A stretch of 63,897 nucleotides of DNA, counting the filler, from Neolecta irregularis DAH-3 (taxonomy: Eukaryota), in the NCBI GenBank assembly GCA_001929475.1. It is 16 parts of 16 records of this genome, joined end to end, with 100 filler letters (N's around TTAATTAATTAA, not from the genome) between each part and the next. Parts side by side here need not be neighbours in the genome. Positions count along the whole stretch, not along the records: positions 1,332 to 3,560 come from LXFE01001408.1; 15 more parts are not named here. One strand, written 5' to 3'. The notes beneath the pieces were generated by a model. That model saw only the letters and a program-made list of their open reading frames with translations, searched no databases and had not been told where the DNA came from. Both the position numbers and the translations under genes were made by a program. Shown piece after piece: positions 1 to 63,897 of this stretch. Numbering within the stretch: the stretch's first letter is position 1; each line of letters opens with the position of its first letter.

Positions 1-1231
1 GCAAAAATGGAGGAAGCAGCTTCGACTAACCCGACCTCCGACGTCGACCTTGACATCAGAATGATGAGATTTGAGCATTTAATGGATCGACGACCTTTCC
101 TTGTCAATGATGTCCTCCTCCGTCAAAACCCGCATAACGTAGTCGAATGGGAGAAGCGAGTGAGTCTCTGGGGAGATAATAAGTCAATGATCGTGGAGAC
201 TTATTTTAGAGCCCTGGAGGCTATCAACCCGAAGAAAAGTGCTGGCAAATTGTCCAACTTGTGGGTTAACTTTGCGAAAATGTATGAAAATGGTGATGAC
301 TTGCAGAATGCTAGGACAATCATGGAAAAAGCTATTAAAGTACCTTTCAAGAGTCCGAATGAACTAGCAGAGATTTGGTGTCAATGGGCAGAAATGGAAC
401 TACGACATGATCAATTTGGTCAGGCAGTAGAACTGATGAAGAAAGCTACTCAAGCTCCCAAGAAAAGTACTGTCAATTACTTTGACGATGTATGCCTTTA
501 TATGAAAATCTGTTTAATTGGTCTAGAGTCTTACCCCCCAAGCCAGACTTCACAAGTCTACAAAACTATGGAGCTTCTACGTTGACCTGGTGGAAAGTGT
601 GGAGTCCTTGGAAGAGACCAAAGCTGTATATGATCGAATATTCGAATTGAAGATCGTCACATCACAGACTATCGTCAACTATGCGAATTTAATGGAAGAG
701 AATTCATATTTCGAAGAAAGCTTCAAGGTAAATCCCTTAATTTTCGTGTAATGACATTTTAGATATACGAACGAGGTCTCGACTTATTTAGTTACCCAGT
801 AGCATTTGAATTGTGGAATTTGTATCTCGTAAAATTCATGAAACGCTATGTCAGTATTCATTCAAGATTTCTTTAAATGCTGATCGTTCAGGGTGGTACG
901 AAATTAGAACGAACTCGAGATCTTTTTGAGCAGGCTTTAGACGGCTGTCCAGATAAGTTTGCAAAAGCACTATACCTGATGTATGCGGAACTCGAGGAAA
1001 AGTACGGCTTGGTTAGGAATGCTATGCGCATATACGAACGGGCTTCCAAGGCTGTCGCCGAAGAGGATAGATTCGAGGTTGGTCTTTAAGTCACGATCCG
1101 AGATTTTCTCATGCTGCTAGATCTTTACCTTTTACATCACAAAATCAGCTCAAAATTTCGGGCTCACTTCAACCCGACCAATATACGAACGTGCGATTGA
1201 ACGTCTTCCGGATCGTCATGCCAAAGACATA
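1..1231 (+). CDS. SYF1: Pre-mRNA splicing factor SYF1 (HAT repeats), internal multi-exon fragment
   Basis: Motifs RFEHLMDRRPFLVNDVLLRQNPHNVVEW, ELAEIWCQWAEMELR and GGTKLERTRDLFEQAL; four short GT-AG introns; cut by the window start and a contig linker. Confidence 0.95.
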
Positions 1232-1331
1232 NNNNNNNNNNNNNNNNNNNNNNNNNNNNNNNNNNNNNNNNNNNNTTAATTAATTAANNNNNNNNNNNNN
1301 NNNNNNNNNNNNNNNNNNNNNNNNNNNNNNN
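1232..1331. other. Artificial contig linker N..TTAATTAATTAA..N (first of 15)
   Basis: Identical 100-nt spacer with stops in all six frames; also at 3561, 6680, 9798, 27246, 29126, 32571, 34776, 36479, 43496, 45078, 52155, 54113, 58333 and 62426. Confidence 0.99.
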
Positions 1332-1441
1332 GTAGGATATTCCCTGTTTTAGAAAATGGAGATATTTCTTTTGTGTGGCTGGCGAACGCAGCCTAAACTG
1401 AAACAATCCTCTCTGAACCTTTTTTCTACTTATCACAAACC

Positions 1442-2900
1442 ATGTTGTCGATTTTGATGTTCATCGCGTTGTGCGCAAAGCTTTCCTTTGCAAAGCAGAG
1501 CCTCGATTCTTTCAAAAAGGTTGAGGCTACTGTGTTCAAATACTTCTTGGGCTTTGATGAGACGCCTATTCTCTCCAACACTTTGGATTCGAAAATATCT
1601 CCCGAAGAAATTTGTGCTACAGGATGCTTGGATGCCCCATATTTCTGTCGCTCTTTTGTTTTGACAGATGTCGAAAATCAACTCGTATGCCACTACTTTC
1701 TTGAATCAGCACCAATAGTCGGAAATATCGGAAATACTAATGATCCACGATATAAGTTGCGGTCACTATATGAGTATGAAATTGAGATTTTGAAAAGTTG
1801 TCTTATGTTCTAGTCGCACCACTATCGATTTTGTGTCCACTGTTTCAGAATTGTCTAAAGATTATTACCAAATTTCAGGCCAAGACTGGCTAAATAGGGC
1901 AAAGTATCGATATGGCGGCTCTCTCCTAGGCCCAAAAAACTCACCCTTGGATATATTTCTTCAAATGTGCTTTGAAGCTTGTCAATTGGCCAATATGCGA
2001 CTTATGGATCCTATACCCTCAAGTACTATGACAGCTTCGCGATCAGATATTCTTGCTCGAAAGCCACTCATTTCCGCATTCAAGTCATGGAATGCTGAAC
2101 ATCCTCAATCTTCGACTTCCTTTTATCAACTTGTATTGCTTTTTCTCAGGTTGTCTTATGGACACCGAGACAACTTTTCCTATTATTCCAGCCAGTATTT
2201 CTTTGCCATACTTGATCGGGATTTTGTTGAGTATCCTGATCGAACTGATGTTCCTCGAGTATTGGTCTTTCCGTTTGATTCAGGCCACTATGTGACAATC
2301 ACAGCTGGCCTATCCCATGATGAGATCACATACATAACTGATGGTGATACTGCCCAAGCAAAAAAGAGGGTAGATGAGGCTTGGGAAATATACCGACAGC
2401 AGTCAGATGAGCTACTTGAGCTACTACCAGGGACAACGAAGCTTCGGCTGCTAGATGGCGTTAGCATGACAAAGATTATCACGTACACCTCAGACCAATT
2501 TTCTCAGCCTGAGCTTCACCGAAAATTGGCAATAGCAGTGGTCGGGCACGTTGCGACAGTAATGGACCTTTCAAATAATATACAGTTCAATAACCCACTT
2601 CCATCAAAGGCCATAAAGGAGATGATGACATTTGTATTATCATGGGTTTACAAGGTTCGTCAATCAGATCTCGAACCAAATATTTTTATCGCTCAAAAAA
2701 TTAAAAGTATTCTGGAGACTTCGGAAAGAGACTCTCAAAATGGAGTAACCAGAACGATTGCAGATGTCAGTATTATAACAGGTTCCAGAGATCTGGAAGC
2801 GGGGACTTCAGAAACCAACTCTCACAGGCGCATAACCGGCCGAAAGAGAAAGAATGAATCAGACAGCGATCTGGAGACAAAAAGAACTAAATACATGTGA
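1442..2900 (+). CDS. Secreted protein with PAN/apple-like header, orphan C-terminal domain and NLS-like tail (2 exons, about 472 aa)
   Basis: Signal peptide MLSILMFIALCAKLSFA; CATGCLDAPYFCRSF..VCHYF; phase-2 intron 1774-1813 (GTATGA..TAG) joins ORFs 1442 and 1833 in frame; C-terminus RRITGRKRK..KRTK. Confidence 0.75.
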
Positions 2901-3013
2901 ATTTATCACTAGGGCAGTGAAATATTTTCTTTCTCTTACTTTCTATATTCAATTAAACTTGTGTTTGAATGCCTCGATGTGGGTCCTAAGAATAACCCCG
3001 AAAGAGGTGAGGG

Positions 3014-3345
3014 TTAGGTATCGGCGCCAGCCCACATGCGTACAGGCAGCGGCTCCGGCGGAAACCCGCGCTTCCGCTGCGTATGCACCAAGCGCAGCCC
3101 CGCCTGCGCAAACACTGCCTCCAGCGCGGCCGCACTGCGCGTCACACTGCTGTCCTCCGCGTTAAACACAGGCCCCGCCTCGCTCACGTTCTCCTGCCCG
3201 CCAGCGCCTTCTCCCCGTGGCCGACCTTGACAAACACCACGCCGCCCGCCCGAAGCCCTCGCCCGAACCGCTGCAGCGGCCCCGCCAGCGCGCCGTCCTT
3301 GAGGTGCCCCATCGTCCACTGCATCCTCGCGTCAGCCAGCCCCAA
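3014..3345 (-). pseudogene. TAE1: 5'-truncated fragment of alpha-N-terminal protein methyltransferase (NTM1/TAE1)
   Basis: Spliced (intron 3194-3225) it reads MQWTMGHLKD..GGVVFVK/ENVSEAGPVFNAEDSSVTRS..GFPPEPLPVRMWA, matching the NTM1 C-terminal half; GC-rich island in AT-rich DNA; upstream exons absent. Confidence 0.75.
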
Positions 3346-3660
3346 CTCAGAGCCAATTTAAGTGTTGGAGCTCGAGTACAACAAGATCAGGTATATTTCC
3401 TAAATATACTGAACCTTTTTTTGGATTCCAATTCGCCGTGATAAAATGAATGTTTGCTACTGTAAGTGTTCCCCTGAAGTACAAATAAGACCCGGTATAT
3501 ATTCTAACCAAGGTAAGTGAACTTCCTATATACATGAGTATACCTAACCAAGGTAAGTGANNNNNNNNNNNNNNNNNNNNNNNNNNNNNNNNNNNNNNNN
3601 NNNNTTAATTAATTAANNNNNNNNNNNNNNNNNNNNNNNNNNNNNNNNNNNNNNNNNNNN

Positions 3661-3980
3661 GCTTCCAAGACTTCGAACTGAAGATTGTGGTATCCTAGAA
3701 TCTTGTTCGTGTATGTTCGCCGTTCTGCAGTTGTAGTAATCACGTATACATGCTCAAAGCCAAACGTTGAATTGCTCTTGTCAGTAGGCGACATTTTCAC
3801 ATAAACGACATTGCAAAGACGTAGCCATTCAGCAGTGAAATAACTACTATCAGTTAAGCCCAGTTTCCTGTTGTACGCGAAAAATAAAGTGGTGATTAAA
3901 ATAAAGGCTCCCTTTAGCCATCTATTCGAAATACGAAATAATCGGAGAGCCCTTTGAAGAGGTAGAAATGGAGAGCGCAT
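3661..3980 (-). CDS. Glycosyltransferase family 25-like type II membrane protein, 5' part
   Basis: N-terminal TM, then NSTFGFEHVYVI...RR, typical of the fungal GT25 N-terminus; truncated by a linker. Confidence 0.65.
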
Positions 3981-4079
3981 AGAGGAGCTGTAATCTCACA
4001 GGTTGTGGAAAAGAGGTCTATCGTGCTATACGATAGCTGAAACCCCAAGCTCACTCGAGAATAAATTAAGGGTGCGTTT

Positions 4080-4300
4080 GTTTTATAAAATGGGTCTTCT
4101 TGAAATTCGAATTTTGCGCGTTTGGTGCGCACCACACTTCATAAAATATGATTTTTCTTGAAATTCGAATTTTAGTCGCGCCTTTGGTGGGCTCCATATT
4201 TTATAAAATATTGCTCTTCAAAAAATTCGAATTTTAGGCGCGCGTTTGGTGCGCACCACATTTTACAAAATAGGGCTTTTCATGTTAGGCGCGCCTTGGG
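4080..4300 (+). repeat. About 3.5 copies of a 60-bp subterminal repeat (TTTATAAAAT..TGAAATTCGAATTTT..GCGCGTTTGGTGCGCACCACA)
   Basis: Visible tandem units with a reverse-complement copy near the right end of the element. Confidence 0.85.
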
Positions 4301-5032
4301 TGAGGATCCTCCCATATTCTTCAAAAAAGAAAAAACAGGTGTAGACCTGTTTTATACGAAGATACCAAAGTGGAAAAATCGCCCAAGTCCCACTCCCACA
4401 ATACCCATCTGGAACAATTGGTACTCTACAATCTGCTATTACAAAGTCTAGATAGTATTTCAATCCCTAATGTTTTGGAATAAGCAGTCTGAATAGTGTC
4501 GCCTGGGTCCATGGGCCAGCCCAGCCCTCTGAAAATCCCATGGGCTTTGGCCCTCCCCAAGACAGGTTGTATGACGAAGCAGGCAGCAGTACCCTTTATG
4601 GGGGAATATGCAGTGGAGCGGCTGATGGCAAAGAGGACATGCTTACAGCAGGGGTAGCATGGTATAGCAGGAGCAGGGTCAGCTGCAACTTCCTACCACT
4701 AGATGGAGATGGAGGGCCACCATGCAAGGGGTTCACCAGACTCCAACATCCACGATGCCAGCCTGGCATACAAGCCCAACAGCTTCGTGAAGCAGTTGGT
4801 TAGTATCACCTGCACAAGCTGCATCTCATCGCCTACTACAGCCATGCCCAGCTGGGGGTGATGCAGACACCCTCGCAGGGCCCACGTCTTAGAGGCATTG
4901 TCCCGCCGGCCGTGCGAGACAGAGTGGGGGATGGTCTGGAGGTGGGCGTAGCGATCGAGGAGGGTGATGACGGTGCTCTCACCACCAGGGATGATGAGGG
5001 AGGGCATCCCAGCGGGCGAGGTGGATGGTCAG

Positions 5033-5791
5033 CAGTGTTGGGGATGGACCATGGACCGGATGGACCGTGTCACGTGATATTGGATTCCTATTATGAAAAT
5101 AGCTGCTACAGGATCAACACATCCTTGATTCTCCACAACTCCCTCGCCTACCTGCCTCGCCTGCCCACCTCTTCAGCCTTGCATGCCTGTCTCGCACCTC
5201 GCCAGACCCACCCGCCGTTCCAGTCCCACCCGACTTTCTAGTCCTGCCCGCCTTTCCCGTCCTACCAGTCCCTCCTTTCTCTCCTGTCTTTCCCATTCCG
5301 CCCGTGTCTACTCTCCTCCCGCCCGTGCCTCCTCTCCCGTCCTGCGCGTCCTGTCCCACCTTGCCCATCCCGCCAGTCCGTGTCCCGCCCATGCGTCCTC
5401 TCCCATCCCACCCGCCTCCCCTGTCCCGCCAGTCCTTCCTATCTTGCGCACCACTCTTGCACCACCTCCCATCTTGAGCTCCTGTCTTGCCCACCTCTCT
5501 TACCTCTCAAACATCACACTATGGATAAGAATTAGGAATAGAGAGGGACACAAGTACTAGAAAGTATATCATATAGAAATCTTTATGAACATATCAATGC
5601 TTAGAGTCTGGGAACAATCACTATTCTACAATCTCCTACTAAAAAGCCTAGGTAGTATCTCAATGTAAAACACTTTGGCATTGGAAAGCTCATATCAGGA
5701 AAATGGTAATCACATGATATGCATGGACCATGGACTCGACATGACCCTTGGAAAAGTCCATGGGCTGGACTTTGGTCCATCCCCAACACTG
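5033..5791. mobile_element. hAT-like MITE nested in the Harbinger element
   Basis: Perfect 19-bp TIR CAGTGTTGGGGATGGACCA / TGGTCCATCCCCAACACTG; GGACCATGGA-type subterminal motifs at both ends; no transposase; TSD only degenerate. Confidence 0.7.
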
Positions 5792-6336
5792 GGACGGTGG
5801 CGGTGATGGGCAGGGCCGCGACAGAGAGTGCGTGGGCAAGGCGGGCGAGCCAAATTTTATAAAATGTGGAGCGCACCAAACGCGCGCTGAAAATTCGAAT
5901 TTCAAGAGAAGTCATTAGTTTGGCGCGCACAAACGCACCGCACCCTAAGTAAAATTGAGGAAAGCACTCCACGACATCGAGTTTTGAGAGAATCTATGAA
6001 ATTCCCAAAGTGCTAGTTACCACAGGTTTCAATACCTCGAGGAAGCAAGCGTAAGCATTAGTAGCTGGCCTGTCATTGTTTGCCGCGGTCCATAATACAT
6101 TTGGGCAAAGCTTTTTCGTTGAACGGATTATCCTGACGAGTCTATCATGTCGTACACGATGTCATCTTTTTCAACAATGTCACCATCGATTTTAAAGTAT
6201 ATCTTATTTTAAAGTAATATTGCCATTTGGTTTCTTTGTTTTGCTGGTAATCTTCAAACACTGTCCTACTCTCGTTACGATTTACGTACGACTATTACAG
6301 ATGATTGTGTATTAATAATTATTCAAACCTTCACTT

Positions 6337-6679
6337 TCAATACCAATATGCCAAACCCAGTTTATCTGCCGTGCTCAATTTCCTGGGATAAACCCACCGT
6401 TGTCTCCAATTTATTTCAGTGTCGGCAGAAGGCCTTTCAGTATGAATAGCTGTGAGCCCATCTGATTTCAAAGGCCTCTGAATCATCAAAGGCGGAAATG
6501 CTGCATAGCCGATCATCTGGCTCGTCCTCAAAGGGTAGTTGAAAGCGGTTAGATCTACCCCGTATATAGACGGATTTTCCGTCCAACCTAGCAGTTTTGG
6601 AACGATAGACTGTTTAACCGCGTATGAATGTGCACATACAGTCCTGTTTACTGCACGAAGATGAAATTGACCTAATGCC
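6337..6679 (-). CDS. Glycosyltransferase family 25-like protein, 3' part
   Basis: Open frame from the contig end: ..RTVCAHSYAVKQSIVPKLL..GVDL..AAFPPLMIQ.., resembling the GT25 C-terminal C-x-x-x-YAV..KLL and P-P-L motifs. Confidence 0.55.
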
Positions 6680-6780
6680 NNNNNNNNNNNNNNNNNNNNN
6701 NNNNNNNNNNNNNNNNNNNNNNNTTAATTAATTAANNNNNNNNNNNNNNNNNNNNNNNNNNNNNNNNNNNNNNNNNNNNC

Positions 6781-7129
6781 GTCGCCCAGGCGCTGCTCGC
6801 GTTCGGCGCCGCGTCCGCCGCCGCCGCCGCGCAGTGCCCGCGCGAGCTCGCGTACCTGTGCCAGACGCGCGCCGCACACGAGTCCGTCGCGCTGCACGCG
6901 CTGCTCAAACAGCCGGAACCGCTCGCGGCCTGGCACGCGTACCACCTGCTCCATCTCGCGGCGGTCCTGCTCGGCGACGCCTACCGCGAAGCCCTCTTTG
7001 GCCTCGGCTGGCTGTTCTTTGCCGCCAGGCTGTCGATCCCCCTGCACCTCGCAAGGGCCAAGTACGCCTTCTACCGCCGCCGCCTCGCCGCCTGCCCCCT
7101 CCACGCCCCCCTCGACTCCTCGCCCCTGA
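6781..7129 (+). CDS. 3' end of an unidentified GC-rich gene
   Basis: Open frame VAQALLAFG..AWHAYHLLHLAAVLLGDAYREALFGLGWLFF.. with near-exclusive G/C at third codon positions. Confidence 0.45.
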
Positions 7130-7904
7130 CGCTCGTCCGGTCCGCCCTGCTGGACTTGTCCTGCCAGTACACGCCCTTTGTGTATGTATAGCGTGATATC
7201 AGATTCATATTACGTCGGTAAATATAATATCAGTGTCTGTGTCCGCGGTTTCGATCGCAGGGCTTCCTGCTGCTCGCCGTGCTCGATCCAGCCAGTCCTG
7301 CCAGCCACATTCCAGACCATCGCTTGATACGCATCCGTGAAAAACGCGTGTCGCGAAACTTCCACGTGCTCAACTCACCACCGTACAGCAACGCGTTGGT
7401 ATTGCAAATTCGCTGTACGTTGCTTCAAATCGGTAGGTTCTGCAGATACACTCTTGACATTAGTCAGCCGAGCTATATCTTGGCCGCTACGTACTACGAG
7501 ACAAAGAGATTTCTGTCCTCGAGATTGCGTTCTTAGAATATTGTCCTTGGTGAGTGGTCGTATCAGAAGTAGATAAATCCCGGTATAGAATAGGTCAGAA
7601 GGAGGGAAGTAGATTTGGAATGAGATAGGTCAAGGAAATAGTTGCGGAACATGGAACAGCAAGCCATAATACTAGTAGATAAATACAGTTTCGGTAACTG
7701 TCGGAACTCCTATATCCGCATTTGAGACCTACTGACACAATTTAAGTAAAGTTCCCGCCAGATTTCTACTTCGGGTTTTGTCCGAGGTCTAAATCAGACT
7801 AGAAAGTAAGAAAACAGAAAAATTACATCGTCTTCGCGATATGCCTTCGTCCCCCATTCCTTTCTGCCTCTATCCCCAGTTACTTTCCACCGCTCTATTA
7901 TTAA

Positions 7905-9112
7905 ATGAACTTGATCGTGCCCTTGCTCCTGGCCTCAAACTATGAACTTGTCAACAGAGAAGAAAAGGAATGGTCGATTGGTCCAGTGTCATTTTTTAAA
8001 CCGAATCCGCAAAGTCTCTTTTGGACCGCGTACGGTGTCTATGACCGCGGAAACCTCGAGGAGACAGTGCAGTACTGTTCCAAGGCTTGTAACAATGCTG
8101 TGTTTCATTGCGCCTCATTTGCTGTCGCCAAAGTATCCAGAGAAAATGTCTGTGCTCTTTTCCCTCGTATGCCGACGCCTATCGACCCCAGTAGACTGGT
8201 GTTTCAGGGTGGGATGCCAGCGAATGTGAAGACTATTATTTATCGGTTGCTGCTACTTGTGGTAATCACACCACTGACGTAATCAGACCAGTTCCTCCTC
8301 GCAAGGGTCCTCCCGCGATACTAAGAACGATATGGGAATATGCTACCTATCAAGACTGGAAGGCTCGAGTCGTTGAAAAATATGACCTCGGCCCGGAACA
8401 CATCTTGCCCTTGAGATTTTTCTATGCTCTGTTATTCGAGTATCCGTTTCCTCCATCATCGGACGCTATTCAATCGGATAAGAAGGCTTTCGAAATGATC
8501 CTCCAGAATCCTTTTTCATATAGTACCAGTTTCTCGCCAATAGAACATATCACCAAACTCCGGAATGAATTCACAAAGGGATTCAATGTCCTTGATTTAG
8601 ACAACCATTCAGAGCTTATAAATGCGATCCTGGCGACTTTTAGAGCAGGAAAAGAACGCGCCCAACTTGACGCATGCGTCGACAATGATAAAAACATTAA
8701 CCCAAATGTATGGGATGTTCAATATAACCAATATGAACCGCTCAAGAAACCTTTTATCGTGCTAGAGCACTTTATTGATAAAATTCATGTCGTAGTTTTT
8801 TCCATCGGCTTCGAATTTTCGTCAGAGGAAAAGTCTCGGCTATTTTTAAAACCTGTCGAATTTCAATTTCTATATCCTGAAGAACATGGATTTGAAAAGA
8901 AAACCGCCGAGTTTGTTATTCAAGTTTATATCAACGCGTTGTTGTACGGCAATCACCCAAATAACTGGAAATTTTCCCAAAATTCATTTTTCAAGGATGC
9001 TTATCTCGCGATGATATGGACTGCCATTGGTGGGAATGAATCCAAGGTTCCGTGGATCTCACAAACTCGGACTAGACATGCCGATGCTTCTTTTATCTTT
9101 ACTGAGGAATAA
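7905..9112 (+). CDS. PAN/apple-like header plus orphan C-terminal domain protein (2 exons, about 388 aa)
   Basis: CSKACNNAVFHCASF..VCALF; phase-2 intron 8246-8286 (GTTGCT..CTGAC..CAG) joins ORFs 7905 and 8405; shares QDWxxR..Y..GP..PL..F..FE with the 1442 gene; short hydrophobic N-terminus. Confidence 0.7.
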
Positions 9113-9666
9113 AAAGTTTTCTATTCCAGATACTAGTTTAATGATTTGTGTATGTTCCAGTTGAGATAGTGTTTTTTAACAAGCAGGTCGTCGCCCAAGT
9201 TAGCGTAGTCCTGGCGAAAAATTGAACTAGTTGTATAGAGGCCCGGGTGTATCTGATTTACAAATAGCTATACAAGTCGACAACAGAGAAACAGGTTCAC
9301 TTGGAGGTCTATGATCAAGGAGAAGCAGAAGAACAAGGATAGGACACGAGCGAGAAATCAGGGCTGAACTCGGGAAGAAATCTAGAGTTCATATGATACG
9401 GAACTGGCCGCAGAGGTGCCGAATGTCTCAGGCAATCTTTGAACAGAAACAAAAAATCGAGTCATCCACACGCATGTCTGACCTGATCTGTCTCATTGGG
9501 TTTCAGTTAAAAGATAAAAAGGATCCCTCGTTCTTCAATATCCCTCGCAGAACCTTATTGCAGTCACTCTCAAAGACCACCAGTTTCTATATTCGCCAAA
9601 ACATATCATCCAGATCCGTTAAAACATCCAGATTTCACTATAAATAATATTTACTCCTTATCTGCA

Positions 9667-9797
9667 ATGAGATCGATTTTGTTCGCCCTGTCATTGATTT
9701 CAGTCTCCGCAATCGAAAACTACCAACTTGCTGAAGAGAAGAACTTGGACTGGTATCGCGACCCATATCTTGCGACACCTCCAGAAGTTCTCTTTTG
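9667..9797 (+). CDS. Secreted protein, tandem paralogue of the 7905 gene (5' fragment)
   Basis: Signal peptide MRSILFALSLISVSA followed by NYQL..W, similar to NYEL..W of 7905; truncated by a linker. Confidence 0.55.
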
Positions 9798-9897
9798 NNN
9801 NNNNNNNNNNNNNNNNNNNNNNNNNNNNNNNNNNNNNNNNNTTAATTAATTAANNNNNNNNNNNNNNNNNNNNNNNNNNNNNNNNNNNNNNNNNNNN

Positions 9898-10239
9898 GGG
9901 CAGCCGCTGCGCAACAGGGCGCGGTCCAGCGTGTGCACGGCGGCCTCTGGCTGCTGCTGCTGCACCAGCCGCACCGCCTGCACCAGCGCGGTGTCTGCGT
10001 CCAGCGCGCGCCAGCACCCGCCCTCGCGGATGTGCTGCTGGGCCAGCAGTGGCAGTGACAGCGACAGTTCGGTGTCGTTCGCCTGCCCCTCGCTGCCTAG
10101 CGCATACTCCCGCAGCTGGCTCGCAATCCCAGCCCCGCACGCGCCCACCCGCTCTGCCCTTAGCCCGCAGTCCTGCGGCACACATACCCGTGCTCTCGGC
10201 CGCAATCCGCTGCAGTATCTCCTCCAGCTGCGCTTCCAT
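9898..10239 (-). CDS. JmjC protein JMJD5/KDM8-like, 5' part
   Basis: CWRALDADTAL..VHTLDRALLRSGC resembles the fungal JMJD5 N-terminal CWRRLYTDA..LDRALI.G motif; one short intron. Confidence 0.5.
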
Positions 10240-10314
10240 GGTTCGTCGACGTCGTTCCGCCCACGTGATCGAGGGCTCCTTATATGACCCTCCCCCCTCC
10301 CCTCCCCTCTCTGC

Positions 10315-11481
10315 ATGTCCTTTGAACAAATCGATCCCGCTCTCGCAGACTCCTTCTTCTCTGCTCAGGCAATAAACCTCGCAGACCCCCTCCTCGGCGC
10401 CCACATCCATTCCTGCTCAAACCAATTCTTTGCCCCCGCAAAAAACATCATCAACCCCCTTCCCCCCGTCCACAAACCCGGCGTCTTTGTCAAAACAGGT
10501 GCCTGGTACGACGGCTGGGAGTCAAGTACCTCCTCTCCCCCACCCCCTTTAACCCCCAAGAACGCCACAACCCTCAGCCCTCAGACTGGGTAATCATCCG
10601 TCTCGGTCCCCCGCGCGCCTCCATCCTAGGCGCACAAGTAGACACCGCCTTCTTCACAGGAAACTATGCCCCCGCTATCAGCATCGAAGCCACTTGCTCA
10701 AACAACATCACTAAAACTACAATAGTCCAATCGCCCCCCTGCTTTGGTCTCACCCTCTAGTGGTCAGAAGTCATCCCATACACCCCATGCGGCCCCTCCC
10801 AGCGCCACTTCTATCGCCTCACCAGCCCTTCCACAACCCCATACACACACGTCCGTCTGCAAATGTACCCGGACGGCGGAATAGCCAGATTCCGCCTCTA
10901 CGGACACGTCGTCCCGCTCTTCCCCCCATCTTCCTCAAAAATAGACTTGGCAAGCGTCCTCATGGGTGCAATCGCCGTCTCCTGCTCAGACCAACACTAC
11001 GGTCAAAAACACCACTTGTTGCTTCCAGGTCGTGGTCTGCATATGGGCCACGGCTGGGAAACCAGACGCTCCAGATCAGAAAATCACTCCGATTGGGTCG
11101 TTGTAAAGCTTGGCGCCTCTGGTTATTTGTCCCATGCCCAAATTGATACCCTCCATTTTAGAGGAAACTATCCAACAGAATTATTCCTCCTCGCTACAAA
11201 CTCCCACGATGTACCCTGCACCCCTAACCCTAACCCTACCCTCGCTAATTAAAAGCTCATCCCAAAAGATGACACTGACTGGACACAAATCCTCCCCCCA
11301 CAGAAAATGGGCCCAGACTATTTGAAATCATACCCCCTCACTCATACAAATATCCCCTTTACTCACGTCAAAGTATGTCCCCCCTCTACAAGTCTAACTC
11401 TAGATGGTCATCGTACCAGACGGCGGCGTTAAACGTCTCAGAATATTCGGAAAGCGCGCCCTCACACAATCAAAGTTGTAA
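10315..11481 (+). CDS. DAL2: Allantoicase
   Basis: [50 protein letters not shown]; multi-exon; ends in SKL. Confidence 0.95.
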
Positions 11482-11538
11482 ATAGACAGCTAGATTTTAA
11501 TAGCTACAAATATCTACTGCAAAGCAAACGCCAATTAT

Positions 11539-12438
11539 TTATCGCTTACGAAACCCATCAAACCCTCGCACATACCTCGGCCTAGAAAAGCTCGCCCGAG
11601 CACCATAACGCCCATCACTATGTTTGTTCGGATTCCACTTGTCGTTCGATCGAGGACGATAGTAATCCAAACTCCTAATATCTTGCTCAGACAAATCATC
11701 AGCAAACGTCGCATGTTCCCATTCAGACGTGCCCTTCAGTCTGTCCATTACACCAGTAGCCTCTTCAAGAGTCGCAAACTCCACGAATACCCCCTCGTTT
11801 CGATGTCGAACATCGATACACCGCTCCGCATATCGACGCAGGGAATCGAGATTCGAATGCCTGTGAACTCGGATAGTACGAGTCCCACCTCTCTCAAAAG
11901 TTTCAGCATCTTCCACAGAGAGCGGCTGGCAGGAATGTTTGGCCCAGTCCACTTGGATTCTGTTGCCATAAAGAAATATACCATCCCTCCGTGCATAGTC
12001 AATGTATTCCTCCGCAGCGTCCTGCGTAAGAAAGTAAATAATCGCAGAATTCGACAATTGCTTGATTCGCTCAATTGGACCACCAGCAACAGTGCGATAG
12101 AGTGTACGCAGTGGCAGACGAGCAGGAAGACTCCCAAGCCAAACAACTCGTGGAACATTTCGTAGCAACTTGTCCTTGGATGTATGCTCTTTCTTGTCCT
12201 GCTCCGGGCAACGTCGTGATGGTGGACTCGGCGGGTTAAATTCCCGGGAATACGGACGAGATGGAGAGCGAGACCTGTCTCGGTGGACATATGGTTCAGA
12301 CCGAAATCGTGTCTCCACCTTGATTGAACCATCGTTCATTGTGGTAACAGAAGTATCCTGCTGACTATGGTTACTGCCTGGAGCAGGCTCGGTATGATCT
12401 TCTCGAGAGCTATTGTAATCGATGGAGATGCTAGACAT
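11539..12438 (-). CDS. RRM-domain RNA-binding protein (Nrd1/Mug24/Mrn1-like RRM pair)
   Basis: RVVWLGSLP..GGPIERIK..AIIYF..QVDWAK followed by TRTIRV..VFVEF; RS-rich N-terminus; intronless ORF. Confidence 0.65.
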   Translation of the reverse strand: MSSISIDYNSSREDHTEPAPGSNHSQQDTSVTTMNDGSIKVETRFRSEPYVHRDRSRSPSRPYSREFNPPSPPSRRCPEQDKKEHTSKDKLLRNVPRVVWLGSLPARLPLRTLYRTVAGGPIERIKQLSNSAIIYFLTQDAAEEYIDYARRDGIFLYGNRIQVDWAKHSCQPLSVEDAETFERGGTRTIRVHRHSNLDSLRRYAERCIDVRHRNEGVFVEFATLEEATGVMDRLKGTSEWEHATFADDLSEQDIRSLDYYRPRSNDKWNPNKHSDGRYGARASFSRPRYVRGFDGFRKR

Positions 12439-12528
12439 ACTGGGAGAGCAATCAGCGATGAGTGAATAGTAATGGAAGCGGAGGTCAGGTCCCGAGGCCA
12501 ATTAGCTCAAGCCACAAAGTGCATATAT

Positions 12529-12865
12529 TCAAAAGAAGAGTAAAGTTGTAGACTCTGTTTCCTCGAGTTCTTTCCAGGGATTTTCAAACATCTTGTTCAA
12601 CCAACCATCTTCATCAAAGTGTAGACGCTCAACGTTATTCACACAATATCATCGTGGTGCATACCTTTTGATTTGGTCCTAAATTCTTTTTATCACTAGG
12701 CCCAGACCCCGGACTTTCGTTCTCCAACAGACGCTACAGGTTTAACATCACAAAACAATGGACAATGACTACTTTGACGGGATTTTTATTCACATGGGCT
12801 GAAAATGCCGTTGGAAGACCAGCCGCAGCCATTTGCGCCTCAAGGTCATCCAGACTAGACCCCAT
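12529..12865 (-). CDS. Small 3-exon protein (about 86 aa), absent from the ORF track
   Basis: MGSSLDDLEAQMAAAGLPTAF..K/RLLENES..K/RLHFDEDGWLNKMFENPWKELEE; two short GT-AG introns keep the frame; GTCACGTGAC 40 bp upstream. Confidence 0.55.
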
Positions 12866-12904
12866 ATAATTCAAACAAGGTGCTAATGTTGGTTGGAAAA
12901 GTAT

Positions 12905-12914
12905 GTCACGTGAC
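12905..12914. promoter_or_regulatory. Palindromic bHLH (Cbf1-type) site GTCACGTGAC
   Basis: Perfect 10-bp palindrome in a 60-bp intergenic gap. Confidence 0.5.
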
Positions 12915-12925
12915 CACTGTTTAAT

Positions 12926-15584
12926 TCATTTTCTCTGAGAAAACCACCTGGAACCACAAAACAGACAAACTTCACTCATTTCCCTAATCTCGCGTAGAAA
13001 TTCGTCAGGGGCGTAATTAATCGAATCCACATGCGTAGCTTTTCTCAGACATCCTTGACACGTCCTAGAATACGGATCCATCTGCGAAAGGAAAGTAACT
13101 GAGCATCGTACTTTAATCAGCAATCTTTCTTTTTCGATAATCTGCACCAAAAGAGTGGCCGTTGTCACAAGTTCCGTGGGACATATTCAACATTCGAATT
13201 GGAACACCACAAGCAGCGCATTCCTCCCTGCCAGCCATACATTTTACATCGCTTTCAATTTTAGATTTTTTCTGCGCGATCACTTTTCTCTCCTCGTCCA
13301 TGGGCTGACTGAGGATTTTCTCGATCAACTCATATACTTGACCCGCATTTTCAAGAATGTGGAGTACAGGTCTCATACAGTTGACGGAAAAATCTGCATA
13401 TAAAAGAATTATCCGGAGAGAGATAACTGGTGGGTTCACACACTGTGTAAGGGTACCTTTGAGATACCCTATCGCACGAAGTAAAGTATGATCGACAAGT
13501 TCGGTGTACATTCCAATCACTTCGTCCGTTGTTTTTTCATACATATCGTCTTCTGATGGATCTAAATGCTTCCACGCAATCAAAAGTCTCTGTCTATTAG
13601 ACGCATTCGCGAAAAATAAGGAATGGGCTAATGTTGTATCTGGAGCGACTGACTCAGCCCTTGCACATTAGTTGTATGTCAACCAGGAGCTTTACTCTAT
13701 TGATCCGAGTAGGTAGGACTGATGTAATGTTTGGGTGCATTTTTGCATAAAATTTGCTTCATCTTCGGGATCACGCGGAGCAACACATTTTAACGACCAG
13801 AGAATCGTTCTCGGCGATTGCTTATATACTGTTTAAATGTCAAAAAGTTGTATCCAAAACAACTTACCGCCATGTGCTATGGTCTTGCTCAATTCTGAAA
13901 TAGCAACTTGCTCCATCTTGTTGTGCAATGGATAAAACATAACTCTAGACTTCTTTTGACTATCCACAACATATCTGATAGTGCGCACCGGTACAATCCT
14001 CAGTATCAGTAGAGTAGATTACCGGGAAGGATACTCATATACTATAGCGAGGAAGAGCCCATTAATTACGGCGCTTGTACCGTATATTCTCATTTCCGTG
14101 TTATTAGGGTCGTCCGTGATAATGTGCCGGCGGACCCTTTCTTTCAGTGTATTTTGAAATCGTGTATGATCTTCGGAAAGCTTTAGAGAATAGTCGCGCA
14201 GACACAAGTCCAATACACACCCGAAACCGTCAGTTGTTGTGACATACACATGATAAACTTGGGAACAGTGGGATGAAAGTATGTGAAATCCTGGGACTAA
14301 GCAAAGTCTTGGTATGATAACAACCTGCAACACTTGACGAAAGATTTTCGCTGTCTGTAAACTCACAAACTTGCCATGTTCGTCCTTCATCTATCAAACA
14401 ATACGCCATTATCCGCGAAGGATATGCAATCAGTATCACTTTAGGGGATGTCGAAGCCTTAATCATAAGCTGATATACGAAGAAAGCTCTGCTACCTCTC
14501 GTGGAACCCAGGAAACAAAAGTAGGCCGCCAGTCTACGCTGGGCGATATGAGATCTACGGAAAAGTCCAATACATCATCAACAAGAAAACAGCGAAGTGA
14601 TATGACAGAAGAAGAGCCATCGCAACTGGTAATAACTATATCAGAACTATCTGGAAATTTAAAAGGTTCTTTAATAGGTGGACTTACAAACATCACTGTC
14701 ACTGGTCCAATCTGACCACGCGATATTCAGAACAATCCCCTGATTGGTCGGGATAGTTTCGATGATTTCTTCTCCATCTGGCGTGAGTCTATTTCAAATT
14801 AGGGCATGCAACAACCGATCATACCGCCAAAGCAACACTTCTCCCAAACCATTACCAGAAGCAAATAATGATTGACCCCATCTTGATCCGCGAGGGTAAA
14901 AAGGCGGTGACCATGATATGCCTTGGAATTAAGCAGTACATCACATGATTCCATACTATAAACGCGCAAACGCTGTTGGTCTTCCAGTCCAATGTCGATG
15001 TCTGCGCTCGAAATATTCAAATTACTAACAATACGTGTGTTTAGGCGAGATTTCTTGAATGAGCCTATAATTTTCATGACGACAAATATACCACGATCCA
15101 TGTCGAAGTGGCGGGATGCCCAGAAGGCTCGTAGATAAAGATCTGTCCCATGCTATTCAGTGCGACTAGCAGGCATCTGAGAGAATGAATCCAAACGTAG
15201 TAAGAATTTCTCACCCTTTGTATAGCGTGAAACCAGTTGGCGACCATGCAATGGCCCGCACCGCTGAATCACTTTGGTCTATGAGAGCAAAAGTGGAGCT
15301 GTCTGTTTGTCTTAGCAATGACTTGAAACATCAATTCTGAATACCATTGACATATTGCTCGCCAAGCTCTAAATTGTCCTTCTCAATTTCAAAGATAGTC
15401 TTATCGAAAGCTAGTCCATGGAATAACATTTTCTTTGGCGTCTAGATATTTCAACAATGATTCCAAATAAGCTCCACACAAGGATTGTGATATGTTTCTC
15501 CGTAGCTACAGCCAACTGACCATCGTTGGACCATTTTGCACAGTTAGGATAGAGCGGAACGCCGTATATTTTAATACCCTTCAT
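12926..15584 (-). CDS. Transcription factor IIIC 90 kDa/delta subunit (Sfc9/GTF3C4-like)
   Basis: N-terminal WSNDGQLAV WD-like start; C-terminal zf-TFIIIC pattern ECAACG..CDNGHSF..RCSVTF..CQGC..CLFCGSRW; multi-exon. Confidence 0.8.
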
Positions 15585-15782
15585 CTGTGCAAGGAACCAC
15601 TGAGGCGTGGAGGTTCGGGGTTCAAGTCACTACAGAGGATAGATTTTTGTCTAAAACAAACGTTCAGAACTATCCACATTCATTCCCACGCCATTGCAAT
15701 GTTTGCCAGTTTGCTTTCATCATTATCTCTTATGAATGCCCGACAGCCGCTAAAAATATCAGAGTCTGTCCCGTGCCTCGGA

Positions 15783-17093
15783 TCATAGAGCTTCAATCTG
15801 CTTTAGGAGAAAGGCCTTTTCGTCCGTAAACTGTTCATCTTCTGGTCTGTTAGTACCATACTGTAATTGAGAGATACCCCGCCTTTCATTATGGAAATTT
15901 TCTAGAAATACCACCAACTTTTCTTTGTTTTTCTCCAATATATGTTGTACGGGTGCACTCTTATTAGGATTGGCGACGAATACCTACGATAAACATCATT
16001 TCAAGGATGATCAATACTTTGAAAACATGAAAAGCCTCAAACTGAATATTGCGACTTCGATCGCGAAGAAAGTTCATCATTAGCTTTAGATTATCTGGAC
16101 TTGAAATAAAACGTGTCATAATGTTGAAATTAGCCCTGTCTAGTAAAATTTCGCTCAATAGCTTTAACGATTGACGGCGGATTACATAGGATGTTGATGC
16201 TAACAGCTCTCCATATTTTTTGAAGAACTATACGTTAGGACTTGATATTCAATTGTATACCTCATCGTAGTTTTGAATAAGAAATTCTGCAACGGAAGCT
16301 TTGTGGCGAGCTACCAATTCTTTGAGTGTTGAGAATGCATCGCTTGCGATATCAAAGTTTGAATTCTCGACGTAGTTGAAGATTTTCCAAAAGTCTGGAC
16401 TCTGAAGAACGATATTTGCAAGTGGTTCGTGTCTTATACATTCACGAAGACAATAGCCACAATTAAGGGCGATTTCCTGATTTTCATAGCTAATCGAGTC
16501 AGATGATCATTGATTGTTGTGACCAAATGAATATATATACCCCCGCAATAAGGACACCATCACATCTTCGCGCTGGCATAGATAATCTAATGTAGGATAT
16601 CTTCCGACAATTTGCCGCCGGAGAAGGATGCTGAAGATCGAGGTTACGTCTTTGCGAGCCTAAGACGATCAACATCCTGGTTCCGTCTGTCTCATAAACC
16701 TCGAATTCAAACCGCCGCAGATTGATTGTCAAGAGCTGTAGGAGGTCCGTAGTATGCATTTCTTGCCACAACTGAGCGATTTGTTCGGGGACGGGGTCCG
16801 TGTCTGAGATTAGTGTCATTCAATGTCTTTCCTTGGTTTATACCTCCCTCTCCATACAGCACCAGCTTTACAGCAGATAACGATTTGGTGAGCTCTTCTG
16901 TTGCCTAGAAAATGTTGAAAAAAAAGATCAAGAATTGTAAGAGGTACCCTCCGGCGATCGACAGGGGAATCAAGTTTGGAAATTTGGTCACGCACATACC
17001 GGATGAGATCCTGGAAGCGTCAATTGTATATTACAGGAGTAGAAGAGAAACTTGAGGAGTTCTTTGGCGGGAACGACCGAATAAAAAAGACAT
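15783..17093 (-). CDS. HYM1: Mo25/Hym1 scaffold protein
   Basis: [13 protein letters not shown] start; [54 protein letters not shown]. Confidence 0.93.
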
Positions 17094-17607
17094 TGGAGGG
17101 AAGTGACAACGTAGCGGTTCGGGGTTTGGACAAAGGTGGGCAAAGGCGGGGAGGGTGCCAATTCATATCGCAAAGCCAATCCTCCGACTTGAGCGATTCT
17201 TGAGCAAATACACATAATTTGCATTATCCTGTGACCAAAAGTGTTGGATGTTTCTGAAATTATTGGCACAGGAAACCGTCAGTCAACGGTATCAAAATGG
17301 CGCTGCTGGTTGAATGAAAACTACAAATAGGAAAAACGCGAATGGCAAAACATATTTGAACAAGTAGCCGTATTTCTGCGCGTATAAAAGGTCGAGTAGA
17401 ATTGCATGTTTATCGACGCGACAATGCAAGTCAACAAGGAATCCCGTGATGTTCTATTTCTATTCTAGTTTCGAGCGAGCTGCGAGGCATTCGCAATCCA
17501 CTCTTTGAAGCGCTCTGCGCTCCGTTTGTACTTTGGACTGTTCGCCCAATAATGGTCTGTTTCGCGGAATAGAGGACTGTTCATCTTCTTCCACGCTCCT
17601 TGAAAGC

Positions 17608-20600
17608 ATGCCTGACTCCGACCCGCAATCCTCAGTCCCGTCCCCAACAACCCCATCTTCGACCGGGTTCAGTGCAAGAACCGTTCGACGTTCGCTTTCC
17701 ATCTCAAGTTCGGGGAAGGCATTCACGATAGGCGTGCGCTACGGCAATCTTTATCTCAAGTATGCTCTTATTCATGCATTGGAGGCTATCTCAAACTGAT
17801 AGACCTTCGCCCACCGCAACAGATACAATCCTCAAGCTTCAGCCCCCGAGAAATTCGTTCTATGACAGCCCCTCGCCCAATCGCACTTTTGACACCTTCT
17901 GCTCGGATTATCATGGCACGGGAACCCTCAAGCCTATTCTTACGGCGGATGGCCGAAGAAAGAACGAAGAATGCGTACCCACCTTCCTATCAACTAGCGA
18001 GGAGGCCGTTCTTCCTTTCAACACCCCACCAGACAGATTTGCCTCACCCAGCCGAAATATCTCCAGCAACCCCTCAATTCTGTCTGTATTTCCAGGCTTG
18101 AATACTCCATGCCGGTCAACAATGGACACAGGAGCCGATCCACTTGCAAGCATTCGTGCGATCAGAAACATCGATACTCCCGTCCGGTCTCAAACCCCAT
18201 CTTGGATGCTCGAGCCAATCTCTCCAGAACTATTTGACGTGTTATCTTTTCCGCCGGCTTCGGTTGACCCTTCGGTTGTACAGTTTGATGCTAGGTCCGG
18301 TATTCTTACCGCCGCCACGCCACCTCGCTTAGTCACCGCGATAACATCAGCTGAAAGTCTAGATTACGATCTAATGGGCGATTTTTTCCTAACCTATCGT
18401 CTCTTCTTATCACCAACATTGTTATTGAGATTATTGGAAGCCCGTATCATTTGGGCTCTTTCTAGGGACGACGATATTGGTAGAATTGTTCGAATTCGCA
18501 CATTTGTTGCACTACGACACTGGATCCTTAATTACTTTGCCGATGATTTTGTCTCGAGCATTTCTTTGAGAAACATGTTTGCAAAATTCCTCAACGAACT
18601 TGCAAATGAAGACTGCATAGCTTATAGTCTACGTGATCAGAGGATAGTTTCGGAACTGAAGCGATGCTGGGTTCGTGCTTGTGAAATTTATTGGGAAATT
18701 CCTTCGAATCGAGCTTCCTGTGATATAACTCCAGATATCAGGGTCAATGCCGGAGGACCACTTCCTGGACGAAAGGAACTTGTCACTAGAACGTATTCTC
18801 AAAATCTTTCTGCTGCGATTATCCGGAGACATTCGAAATCAAAAAGCGATGATTGGACTGAGAAAAAATATTGCACCCCAAGGAAGACATACTCTCGGAT
18901 TTCCCCCTTTACATCCTCAAGTACTCGTCACCGAGCATCTTCGATTGCCGAAAGTATTCACTCCAATGCAACTCCGAGCCCAGTAATCACACGATATTTA
19001 CCATTACCTCAAACTTCACTAGTCCGCGGAGGAGGAAAACTACCTACGCCGCTGTTCGGATGGACTGGATCGAATTTTGAAGAAACCCCCAAAAAGACTA
19101 ACGGGATGCGAAAGATGTTTTTAACGATGAAGAAAAGATTAAAAGCCATGCAAGGAGAAGAACTTCCTCGGCCGGTTTCAGCACTGCGTTGCGTAGGTGA
19201 TATACCTCTACAGGGTCGATCTTCGTTAGCAGGGAAGGGTTTTAGAATTGACCTTCTCGGCGCTGGAACTACCGAACTATGGGACGATACACCACCGTGC
19301 AATGTCGCCGATACGCTAGTAGTTGAACCACCCGAGGACTTTATGGATCCGGAAATCTTGAAAATTGTTCAAGCACAACGGTCGCCTACACCACTGGACT
19401 CACCATCTGCAACCGCACAGAAAGTAGTTTCCGTAGATCCCATTGCCTCATCTCCAAATGTCTCTGACCTTCCCGAGAGCAGCCCCAGATCATGTATTCC
19501 CAAGCGCAATCTTCGACGAAAACCGGGGGGCGACTTAAAGATAGCCCATACAGTCAGCGATTTACTTCCTGAACGTCCTCGAAGCGGTAGTACTTTTTCA
19601 ACTGCAAACCATGGTAGTGTTATCTCACCTCAGTTTGGTAGATTTTCTCACACACCATCTGTTGACGTGCCATGCGAATCTTCGACACCGGCGGCAAGCT
19701 TGAATCTCGGAGTTACTCTAGAGAATGGAATGTTGGCTCTGACTGACATTCCATCGGATGATGATAGCGATAACGGTGGAGTCTCAACTGCACTATTAAA
19801 ACTTGAAGGAAGATACCATAGAAAGACCAAAATTTGCTCAGAACACAAAATTCGAGATTCGGGCCTTGGAAGTGACAATATTCCCAAGTCTCTGTCGAAT
19901 AGCAATAGCATTGCTTCCCCCCTAGTTGATGGCATAAAAGACTATTCTCAGAGAAAACAACGACATCGTCAAGTCGTCAAGGTCATGGGCGGAGAACGGG
20001 AGGCTCTAACGATTCCTGATGTAATGATTGAGGAAGTTCTAGACGAAGAAGCAGGACCTTCAAGGGATTTTGAGAAAGAAATTGAACAACTCGCAATTGC
20101 AGATTTCTGCAGCCCTGATAGCGCGCAACTGCAACGCATATTGACCTCTGAAACTACGAATATTCAAAGCATGCTTCCACAACACAAATTTCCCCACAGG
20201 AAAGTCGCAACCTCATTGTCGATCCATCTACCGTTCATACTGGCATATGATTCATTGATTCTTGCCCGTCAATTAACCCTCATTGAGCGCGACGCTATAA
20301 TTGAAGTCGATTGGCAGGAACTTGCTCATATGACCTGGATTGGAAATGCAGACATTATTGTTCGAGATTGGGTATCTATTGTTAGTAATACCAAAATCAC
20401 TGGAATCTCTCTGGTAATTGCGCGGTTCAATTTGGTATTTACCTGTTTGTTCTCTATTATCTGACACTCAGATGTGTAGTTGGGTGGCTTCTGAAATTGC
20501 TATGACACAAAAACTTGAGGAACGCATTAAAGTCGTCGAAAAGTTTATACACCTCGCTATGGTATTCTAGCAATTTTTCGTAACCTAATATCCAGCATTC

Positions 20601-21112
20601 ATATCGATTGTCAAACTTTGCAACATTTATTCAGATACTTCTCGCACTGCAATCACCACATGTTGCGAAACTTCGCAGGACATGGCGAGGTGTGTCGAAT
20701 GCCGATCTGAAGGTCCTTCGCGAGCTTGAGACAGTAGCCTCACCCTTGAGAAACTGGAGGAACCTTCGTATGGTGATGGAAGTTGATGACCCAGATCAAA
20801 AAGAATGTATCCCTTTCATTGGTATTATTTTAAACTTTTCATTCATCCTAAGAGGCAGGAATCTATCTTTCGGATTTAATTTTTAACGCACAACGACCTG
20901 ACCGGGTCCCTACATTATCAATGCCGCAGGAAATGCTTGTTAATTTCGATCGCCATCGAACAACAGCAGGGATAATTAAGAAGGTTCTTGGGATGATTGA
21001 AAAAGCGCGCGGATATTCGTTTGAATCAATTGAAGAACCTTTCCAGCGATGTCTATGGCTTGCAGCACTCGACGAGTCTGGCCTTCAACGATGCGCGGAC
21101 CAAATAGAGTGA
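17608..21112 (+). CDS. LTE1: Ras-family GEF, LTE1-like
   Basis: REM domain (LDYDLMGDFFLTYR..RIRTFVALRHWILNYF) and C-terminal CDC25 domain (LARQLTLIE, CIPFIG, LVNFDRHR); start codon approximate. Confidence 0.8.
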
Positions 21113-21438
21113 AGAAAGCTGTAGTTAGATTGACTGGAAGTTCTTGTTTTTGCTCTTTTTTTGCTGCTTGTTGGGTGTTTGGCTCGCTTTTTGATGGTTT
21201 TATTCGTGGCGAAATGGCGCGGTATCTTGGTTGCTTTTCCATCGTTTTCTTTTGGTGGGTTTTTCATGATGTTTTTCATGATGTTTTTCGGATGTCACTT
21301 CGGAGACAGGCGCGATCTTGGTCCTTTCTTAGAATCTACGTCTATTTCTTTGTATTAATATCTCTTTGTATAGCCTCATTAACTTGGAACTCATGTAAAT
21401 ACAGTACGCAGTAATGAACAGTGTCTAGCTAAATCTTT

Positions 21439-23197
<1,759 letters not shown>

Positions 23198-23528
23198 CGT
23201 GGGCGTTACAAAAATATTTTCAAGCGGATCGGCAAGCCAGGGACAACAGGACGCCTCAAAATTGATGAGTTTTCAACATATGTCCTCTTACTCATCCGCC
23301 TAATCTTTGTACTATTCTGTAAAGCCATAGTTGTTTATGTTTGCTCATTTGTCACCCGTTCAGGTACTTGTGTCATGTAGAACAAATGGGTAACTGTAAA
23401 TTCCACGTGCGTCTTTCGCGCGTGTTGCTTTAGTTTTCGCACTTGCAGTCCATTGATTTGCCTACGCCGCATATTATTCCATGACTCTTCCAAACGAGGC
23501 AAAAGCCAAACCCGTATATTCATAATCT

Positions 23529-24500
23529 ATGCAAACTCATGAAGCTCATCTTGTCCAGGTCTCATCTCTGAAAGCCTTCTTTGAATCAAAGGCGTCTCAG
23601 GAGATCGTAGAGTCATCTCAACAAGAGGAACGTACCCGTACAAAGACAAAGATAAAGATTTCATTCATTCCTGTTCGTCCGATCGAAGCGGACGAGTCAT
23701 CCTCGCGATCTCCAAGTCCATTCAGATTGCCTGAAAAGTTGGGTAACCCCGAGGACGACTCCCAAGAGATTCCTGCAGTTGTAGAGACTACCCCAGCGAT
23801 TAAAGTTGAGACTAGCGAGTCAGTTCCTTGTGAAATCGAAGAACACGTCGAGCAAGATAGCAGAGAAGATCTTGATGATGACGATAGTGGGTACACCGAG
23901 TCTAATGATATCTCAAGTCACGAACAACCAATCTTACCTACCAAAAGTGATGCCATTATTGAAATCACCAAGGAAGAAACCTCATCGCCTCAATCTGCAA
24001 AAGCTGTCGAATCTCGTGTTGCAACAAAGACCTCTACTCCTTTGAAGGCTTCACCAACGAAAAACCTTACACAGACGAAGAAGACGGCGGCTCAAGGATC
24101 ATCCTGTGTCAAATCTTCCATGCCTGGATCCGTAACCCGTACAACTGCACAAGCAAAACCACCTTGTAAGGCAACCGATAAACCTAATCCGATTTCAAGG
24201 AGGAGCCTACAATCTTCAACTCAGAGTAAGCCCCCGATTTCAACACGACCAGGTGTTCAAGCATCAGATCGCAGGACACTACCAACTCCTAAAGCACCGG
24301 TGTTGAAGGTCCCGATATCTACCTCAGCATCAAGCAACGTCGCGAAAGCCCGTCCCAAGACGTCTGCTACAAAAGACCCAGTCAGAGCAAAACCTCCAGC
24401 TATTGATCGTCCCAATTCAGCTGGAAATCATGTTTCCTCATCTCTTATGAAACCAACTGCTGCTTCGATGGCTAGGACTCGTAAGACAAGCCAGGAGTAG
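23529..24500 (+). CDS. Low-complexity S/T/P/K-rich protein (acidic N-half, basic C-half)
   Basis: 323-aa intronless ORF; C-terminal SLMKPTAASMAR resembles short motifs of microtubule-associated proteins. Confidence 0.6.
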   Translation: MQTHEAHLVQVSSLKAFFESKASQEIVESSQQEERTRTKTKIKISFIPVRPIEADESSSRSPSPFRLPEKLGNPEDDSQEIPAVVETTPAIKVETSESVPCEIEEHVEQDSREDLDDDDSGYTESNDISSHEQPILPTKSDAIIEITKEETSSPQSAKAVESRVATKTSTPLKASPTKNLTQTKKTAAQGSSCVKSSMPGSVTRTTAQAKPPCKATDKPNPISRRSLQSSTQSKPPISTRPGVQASDRRTLPTPKAPVLKVPISTSASSNVAKARPKTSATKDPVRAKPPAIDRPNSAGNHVSSSLMKPTAASMARTRKTSQE

Positions 24501-24637
24501 ACTTTGAATAGCATTCATTTTTCTTCATTGCTTGATCTGACTTGCTATTCGCTCATGGTGTTTCGGTTTATCTAGGATTAGTTTTCATGTGCCGCCATAC
24601 GCTTATAATAGAAATAATTATTGAGTTTCTACATAAT

Positions 24638-27124
<2,487 letters not shown>

Positions 27125-27345
27125 AACGGAGGTGGGGTTATAAATCAAGTGGCGCCGGATAACTCTTGATTCATGAACGCCCATCAAATCAATATTTTCA
27201 GGATTTATTGCAAACACAAAGGTCATATACTGGGGCAAAAAGAGGNNNNNNNNNNNNNNNNNNNNNNNNNNNNNNNNNNNNNNNNNNNNTTAATTAATTA
27301 ANNNNNNNNNNNNNNNNNNNNNNNNNNNNNNNNNNNNNNNNNNNN

Positions 27346-27896
27346 CTGGAAAAGCAGCAAACTGCAAAGGTTGTCCAAACCAGTCGGTATGCGCTTCCGC
27401 TCTCAAAGGACCAGATCCAGATTTATATGCGATCAAAGAACGAATGAGCACGGTAAAGCATAAGATCTTGGTGTTAAGTGGGAAGGGTGGCGTGGGAAAG
27501 AGTACTTTTACTGCGTAGCCTGGGCTTTGAGTCGAGATGAGCGTTCTCAGGTACTTTGAATATGTTTTGATACCATGCTGACACAAGGTGGGTGTGTCCT
27601 GGTTGTCACGTATGTTGTCTTTTCTTCAAAATATTGATATTTACAGGACGAATCAGTGATATTCGTAGCTACAACTGGCGGGGGAATTGGTCTTGCTAAA
27701 GAAATGAAAGTACCATTCATGGGTGCTGTGCCTTTAGATCCTAGAATTGGAAGGAGCTGTGATTATGGGGCTTGTTTCTTGGATGAGTACCCGGAAAGTC
27801 CTGCATCCAAGGCAATCATGCAAATCGTTGAGCGTATCACTCCTGCAGTCTCCTTTTGCTAACGAACAAGGCGTAAAAGAAGGTATTTTGAATTAG
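27346..27896 (+). pseudogene. NBP35: NBP35 cytosolic Fe-S scaffold, frameshifted and internally deleted copy
   Basis: [10 protein letters not shown] and [13 protein letters not shown], then in-frame TAG at 27516; VGV fused directly to VCPGCH, removing the central domain; C-terminal VPLDPRIG. Confidence 0.75.
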
Positions 27897-27967
27897 GAAA
27901 GCATTTTAATGTCTATAACAGCATTAGAGAAATGTAAATGATTTCATATAGGTATCCTTTCAATATC

Positions 27968-28986
27968 CTATGGCAGTGGAAAAGGCATTTTCTTCCGCAA
28001 TCGTGAGATTATTTCTATATAGTCTGGTTCATTTTCCATTGTTAAAATGCCATGACGAACAAAGAAGTCAATGATAACTTGAATCAGAACACTTGCAATT
28101 AACCCTGCTGATATACCTAGTCTGCAATTGGTCTTGAACTCGTTCGCAGCCAATGCAGCCTTGACTTGTTCAACCGTCATCAATTCAAAGGATTCAACCT
28201 CTCCGTCCACAGGTTTAGGTATGATATCACGAGATACAGCAAGGTCGTAGATGAACTCCAACTACACGTTCAGCATTTTATTCGAACAGCAGTACCTCGG
28301 GTTGCAGTAAACCAATCTCTCCGCCTGTGAACTCGTTGCTTGCATAACAGTAGTTCAGAAAGCCAACAGCTTTAACATTCTTCATGACCTCCATTTCAAA
28401 CCCAGCTTCTTCCATTCCCTCCTTGACGATCGTCTTGTAAGGTTCAGATCCAAAAGCAATTCCACCAGCAACAGTATTGTCTAGCATTCCCGGGTAGGTT
28501 GGCTTCTTCTTCGATCGCCTTGGAATCCACATTTCGTATGTATCACGAATATACGCAGTCATGTGTGATCCAAAAGTCAGGAGACCGAATAAGGAGCATG
28601 CCGCCCTCTCAAAAGCAAAGATCACTGTCTTGTTTGGTCCATAAACTGGATACAGTTCATTGCGCCAGCCTTTTCTGTTAGCTGCTTTGAGAGTATAAAA
28701 CACCTTTCAATACCTGAAACGTTCCCCTTTCCCTCCAATAGTTCAATGTATACTCGATTGCTTTCGTTCTTGATTCGAATGTCGAAAGACTGGAAGAAAG
28801 AGAAACATGCGATTCGTGTACTTCCCAATAATCAGGGAGTTCTTTAAGCGCAGTCTGGACAAAAAGCCGAACGTATCCGATTATAGCTTGACCAAACAAA
28901 AAAGGTATAAATCCCTGGTCTTGAGGCCTGAGCTCAAATGAAAACGAGTCGCATTGTGAGATAATCTGGAGTATGTTCAGGTGCAT
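27968..28986 (-). CDS. Nudix hydrolase (YJR142W / Tnr3 N-terminal-like)
   Basis: GWRNELYPVY, WIPRRSKKKPTYPGMLDNTVAGG, KEGMEEAG Nudix box, PVDGEVESF. Confidence 0.9.
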
Positions 28987-29225
28987 TAAGGGGAAATGGT
29001 CGAGTTTAATATAGTATCGCGCGGAGCCAATCTTTTAAAGGTATTACATTGAATTCCATATCACAATTGAATGCCATATTACAATTGATTTCCATATCAG
29101 TATCATTCAATATATATATATATATNNNNNNNNNNNNNNNNNNNNNNNNNNNNNNNNNNNNNNNNNNNNTTAATTAATTAANNNNNNNNNNNNNNNNNNN
29201 NNNNNNNNNNNNNNNNNNNNNNNNN

Positions 29226-29424
29226 GGAGGTGCGCGGGCAGGCTGTGTCGGAGGGGGGGCTGTGCGGGAGCGGGGCGGAGTATGAGGGATACGGCCGCGG
29301 CGACGGGTTCAAGTACGGGCTGGACGGCAGGTTCTGCGGGTGGGCTGAGTACGCGGGGCCGTGGATGGACCTGGCGGGCGACTGCAGCCGCGAGCTGATC
29401 CAGAATGTGCACTATATTCCGTAG
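29226..29424 (+). CDS. 3' end of an unidentified GC-rich gene
   Basis: Open frame with strong third-position GC bias ending CGWAEYAGPWMDLAGDC..HYIP*. Confidence 0.4.
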
Positions 29425-29620
29425 GCTGTTATAGAGCGGGCAAACTAGCGGGCATTCTACGCCTGCATTGTCGAGCAGCGCAGCCTTCAGAGTTAAACTC
29501 CACGACATCAGTACACCCAGTGTAATCGGTGGAAACCCGAAGCGATCAGGGGAAACTCCAAGCAACCAGCGGAAACTCCACGATACGCGGATTCGATTCG
29601 CTCACGTGCGGATTCCCCCT

Positions 29621-31576
29621 ATGACCACCAGGCGCGCCAAGATGGACGGCAGCATCGCATTCGAGTATGCCGCCGTCGATAGTCGCCGTGTCTCAGAGGA
29701 CGGGCTCGAGCTGGGCAGCGGGACAAAGACCGGTGAGGGTTATGCCGGTGAGGGGTATGAACACAGTCCCCGCCGCTCAGAAGGCCGCCAGATCATGTTG
29801 CTGGTGCTGTTGTGTACGTGTTTCCTTGCTGCTGCGATATCCAGTCTGGATCCAGCGAATTCAGTCTGGAATCAGTCTGAATTCACTCGGATCTAGCGAA
29901 TTCAGTCGCTGCGATACATCGCTAACCGCCAGATCTGCTTCAGGGTGTTCCCACAGGCCTCGCGTTCGGCTCGGTGCCCTTTCTGCTCAAATCCCGCCTC
30001 TCCTACGCCCAGGTCGGCATCTTCTCCCTCGCCTCCTACCCGTATTCCCTCAAACTCCTCTGGAGCCCCGTCATCGATGCTGTCTACTGGGCCCGCTTTG
30101 GCCGCCGCAAGAGCTGGATCGTGCCCGTCCAGTGCTGCAGCAGCCTGCTCTTGCTCGTGCTCGGCACCCGCATAGACATCCTCCTCGTCGAGCCGGAAGC
30201 ACACGTCGCCGCATTCACCGCCATCTTTCTGCTGCTCATCTTTCTCTGCTCCACCCAGGACATCGCCGTCGATGGTCTATATCCCCGTCCATCGCGCCCA
30301 CTAACCCGCAGGCTGGGCATTGACCCTGCTCGCCCCGGAGAACCTGTCCTATGCCTCCACCGCCCAGACAGTCGGCCTCAACACCGGCTACTTTCTCTCC
30401 TTCACTGTCTTTCTCGCCTTCAACTCCCCAGAATTCGCAAACAAGTACTTTAGAGCAGTCCCGCGCCCAGATCCCCTCCTCACCCTCGGCGGCTACCTCT
30501 CCTTTTGGGGCTGGGTCTATCTTGTCGTCACAATATGGCTCGCCCTCTGCAAGACAGAGGCATCCTCCCTTTTCTTCTCTCCCTGACCCCAAGGCCCGCG
30601 AACGAGCATCAGACGGTGGTCTCAAGTCTGTCTACCTCACCATATGGAAGATTCTCAAGCTCAAGCGTACAAATCCCTCACCCACATAACGCTCATTCCT
30701 AGACATCCAGCTATTTTGTATCGTCCTCCTCTTTTCAAAAATAGGCTTCGTCGCAAACGACGCCATCACTAGCCTCAAGCTTCTCGAAAAGGGCTTCTCC
30801 AAGGAAGACCTCGCTCTCACAGTCCTCATCGACTTTCCCTTCGAAATCATATTCGGCTACTATGCTGCAAAATGGAGCAACGGCCCAGACCCCCTCCGGC
30901 CCTGGCTGCTGGCGTTTGTCGGGAGACTGGCGGCCGGCATCATGGCCATGCTTGTAGTATGGAGTTTTCCCGCAGACGGCCACGTTACTAAAATTTACTT
31001 TCTCGCCGTCATCATCCAAAATGTATTTGGTTCGTTCATGAGGTATTTCTTCAGAGTCCAGGCAAGCCTGACTCTGTTAGCACGGTTCAGTTTGTGAGCA
31101 TCTGTGCCTTTCACACTCAAATTGCCGATCCTTTAATAGGAGGAACTTATATGACTGTGAGACATTACATGCGTCTTCCCTTATCACTGACACTAAATCA
31201 CAGCTTCTGAACACAATTTCTAATCTTGGAGGAACATGGCCTAGGATTCTCATATTCAATAGCGTTGATTGGTTTACGAAAGCAACATGTTCCATTGACG
31301 TGCCGGAGCCGACACTATTTGCAGGTCTCCCGCCGATCCCACCGTTTCATCATCAACCCTGACCTTCTTATAGATCCCAGGTCATGTGCAACTGAAGATC
31401 TCAAGAAAGCGTGCATCAAGGCCGGTGGTATATGTAACATCCAGCAGGACGGCTATTACGTTGTCAGCGCACTTTGCATCGCTGCTGGTTCGGCATTATT
31501 TTTTTGGTTCATCAAACCTTCTATTCTCAAACTACAAGCACTGCCTCTGAAATGCTGGAAACTCTCTTCTAGGTAA
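29621..31576 (+). CDS. Acetyl-CoA transporter (SLC33A1/AT-1 family MFS)
   Basis: SLASYPYSLKLLWSPVID, TQDIAVDGW, YASTAQTVGLNTGYF, IGGTYMTLLNT, DGYY. Confidence 0.92.
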
Positions 31577-31652
31577 AAACACAGTCATGCCTTAATATAG
31601 AAATCAAGATGAATAGGACAGGTGTTTGTTTGTATACAGACTGCTTACAATC

Positions 31653-32570
31653 CTATGAAGCATTCTTGGTCATACGTCTATCTCGTTCCTCTGAAATCGA
31701 CAATTTGACACCCTGTAAATTCAATAAAATCCAAGTAATAAGGAGAGGGAAATATACCTTGCCCTTTGGCAAACTGATCCAACTCTTTGCACCCTGTCCA
31801 ATGACAAAAACATTAGTCATTCGCGTTGCAAAAGTTCGTTCAAGAGCATCTTTCACGTGAACAATATCAAAAGATCCCAAATGTCGCTCTCGTTGTATAA
31901 TGGTCCCAATACGTCCTTTATTACGACCGCCTGTAATCATCACGATATTTCCAATATCAAATTTAACAAAATCTGTTATTTTATTTTGTTCAAAATCGAA
32001 CTTGATCGTGTCGTTGACTTTGATCAGGGGATCTGGATAGCGGATTGTACGACCGTCGTGAGTTACTGCATACGGAATTGCTTTGGCGCCCAATTGGACT
32101 TTTTTGACTTTGCATAGCTTGTAGCGAGATTCGTCGGCCGTGATTCGGTGGATTGCAAAGCGGCCTTTGGTATCATATAAAAGACGGAATTGCTCGCCGG
32201 TCTTTTCGAGAGTGATGACGTCTGGGTTAATTAGTGCATTGCTTCAACGGATGAGCAACGTACCCATGAATCCCGCTGGGTAAGTCGTGTCTGTTCGAAC
32301 TTTGCCGTCGACCTTGACAAGTCGTTGCATGAGAATCGCTTTCACTTCTCTGCCGTTCAATGCGTACTTTAGCCGATTTCTAAGAAGGACAATAAGAGGG
32401 AGACATTCTCTGCTCTTGTGCGGACCTGCACCACACATCAGAAACAAGCACTGGACAGAGTGGCGAAAAACATACCAGACGAGGATTTTGGTGCATAAGT
32501 CCCTCCGAGTTTGTCAAGGAGCCAATGGTCTGGGGCGGCAAGCCGCTTCAAATGTTTCTTTCTGAAACGA
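31653..32570 (-). CDS. RPS4: 40S ribosomal protein S4 (first codons missing)
   Basis: [42 protein letters not shown]. Confidence 0.98.
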
Positions 32571-33377
32571 NNNNNNNNNNNNNNNNNNNNNNNNNNNNNN
32601 NNNNNNNNNNNNNNTTAATTAATTAANNNNNNNNNNNNNNNNNNNNNNNNNNNNNNNNNNNNNNNNNNNNGGAATTATAAGATAGCCATCCCGCTCAAAT
32701 TGGGCTCTTTGTGTATCGGATAAATGAAACTGCGGCGCGGACATACTGTGCTGAACTTGAGATGGAGCCAATAACCCCGCCTTGACGATATGTTACATCC
32801 GCATTCTCTAAATTTACAAACTGCAGTTCTCCTCTGTAAGGATTTTTCGATTAATTTCAATTGACTCTCTCTATCTATATGTACCCTCAACCTGTGTTTT
32901 ACAATAACGATGGCTTGTCTGGAGGACGGTGCCATTTTTCTTCTCTTATTTTTATGTCACAGTTATTCGAATTTTGCCTGAATCTAACAAACTTCGTAGT
33001 AAGGTTTAAATTCGTTAAACCACAGTGGCCACAGAGAAGGACAACTGAAACCGCGAGATGGAAGCAGTTCATGGGCACAGAGGCCAGGTTATGAGGCAAA
33101 GCAACACAAAATTTGCAGCATCTTTAGGACGCTTTTATGATGACTCAGGTGGAGCTTACGCTTCCGTATGATATTCTGGCTTCTCAAATCCGAGACATGT
33201 CCTAAAGTGTCATTTTTTATAAATGGACGAGATGCATCTTATCGAGCAAGTCAGAGTACCTGAACAACAAAATCAACATGTTGTTTCTGAGGTATTTCAT
33301 CCCGCAACATTATCTATGTGTCAGATGCCGAGGAGGCCTCTTCAACAATAATTCACTCAGGGTAATGCCTTCACATT

Positions 33378-34373
33378 ATGGATGTTTATGGTTGCAGTAA
33401 GAAACGCTCCACCACTCCTGTCGCGCGGGATAATGCAACACCACAACAACTTGTGGGAAGTATGCAGGTTACCATGCAGGATCTGGAAAATACACAGGTT
33501 GCCATGCAGGATCCCATTGATCTAGCAGTTTTCGACCCAGTATCAGAGTTGAGCAAACTATGGTATCATCCACCTGCAGAAGGCATTCGTCCATGTCATA
33601 AAAATCAGTACAACCACATGAAACGGGAATATGGAGATATCTATTTATCTATTTTGGCAGTCATATTAAACGGATGCCAACCTTACATGACAAATATGCC
33701 TAAACGTTCACTTCATGCTATATATAAAAGTCGATTGCGTTTCAGAAAGGCGTCGAATAGTTTGGTAATGCTTTGTGACTGTGACTATATTGATCTGGTA
33801 GTTTTCTCTCTCAGCCACAAACGATCAGTATCAAAAGAATGCGAAGGATACTATTTTAGCAGTTATGGAAATAATCAGGAATGATCCACGAGAATCGAAG
33901 TTGTACATGGATGATCCAAAACACCTGGGTAGATAAGAGGCTTGTGTATATTCTTTTTCCATCCATTGAAAAGGAGAACCCGATGTATTTCCAATTCATT
34001 ACTGAATACTGCTTATGGCTGCAGAAGGAGCACCAAGCGGAAATCCTGGGATGACTCTACCAAGCCTCCAAAGAAGCATCGAAAAACAGATCATGTCGAA
34101 CCTGATGATAGCGATTCTACTATGGGTGGTAATGATGACACTTTTAATTATGAAGCAAGTCACTCTGGCGAACAAAGTAATACAACTAGGGATGGACATG
34201 TAGGTGCATCAAACGCTGAACATCTAGCTGATGATGATAACGATTCTACCATGGGTGGTAATGGCAACTCTTTTTATTATGAAGGAAGTCACTCTGACCA
34301 ACGACTTGAACCTGTATCTATTGTCTATGAGTCAGATGCCGAGGATGACTCTTCAACAGATATATACGAATGA
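33378..34373 (+). pseudogene. Orphan gene or relic with basic NLS-like patch and duplicated acidic repeat
   Basis: Two adjacent ORFs; KPPKKHRK; DDSDSTMGGN..YE.SHS occurs twice; upstream 32671-33350 is stop-riddled coding-like DNA. Confidence 0.4.
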
Positions 34374-34514
34374 GGAAGGAAGAGAATACATACAAACCTC
34401 TTCGACATCAGTGCCCGTTTTTGTTCCTGCAGATATGAAGGCAACTTTATTTTAGTATGTGTGTTTTGTAGTGCAAACATTTATTGTTTAATTGTAAAAT
34501 GAATGTCCATACAG

Positions 34515-34745
34515 ATATTCTAGTAATGTGGAGCGTGTGTGGCACCGCTGACGGGATATTGACTGCCACACCAAAATTCAACTCAAAGTCCGTCAACCCA
34601 CTCACCTGTCCATTTTCTTCTTTGGCCGGATCCAGGATGATGATGGCGGGTATTTCCATTTCTTATCTCAGTAATCTATTTTATCTCTACTTCCGGGGAT
34701 GCTGGTACGCTGCTGTGCAGCCATTTGACCGCTCCCGGGTTTTCT
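34515..34745 (+). repeat. Dispersed repeat, copy 1 (second copy at 53384-53590)
   Basis: Shared GTGTGGCACCGCTGA..GCCACAC, GATCCAGGATGATGATGGCGGGTATTTCC, CTGCTGTGCAGC and CCGCTCCCGGGTTT. Confidence 0.85.
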
Positions 34746-36578
34746 ACCTCTGTAATTTCCTGTTTTCGCGTTCTCNNNNNNNNNNNNNNNNNNNNNNNNN
34801 NNNNNNNNNNNNNNNNNNNTTAATTAATTAANNNNNNNNNNNNNNNNNNNNNNNNNNNNNNNNNNNNNNNNNNNNTTCAAAATTAGTCTTCTAACGGAAA
34901 GTCCGCTTGGAATTAAGCTCCAGATAGGAAATATCACTCCTATATCCGCGCCTCGATTACATCGCATATGGGCCCGAGGAGTAAGGCAATGATTTAGAAG
35001 TTGAGCATAAAGGTAGAGTCAAGATGAAGGTGAGGGATCTAGTGAGGCTGATCTCTGGGTCCACAATTCGCCCTTGGTTGCCGACCATGTCGCTGCTGGG
35101 GCATTTGAATTGGCTATGCAGGTATAATATTACCGGGTCATTGTTAATGATCTAGCTCCTTAACCAGCAAGTTGGGGTGGTCAATTAGCTGCCAAGCATC
35201 CCAGCAGGTGGTGGATGCAGCAGGAGTGATGGAGCATGTGTACAGCAGCAGGGGTGGGTGGGGAACTGGAGTAAGTATTTCCTGTGCCTATTATTAATAA
35301 TGTCGCACTATGGATATGAAAGGGGAATGGAGAGGGTCACTAGTGTTAGAAGTATATTATATGAAAAAGATCGCAGGATCTTTCTGACAATTGGCAATAC
35401 TGAGCAGGAAATAAAAGAGTTGAAACTGGGCACAGAATCAGTTGTCGAGATGTAGTGAAAAAGGATACAATAATGTGAGGCTAACTGTAAGCATATGCCC
35501 CGCATTTCACTGAAAAATCAGACTAAAAACATGAAAGAAACATTGACGTGTTATTTGAATCTGGCTAAGGAGAAAATAGGTAATTTTTCTACAGAATGTA
35601 TGTCATGATAGAGGAGAGAAAAGGAGGCATGTCTCTCCTTGACGGTGCTATGAGCAATCAAACTGTCTGGTAGGCTATCATAGATCGAATGTCGAATGTG
35701 TCTTGGCTGATTTGGTAGAGATAGCAAGGGGAGCTAAGATGGAGGTAGGGAGATAACGAGGAAGGGATGGGAGATCTAGGAATAGTGTCAGCACACGAGG
35801 TTGGGCGCTGATGTGGACTTGGGTTGGATATGCTGCCGTAGATACTGTAAGTAAGAGTAACTATGTATATTTAATATCAGGTCAAAGCCTAGCCAGCTAA
35901 TCTGGCTGGGCGCTACTTATGTACAGAATCGCCACATGGGCTGCTGCCGTCATCTGCATGCCTGCCCTTCTGTCGATCTGCCGGGTGGCAATGCCTGTGA
36001 CTGGCCCGCCTGGGATGATCGGCGACCCTCGCTGCTGCTTGTGCTGGTTCCGATATTTTGGCGGCGGCGGCGGCAAGCTGGTGGGGGTTGCGACGTGGGG
36101 GTAAAGTCGTGTTCCCACAAATAGCAATTTGATAAAATAGTCTGGTCAGTGAAGAAACAAGTTTCGCTCTTGTCAAGTGTTTGCGAACCCCTTTATGATA
36201 ATATTATGCTTTACGGTATAATACGCATTCCGGATCATATTGGTGCGTACACAGGTGACACATGGTCCACAAACTAGTAAGTGATGACGTTGTACATACG
36301 ATAAGAGTATTCAAGACGATATAAAACAAGCTAGAAGATGGGGAAAAGAGCTTTTGCAATGACATATGACCAATCTTATCCACTAGTTCAGAAAGTCAAG
36401 AAAGAATTTACATAACTTTTCAAATAGGTTGTGATTTAGGCTGGACAAAATGAAAAATGAATCTTGGCTGAATGAAATNNNNNNNNNNNNNNNNNNNNNN
36501 NNNNNNNNNNNNNNNNNNNNNNTTAATTAATTAANNNNNNNNNNNNNNNNNNNNNNNNNNNNNNNNNNNNNNNNNNNN

Positions 36579-36774
36579 GTGTGCAAAAGCTAGATTCCCA
36601 TATTATGAAGATTTGCATTAATGAACTCATCCCAAAGAGACCAACGATTCTATATCCTTGCGCGCAGATTTCTCGGCTTTCCATGTCTTATACTCAGGCT
36701 CAATTTGTGTTTCCTCGTCTCGCTTCTTTCGCAATCTTTCTTCTTGTTCAGATCTCCTTTCGACTTCTCCCTTG
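36579..36774 (+). repeat. 196-bp near-exact duplicate of 41117-41312
   Basis: Identical except for two substitutions; followed by a 10-N gap. Confidence 0.9.
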
Positions 36775-37050
36775 NNNNNNNNNNTATCATTGGTGATATA
36801 CGCCCTACAAATGATCGGTCGAATTGATACATTCCCATTTTGTCTGAGACGCGAAAGTATATCCTAATATTTTAATTTCCACAAAAGTAAAGCATATTCC
36901 CTTTTTTGGAATATTATGGCCTTTCAAAATAGTGGCTGGCGCACGCACCCTAAATTCGTCCTGACCACGTTTCGAACCCATAACTTCCACTCCGGGTATT
37001 TCGTCTCAACGCTTCCCCCCACCACGCACTACATTGCGGTATACCTCAAA

Positions 37051-37845
37051 ATGGCGGCGCCAATCGAAGACTGGTTAAGAGAAATACCAGTAGTGACACG
37101 GTCGTTCGTGGGTGCTGCTATCGCGATAAGCATCGCTGTGGTTTAGATCATATTGAGGAAAGTGAGCTGACGATGCAGCAGTGCGACTTGCTTTCGCCCT
37201 ATCAATTATTCTTTAGCTGGCATGCTGTTTTCCGCAAGCAACAGGTGTTCTGCTTTATCTTATGTCTCTTTCCTGATAGTCGCAGTACTGGAGGCTTATT
37301 ACAACATTTCTTTACTATGGCCCATTGAGCTTGGATTTCCTTTTCCACTTGTTCTTCATGTACGGCCCCGTTCAGGCACACCTTCTCACTATAGGGCGCG
37401 ATACAGCAAAATGCTTGAAGAGACGTCTTATAGAGGTAGACCATCACATATGTTATGGTTGTATGTCTATGCTGGAACAGCCCTTCTGGTACGCTGTGAC
37501 TCCAACTTGACTTAGTTCTAGTTGCTTTCAAAGTTTGCTACTCATCCGTTCCTCGGATCCCCGTTATCTTTTGCGTTGACCTATATCTGGTCTCGACGAA
37601 ATACGATGCGCTTATCCTTTCTTGGGTTATTCGTTTTCACTGCACCATACTTACCATGGGTGCTTTTGGGCTTTTCTTTCTTACTCAACAATGAATTGCC
37701 AAGGGGGGATATTCTCGGCATCATTGTCGGTCATGTTTACTACTTCCTTGAGGACGTTTGGCCAAATCATCCACACAGCGCTGGTAGAAGATTTCTTAAA
37801 CCACCCGAGTTTTTAAGTCATATGTTAGATCCTGCCCCTGCATAA
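37051..37845 (+). CDS. DER1: Derlin (DER1/Derlin-2 family ERAD protein)
   Basis: EIPVVTR, QYWRL, RYSKMLEE, YIWSRRN, APYLPWVLLGFS, GHVYYFLEDVWP. Confidence 0.92.
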
Positions 37846-37946
37846 AATAAACGATATATGTGTTGCTTTCATTTACAGTCATTACGCTAATCATAATCAA
37901 AAATGTCCTGAAAATACCGACCCGTCTGATCAATCCATTGACCAAA

Positions 37947-38816
37947 TTAACTGCACAGTGCAGCGTCCGCGAGACTTGCAAGACTACTTGCGTTGCCTGA
38001 GTCTCTGCGTTCCCTGTCCCCACTGGAATCCCCATCTTCACACTCGTCTTTAGAAGAACTCGCACAAGTATCCCGATCAGGCATGCCGTATAGTGGCGGA
38101 AGCAATGCAGGATCAATATTCGAATCCAATATATGAAGTAGTGGTATCTGGATTAAGCACTAATAGGTGATCGTCATACCGTCGTGAGGTCGTCCGTCTG
38201 GTGGTGTGGCGATTGATCGTGGATAGCATGAAGATTTGTGGTTTGTATTGAATCTACACGTTTCTTTTTGGACGCCTCTAAAGGCGAAGGGCCTTGTAAA
38301 AGTTAGCTTGAAATGGGCATTTGAGATTGTTACTGCGGGCTCTTTTATACGGACCGCGCTTTACACCTTTCTTTCGTTCTTTGCGCAGTGAATCCCGACA
38401 AGTGTCTTCTAGTTTGAATTTAACGCATCTTTCACAGGGACGTCCTTCTGTACATTTCTTATTTGCTTTTTGACAGTTCACTGGTGGTTAAATTTAATCT
38501 CCGCCTAAGTAATACCACAGGCATTCTTGACCTGCCGACGTTTCTTTCCTTCGCCATTCACTTGGGTATTTTTCGGGGAGGCAGACGACTTGGATTTCCG
38601 TACCCTTTGAGCAGCAGCGCCAGCAGCGCTTGTTTCTACATGATCCAGCAGAAGGATGGGATCTGTAAACGATAACTGATGGTCAGGCATGCTGAGCTGC
38701 GACGACGAATCTGCAAAGACGGGATCAGAATGGACCGTGACTTTGAAGTCAGGTAATCCCGCTATCGGCGGCAGGTTTATAAAATCGCGAAGAGATTTTG
38801 CCCGATCCGGATCCAT
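37947..38816 (-). CDS. Zn(II)2Cys6 transcription factor
   Basis: KKRRQVKNAC/VNCQKANKKCTEGRPCERCVKFKLEDTC..RKERKKGVKRGPYKR. Confidence 0.85.
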
Positions 38817-39065
38817 CGAAAGTGGAGAGTAAGAGCGACGTTACAATGGTGGAGTGTATTGATGGATCACCACCATGAAAATTCAAATTACAGTTCAGGC
38901 TGGATCACAATAGTTTTTAACAACAGGTCCTTAACAATCTACTATGGTTTTCCGGTCTATGTCTCATCGCTCCTACTAGATTTTTTATCTACTGGCACGC
39001 TACCCTGAAGCCCTCAGATCAGTTATGAGACCTGGACTTGGATTGCCCTTGAGCAAGCCTTGTTG

Positions 39066-40543
39066 TCAATCATCGTAGTAGTCTTCGTATTCATCGCTAT
39101 CGTCAGCCAGTTGTTCAAAATTCAGTTTGTATCGAAGGAGGCCGCCGATGCCGCCGAATCCCTTGCAGAATTGATTGCCTTCTTGGGATCGATCGGTAAC
39201 AAACTCCAGGGCTGCTCCAAACTCTTTGTATTTCTCGGCAAGCCATTCCAGCAGCGATTTGTTATCGATGACATCCATCTCAGCCCCTGTATCCTTGTCG
39301 ATGAAGGATTCTCGGCTCTTCTTTGATTCTTCTTCTGTCGCATGGACCACAATTTCCTCGCCATGGCTATTTCGAAGAACCCATCGGACAACGTCGAGAT
39401 TTTCAAAGACCATCAATGTTTCCACAGCTCCTGCATCGAGAGCTTTCATAACCTAAAAGTGAGATACATTTATGACCTCCCTTACGTCTTCAACACCGTA
39501 GCAGTACTTTCCACTGTCCTTTGAGATTTCATCAAAGAATGACTGAATAAGCTTCTTCTCTTGGATAAATTTGACGTTTGAGAGGGTTTCTCCCGCAAGT
39601 TCGATTGCTTGATTGAACCCATTTTCACCGCCTAAATATTGGATTGAGAGACTAGAAAGTACATACCATAAGAGACATCAACAGTTTTGAGGATCTTGTC
39701 CTGCAAACGACCATCGAACATATCACTCTGACCCAATTCTGTTTTGAAGTCTGCAGAACCAGCAAGAACTAGACCAGCAACATTGACCTTATCGTTCGTG
39801 ATGAAAAACTGAACAGCAGTCTCTGCTACTTTTCGAACATAGTTGTGACGCTTCTCTTCTCGGAGACGAGCAAAACGAAGTGCAGACTGGCCTCCTCTGC
39901 CTATAAATTAAAAATGTAATCACAAAGACTGACGTACCGTGTTTTTTTGGCAGGTCAACGGTGAACTTGTGCAAAACATCACGGGTATTCCCACTCAAAG
40001 TTCCAAACAAACTACCATTACCATCCATCACAATGAAGCCAAATTTTTGGTCACTTTCCAGAAGCTCCGACAGAGCTTCTGTGTGAAATTTGTTGTCACA
40101 CATGTAGAGAGAGGTATTGATGGGCTTGAAGGGTTCAAAATCAATGTTAACTTTCTTGGTTTTCCCCTCTTCGTTGATAACTTCACCGCAATATACGACC
40201 AAGCCATTTTTTGGTACGCGATTGTAGAGTTTGAGACGTTGCTGGGTGGAAGTAATGGCACTTAGCACAGAAAGACGATTGACCCGCGACTTGATGTTGG
40301 AGGCAGTGCCATACTGAGGAGTCAGTGCAAGAGCGAAGAAGATTTCTACTTCTGTCGCAAGCATAGAGTTTACACGAGCAATCTGATCTCCAGGAGCTTA
40401 GTGGTATCAGAAAATGCCGCGCAGATCAAAATCATACGAATGACGAGCGAAATCATGGAAGTGCCATTGCCACGAGCATTGTTGAGAGCCTTGATGACTC
40501 TACGCATGCGCCAGAGCTCGAGGTTTTTTTCCTGTTCATCCAT
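39066..40543 (-). CDS. SUP45: Eukaryotic release factor 1
   Basis: [41 protein letters not shown]. Confidence 0.98.
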
Positions 40544-41164
40544 TGGGCTGGTGTGGGTGTAGTTGCTGGTAACTTTTGGAGTAGAGGCTCACTCAAGTCT
40601 GAACTTTTCGTTCTCCAATTGTCCTGCGGAATGCAAGATGGGTTTTTTTCCTCCTTGCGCAAGTTTAGTAGCGTTGCACAATAATTTGTGCAAAGTCTTT
40701 TGTAGGAAATAAATCGGAAAATGCAATCGGATAAAATGTTGTCAAATCTCAAGTTTGAATACTATGTGTCTTTGCTCACTTTTGTCGTTCTGACAAAGAA
40801 ATGTTGCCCATATGCAATAACAGGATCCGGATCACACACAGAATATTCCAAAGCATATATAGCCTCGTGATTCTTGGCTTTGCGTGGATAGAAGGATGAT
40901 TCTAATATCCCAGACTTGCTATCATGATATACGAGGGCCTTATAGATGTGTAATTTATTTCATGTACATTACAATCGTTGAATTGAGAAAGTTCATCAAG
41001 ACTTGAATTCCGGGACATTGAGTCAGAAATTGCCAGGAGATATTCGCGCGTGATTACACTCCTTAAAGTCTCGATGGCTGTTTTACAACATGAGCATAAA
41101 AAATCCACAGAAACAAGTGTGCAAAAGCTAGATTCCCATATTATGAAGATTTGCATTAATGAAC

Positions 41165-42108
41165 TCATCCCAAAGAGACCAATGATTCTATATCCTTGCG
41201 CGCAGATTTCTCGGCTTTCCATGTCTTATACTCAGGCTCAATTTGCGTTTCCTCGTCTCGCTTCTTTCGCAATCTTTCTTCTTGTTCAGATCTCCTTTCG
41301 ACTTCTCCCTTGTACCAAGCGGCAGCAAATAGAAGTGACAATATTAAAACAAGCCCCACTGAACATCAGTTTGAAGACAAGAGCAAGTCCTACGTATTCC
41401 TTTCCGCGTCGTGTCCCATTTATATCCTTCCAGTCTTGTTCGCAAGTCTCCAAGCATGATTGTAAAGCGGTTGTTAAGCTCCTGTATCTTGATATCCATA
41501 GCGTTCTGCCCCCCTCTTGTTTCATTCTTCCGATTGTTGACATCTATGTCAACTTCATGGCGCATATTTGCAAGATCTTCCTTCAACTGGCGCTCAAAAA
41601 GTTCGTATTCCCGCTGTAAAGCCTGGAGATCCTGCTTCAACGCAGCTGTTTCGTTCATTCTGGTAATTTGAGTTTCAGATCGCAGTTCTGACATCGCAGC
41701 TTGGAAAAGATAAACTTCCTGACCGTTAGACTGCTAGTTAATTTTTGTAGTTACATTTTCAAGCTCTCCTCTTAATAGGAACTCCGCTTTAGCAAATTCG
41801 GAACTGTTTACAAGTAAAGCACGTAGAGCTTGCATAATTGCAAAAGACTGACCATACGAGTACTCAGCCTCACCTAAAACCGTAACCAATTTATAGGTAT
41901 CGAAAAGATGCATAGCTGCTGGTTTTGGAGGCTCCTTGGGAAGGCCCGGAAGTTCTGATAGTGTTACCGCAGTAGCATTGTGCATCGACTCGCTTAAAGG
42001 TGGTTCTACTGGCGTGCTCGAGGAAAGTGTACTAGAAAGCCTTATTGACAATATTTGCAGTCGTCTCGGGCACAGGAAACCAAGAAAAGGCTTAGGTGCT
42101 GCTCTCAT
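41165..42108 (-). CDS. Mitochondrial DUF1640 (CCDC90-like) coiled-coil protein
   Basis: Presequence-like N-terminus, HLFDTYKLV, coiled coil, KWDTTRK followed by a TM helix. Confidence 0.85.
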
Positions 42109-42175
42109 CGATAATGCAAATCAAGCATTTTTGGTGGTTAAACCTGTGTCTGAACCATAACCAGACTTGTATGCC

Positions 42176-42768
42176 ATGACCTCTTTAACTGATACTATTC
42201 CAGACGCCATTCCTTCTCTATCGTAGAGGGCTTAAGCAATTGAATTTACTAACTGCGCAGAAAGGAAGATCTTCACCACCTTCTTGATAACACCGATCTT
42301 ATCGATGCTATTCTCCACCAAACAAACACAACTATTCAAAACTTGAAGAAATCATTGTATGATATCTCTGACGCAAACATTGCTGCGGCAGACAAGATCT
42401 TGAGCCGCGAAGTAGAACTACAAGAGCTCCGTGATTCGCTCGAAGTGAAACTGGCGAAAACCCACGATTGTGAACAGAATTGGAAGGTCGCCCAACGAAA
42501 CATGTTTGCGGCCATGAAGGTGTGATGCAATGAAAACAATGCTCACGCCCAGCCATTCTCTACACCTGCTTTATATGGACAACTTCAAGAGGTGCTGGCA
42601 GAGTCAGAGATGTTGTCAGACTCACTTTTAATGAGCTTTCTGGACGCTGGCGACCCTGTGGATCTAGCTCGATTTTCCAAGGATTACAGGGCTATAAGAA
42701 AGACATATCACTTGCGTAAAGAGCGTTTAGCTCGCTGGCAAGAAGGTAGAGTGGGTGATCTACGATAA
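42176..42768 (+). CDS. VPS37: ESCRT-I subunit Vps37 (Mod(r) domain)
   Basis: Spliced product ends PFSTPALYGQL..ESEMLSDS..FL..DYRAIRKTYHLRKERLARW. Confidence 0.8.
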
Positions 42769-42789
42769 CATGCAATCTTGTATCATTCA

Positions 42790-43495
42790 TCATCTCTTCA
42801 AAACACCAAATATTAACCGTGTTTTGGCACAGTACGACGCAATGTGTTCTTGCATCTTCTTCTTCGAATCGTCCTCCAAAGACAAAATCTAGAGTTATTA
42901 ATTTTATCAGTGTCTCGATTTACCTCTTTCTCGAGCACGGTGATTGTTTCTCCTAATGTTGATTGACCATCTGTGTCATTTGAGGTCCCCAGTAACTCTT
43001 CAAGAAAAGTAAAATCAAAAACAAGCTGTAATGCCCCTGTCCGATGAATCCTGTATGGTAATTTGATCTCGCTTGAGTCATCGCGATTGTCGCAGTTAAT
43101 AAGTGCAACGTCAATATTTTCCCGTTCCAATTGATTTGTATCACTTGCATCAACCTTGCATTGTTCTGCCTGCTCATAATTTTCATCCGCTTTGGTTTCT
43201 GATAGCTCTGTATTATTTTCATCGAATTTGGGTTCCTCCAATTCATCATGTCCATCAACTAGTTCTGATTGCTCTGTATTACTTTCAAGTTTAGGTCCCT
43301 CAAATTCATCATTTCCATCAACTAGTTCTGATTGTTCTGTATTATTTCCATCGAATTTGGGTTCGTCCAATTCATCATTTCCATCAACTAGTTCTGATTG
43401 CTCTGTATTCCTTTCAAGGTTAGGTCCCGCTGTATTATTTTCATCGAATTTGGGTTGGTCCAATTCATCATTTCCATCAACTAGTTCTGATTGCT
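42790..43495 (-). CDS. COG1: COG1-like subunit, 3' part, with acidic tandem repeats
   Basis: ALQLVFDFTFL and terminal YCAKTRLIFGVL resemble the COG1 C-terminus. Confidence 0.6.
43195..43495 (-). repeat. Coding minisatellite, 66-bp unit (NTEQSELVDGNDELDEPKFDEN)
   Basis: At least 4 units visible, running into the assembly gap. Confidence 0.9.
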
Positions 43496-45409
43496 NNNNN
43501 NNNNNNNNNNNNNNNNNNNNNNNNNNNNNNNNNNNNNNNTTAATTAATTAANNNNNNNNNNNNNNNNNNNNNNNNNNNNNNNNNNNNNNNNNNNNCATGC
43601 ATTCACCCTGTTGTACATATATCATGGTTAAAATGGAAAACGGAAATGGCAGAAACAGTCAGAATCCTGTGTTCTAACCCGGTAAAAGTCTCAAGAGAAT
43701 ACTCCTAAGATCACTGAAGGGTAGCGTCATTATCCCCGTCCTAGGGTGACAAATTCTCTGTATATATTAGTAACTAGATAGGCCAGTTCAACTAATATTG
43801 CTTAGCAGCAATAAAAGTAACTCTTGATCTACTAGGAACCATGCTCCAAGTATAATCCTCGACTCTTGATGTATCTTTCAGGGAGTTACCAGTGAAATAC
43901 CATAACCAGATACACCTAAGTATCAATAGTCCTTATATATCTACTGTTAAGCTACCACTGAGTATACCCGCAAGTCTTGGATGTATATCAATGAGGGTCT
44001 TTCCTTAGGCACCCTCAATCCCCACAGTAGCTATGACTCTATGAGCGAACTCAACCAAAGATACATGGATGTAAGATTGGGACTTCAAACTCTATAGATG
44101 CAAACCCACTGAGTATACCGGCGAAATTTTATGTGTAACAAATGGAATTTTATTGTGTCCACAGAAAGGTACTCTACTTCCCTTTCATATATCCTGAGGT
44201 CATCCTACCATCAATTTTCGCCAGGAACAACTCAATGTCCTTTTTCCACTAGTGCCATATTAATTTACAAATATTTCCCCAAGTCCATCCTGTCGCGCTA
44301 TATTTTCCTAATTTCCTTCGTATCCGAGTAGGTAAGGTATGACGAACCATACATCGACCTGTAGAGCTCGGCGAGGCAGATCTTTTCGCTGTATACTTAT
44401 GGCACCCGTGATGGACCGTTGCTGTGTTATTCCAGGTTGAAGTTTTCGCATTTTCATTTAAATCCCTGCTGACGACTAATCTATGAGGTAACCTTGACAG
44501 AATGTTGTACATCCAGGTAGAGCTTTCCGAGACTAAACTTCCTGCTGTATTAAGTCCCATATAAATTGTTGCTCGTTCCTGAGTTATTGCAGGTCTGTTG
44601 TGGTATTATTGAACTTAGGCTTCTTCAAGGATAGAGTTATTCCGCAAGATACATAATTCTTGCTCAAGGTACTCCCCTAGGTATTTCCCATCCCTACTGA
44701 GTAGTTTACCACAGTTAGGGTATAGGTCCAGCTGTCCAAATAACTCTCCCCATTACTCCCTCCTCTTTCTCTATCTATTATAAATAATTATATACCTGCC
44801 TTCCTTTAACATATCACAGCAGTATAGTGGCGGAAGACCCCAGAAGGTTCCAGGCCCTGCCAGTATATTCTGTAGCTGCTAATTAGCAGCATTACTGTAT
44901 TATAAGTAGATAGGCTTGCACCACCAGTACCCTTGTCTTATCACAACAGTGCTAACATGCAAGGTAATATAGGTCTTATCACAAGAGTACTGACATGCAA
45001 GATACCCAGTTGATACTGCTAGTATCTTACAACTGTTTCTTTACAATGAAAGAGCAGTAGTTAAACTTTATCCACAANNNNNNNNNNNNNNNNNNNNNNN
45101 NNNNNNNNNNNNNNNNNNNNNTTAATTAATTAANNNNNNNNNNNNNNNNNNNNNNNNNNNNNNNNNNNNNNNNNNNNGATTATTTCCCATCTAAGAACTA
45201 GGTTTGACCCAACAAGGCAACTTCAAATTGTAATCATTGGATTAATGATGTGCCAAGCGTTAGCATTGTGGCTCATTCTTGTAGAAGCAAGGAAGAGAAA
45301 ACCCATCAGATAACCAGAAAATACCACGTATACGAGTTTCTTGCGACAAGCACTGTTACATTGATATGAGCATAAATTGGCACACTTACAAAGGTGGTAG
45401 CCCCCTAGT

Positions 45410-46924
45410 TTACTTGAATAATGAAACTTTATCATGAAGGAAAAATAGTTGGTCCTCTTCATCCCATTTGTCTGCTGATGATGACAAAATCGCATTTTCT
45501 GAAGTCTCCAAACCAGGACTAGGTGAAGCCTCACTACTGGGAAAAGGAAGATTTTCCAAATCATTAGCGTGGTGGGACCTCACCATACTGGAAGAGTCTT
45601 GTGGAGGTACCGATGTATCCTCATTTCTGGAAATAATTTGTGGCTGAAGTTGATCGCTATAACAATCCAGTGAATTGAACGGCGATACAGCCTGAAGTTT
45701 CGCCACAGGGTTTTCGACAAGTCTCGTCGCTTTTGGATGTATATCTGCTGATGGAGCCACTCTAAAATCAATGGGGACTGTGCTTTTTATCCGGTCAAAT
45801 TGGAGAAAGTTTGGGAGATTCTCAAAGGATGTTAAAAGAAGAGAGGTTTCTGCTGTCCCAGAGTCGAAATTGCTATCGCATGAGGGTAATTTGTTTACTC
45901 GAGTTTCAACTGTGGGGACTGGGTTTGTCTTGTCTATTTGGATAATATTCCCAGACATTATTGGTCCTGGAGTACCCTGGTTGTCCGTACTGGGGACAGT
46001 TTCATACTTCGTTGGTGTCGAGGACTTCGTGCTAATGCTTTTCTTGAGCCTCTTCCTGTGTAATATGCCATTGAGGGTATGTTCTTCAGATGTGACAAGT
46101 TGTATCTTTGTTGGTCTCTCTCGTTTTGAGGGTCTAGGCGTAGGGGTGTTACCATTACCAAGGTCATGGGATTCATTCATTTCATGTCTAGGATCGAAGG
46201 TCGAAGAACCCCAAATAGTCTGGTGATTTAGAACTGTCCTGTCTATGGCCGAATGATAAGAAAGAGAAAGAGATGCAGAGGCAGGTATGTCCAAATTGCC
46301 TTTCAACGAAACATCTTCATTTTTTATTGGTCGGTTGTAGTTGGACTTCTTTGGGAGCGGCCTAACAAGAGGCAAAAAGGTTAAATATGCCCATGTTGCG
46401 GGCGATTTGCAAAATGTATTTGGCGTGAGCGCTGCAATGATTTTCAACGCATCCTGTTGAGGTTGTGTAGGATTGATAATCCAGTGCTATAACATCAATA
46501 CGGCTAACACTTTGGACTGATCACCAGGAAATCGAATGATTGTTTCAAATTTTGACGACGAGTTTGGCATGCGCCGTATTGAAGAGATACGAAAGCTTTA
46601 TGGAGCTGTTCACATCCGTCTAGAATAACTGACATGATCTGAAAAGGCTTCCCATAGTCCACTTTCTTGTAAACGTATTCATGTGTAGGACAGAATGGCA
46701 TTCCTTCTGGCGGTGGATCGTTTATGAATTGCGATAGCTCGAATACTCGTTTGTCCACAAATGACTGCCGTTCTTCAAGAGTCTTTGGTGCAGTGTACAA
46801 AGATTTCACAGTATTTTGTTTGATGTAGTCGTTTCCATGTAGCGTTGCAGCAACAGTCCAAATGAATAAAATGCTAGCGTATCAATCGATATCTTGGGGA
46901 AACGTAGTACCTCACAAGAAACAT
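45410..46924 (-). CDS. Secreted orphan protein, tandem copy A (3 exons, about 479 aa)
   Basis: Exons 46924-46911, 46873-46525 and 46486-45410 give MFLVSILFIWTVAA-TLHG..; all junctions GT-AG and in frame. Confidence 0.75.
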
Positions 46925-47323
46925 TTCTAGAGGGAGAGTTTGATATTCCAACAAGTATGTAGTAGCCTTTCTCACTTGACTTGAAATTCTTTTTTTTCAT
47001 GTCTTTGGCGTTCAGACAGTCCAAGCCATCCAAATCAAAACTTGGGATTGAGCTTGTAGCACAAAGGTTAGAGTTGTGAAGTTTCTGTAACACTGACATT
47101 AGATAGCTTGGATAAAAGCAAAAAGATCTTAGGTTTTTGGCTTGAAGGGGCAGAGCATATCCTCTCCCGCCATAAGGAAGAGCTATGTTTAGTACTAATG
47201 TGTATAAACTAATACAGCCAAATGACTTAAATGGTCAACCAACGGTTATAGAAGTGAAACAAGTGTATTTTTTCGATTGATATGAGCCTAAAGTGACACG
47301 GGCAAAAGTGGTAACCTCCTAAT

Positions 47324-48743
47324 TTACTTCAATAATGAAACTTTATCATGAAGGAAATATAGATGTTCCTCTCCATCCCATTTGTCTGCTGATGATGACA
47401 AAATTACACTTTCTGACGTCTCCAAACCAGGACTAGGTGAAGCCTCATTACTGGGAAAAATATCCAAACAACTGGCGTGTTGATGAGAGGCTTGTGGACG
47501 TAACCATGTAACGTCATTTCTAGTAAGACTTTGTAGTTGAAGGTGATCGGTATAATCTTCCAGCGAAATGAATGGCGATGCAGAGTGACGTTTCGCCGGA
47601 GGAATTAGGACATCTCTCATGGCCATTCGAGGTACATTTGATTGTGGAGCCTGACTGAAAACGACGCTGGGGGCTTGGGTTTTTATCTTCGTGAAGGGGG
47701 CCGTGTCTCCGCTGTTTATTCCGATGATATCTCCAGACCCTATTGGTCTTGGAGTGCTCTGATTATCTATAGTAAGGTCAATCTCATATTTCTCTAGCAC
47801 TGTCGAGGGCATTGTGTTGAAGCTCTGCTTCAGCCTCTTCCACAACATCTCATTCAGTGTCCGTTCGTCAGACATGACAGGCTGTACGGCTCTTGGTCTC
47901 CCTCTTTTTGAGGGTCTGGACGCGGGGGCGTTAGCAGGACCAAGGTCATGGACCACCTTCATTTCATGTGCAGGATCAAAAGTCGAAGACGCTCCAAGAG
48001 TCGTTGGTGATTGTTGGCCGAGACGAACAGAAGTTTGAGGAGTCTCCAAAGAGTGAGAAATAAACTCATTGATGGGTATGTTCAAATTGTCTTTGGGCGT
48101 AAAAAGGTTCCATCGTTCAAAATTCTCGTATTTCAAATTCTCGTGTTCCAATTTCTGGGTGTTGAATGCATTTGGAAACGGCCTAACAATAGGCAAAAAA
48201 CTTTGTTCCGCCCATTTGAATGGTGAATCCAAAGATGGTGAAAGTGCTTCAATGATTTTCAACGCTTCATTTCGATATTTGTTGAGACTTTTACCCAAGA
48301 ACTAGAACATCAAAATTGGTGTCACCACTGGACTGATCACCAGGAGTTGTAACGAGTCTCTCAACTTTTGACGGCGGTCTTGAAGTGCGCGGTAGCGATT
48401 AGATTTTGCACCTCTTTTGAGTTGTTCACATCCATCTAGAATAATTGAAATTATCTTATAAGACGCCCCATAACCACTCTTGTTCTTGAATTCATTTGTT
48501 TGACATAATGGCATTCCTTCTGGCGGTGGGTTTTTTATGAATTGCGATAGCTCGAATACTCGTTTGTCCACAAATGATTGTCTATCTTCAAGAGTCTTTG
48601 GTGCAGTGTACAACGATTGCGCTTGTGATGTATTTTGTTCGATGGTGACTTTTCCAGGTAGTGTTGCAGCAACGGTCCAAATTAATAAAATGCTAGTGTA
48701 TCAATCGACATCTTGAGGGAACGTAGTACCTCACAAGAAACAT
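47324..48743 (-). CDS. Secreted orphan protein, tandem copy B (3 exons)
   Basis: Same intron positions; MFLVSILLIWTVAA-TLPG..; shares YTAPKTLE.RQSFVDKRVFELSQFI and EASPSPGLETSE..SSSADKWD with copy A. Confidence 0.75.
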
Positions 48744-49058
48744 TTCCAGAGGGACAGTTTGATATTCTAACAAGTATGCGGTCTTTCTCACTTGACTTAA
48801 ATCCTTTTTTTCCATGTCTTTGAAGTTCAGAGCCGGTTCCAGCCATCCAAATCAAAACATGAGATTGAGTTTGTAGTACACAGGTCAGAGTTGTGAAGTT
48901 TACGTAACACTGACATTGGATAGCTTGGATAAAAGAAATTAGCTCTTTGGCTTGGAGGGACAGAGCATATGCGGCCCTCAACGAGGAGCGGGTACAGTGT
49001 GTTGCGAGGAAGGTGCAATATTGCCTTTCTCTTAAGTTCCAGTTTCACTCAGGGTGAA

Positions 49059-49487
49059 TGTAAGTGGTAGGGGTGGGGTTGGGTGGGGTGTCCTCGGAGC
49101 GCTGGTCTCACTTTTCCTGCGATAGATTTAGCGCTGTGCGACCATCTTTAAGGACCCTACTGCGCTTGTGAGCCAATACCATCTCCTTGCTCTGCTACTA
49201 GTTCAGTCTATGTCTTCAGATAGCACTATGGGTTTCTATTTGAGGCATCTAGAGATGACCTGAATTCCCCGTGTCCGCCTCACCTGTCATTCACCGGTCT
49301 CCGTTCTCTAGTTTCTCCTCGACCCCGGACCTGTAGGGAACCTTGCTGGCGACGGCTAGAAAAGGCGCTCGGTTTCTCGCTTGTTAGATAACCAACTGTA
49401 AGCCTATTTTCTGTACACGATCTCTGATCCAGAAGCACTATACCTCCACCCTCACCGAATCAATCACTGCCAAGCCTGTGTGTTACA
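49059..49487. mobile_element. Possible solo LTR
   Basis: Begins TGTAA and ends TTACA; non-coding; no clear target-site duplication. Confidence 0.25.
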
Positions 49488-49879
49488 AACACTCCTTGTA
49501 GAACCAATTCAGCCACATGACTTATACCGGTCAACTAAGGATTATACAAGAGATTCCTTAAATATCTTCCCCAAGAGTATTCGTATCATTCTGTGTTACA
49601 ACACCACGCGGGGTTCATGGCAAATTGCTAATTTGACCTCGATGTTCTCAGGCTGGAAGATTGTCGGGACTCTGTATTTAGAGCAGTGGTAATGCAATGC
49701 ATCGTGCAATTCTCCGTGGCGGGAGACAGCCAGGAAAGAAGTTCGCTTGTTCCAACTATACATCCAGACAAAGTTGTACGTGTGTCGTAGATCGCCGAAG
49801 ATGTCCTGATGTATCGCCAGCGCCGGTCCTTGTTTGATTTCCACACGCCGGGTTGGCGCCGGCGGCACGTGGAATAGGC

Positions 49880-50979
49880 ATGAACAGCGAACCGCCGCCG
49901 CTGGGATTGACACAGGTGGCCGTCGCGGCATCGCTGCTGGTGGCGACTTGTGTGCTGTCTCTTCTGATCGGCGCCGATATCGAAGTCGGGCTGGCTGTGG
50001 CCGGGCTGCGGTGCACAGTGCAGCTGGCTGTGCTTGTGCGGCTGTCTTGTCTGTGAATCGCCTGCTGATTGGCGCAGGGTGCTGTACTCGACCGCGTCTT
50101 TGCTGCTCAAAGTCCGTTTGTCGCTGCCGGTCTTCTCGCGGTGATGCTGCTTGCGGGAGCGGCCCAGGTTGTGTTTGTCCGGGCGGCCGTGCGCCACTCC
50201 GCTATGGTGCGCCTCGCCCGCGCGCCACACCCGCAACTCACCACCAGTTCCTGTCGGTGCTGCTCGCGCTCACGGTCGCAACTGTTGCGGTCTCCCTTTT
50301 GACGACTGCGTTTTGCCTGAACGCGCGGCCTGCATGGACTCCCCGGGCGCTTGTGCCTGTTGCAGGCATGGTTCTGGGAAACGCGATCTCCGGGGTGTCG
50401 ATTGCGCTCGACGCCTCGCTGCGCCTGTTCACGTACGTGCACCGCCACCACCGCGCCCTCGCTTACGCCAAGCGAGCACCAGGCGCGCCTACAGGTGTAT
50501 CTCGCCTTTGGCGCGACGCGCTGGGAGCTGGGCCGCGATCTGCTGCTGAAGCCCGCGGTCCGCCTCGCGCTCACGCCCATTGTCACGCAGATGAGGTCTC
50601 TCCGCCACCTGCGCGCTGCTGACCCCGCAGCATAATGGGCCTCGTCGCAATCCCCGGCACGCTCACCGGGTCGCTCCTCATCGGCGGCCAGGTCGCCCAG
50701 GCCATCAAGTACCAGCAGATCCTCATGTTTGTCCTCTCCGCCTCCACCGCCATCAGCGTCATTCTCGCAGTGCTGCTCGCCCTCGTGGTCTGCATCGACT
50801 CAAACCACCAGCTCCGGCTAGATCGCATCCACTCCTTCTCCCTGTGGCAAACAATCTGCCAGCTCAGAAAACACAACCGCCTGCGCCAGGCTTCAGACCC
50901 AGAAGCCGTTGCGCTGCTTCGCACCGAATCGCGCTCTCCAAAGAGATCAAAAAGGAAAAGATCTTCTATAGCCGCATAG
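49880..50979 (+). CDS. UPF0014 (FetB/YbbM, STAR2/ALS3-like) membrane permease
   Basis: LRCTVQL, PVAGMVLGNAISG, LAFGATRWE, MGLVAIPGTLTGSLLIG..AIKYQ; GC-rich, multi-intron. Confidence 0.88.
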
Positions 50980-51822
50980 TATTCATATATTGACCCCCTC
51001 TACCCCCACTTAAATTTCGCCATACCTCCTCCGAGTCCCGTGACATATTTCACATGTGTACACACCCTGGCACCGGTGCCCCGCACCGCAAACTACCATG
51101 ACTCCCCCAACGGTTCAAGGCTCACTGACGTCGACACCGACTAAAGCAGCCTGACGGTGGCAAGCAGTACCACCGAGCTAAGTCAGGACTTTCACAAACT
51201 TCGCCACCCCCGACGTATGCAGGGAGGCAAACAGAGTTGAGGAAGCGCAGGTGCCAGTTCTTCTATAAGTAGGGTCTGGCTTGATTAGCAAACCAGGCCA
51301 ACCCGGAGCCAGAATATACGTAGTTGCCTTTATTTCCTGAATCGCGATCGTTTATTTCCAGCAAAGCCTGCTGAGCGGCAAGTCCGGACACCCAACGCTC
51401 ACATGAATGAACGAAAAAGTTTCTAAATATAAATGCGATAGGTGGGATGAAGGCGCAATGAGATACAGTCAAACCTGGATATAACGAATGTGGTTTGGCA
51501 GCGTTTTCAGTTCGTTATAAGGAGTATTCGTCGTATGGAGATAGGCAAATAGAAAATAAACAAGATCCAAGCAAATCCAAACCAAATGAATCAGAGAGAA
51601 AAATAACTTATTGAATAACAATGTGTTTTCTCTTATTTTGGAATGATAGATAGAATGAATTAGCAAATGACAAAGACGAAGGAGGAACTTGGTATTTGGT
51701 GATAATAGTGGAAGGCGAGCAGCTGTAATGTGGAATATAACGTCAATAATTTACAACCCAATCTTTTATCTTGCAAATCAAAAGACTCGAGGGGCCAACG
51801 ACAACGGATAACGGAGATGATA

Positions 51823-52154
51823 TCAGGGATTCCACAGGCGGTACTTTACATCGCCACAGAGGAGGGATGGAGTCTCTACATGTTTTGGCAGGCTGCGGCT
51901 TGTTGATGGGGCGAGGGAATCTTTCTTGCAGAAGGAGATGCCGCGGCCGCAGACGCGCTCTACTGACTCTGCGAGGGGATCGCGGAAGAGACGGATGGAC
52001 GCGAGTTCTCTGGCGATGCGGTCGATGTCTTTGGCCATGCGCGGATGCGGGACGATGGGATGCGGGTTGGCGTTGTGTGAGTAGCCGCTGGCCTGGCGCT
52101 GCAGCCATATTTTCTGCTGGGTGCGATTTGGGCCGTGCGACGACAGCGGCGGCG
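51823..52154 (-). CDS. TCO89-like TORC1 subunit, 3' part
   Basis: NRTQQKIWLQRQAS..IARELASIRLFRDPLAESVERV. Confidence 0.7.
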
Positions 52155-52483
52155 NNNNNNNNNNNNNNNNNNNNNNNNNNNNNNNNNNNNNNNNNNNNTT
52201 AATTAATTAANNNNNNNNNNNNNNNNNNNNNNNNNNNNNNNNNNNNNNNNNNNNCAGGCCTCCAGTATGACCTCGCAATGATGCAGTTCCTCAAGCCGAG
52301 CACCATATCGAACAAGTCCACTATTCCAACTGGGTAGGACATATTAAGATTCAGCCTCAAATAGAATATTTCAACTGCAATTCCGCACTCAGAAGCATTT
52401 GGTTTGAAGAGTCAGCCATTTTGCTAAAATATTTTTTAAGGGTGACATGCCCGCCCTAAATCTTTTTCAATTTGTCGCGAACC

Positions 52484-52718
52484 ATGTTGTTGATCTTTTT
52501 GTTCATCGCCTTGTGTGGAAGGCTTTCCTTTGCAGAGCATACATATCTTGACAAATTTGTTATGGATCCTGCCAGCAGAACGGCCACCCTGTTGGGGACA
52601 GCCTCAAATGAATATTCCAACTGCAATGCCTGCATTCAGAAGCATTTGGTTTCAAGAAGAGTCAGCCATTTGCTCTTTTCGTCGTGATCACTTTCCGGGC
52701 CAGGACATATCATATTAA
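52484..52718 (+). pseudogene. Degenerate copy of the PAN-header secreted family
   Basis: Signal peptide MLLIFLFIALCGRLSFA, then frameshifted remnant MPAFRSIWFQEESAICSF and an early stop. Confidence 0.6.
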
Positions 52719-52868
52719 GATTCAGCCTCAAATGAATATTTCAACTGCAATGCCCGCATTCAGAAGCATTTGGTTTGAAGAAGAGTCAGCCATTTGCTCT
52801 TTTTGTATTGTAAAATATTATTTAATCGCGAGGTGCCCGCCCTAAATCTTTTCAATTTATCACAAACC

Positions 52869-53366
52869 ATGTTGTCGATATTTTTGTTCATCGCCTTGTG
52901 TGGAAAGCTTTCCTTTGCAACCTCGTATCACGCTCAATCCAAATCCGTCAAATTGTATCTTGATAAATTTGATAAGGATTCGATGAAACCCCACGTTATG
53001 GATGTCCGTTTGTTGCAACCGTATGATATTTTCACTGGCCCGTTCGGTTGCCGTATGGAGAGAGAATGTGTTGCACTCTGCTTCAAGGACCCTTCATGTG
53101 GTTCTTGCCTTGTGGGAATTGTTACATCGCTGGAATATCCTAATGAGTGCTACCTATTTAATGAAGGATCAGTTGTGAACCTTACCCAAATCTATGAGCC
53201 TTTGAGTTTCTTTGATAAATCAGCTCTCCAAGCGAATGCATACTACAGGAAAAAAGTTGGGGTTAGTTGGGATTTAAAAAAAGTCATTTGATGTTTTTAG
53301 GCGCATATGAAATTCGGAAAGACTCATTCGCGATTTGAGGATATTAATATCATTACTCAACGCTAA
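52869..53366 (+). CDS. Secreted PAN/apple-like protein, short or truncated member
   Basis: MLSIFLFIALCGKLSFA; CVALCFKDPSCGSC..ECYLF; intron ending at 53300, then only 21 codons before the stop. Confidence 0.65.
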
Positions 53367-53383
53367 TGCCACACATGAAGGAT

Positions 53384-53590
53384 GTGTGGCACCGCTGATG
53401 AGATATTGACCGCCACACGAAATTTCATCACAAAGTCCCCCTAATCACTCACCCGTCCCTTTCACTCCTTGACCAGATCCAGGATGATGATGGCGGGTAT
53501 TTCCCTTTTGTATTTCAATTAAACTATCTATCTCTGTTTCCGGGGAGGTTGGTAAACTGCTGTGCAGCTTGCTGCCGCTCCCGGGTTTAT
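53384..53590 (+). repeat. Dispersed repeat, copy 2
   Basis: Homologous to 34515-34745. Confidence 0.85.
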
Positions 53591-54212
53591 TTCTTTGTCT
53601 CTTCTAATTCCGTTTATTTCACCTTTTCTCTTTCTACTATTTCCATAGGATACCAGCCTGCTTCTGGCAGCTATAATTAAGGGCTGGTATCATCTCTGTT
53701 AGTCAGCCAACTGTATACTCTATTTCTCTGCTTCTAAGTCTTGATTTTCACTTTGAGCAAATGGCAATCAATTCACGGTTGAACAACCAACCAACGGATT
53801 CAAACAGAACTAGCACTATCGGGGTCGGAATTTAAAGGCATACCTCATGGTCTGCCAATAAATTCAATGCGAGAAAGTCAAAGGCGGACCTTTGAGGAAG
53901 CATCACATGTAAGCGCTGTATTCAAAACACATCACAGGCAACTGTAGTTACCACTGGCGGATGCGCCGGCTTTCTAACGGAACCAAAGTCGTTGAGATTG
54001 GAGCACTCTCCAGGTGGGTGCTTTGGATCTTGGTGACGGCAGTTGACATAAAAATGCATTCGCCCACCCGCCTGCCGGAGTCTCCCCGGCGGGCGGGCGG
54101 TTCAGATTTCTCNNNNNNNNNNNNNNNNNNNNNNNNNNNNNNNNNNNNNNNNNNNNTTAATTAATTAANNNNNNNNNNNNNNNNNNNNNNNNNNNNNNNN
54201 NNNNNNNNNNNN

Positions 54213-56057
54213 CCCCCCCGCCGCTTCCTGCCCTTCTCACCGGCAGCATCGGCTGCGGCATCTGCCCAAAGAAATGCCCCTTTGGCGCTATCCACATCAT
54301 CAATCTGCCTACAAACCTCGAAAAAGAAGTCGCCCATCGCTACTCCGCAAACAGCTTCAAGCTCCATCGCCTGCCTACCCCGCGCCCAGGCCAGGTCCTC
54401 GGTCTCGTCGGCACAAACGGCATCGGCAAATCAACAGCCCTCAAAATCCTCGCGGGAAAAACAAAACCAAACCTCGGCCAGTACTCCTCCCCTCCAGACT
54501 GGGAAGACATCCTCCGCTACTTTAGAGGAAGCGAACTGCAAAATTATTTCACTAAAATCTTGGAAGACAATCTAAAGGCATCCCCTCCCTTGACGCTCGC
54601 TGACTCCAGGCCTTGATTAAACCACAATACGTAGACCACCTTCCCCGCGCCATCAGAAACGGCCCAAAGAGCGTCTCCATCCTCCTCGATAACAAAAACG
54701 ACCGCGGCAACAAATCAGAAATCCTCGATGCTCTCGATCTCAATCAAGTCCTCGGCAGAGACATTGATCAGCTCTCTGGTGGAGAGCTCCAGAGATTCGC
54801 CATAGCTCTTACTTGCATCCAGCACGCAGACGTGTACTTTTTATTTCCCGCCACAAGATTAACCTTAGCTACATGTTTGACGAGCCCTCGTCCTACCTAG
54901 ATGTCAAACAGCGTCTTAATGCCGCACGACTCATTCGAACCCTCCTTCGACCAGATTCATACGTCATTGTCGTTGAACACGACTTGTCCGTTTTAGATTA
55001 TCTCTCAGACTTCATCTGTGTGCTCTACGGAATGCCCGCAGTCTATGGCGTTGTTACCCTCCCCGCTTCCGTAAGAGAAGGGATAAACATCTTTCTGGAC
55101 GGCCACATACCCACCGAAAACTTGCGATTCCGTCAAGAAGCGCTCCACTTTCGCATCGGGGAAGCCGCTGAAGATCTCATTCTGGAACACACAAACAGCT
55201 ATCAATACCCCGACATGACCAAAACCCTTGGCGACTTCAAATTAACTGTCAAAGCCGGCGACTTTACAAACTCGGAAATCGTCGTCTTGTTGGGCGAAAA
55301 CGGAACTGGGAAAACTACTTTTATTAGACTTCTTGCTGGGGCCATTCAACCAGACGACGGCAGCCGCGTTCCTGAATTAAAAGTTAGCATGAAACCACAA
55401 ACCATCAGTCCGAAATTCATGGGTACAGTCCGACAGCTCTTTTTGAAAAAAATACGTTCGTCATTTACCTTTCCCCAATTCAACACTGATGTCTTGAAAC
55501 CTCTTTCTATAGAGTCTATCATTGACCAACAAGTTCAGAATCTCTCGGGGGGAGAGTTACAGCGTGTTGCTATCGTTCTATGTCTGGGACAACCAGCTGA
55601 TATTTACCTCATCGATGAACCCTCCGCGTACTTGGACTCGGAACAACGAATCATCACCTCAAAAGTTATAAAACGGTATCCCCTCCTTGTGTCTTTCTTA
55701 CCTCAGGTTCATTCTACATGCTAAAAAAACTGCTTTTGTTGTTGAACATGATTTTATAATGGCCACGTATCTTGCTGATCGAGTCATCGTATACGACGGT
55801 CAGCCATCCATTCAAGCAACTGCTAATCAACCACAATCTCTCCTAACCGGAATGAACTCTTTTCTTAAAAGTCTCCAAGTCACGTACTCTTCTTTTGTAT
55901 TTCTGCTGCTAATGACTAGATTTAGACGAGATCCATCCACTTTTAGGCCGCGCATTAATAAAATGAATAGTCAATTGGTATATTCCCTGTCATTCTTTTA
56001 TTGATCGTGTAGGATAGCGAACAAAAGCTTACTGGAAATTACTTTTTTGTCGATTAG
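54213..56057 (+). CDS. RLI1: ABCE1 ribosome recycling ATPase (5' end missing)
   Basis: [29 protein letters not shown] twice, FRRDP..RPRINK. Confidence 0.98.
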
Positions 56058-56238
56058 ATGTAAATGACAATATACTTTTTAAAAAGAGGCGATTTTTCTC
56101 TCGCCCTGTTTTTTCTTGCCATTCAGCCTTGGTGGCGCATCGGTGGTTATCAGAAAATAATTGAGGAAAAGTTTTGCGTCCTCACAAATCTTCCCACAAA
56201 CCCTCTTTCTCTGAACAGCTGATTGGCATATTGAGGAA

Positions 56239-58332
56239 ATGGTCTTTAGAGCTTTTGCTAGACCGAATGTATGTGCTGGGTTCAGATCACTTGCGCTGTT
56301 GAGAAATGGTGAGTACTCTTCTTTTTCCTGGGTAATTGATTGGATAGTTTCACGGAATGCGGTTTCTCCTCAGTTGTGCTTGTCGCTGAAAGGCGTTTCG
56401 GCTGTTCAGCGCATTTCCACGTATCCTCGTCTTGAGCGAGAAGCTGCTGCCGTGCAACAGGACTATGATTTTTTCAGCCCGTTGGACGCAGAAGTCGAAG
56501 CCAATGAATTCGAATCAGAGTCCCCTGAATTCGGAAACAACAATCCTGTTATCCCGTGGAGCTCTCATAAAGATCGTATTGATCCTGTTCTCCTTGATGG
56601 CATCCAGACTGTCTTCAAGTACAAGAATATGACAATGGTTCAGGACGCCATCATCTCTCAAATGCCCTTTCAAAAGGATCTCCTTGTTCGCTCGAAAACT
56701 GGAACAGGAAAAACCCTTGGTTTCCTCGTTCCTGCAATTCAACGAACCTTGGAGAACTACGCTAAAGACGGTGTTAACCAGAAAACGTATGCCAAAGAAC
56801 GTACCTCTGTCTTCATCATATCTCCGACTCGAGAACTCGCGATGCAGATTGCGATGGAAGCGAGACGATTGACTGCTTGTACTACGGGATTCAAGACTAA
56901 TTGCGTCTACGGCGGAGACAAGAAATATCTTCAGCTCCGACGACTAATGAGAGAACGAAACGATATTATCGTTGGTACGCCAGGTCGTATCATTGACTTT
57001 CTCGAATCAGAACCTTTCTTCAAAGGTCTCGTACAAGGCGTGCATACCTTGATCCTCGACGAAGCAGATACCCTTCTCGATATGGGATTTTCAAGCGATA
57101 TCGATCGAATTCAAAGTTACTTGCCTAAAGATAAAGCAACATTTATGTTTAGCGCCACCGTCAAACCACAAATTAAGAGAGTTGCTGCAGGGCTTTTACG
57201 ACCAGGTTATGAATTCGTGGATACAGTTGGTAAAGACGAAACTGATGTTCACGAACAGGTCAAACAGACTTTTATCGTTCGAGATCTTACTGAACATTTA
57301 CGAGCTGTTTTGTCCCTCCTCATTGCTGAGCAAATGAAGAAACCAGACGGGAAAGTCATCGTTTTCTTACAGACTACAAAGGCCGTTGAATTGTATGCCG
57401 GCATCTTTAAAGCCCTTCGACGGCTTTATCACAATGACCACTTTCAACAGTTTTCCATACACTCAGGCTTGACCCAAGATCGTCGAAACAAGACTTCAGA
57501 CGCTTTCAGAAGAGCAAACGTCGGATCGGTCTTATTCAGCTCTGATATTTCGCAAGTTTCTTCTTCTCTTAGGATTAACATTATAGTGCTCGAGGAGTAG
57601 ATTATCCAGGCGTAACTAAAGTCATCCAAGTCGGCGCTCCAGGTAGTAGAGACCTCTACATCCACAGAGTCGGTAGAACCGGCCGTGCCGGTAAAAACGG
57701 AGAAGCGGTTCTCCTTATCGCGCCTTTTGAAAAAGGTTGCATAAAGAATTTGCACGGAATCCCCGTCACCGAACAAATTCTTCCAGACTCGGAAATAGAA
57801 CTTGGACCAGCGGAACAAAAGGTGTTTGATTTGGCGTTTAAATACACCAATCAGGCTGATGTTGAAAGAGCTTTTGCGGCTTATTGCGGTTATTGTATGC
57901 TCCATCGCTTATTTTTGCTAATATACAGTGATACCTAAACGAGGTGAATGGTATGGTGGAGTTGAAGTTGAAACAATCATCAGCGCTCTTCAGAACTGGG
58001 CCTTGTCGTTTGGCTTGGAGTATCCACCTCAATGCTCTGAAGCTTTCCTCAGGAAAATTGGAGCTGGGGGTCGGTCAAGTCACGGACGAGGGGACTTTGG
58101 CCGAGGACGAAACGAAGGTAACAGACCAAGAGCCTTTGGAGATCGAGGAGGATTTCAACGACGAGACAGTGGTTTTGGCGGAGAACGACGAAGCTTTGGT
58201 GATCGAGGCGATCTCTCTGAAGGTGACCCACCCAAACGGGAAAGTCTCTTTGGTGGAGAACGCACTGGAGGGTTTCAAAGGCGTGAAGGTGGATTCGGTG
58301 GAGAACGCACCGGAGGGTTTCAAAGGCGTGAA
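56239..58332 (+). CDS. MSS116: Mitochondrial DEAD-box RNA helicase with RGG-rich tail (3' end missing)
   Basis: KTGTGKT, SPTRELA, TPGR, DEAD, SAT, YIHRVGRTGRAG; presequence-like N-terminus; 39-nt GGFQRRE repeats at the end. Confidence 0.85.
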
Positions 58333-61300
58333 NNNNNNNNNNNNNNNNNNNNNNNNNNNNNNNNNNNNNNNNNNNNTTAATTAATTAANNNNNNNNNNNN
58401 NNNNNNNNNNNNNNNNNNNNNNNNNNNNNNNNGGTTCTACCTTCTGTTAAAAATTGGAATATAGAAGATAGCGTTCGTGATCATATTAGGAAGACGTTGA
58501 GCGATTTAAGTATTTAGGTAGCTACCAGATTGACCCAAATGTCATGGTATTAGATAATTTTCACAAATTCTGGTTTTTCTTTGCATTCAGCATGTAGTCA
58601 ATCGCCTTTGCATTTGCCGCCTCTGTCACAAACGTCCTCATCTACTCTACTGCAACCATCTCCTCAACTCCTCCATCCCCACTCATATATCCCTCTGCGC
58701 AAAGATCCACCCGCAAAGAGCATCGAGAACAAAGGACAAGTCAATATCGAACTCTCACCTGCAGATCTCAAAAAATCAAAGCTCGAAGCAATTTCATTTC
58801 ATGAATACATCTTTGCATAATGCATTTGAAGAAGTTATTATATCAAGAAATAGAGAAGCTGTCCCTAGGGACAAATGGGTTACTTTGTAACCCCAGATTG
58901 CAAAGACTCCCTAAAATATCTCACCCCCAGAGCCCACTCCATGCCCCTTAGGGTTTAGGGTTAGGGTTTGTAATATTGTTGGTAGATTTGAGTTGACTAA
59001 ACTTGCTACCAACAAAGCATTAATGGCATGTGAACGATATCCCCTGAACCTCGCAGAGATGCTATTCCAACCACTGAGTGCCACCCAAACCGCCCACCTA
59101 AGAGTTCTCAAGTGGGTGGGTGGGTGGATTACTAAGCCTCTGGGTGCCACATCAGGTGCCACCCGGTTGCCACACTGCATGCCAGACCCGATCAGCCAAC
59201 CACGGTGGCCCCTCCCGCTGACCCCCGCTGGTCCTCGACAAGCTCTACAAGCGCATGTCCGTTGCCTTCGTTGATCCGCCGCCCACAGACCATCCGGAGC
59301 AATAAGCCCCTTCTCCCCGCTTCCCCGAAGCCGGTGGGCCGTGGGCTTAGCCCGGCCCATTAATAGCCCCTGGGCAATATTGGCTGATACTAGATGACAT
59401 GAACAATTATTTCAACATCCACCTTCTCCCGCTATCCTGCCCGCCCACCCCCAGCGCTCCTCCTTTGTCTTTCTCTACATCGCCCTGTGCTCTCCAGAAT
59501 CCATTTTGCCACTTTGCAGAAACCGTCCTCATCATGTGCGGTGATGAGGTCCTTGACGAAGTCTTTGTGGGAGGAGGGACGGGGCCAGGGGCTACTCTGC
59601 GGACCCTAAACTCCCCCTTCGGCACCTCCGCCCCCGAGTCCAGGTCCATCAAGGCCCGCAGCCTCAACATCGTCCAGGCCCACCCCACCCTGCGCTACAG
59701 CAACTGCCACGACCCGCTCCCCCAGACCAGAGTCTGGCTTGTCCAGAAGTCTCGCGTCCTTCCGCAATTCCGCCAAGATCACTGAAATAGCTGACGATCT
59801 AAATGTAAAAGAAATGAGGAGGCTTATCGAACGCACTGATCGCCGTGCCCAGCGTGGTCTGTCCCGCGTTTTTGGTGCAGGAAGACTGCTCCCCCAACAA
59901 GCGTGGTCCCTCCAGAGTCATGCAGACCTCCCCCCGCCAACTGGCTCCCCTAGAAACACCGCTCGTCTTGTCTACACATGAGTGGAAGGACATCAGCCCC
60001 CACTGTTCAACTCACCTCTCCCTCCTCCTCCTTTTCAGAGTGCTCCCTCCCAGAGTCTCCCCCCTCTCCTCCTTTGATCCACTCGCCTCTCCCTTCCATC
60101 CCTCCTCCCTCATCCTCGCCATCCTGCTGCTCGATGTCCTCCGACTCCTCGCTGCCCCGCTGGGCAACCACACTCACCCTGGCCATCTCAGTCCGTCTCT
60201 GTCTCCCCGCCACGGCTGCCCTGCACATCTCCTGCTCCCACCCATTGCTGTTTGCCCTGTCCCGACGCTTCTCCTGCGTCGCTGTACTCTGCCCCGCTAC
60301 CTTCGCCCTGCACAGCCCCGCTGATTGCATCTGCGTTGACTAGTAGGTACCTCGTTCCTCCGTGTTGCAGCGAATGAGAGAGCTGGATACTTCCATGTTC
60401 TTGGTGATGTCAGCTATGGCGGGATCAACCTTTGGGAAGCGGTCAGCCAACTTGAAACCGCCTTGTTACGCTCTCCATTCAAGGTACCGAAATTGCAGAA
60501 TATAAGCAGACTCTTCAAACTAATACAGCCAAGACGGAATAATTTGTACAGGTAAAATGCAGCCTCGATTTGAAATATTGAGTTCTAGGCCATACAAGAT
60601 GCCAAACATAGGAATGTCTGAAAGAAATCACCATTCACCATGACTTTATCAAGCCAAATAGTTGCCATTACAAAATGACAATTCTCTCTCAAGCTTCAGG
60701 ATCGATTCCATCTTTTCACTAGCTGATAGAATAGACCATTCTCAGAACGAAAACCCTGAACCGTTTCATGTCGCTGGATCTAAACCTCTCGCTGAACCAT
60801 ATACACCGAAACGCTTCTCCAAAATCACAGAGTATCTCGCTCCGAGAATCGGCTATTGGCTCGGGGTTTACAGCAAGAGTAACGTGCGAGGTCATGTTGC
60901 AAGAATCCTAATGGATATGCAAGTAAAATACCAAGTAAGTCCAAGCAAGCAAGTCCAAAGCCCAGACTTGGACTTGCTTACTTGTTAGTAAGTCTGTCCA
61001 TGCCTATTCTTTATGTTGCACTCGTTCCACTCGACCCGCGACGACCTGCGAATCGCCCTGCGCTTCCGCTGCTGCTGATGCCGCAGAAATACGCCGGCCT
61101 GGTCGATCATCAACATTTATTTGAGCTACCCAGCCCTGGCCTCAATTCTATCATTCGGTACAATATTTCAAAATACTTTTTATCAATACAAATTTAACTA
61201 TTCAACACTTATTTTACGGTATTGAAATCGAGACTCTTTATATAGTCTTGCCTTTACATTGTATTTTTTCATATAGCTCTTGTCAGCAGAGGGAACTTTG

Positions 61301-61447
61301 GTTGGGTACTCTGGCAGAGGTACTTCAAATTAGAGTACAACATATAACGAATATCAAGTTAAAGTCTAGTCTGCTAATCAGGCTAGACACTACTTATATA
61401 CAGAATCAGCACATGTGCTAACTACCGTCATCTGTCTGTCCGCCTCC

Positions 61448-62425
61448 CTATTCAAGTGCCGGTTGCGATGGCTGTGATAGCCCACGAATGCCATGTTTAA
61501 TTTCCTTGGGCAATAAGAGATCATCTCCCAAAGAGCGATCAAACTTTTGGTCCAGGCGAGCGGATACTTCGTCGTCATCATCTTGTGATTCATTAGTCGG
61601 GGTAGTAATAGGTCGAGGTGGTATGATTTTCATGTCATCTTGAACTGCTATTGCGCCAACGCCTTTCAGTCCTGCGATTCCGTATCCCATTGCACCTAGT
61701 ATCGCTTTAACCTTTGGCCCTATCAAGCCGATAATGCCTAATCCCCGTTGTAAATTGATGCCAGACGAAGTATTCATCAAATAGTCAGCGTTGTCGTCGA
61801 CGACGTGTGACATATCCCGGGAAAGAGGGATCTCTCGGCCATTATATAAATTGGCATTGAAAACCACGTCTCCTCTCTTCGTTGCAGATCGGAAAGCAGT
61901 TGATATCTGGTTGGGAAAGGGATTTTCGCAAAAAGAATCGCCTTCTCCCCCAATGTTTTTCCAATGTTTGACTTCATTTCCACAACGATTGCTTAGAATC
62001 CTTCTTACTTCATCTGTTGTTATCCAATTATCTCCAAACTTGAACTTGATGAATTTGCAGTACGCAGAGTCATAATGTTGACTGCTAATTGTTTCGCCAG
62101 TATTCACGTCTTTCTTATAGTGGGAAAGAGTAGGCATTAACTTGGACTTTTTCGGATACCATAAAGTGCTGAAGCCAAGTGTGTGTATCATTTCGTGCAT
62201 CAGCTTTTCAAGGTTAAGGTTAGATCCATATAAATTTGGCTGCATTAATTTTAGCGTACTTTGACCAGGTGAACATACGTCGTTCCAATTGACGTTAGGA
62301 TTGAGCATTATCAAACCATCATATTCCATAAAAGGTGCTTGCAATGATTCGTATTCCGTCGGGAAAAACATATTCTTCACAAGTGGCTGTGGATAGTACC
62401 TGGATCGTAAGAAATTTGGGATTTT
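61448..62425 (-). CDS. Zincin-like metalloprotease (HEXXH), 5' end missing
   Basis: LNPNVNW..MHEMIHTLGF..MSHV..DYLM..IGPKVKAILGAMGY. Confidence 0.75.
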   Translation of the reverse strand, partial: KIPNFLRSRYYPQPLVKNMFFPTEYESLQAPFMEYDGLIMLNPNVNWNDVCSPGQSTLKLMQPNLYGSNLNLEKLMHEMIHTLGFSTLWYPKKSKLMPTLSHYKKDVNTGETISSQHYDSAYCKFIKFKFGDNWITTDEVRRILSNRCGNEVKHWKNIGGEGDSFCENPFPNQISTAFRSATKRGDVVFNANLYNGREIPLSRDMSHVVDDNADYLMNTSSGINLQRGLGIIGLIGPKVKAILGAMGYGIAGLKGVGAIAVQDDMKIIPPRPITTPTNESQDDDDEVSARLDQKFDRSLGDDLLLPKEIKHGIRGLSQPSQPALE

Positions 62426-62525
62426 NNNNNNNNNNNNNNNNNNNNNNNNNNNNNNNNNNNNNNNNNNNNTTAATTAATTAANNNNNNNNNNNNNNNNNNN
62501 NNNNNNNNNNNNNNNNNNNNNNNNN

Positions 62526-62962
62526 GGCCATTCTCCGTGGATTGTGGTTACCGGCTTATCTGTAAAAGCGCCCAGCCGTGCAGATTTATAGCAATCAAAG
62601 GGAAGAGATAGCGCCTTTGCGGCGGCGATTCCGAGAAACGCTGCTCTTGACCGTTCGGGTCTTTCTACTATCGTGGAGATATAACGAGCAGGTGCCTGAC
62701 GCGAGTACTTGTGCTTGATGCATGATGGATGTATTATGACGAGGGTACGGTGTTCAGTGGAAGGTGTTGGAGGGGAACTTGGATATGCCACAGGTGTTTG
62801 GGCAGTTTGGGGAGGAGTCTCGGTAGCAGGTTCATCAACCTCTGCGATAGCAGGTGTTTCAGGTAACGAACTAGAGACTGGCAGCGCTGGTTCATGTCTC
62901 AAAGAAAGACCGAGTAAAAGTTGGGCGAGATCTTTATCAGAGTCTGTAGGAGTAGACGACAT
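62526..62962 (-). CDS. HOS3: Histone deacetylase HOS3, 5' part
   Basis: TLVIIHPSCIKHKYSR..STIVERPERSRA..GIAAA..IHG. Confidence 0.85.
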
Positions 62963-63101
62963 TGATTAAGTGGTTTCCGCGCCATGGGCTCAAAGCACGC
63001 CAGACGATCATCATTTATATACACTATTGATACTTTGCCTGCGACTGTTCACTCCGTGCAGAAATTCAGATTTCTTGCAAAAAAGAAGTACGGCTACAAT
63101 A

Positions 63102-63434
63102 TTACACGCTCTCTTTTTTTACACTGTCGTTCGTCTGCTCTTGCAATGCTCCTTGGATGACATATAACCAGGGATACTCGAGAATCTCATACGCAACAGG
63201 TATTTCGCATCTGTTGCATCTCCATTCAATACGCTGTTCGTATCCTTCCGTTCGTTTCAGCGTGACATTGTGCCGTGTAGCAAAAATACGATATTTGACG
63301 TCTGCTGGAACTATTATTGATTGGTCGTATGGTCTGATCGGGAATGTCGACAAAGGGTGAGAGGTTGTTAGGGTGAACTCGGAGCAAGGACAGTAGTAAA
63401 GCGGAGGATTGATCGCCGAATCCTGTGGATCCAT
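63102..63434 (-). CDS. STEEP1/CXorf56 (UPF0428)-like zinc-binding protein
   Basis: YYCPC..PIRPYDQSII..LKRTEGYEQR..RCNRCEIPVAY. Confidence 0.75.
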   Translation of the reverse strand: MDPQDSAINPPLYYCPCSEFTLTTSHPLSTFPIRPYDQSIIVPADVKYRIFATRHNVTLKRTEGYEQRIEWRCNRCEIPVAYEILEYPWLYVIQGALQEQTNDSVKKESV

Positions 63435-63578
63435 GCAACTTGAGGTTTGGTAAAGTTCGCCAAGCGTATAATGTTGAAGATAACTGGAGTTTCCTTGCCA
63501 ATGTTTTCAATCTCGGAGGCTGTCTAAAGATGTGAATAGCGACTGTAAATATTCTTTCTGGATGTCAAAACACACGTG

Positions 63579-63897
63579 ATGTTTAGAACTCACAACTTGG
63601 ATACCAAATCCCAGTTATCAACCAGTCTGAAGGCAGAAACCAATAACTTTAACATTATGAAAACGACGGCCCGCGAGGTTCCTCTTGTTTCGCAAGAGAC
63701 CATTCAGATACTCAAATCGTCGCTTGACGCGAGGAAAACAGCATCTTTTGTAACACTAGCTTGGGTAGAAAAGCTTGTCTCAACGACGGATAAGAAAACT
63801 CTCAAGCATGCGGTATATGGCAATATGATTCCAGCCTTACAATCCAGGCTCGTTATTTCCGGCCGGGAGATTACGAAGATTTGATTATCGAGCGAAA
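63579..63897 (+). CDS. 5' part of an unidentified gene
   Basis: About 100-codon ORF divergent from the STEEP1-like gene, running to the window end. Confidence 0.4.

Follow-up and report, generated by a model that had tools for sequence, protein, structure and literature searches.

Neolecta irregularis very probably possesses a real family of modular proteins, expanded and lineage-specific, in which a small number of N-terminal headers appear in front of different C-terminal payloads. Secretion of these proteins is predicted and seems probable, and an effector or toxin role, also predicted, is put forward only tentatively. The account as a whole, in which the gene at 1442-2900 (gene 1) is a member of a Neolecta-restricted, multi-copy, modular secretory family that is effector- or toxin-like as had been proposed, has about an even chance of being right. 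The window, by which we mean the whole stretch of 63,897 nt that was analysed, joins 17 short pieces of N. irregularis DAH-3 (196 to 17,348 nt; GC of the contigs 40-52%) with spacers of the form N44-TTAATTAATTAA-N44. According to passages of the genome paper, DNA and RNA were taken from wild fruiting bodies, and the genome is 14.5 Mb in size with an N50 of 16 kb and 44% GC (PMC5309816). All five loci that the initial annotation had assigned to the family or likened to it (1442, 7905, 9667, 52484 and 52869) were present, and the features of the family in the window are the following.

1420..1492, + strand: 5'UTR and putative signal-peptide cassette of gene 1, MLSILMFIALCAKLSFA (22 nt before the ATG plus 17 codons)
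1442-1773 + 1814-2900, + strand: gene 1, predicted spliced product of 472 aa
1442..1773, + strand: gene 1 exon 1, with leader, linker and 4-Cys motif (extending only to 1755 with the alternative donor)
1613..1699, + strand: gene 1 4-Cys motif CATGCLDAPYFCRSFVLTDVENQLVCHYF from a pattern scan, PAN-like in spacing, candidate family only
1774..1813, + strand: gene 1 predicted intron, GTATGA..CTAG, 40 nt, phase 2
1814..2900, + strand: gene 1 exon 2, encoding a 361-aa Cys-poor payload (payload 1) of no known family
2838..2897, + strand: basic C-terminal tail of gene 1, GRKRKNESDSDLETKRTKYM, resembling a bipartite nuclear-localisation signal by regex
7261..7397, - strand: frameshifted relic of the C-terminal end of a gene-2-type payload, in inverted orientation some 500 nt ahead of gene 2
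7905-8245 + 8287-9113, + strand: gene 2 (NEOLI_005084), product of 388 aa
7905..8245, + strand: gene 2 exon 1, with a short leader and a 4-Cys motif at 8076-8162
8246..8286, + strand: gene 2 intron, GTTGCT..TCAG, 41 nt, phase 2
8287..9113, + strand: gene 2 exon 2, encoding a different payload (payload 3) of 274 aa
9667..9797, + strand: start of a gene-2-like tandem neighbour with leader MRSILFALSLISVSA, truncated by the contig end
52484..52687, + strand: leader-only stump inside a tandem partial duplication
52869..53291, + strand: gene 3, a closed 140-aa ORF that is header-only, with the leader cassette and a 6-Cys domain at 53049-53159

In gene 1 an ATG reading frame runs from 1442 to 1813 and another frame stays open between 1794 and 2900; by ORF and splice modelling, the frame is recovered only if 3n+1 nt are taken out. 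A second in-frame donor at 1756 (GTTGCG) would give a 58-nt intron (1756-1813), likewise of phase 2, and this donor is close in sequence to the one annotated in gene 2 (GTTGCT) and occupies the matching place after a Tyr codon. The donor of gene 1 may be either 1774 or 1756, both of which are predicted. We also used two public runs from one study, X1 and X2, whose contigs are labelled 'DNA?'; the predicted intron of gene 1 is none of the 15 contig joints listed, out of 32, for these runs. Gene 1 is unannotated and its 472-aa product is absent from the protein collection, as is the exact gene 3 protein. The spliced product of gene 2 is identical in every letter to the public 388-aa model NEOLI_005084, and the public annotation therefore has the same 41-nt phase 2 intron that the initial annotation had drawn. 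The broader claim of an intron of about 40 nt just past the Cys domain holds for gene 2 by the public model, but in gene 3 a possible intron at 53256-53300 (GTTGGG..AG) is of phase 0, and it is optional because the ORF closes without splicing.

Gene 3 matches gene 1 by BLASTP in the leader only, and there the resemblance extends to the DNA. Over the cassette 63 of 73 positions are identical (86%), while identity outside it is about 40% (17/42 upstream, 12/28 downstream); by BLASTN the leader DNA at 1422-1493 matches 52849-52920 with 89% identity and an E value of 4e-18. The same 22-nt 5'UTR and 17 leader codons are common to gene 1, gene 3 and the stump at 52484. This putative signal-peptide cassette of 73 nt is near-identical between genes that are otherwise unalignable. 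Its similarity stops at the GCA codon of ..SFA, and the contig ends of X1 and X2 diverge at 1493, where the leader ends. Signal peptidase follows a rule of small residues at positions -3 and -1, by which the GCA codon at the end of ..SFA is likely to mark the cleavage site. The N-terminal cores of the family are hydrophobic, with 9-residue Kyte-Doolittle means of 2.2-3.0. A hydrophobic leader common to all three complete genes had been described; genes 1 and 3 do share one, but the leader of gene 2 is short and without relation to theirs.

Genes 1 and 2 are connected through exon 1, whose products match with a BLASTP E value of 5e-5 in one comparison. A strict form of the Cys pattern occurs at two sites in the six frames of the window and at none in 100 shuffles, and a loose form at four sites against 0.02 expected from 100 shuffles. 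The motif is also equally distant from the phase 2 intron in the two genes. The shared Cys domain that had been claimed is in this way upheld for genes 1 and 2 and exceeds chance, but the Cys domain of gene 3 matches those of genes 1 and 2 only at E 0.13. One loose match, at 40620-40700, was rejected as a member, being a short ORF without a start codon beside an eRF1-like gene. Searches of the window for Rfam families and tRNA found none.

The initial annotation had equated the Cys domain with PAN/apple domains. PAN spacing consists of two Cys four apart followed by two single Cys on following strands, and genes 1, 2 and 3 all have this arrangement (C-x3-C ... C-x-[SG]-[FC] ... C-x2-F). The only two Pfam matches of gene 3 are to MANEC (20.9 bits, E 4e-4, where the cut-off is 25.5) and PAN_3 (13.6 bits, cut-off 21.1), both of which are presumably models of the PAN clan, so that all of its matches fall within the group, but both scores lie under the curated cut-offs, and genes 1 and 2 matched no Pfam family at E values up to 10, whether the whole of exon 1 or the domain alone was used. 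The Pfam check that had been suggested therefore gave no PAN clan profile at gathering score (PAN_1, PAN_3, PAN_4 or MANEC) for any of the three genes, and no Pfam family reached threshold in any family protein. The PAN fold has a helix that packs on an antiparallel sheet and is held by the disulfides. A profile of the three Cys domains had no match among PDB sequences, and AlphaFold2 modelled the Cys header, from a 3-row alignment, with a mean pLDDT of 36.0 and a pTM of 0.19. The spacing of the head fits PAN, and its identity as a PAN domain is unproven.

Evidence for modularity also comes from the payloads. The 361-aa exon-2 product of gene 1 was compared by phmmer with 1.84 billion representative proteins, and two proteins were found at the threshold of E 0.001. 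One is a 3686-aa repeat protein (E 2.4e-4), which was discarded as spurious on a BLASTP E value of 0.5 or worse. The other, NEOLI_003911, belongs to the same species and matches with a phmmer E value of 2.9e-22 and, by BLASTP, with 33% identity and E 1e-33. Residues 72-360 of this 373-aa protein align to exon-2 residues 4-308, and the homology therefore begins 4-5 residues past the gene 1 intron. The first 70 residues of NEOLI_003911 form another header, with a different hydrophobic leader and no Cys; this header recurs in NEOLI_005224 (58% over 69 residues, E 6e-17), where the similarity stops and an unrelated lysine- and proline-rich tail (payload 2) follows. The Cys header thus stands before payload 1 in gene 1, before payload 3 in gene 2 and without a payload in gene 3, and the Cys-free header stands before payload 1 in NEOLI_003911 and before payload 2 in NEOLI_005224. 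In these five combinations headers and payloads assort independently among the paralogues, a conclusion supported by the compared protein sequences and in agreement with the earlier proposal of a header combined with variable payloads.

The proposal that the family is lineage-specific also agrees with the searches: payload 1 has one true relative among the 1.84 billion proteins, from the same species, and the exon-2 product of gene 2 matched only NEOLI_005084 itself, at 100% identity over the query. The two exon-2 products show no significant similarity to each other (E 0.19, hhalign probability 0.3%), which agrees with the strong divergence that had been described, and the QDW..GP..PL..F motif that both were said to have in common does not by itself exceed chance. 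A three-way alignment with NEOLI_003911 keeps a W, an F and P-x-S-S in the payloads of genes 1 and 2. All payloads are poor in Cys (0-3 per 241-373 residues). The C-terminus of gene 1, RKRKNESDSDLETKRTKY, fits a bipartite nuclear-localisation pattern by regex; the match is at residue 343 of the exon-2 product and was seen in one of nine proteins scanned.

Searches for the nature of the payloads produced leads that did not hold. Against PDB sequences the payload 1 profile found nothing beyond ryanodine-receptor noise (E 0.19), and NEOLI_005224 and NEOLI_005084 had 0 matches each; AlphaFold2 modelled the gene 1 payload alone with a pLDDT of 37.7. A word-based search with this payload had no matches and missed even NEOLI_003911, so its sensitivity is limited. 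By language-model features payload 1 comes close to unnamed clusters from giant viruses (0.90-0.91) and to clusters of Peptidase_C48, ElaD and C57 (0.88-0.89); these are leads only. The alignment of payload 1 with NEOLI_003911 conserves GHY-TIT, DEI-YI--DG, AIAVV-H and TFVLSW-YK--QSD-E. Its sole invariant Cys, C56, lies upstream of H158 and D169. In a CE-clan protease (Peptidase_C48/C57) the catalytic Cys should come downstream of a conserved His and Asp, and an active enzyme of this kind was therefore rejected; there was also no Pfam match. A dynein AAA-lid lead for payload 3 was dismissed as noise: recognition was low (1254), and one third of shuffled proteins yield equally consistent match lists.

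The members of the family seem to be numerous, as the initial annotation had supposed. Contigs of X1 and X2 were compared with the 2229-nt contig at 1332-3560 at 85% identity or more, and 260 in X1 and 94 in X2 matched it, filling all identity classes (67/74/69/50 in X1, 15/24/27/28 in X2). Distinct contigs with another base numbered 20 in X1 and 13 in X2 at position 1476 in the leader, 15 and 6 at 2079, and 11 and 3 at 2300. Summed depth is not copy number, and these counts of distinct contigs are firmer. In X1, contigs that match the window exactly have depths of 220-535; the summed depth comes to 16,485 for the leader bin and to about 10,000 for the bins 2082-2156, 2232-2306 and 2607-2681, and is just 390-550 at 1857-2006. 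Non-coding bins are deep as well (14,258 at 1332-1406, 7,317 at 2907-2981 and 18,130 at 3357-3431).

Within exon 2, across 14 bins of 75 nt, summed depth correlates with the identity that each bin shows to NEOLI_003911 (Spearman 0.86 with p 9e-5 in X1, 0.56 with p 0.04 in X2), and the extra contigs are therefore read as paralogues under protein-level constraint. Their indels are of 4 and 5 nt at 1712/1717 (9 nt in sum) and 3 nt at 2616 in coding sequence and of 1 nt at 1788 in the predicted intron; insertions of 1-2 nt at 1823-1825, barely within exon 2, run contrary to this pattern. The public proteome holds a single annotated payload 1 paralogue, so that the large copy number rests on the contig counts and summed depths, and since genes 1 and 3 are absent from the protein collection, most copies must be unassembled or unannotated. 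None of the contigs listed spans the whole of 1332-3560, and gene 1 as assembled may therefore be chimaeric, with different paralogues fused at conserved blocks. The members are carried by short contigs, of the sort that repeats produce.

Three loci in the window show birth-and-death turnover of the family: the tandem neighbour, the stump and the inverted relic. In the neighbour at 9667 the first 43 residues resemble the gene 2 N-terminus (E 0.009). In the stump at 52484 the leader runs into unrelated sequence and then a stop; the stump lies within a 211-nt tandem duplication (52340-52534 against 52711-52919, 84% identity). The relic at 7261-7397 resembles the C-terminal 50 residues of a payload of the gene 2 type (tblastn E 5e-5), in two adjoining segments whose frames differ.

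A possible mechanism for the family would be the swapping of header and payload modules by recombination at or near the header-payload junction, which in genes 1 and 2 would be the intron. The leader would direct the protein to the secretory pathway, the disulfide-bonded head could be a binding or uptake module outside the cell, and the Cys-poor payload, with its NLS-like end in gene 1, could act in another eukaryotic cell in the manner of an effector or toxin. The pairing of a predicted disulfide-bonded head with Cys-poor tails, one of them NLS-like, makes us lean towards an effector or toxin role, which nevertheless remains doubtful. Neolecta is called saprobic or saprophytic in parts of two papers (PMC6492006, PMC7036362), and this label counts against the effector reading. 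A combinatorial effector or toxin system, with the leader cassette in dozens of copies, few header types and many payloads joined by introns, is unlikely. If true, it would imply a hidden biotrophic or antagonistic lifestyle in an early-diverging ascomycete, a fungal counterpart of Crinkler or polymorphic-toxin logic joined by exon shuffling, and payloads that work inside another eukaryotic cell, in one case in its nucleus.

The same proteins could instead be secreted but endogenous, and take no part in conflict with other organisms. They would then belong to the extracellular matrix or wall of the multicellular fruiting body or serve in adhesion there, the Cys head being lectin-like and the tails structural. 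PAN-type domains are general binding modules, and gene 3, small and header-only with its sub-threshold PAN-clan matches, would suit such a role; Neolecta also builds complex fruiting bodies and is saprobic, according to portions of the literature (PMC5309816, PMC6492006). However, the payloads are Cys-poor, the NLS-like tail of gene 1 would be odd in a wall protein, and rapid divergence, relics and independent assortment are more typical of conflict genes, and we regard the endogenous reading as rather improbable. A different explanation of the copy number is that a selfish or mobile element multiplies the copies, or that they are such an element themselves, with the conserved flanks being element sequence and the protein serving the element. 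A Crinkler-like gene is described as amplifying along with neighbouring transposons (PMC12957317), and here the three non-coding bins are far deeper than exact single contigs and the contigs that carry members are short and repeat-like. The gene 1 contig, however, has no terminal inverted or long direct repeats, no transposase, integrase or reverse transcriptase of Pfam was found in five family translations, a signal peptide would be unusual on a transposon protein, and the depth peaks inside the gene track conserved protein motifs. A mobile origin is on this balance highly unlikely.

It could further be argued that there is no single family, and that the gene 1 and gene 2 types are unrelated orphans that agree by coincidence in their Cys spacing and in having a short intron; the links would then be confined to genes 1 and 3 and the 52484 stump, through a recently copied leader. 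The mismatch of the two payloads, the different leaders of genes 1 and 2, the weak match of the gene 3 Cys domain to theirs and the loose-pattern match at 40620 outside any convincing gene would all be expected if this were so. Against it stand the match between the two exon 1 products, albeit from one comparison, the strict pattern found twice and never in the shuffles, and the same distance from motif to phase 2 intron in both genes, and we consider unrelated orphans very improbable. With one modular family as the preferred reading, the observation reported earlier is confirmed in part and the interpretation built on it is partly supported.

Neolecta holds a key place in the question of how complex multicellularity arose in the Ascomycota, and it is unculturable and of unsettled lifestyle. 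A large, secreted, modular family that evolves fast would give a concrete molecular handle on its ecology, and in particular on the question of which cells these proteins meet. The greater part of the family seems to sit in genome sequence that is unassembled or lacks annotation. The family would also offer a clean case of header and payload exchange through a conserved leader cassette and an intron-delimited junction. No relatives outside N. irregularis were found in the 1.84 billion representative proteins or in viral and metagenome contigs; the latter two were searched with the payload profile, and the metagenome contigs also with the leader DNA pattern. Such a family is undescribed in the literature that we searched on Neolecta secretome, effectors and rootlets, and the supplements of the genome paper might list expansions.

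The closest parallel described, as far as sections of one study go, is found in candidate secreted effector superfamilies I and II of Taphrina (PMC7036362). Like the Neolecta family, for which secretion is predicted, they are from Taphrinomycotina and are lineage-restricted, secreted and subject to fast turnover; in both, motifs are combined in modular fashion, copies lie in clusters and some members no longer have the signal peptide. Seven MEME motifs characterise the Taphrina superfamilies (PMC7036362). The Taphrina proteins, however, come from proven plant pathogens and are small arrays of motifs (PMC7036362), whereas the Neolecta payloads have 270-360 residues. No sequence similarity between the two was found among the 1.84 billion proteins, which may not include the Taphrina proteomes.

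The analogy with Crinkler (CRN) effectors that had been drawn applies in its logic only, in that one header type stands on unrelated C-terminal domains. Many CRN effectors, which occur in oomycetes and some fungi, go to the nucleus, and the NLS-like tail of gene 1 would be in keeping with this. However, the LxLFLAK and HVLVxxP motifs are absent from the nine family proteins scanned, as is an LxLFLAK-like pattern from the six frames of the window. The head in Neolecta would be a signal peptide with a cysteine knot, both predicted, whereas the CRN header is ubiquitin-like, and the junction would be an intron instead of the recombination motif of CRN.

A conserved leader-encoding 5' piece ahead of the many divergent bodies of a multi-copy family, surface or secreted, is also seen in the MSG genes of Pneumocystis, another member of the Taphrinomycotina. 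In MSG a single expression site donates the leader, known as the upstream conserved sequence. Unlike MSG, to which they show no sequence similarity, the Neolecta copies seen each have their own leader and start codon.

Along the contig carrying gene 1 (exons at 1442-1773 and 1814-2900), summed contig depth peaks in the bin at 3357-3431, approximately 460 nt beyond the gene-1 stop codon. Contigs from two public runs, X1 and X2, aligned at an identity of at least 85%, gave values of 18,130 and 642, respectively, in this bin, these being summed depths and not copy numbers, and several of the contigs end at 3359 and 3392. This bin is a separate high-copy repeat. Other repeats and duplications in the window include the following:

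52352-52425, 52599-52674 and 52723-52803: three copies of an 80-nt unit, 88-96% identity
34536-34742 and 53383-53588: two copies of a 208-nt repeat, 81% identity
45360-47160 and 47276-48970: duplication in tandem, parts of it with 82-89% DNA identity
4081-4282 and 5847-5915: a 55-130-nt unit occurring in both direct and inverted orientation, 80-89% identity
43197-43495: tandemly repeated unit of approximately 66 nt at a contig end, 85-97% identity

The 80-nt triple repeat lies upstream of and within the leader stump (the leader-only locus at 52484) that precedes gene 3 (52869-53291). One copy of the 208-nt repeat (53383-53588) is directly downstream of gene 3 and the other is in a different contig. 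The tandem duplicate contains ORFs on the minus strand, 256 and 212 aa long, that are rich in Ser and Pro and show no match to a Pfam family; these duplicated ORFs are unrelated to the header-payload family. The 55-130-nt repeats bracket a GC-rich segment of 1.6 kb and could be the terminal repeats of an element.

GC-rich islands of 57-65% GC, in contigs whose remainder is 38-45% GC, were found at these positions:

3001-3500
4501-5500
6780-7400
10001-11000
29501-30500
50001-51000
59001-60500

At least some of these islands are coding. The ORF at 49810-50619 matches UPF0014, and the ORF at 6781-7188, which has no Pfam family match, has G or C at nearly all of its third codon positions as read from the sequence. 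GC islands directly adjoin two of the family genes.

A fourth site matching the loose Cys pattern (the relaxed four-Cys spacing) is CPAECKMGFFPPCASLVALHNNLCKVF at 40620-40700, located inside a short ORF that lacks a start codon and is adjoined by an eRF1-like gene. This site could be a chance match or a decayed header. Outside the window, NEOLI_005224, which has a Cys-free header, carries a tail with a PPPP run, together with two stretches of the form L..I/L...LK+, features reminiscent of the WH2 motifs that bind actin; searches of Pfam and of PDB sequences with this protein returned zero matches. The public model of NEOLI_005224 begins 19 residues upstream of the conserved leader Met.

Finally, a 196-nt piece at 36579-36774, flanked on both sides by runs of N, is 99% identical to 41117-41312. 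The second copy lies approximately 4.3 kb further along, with a 10-N gap as the only break in the sequence between them, and this duplication is probably assembly redundancy.
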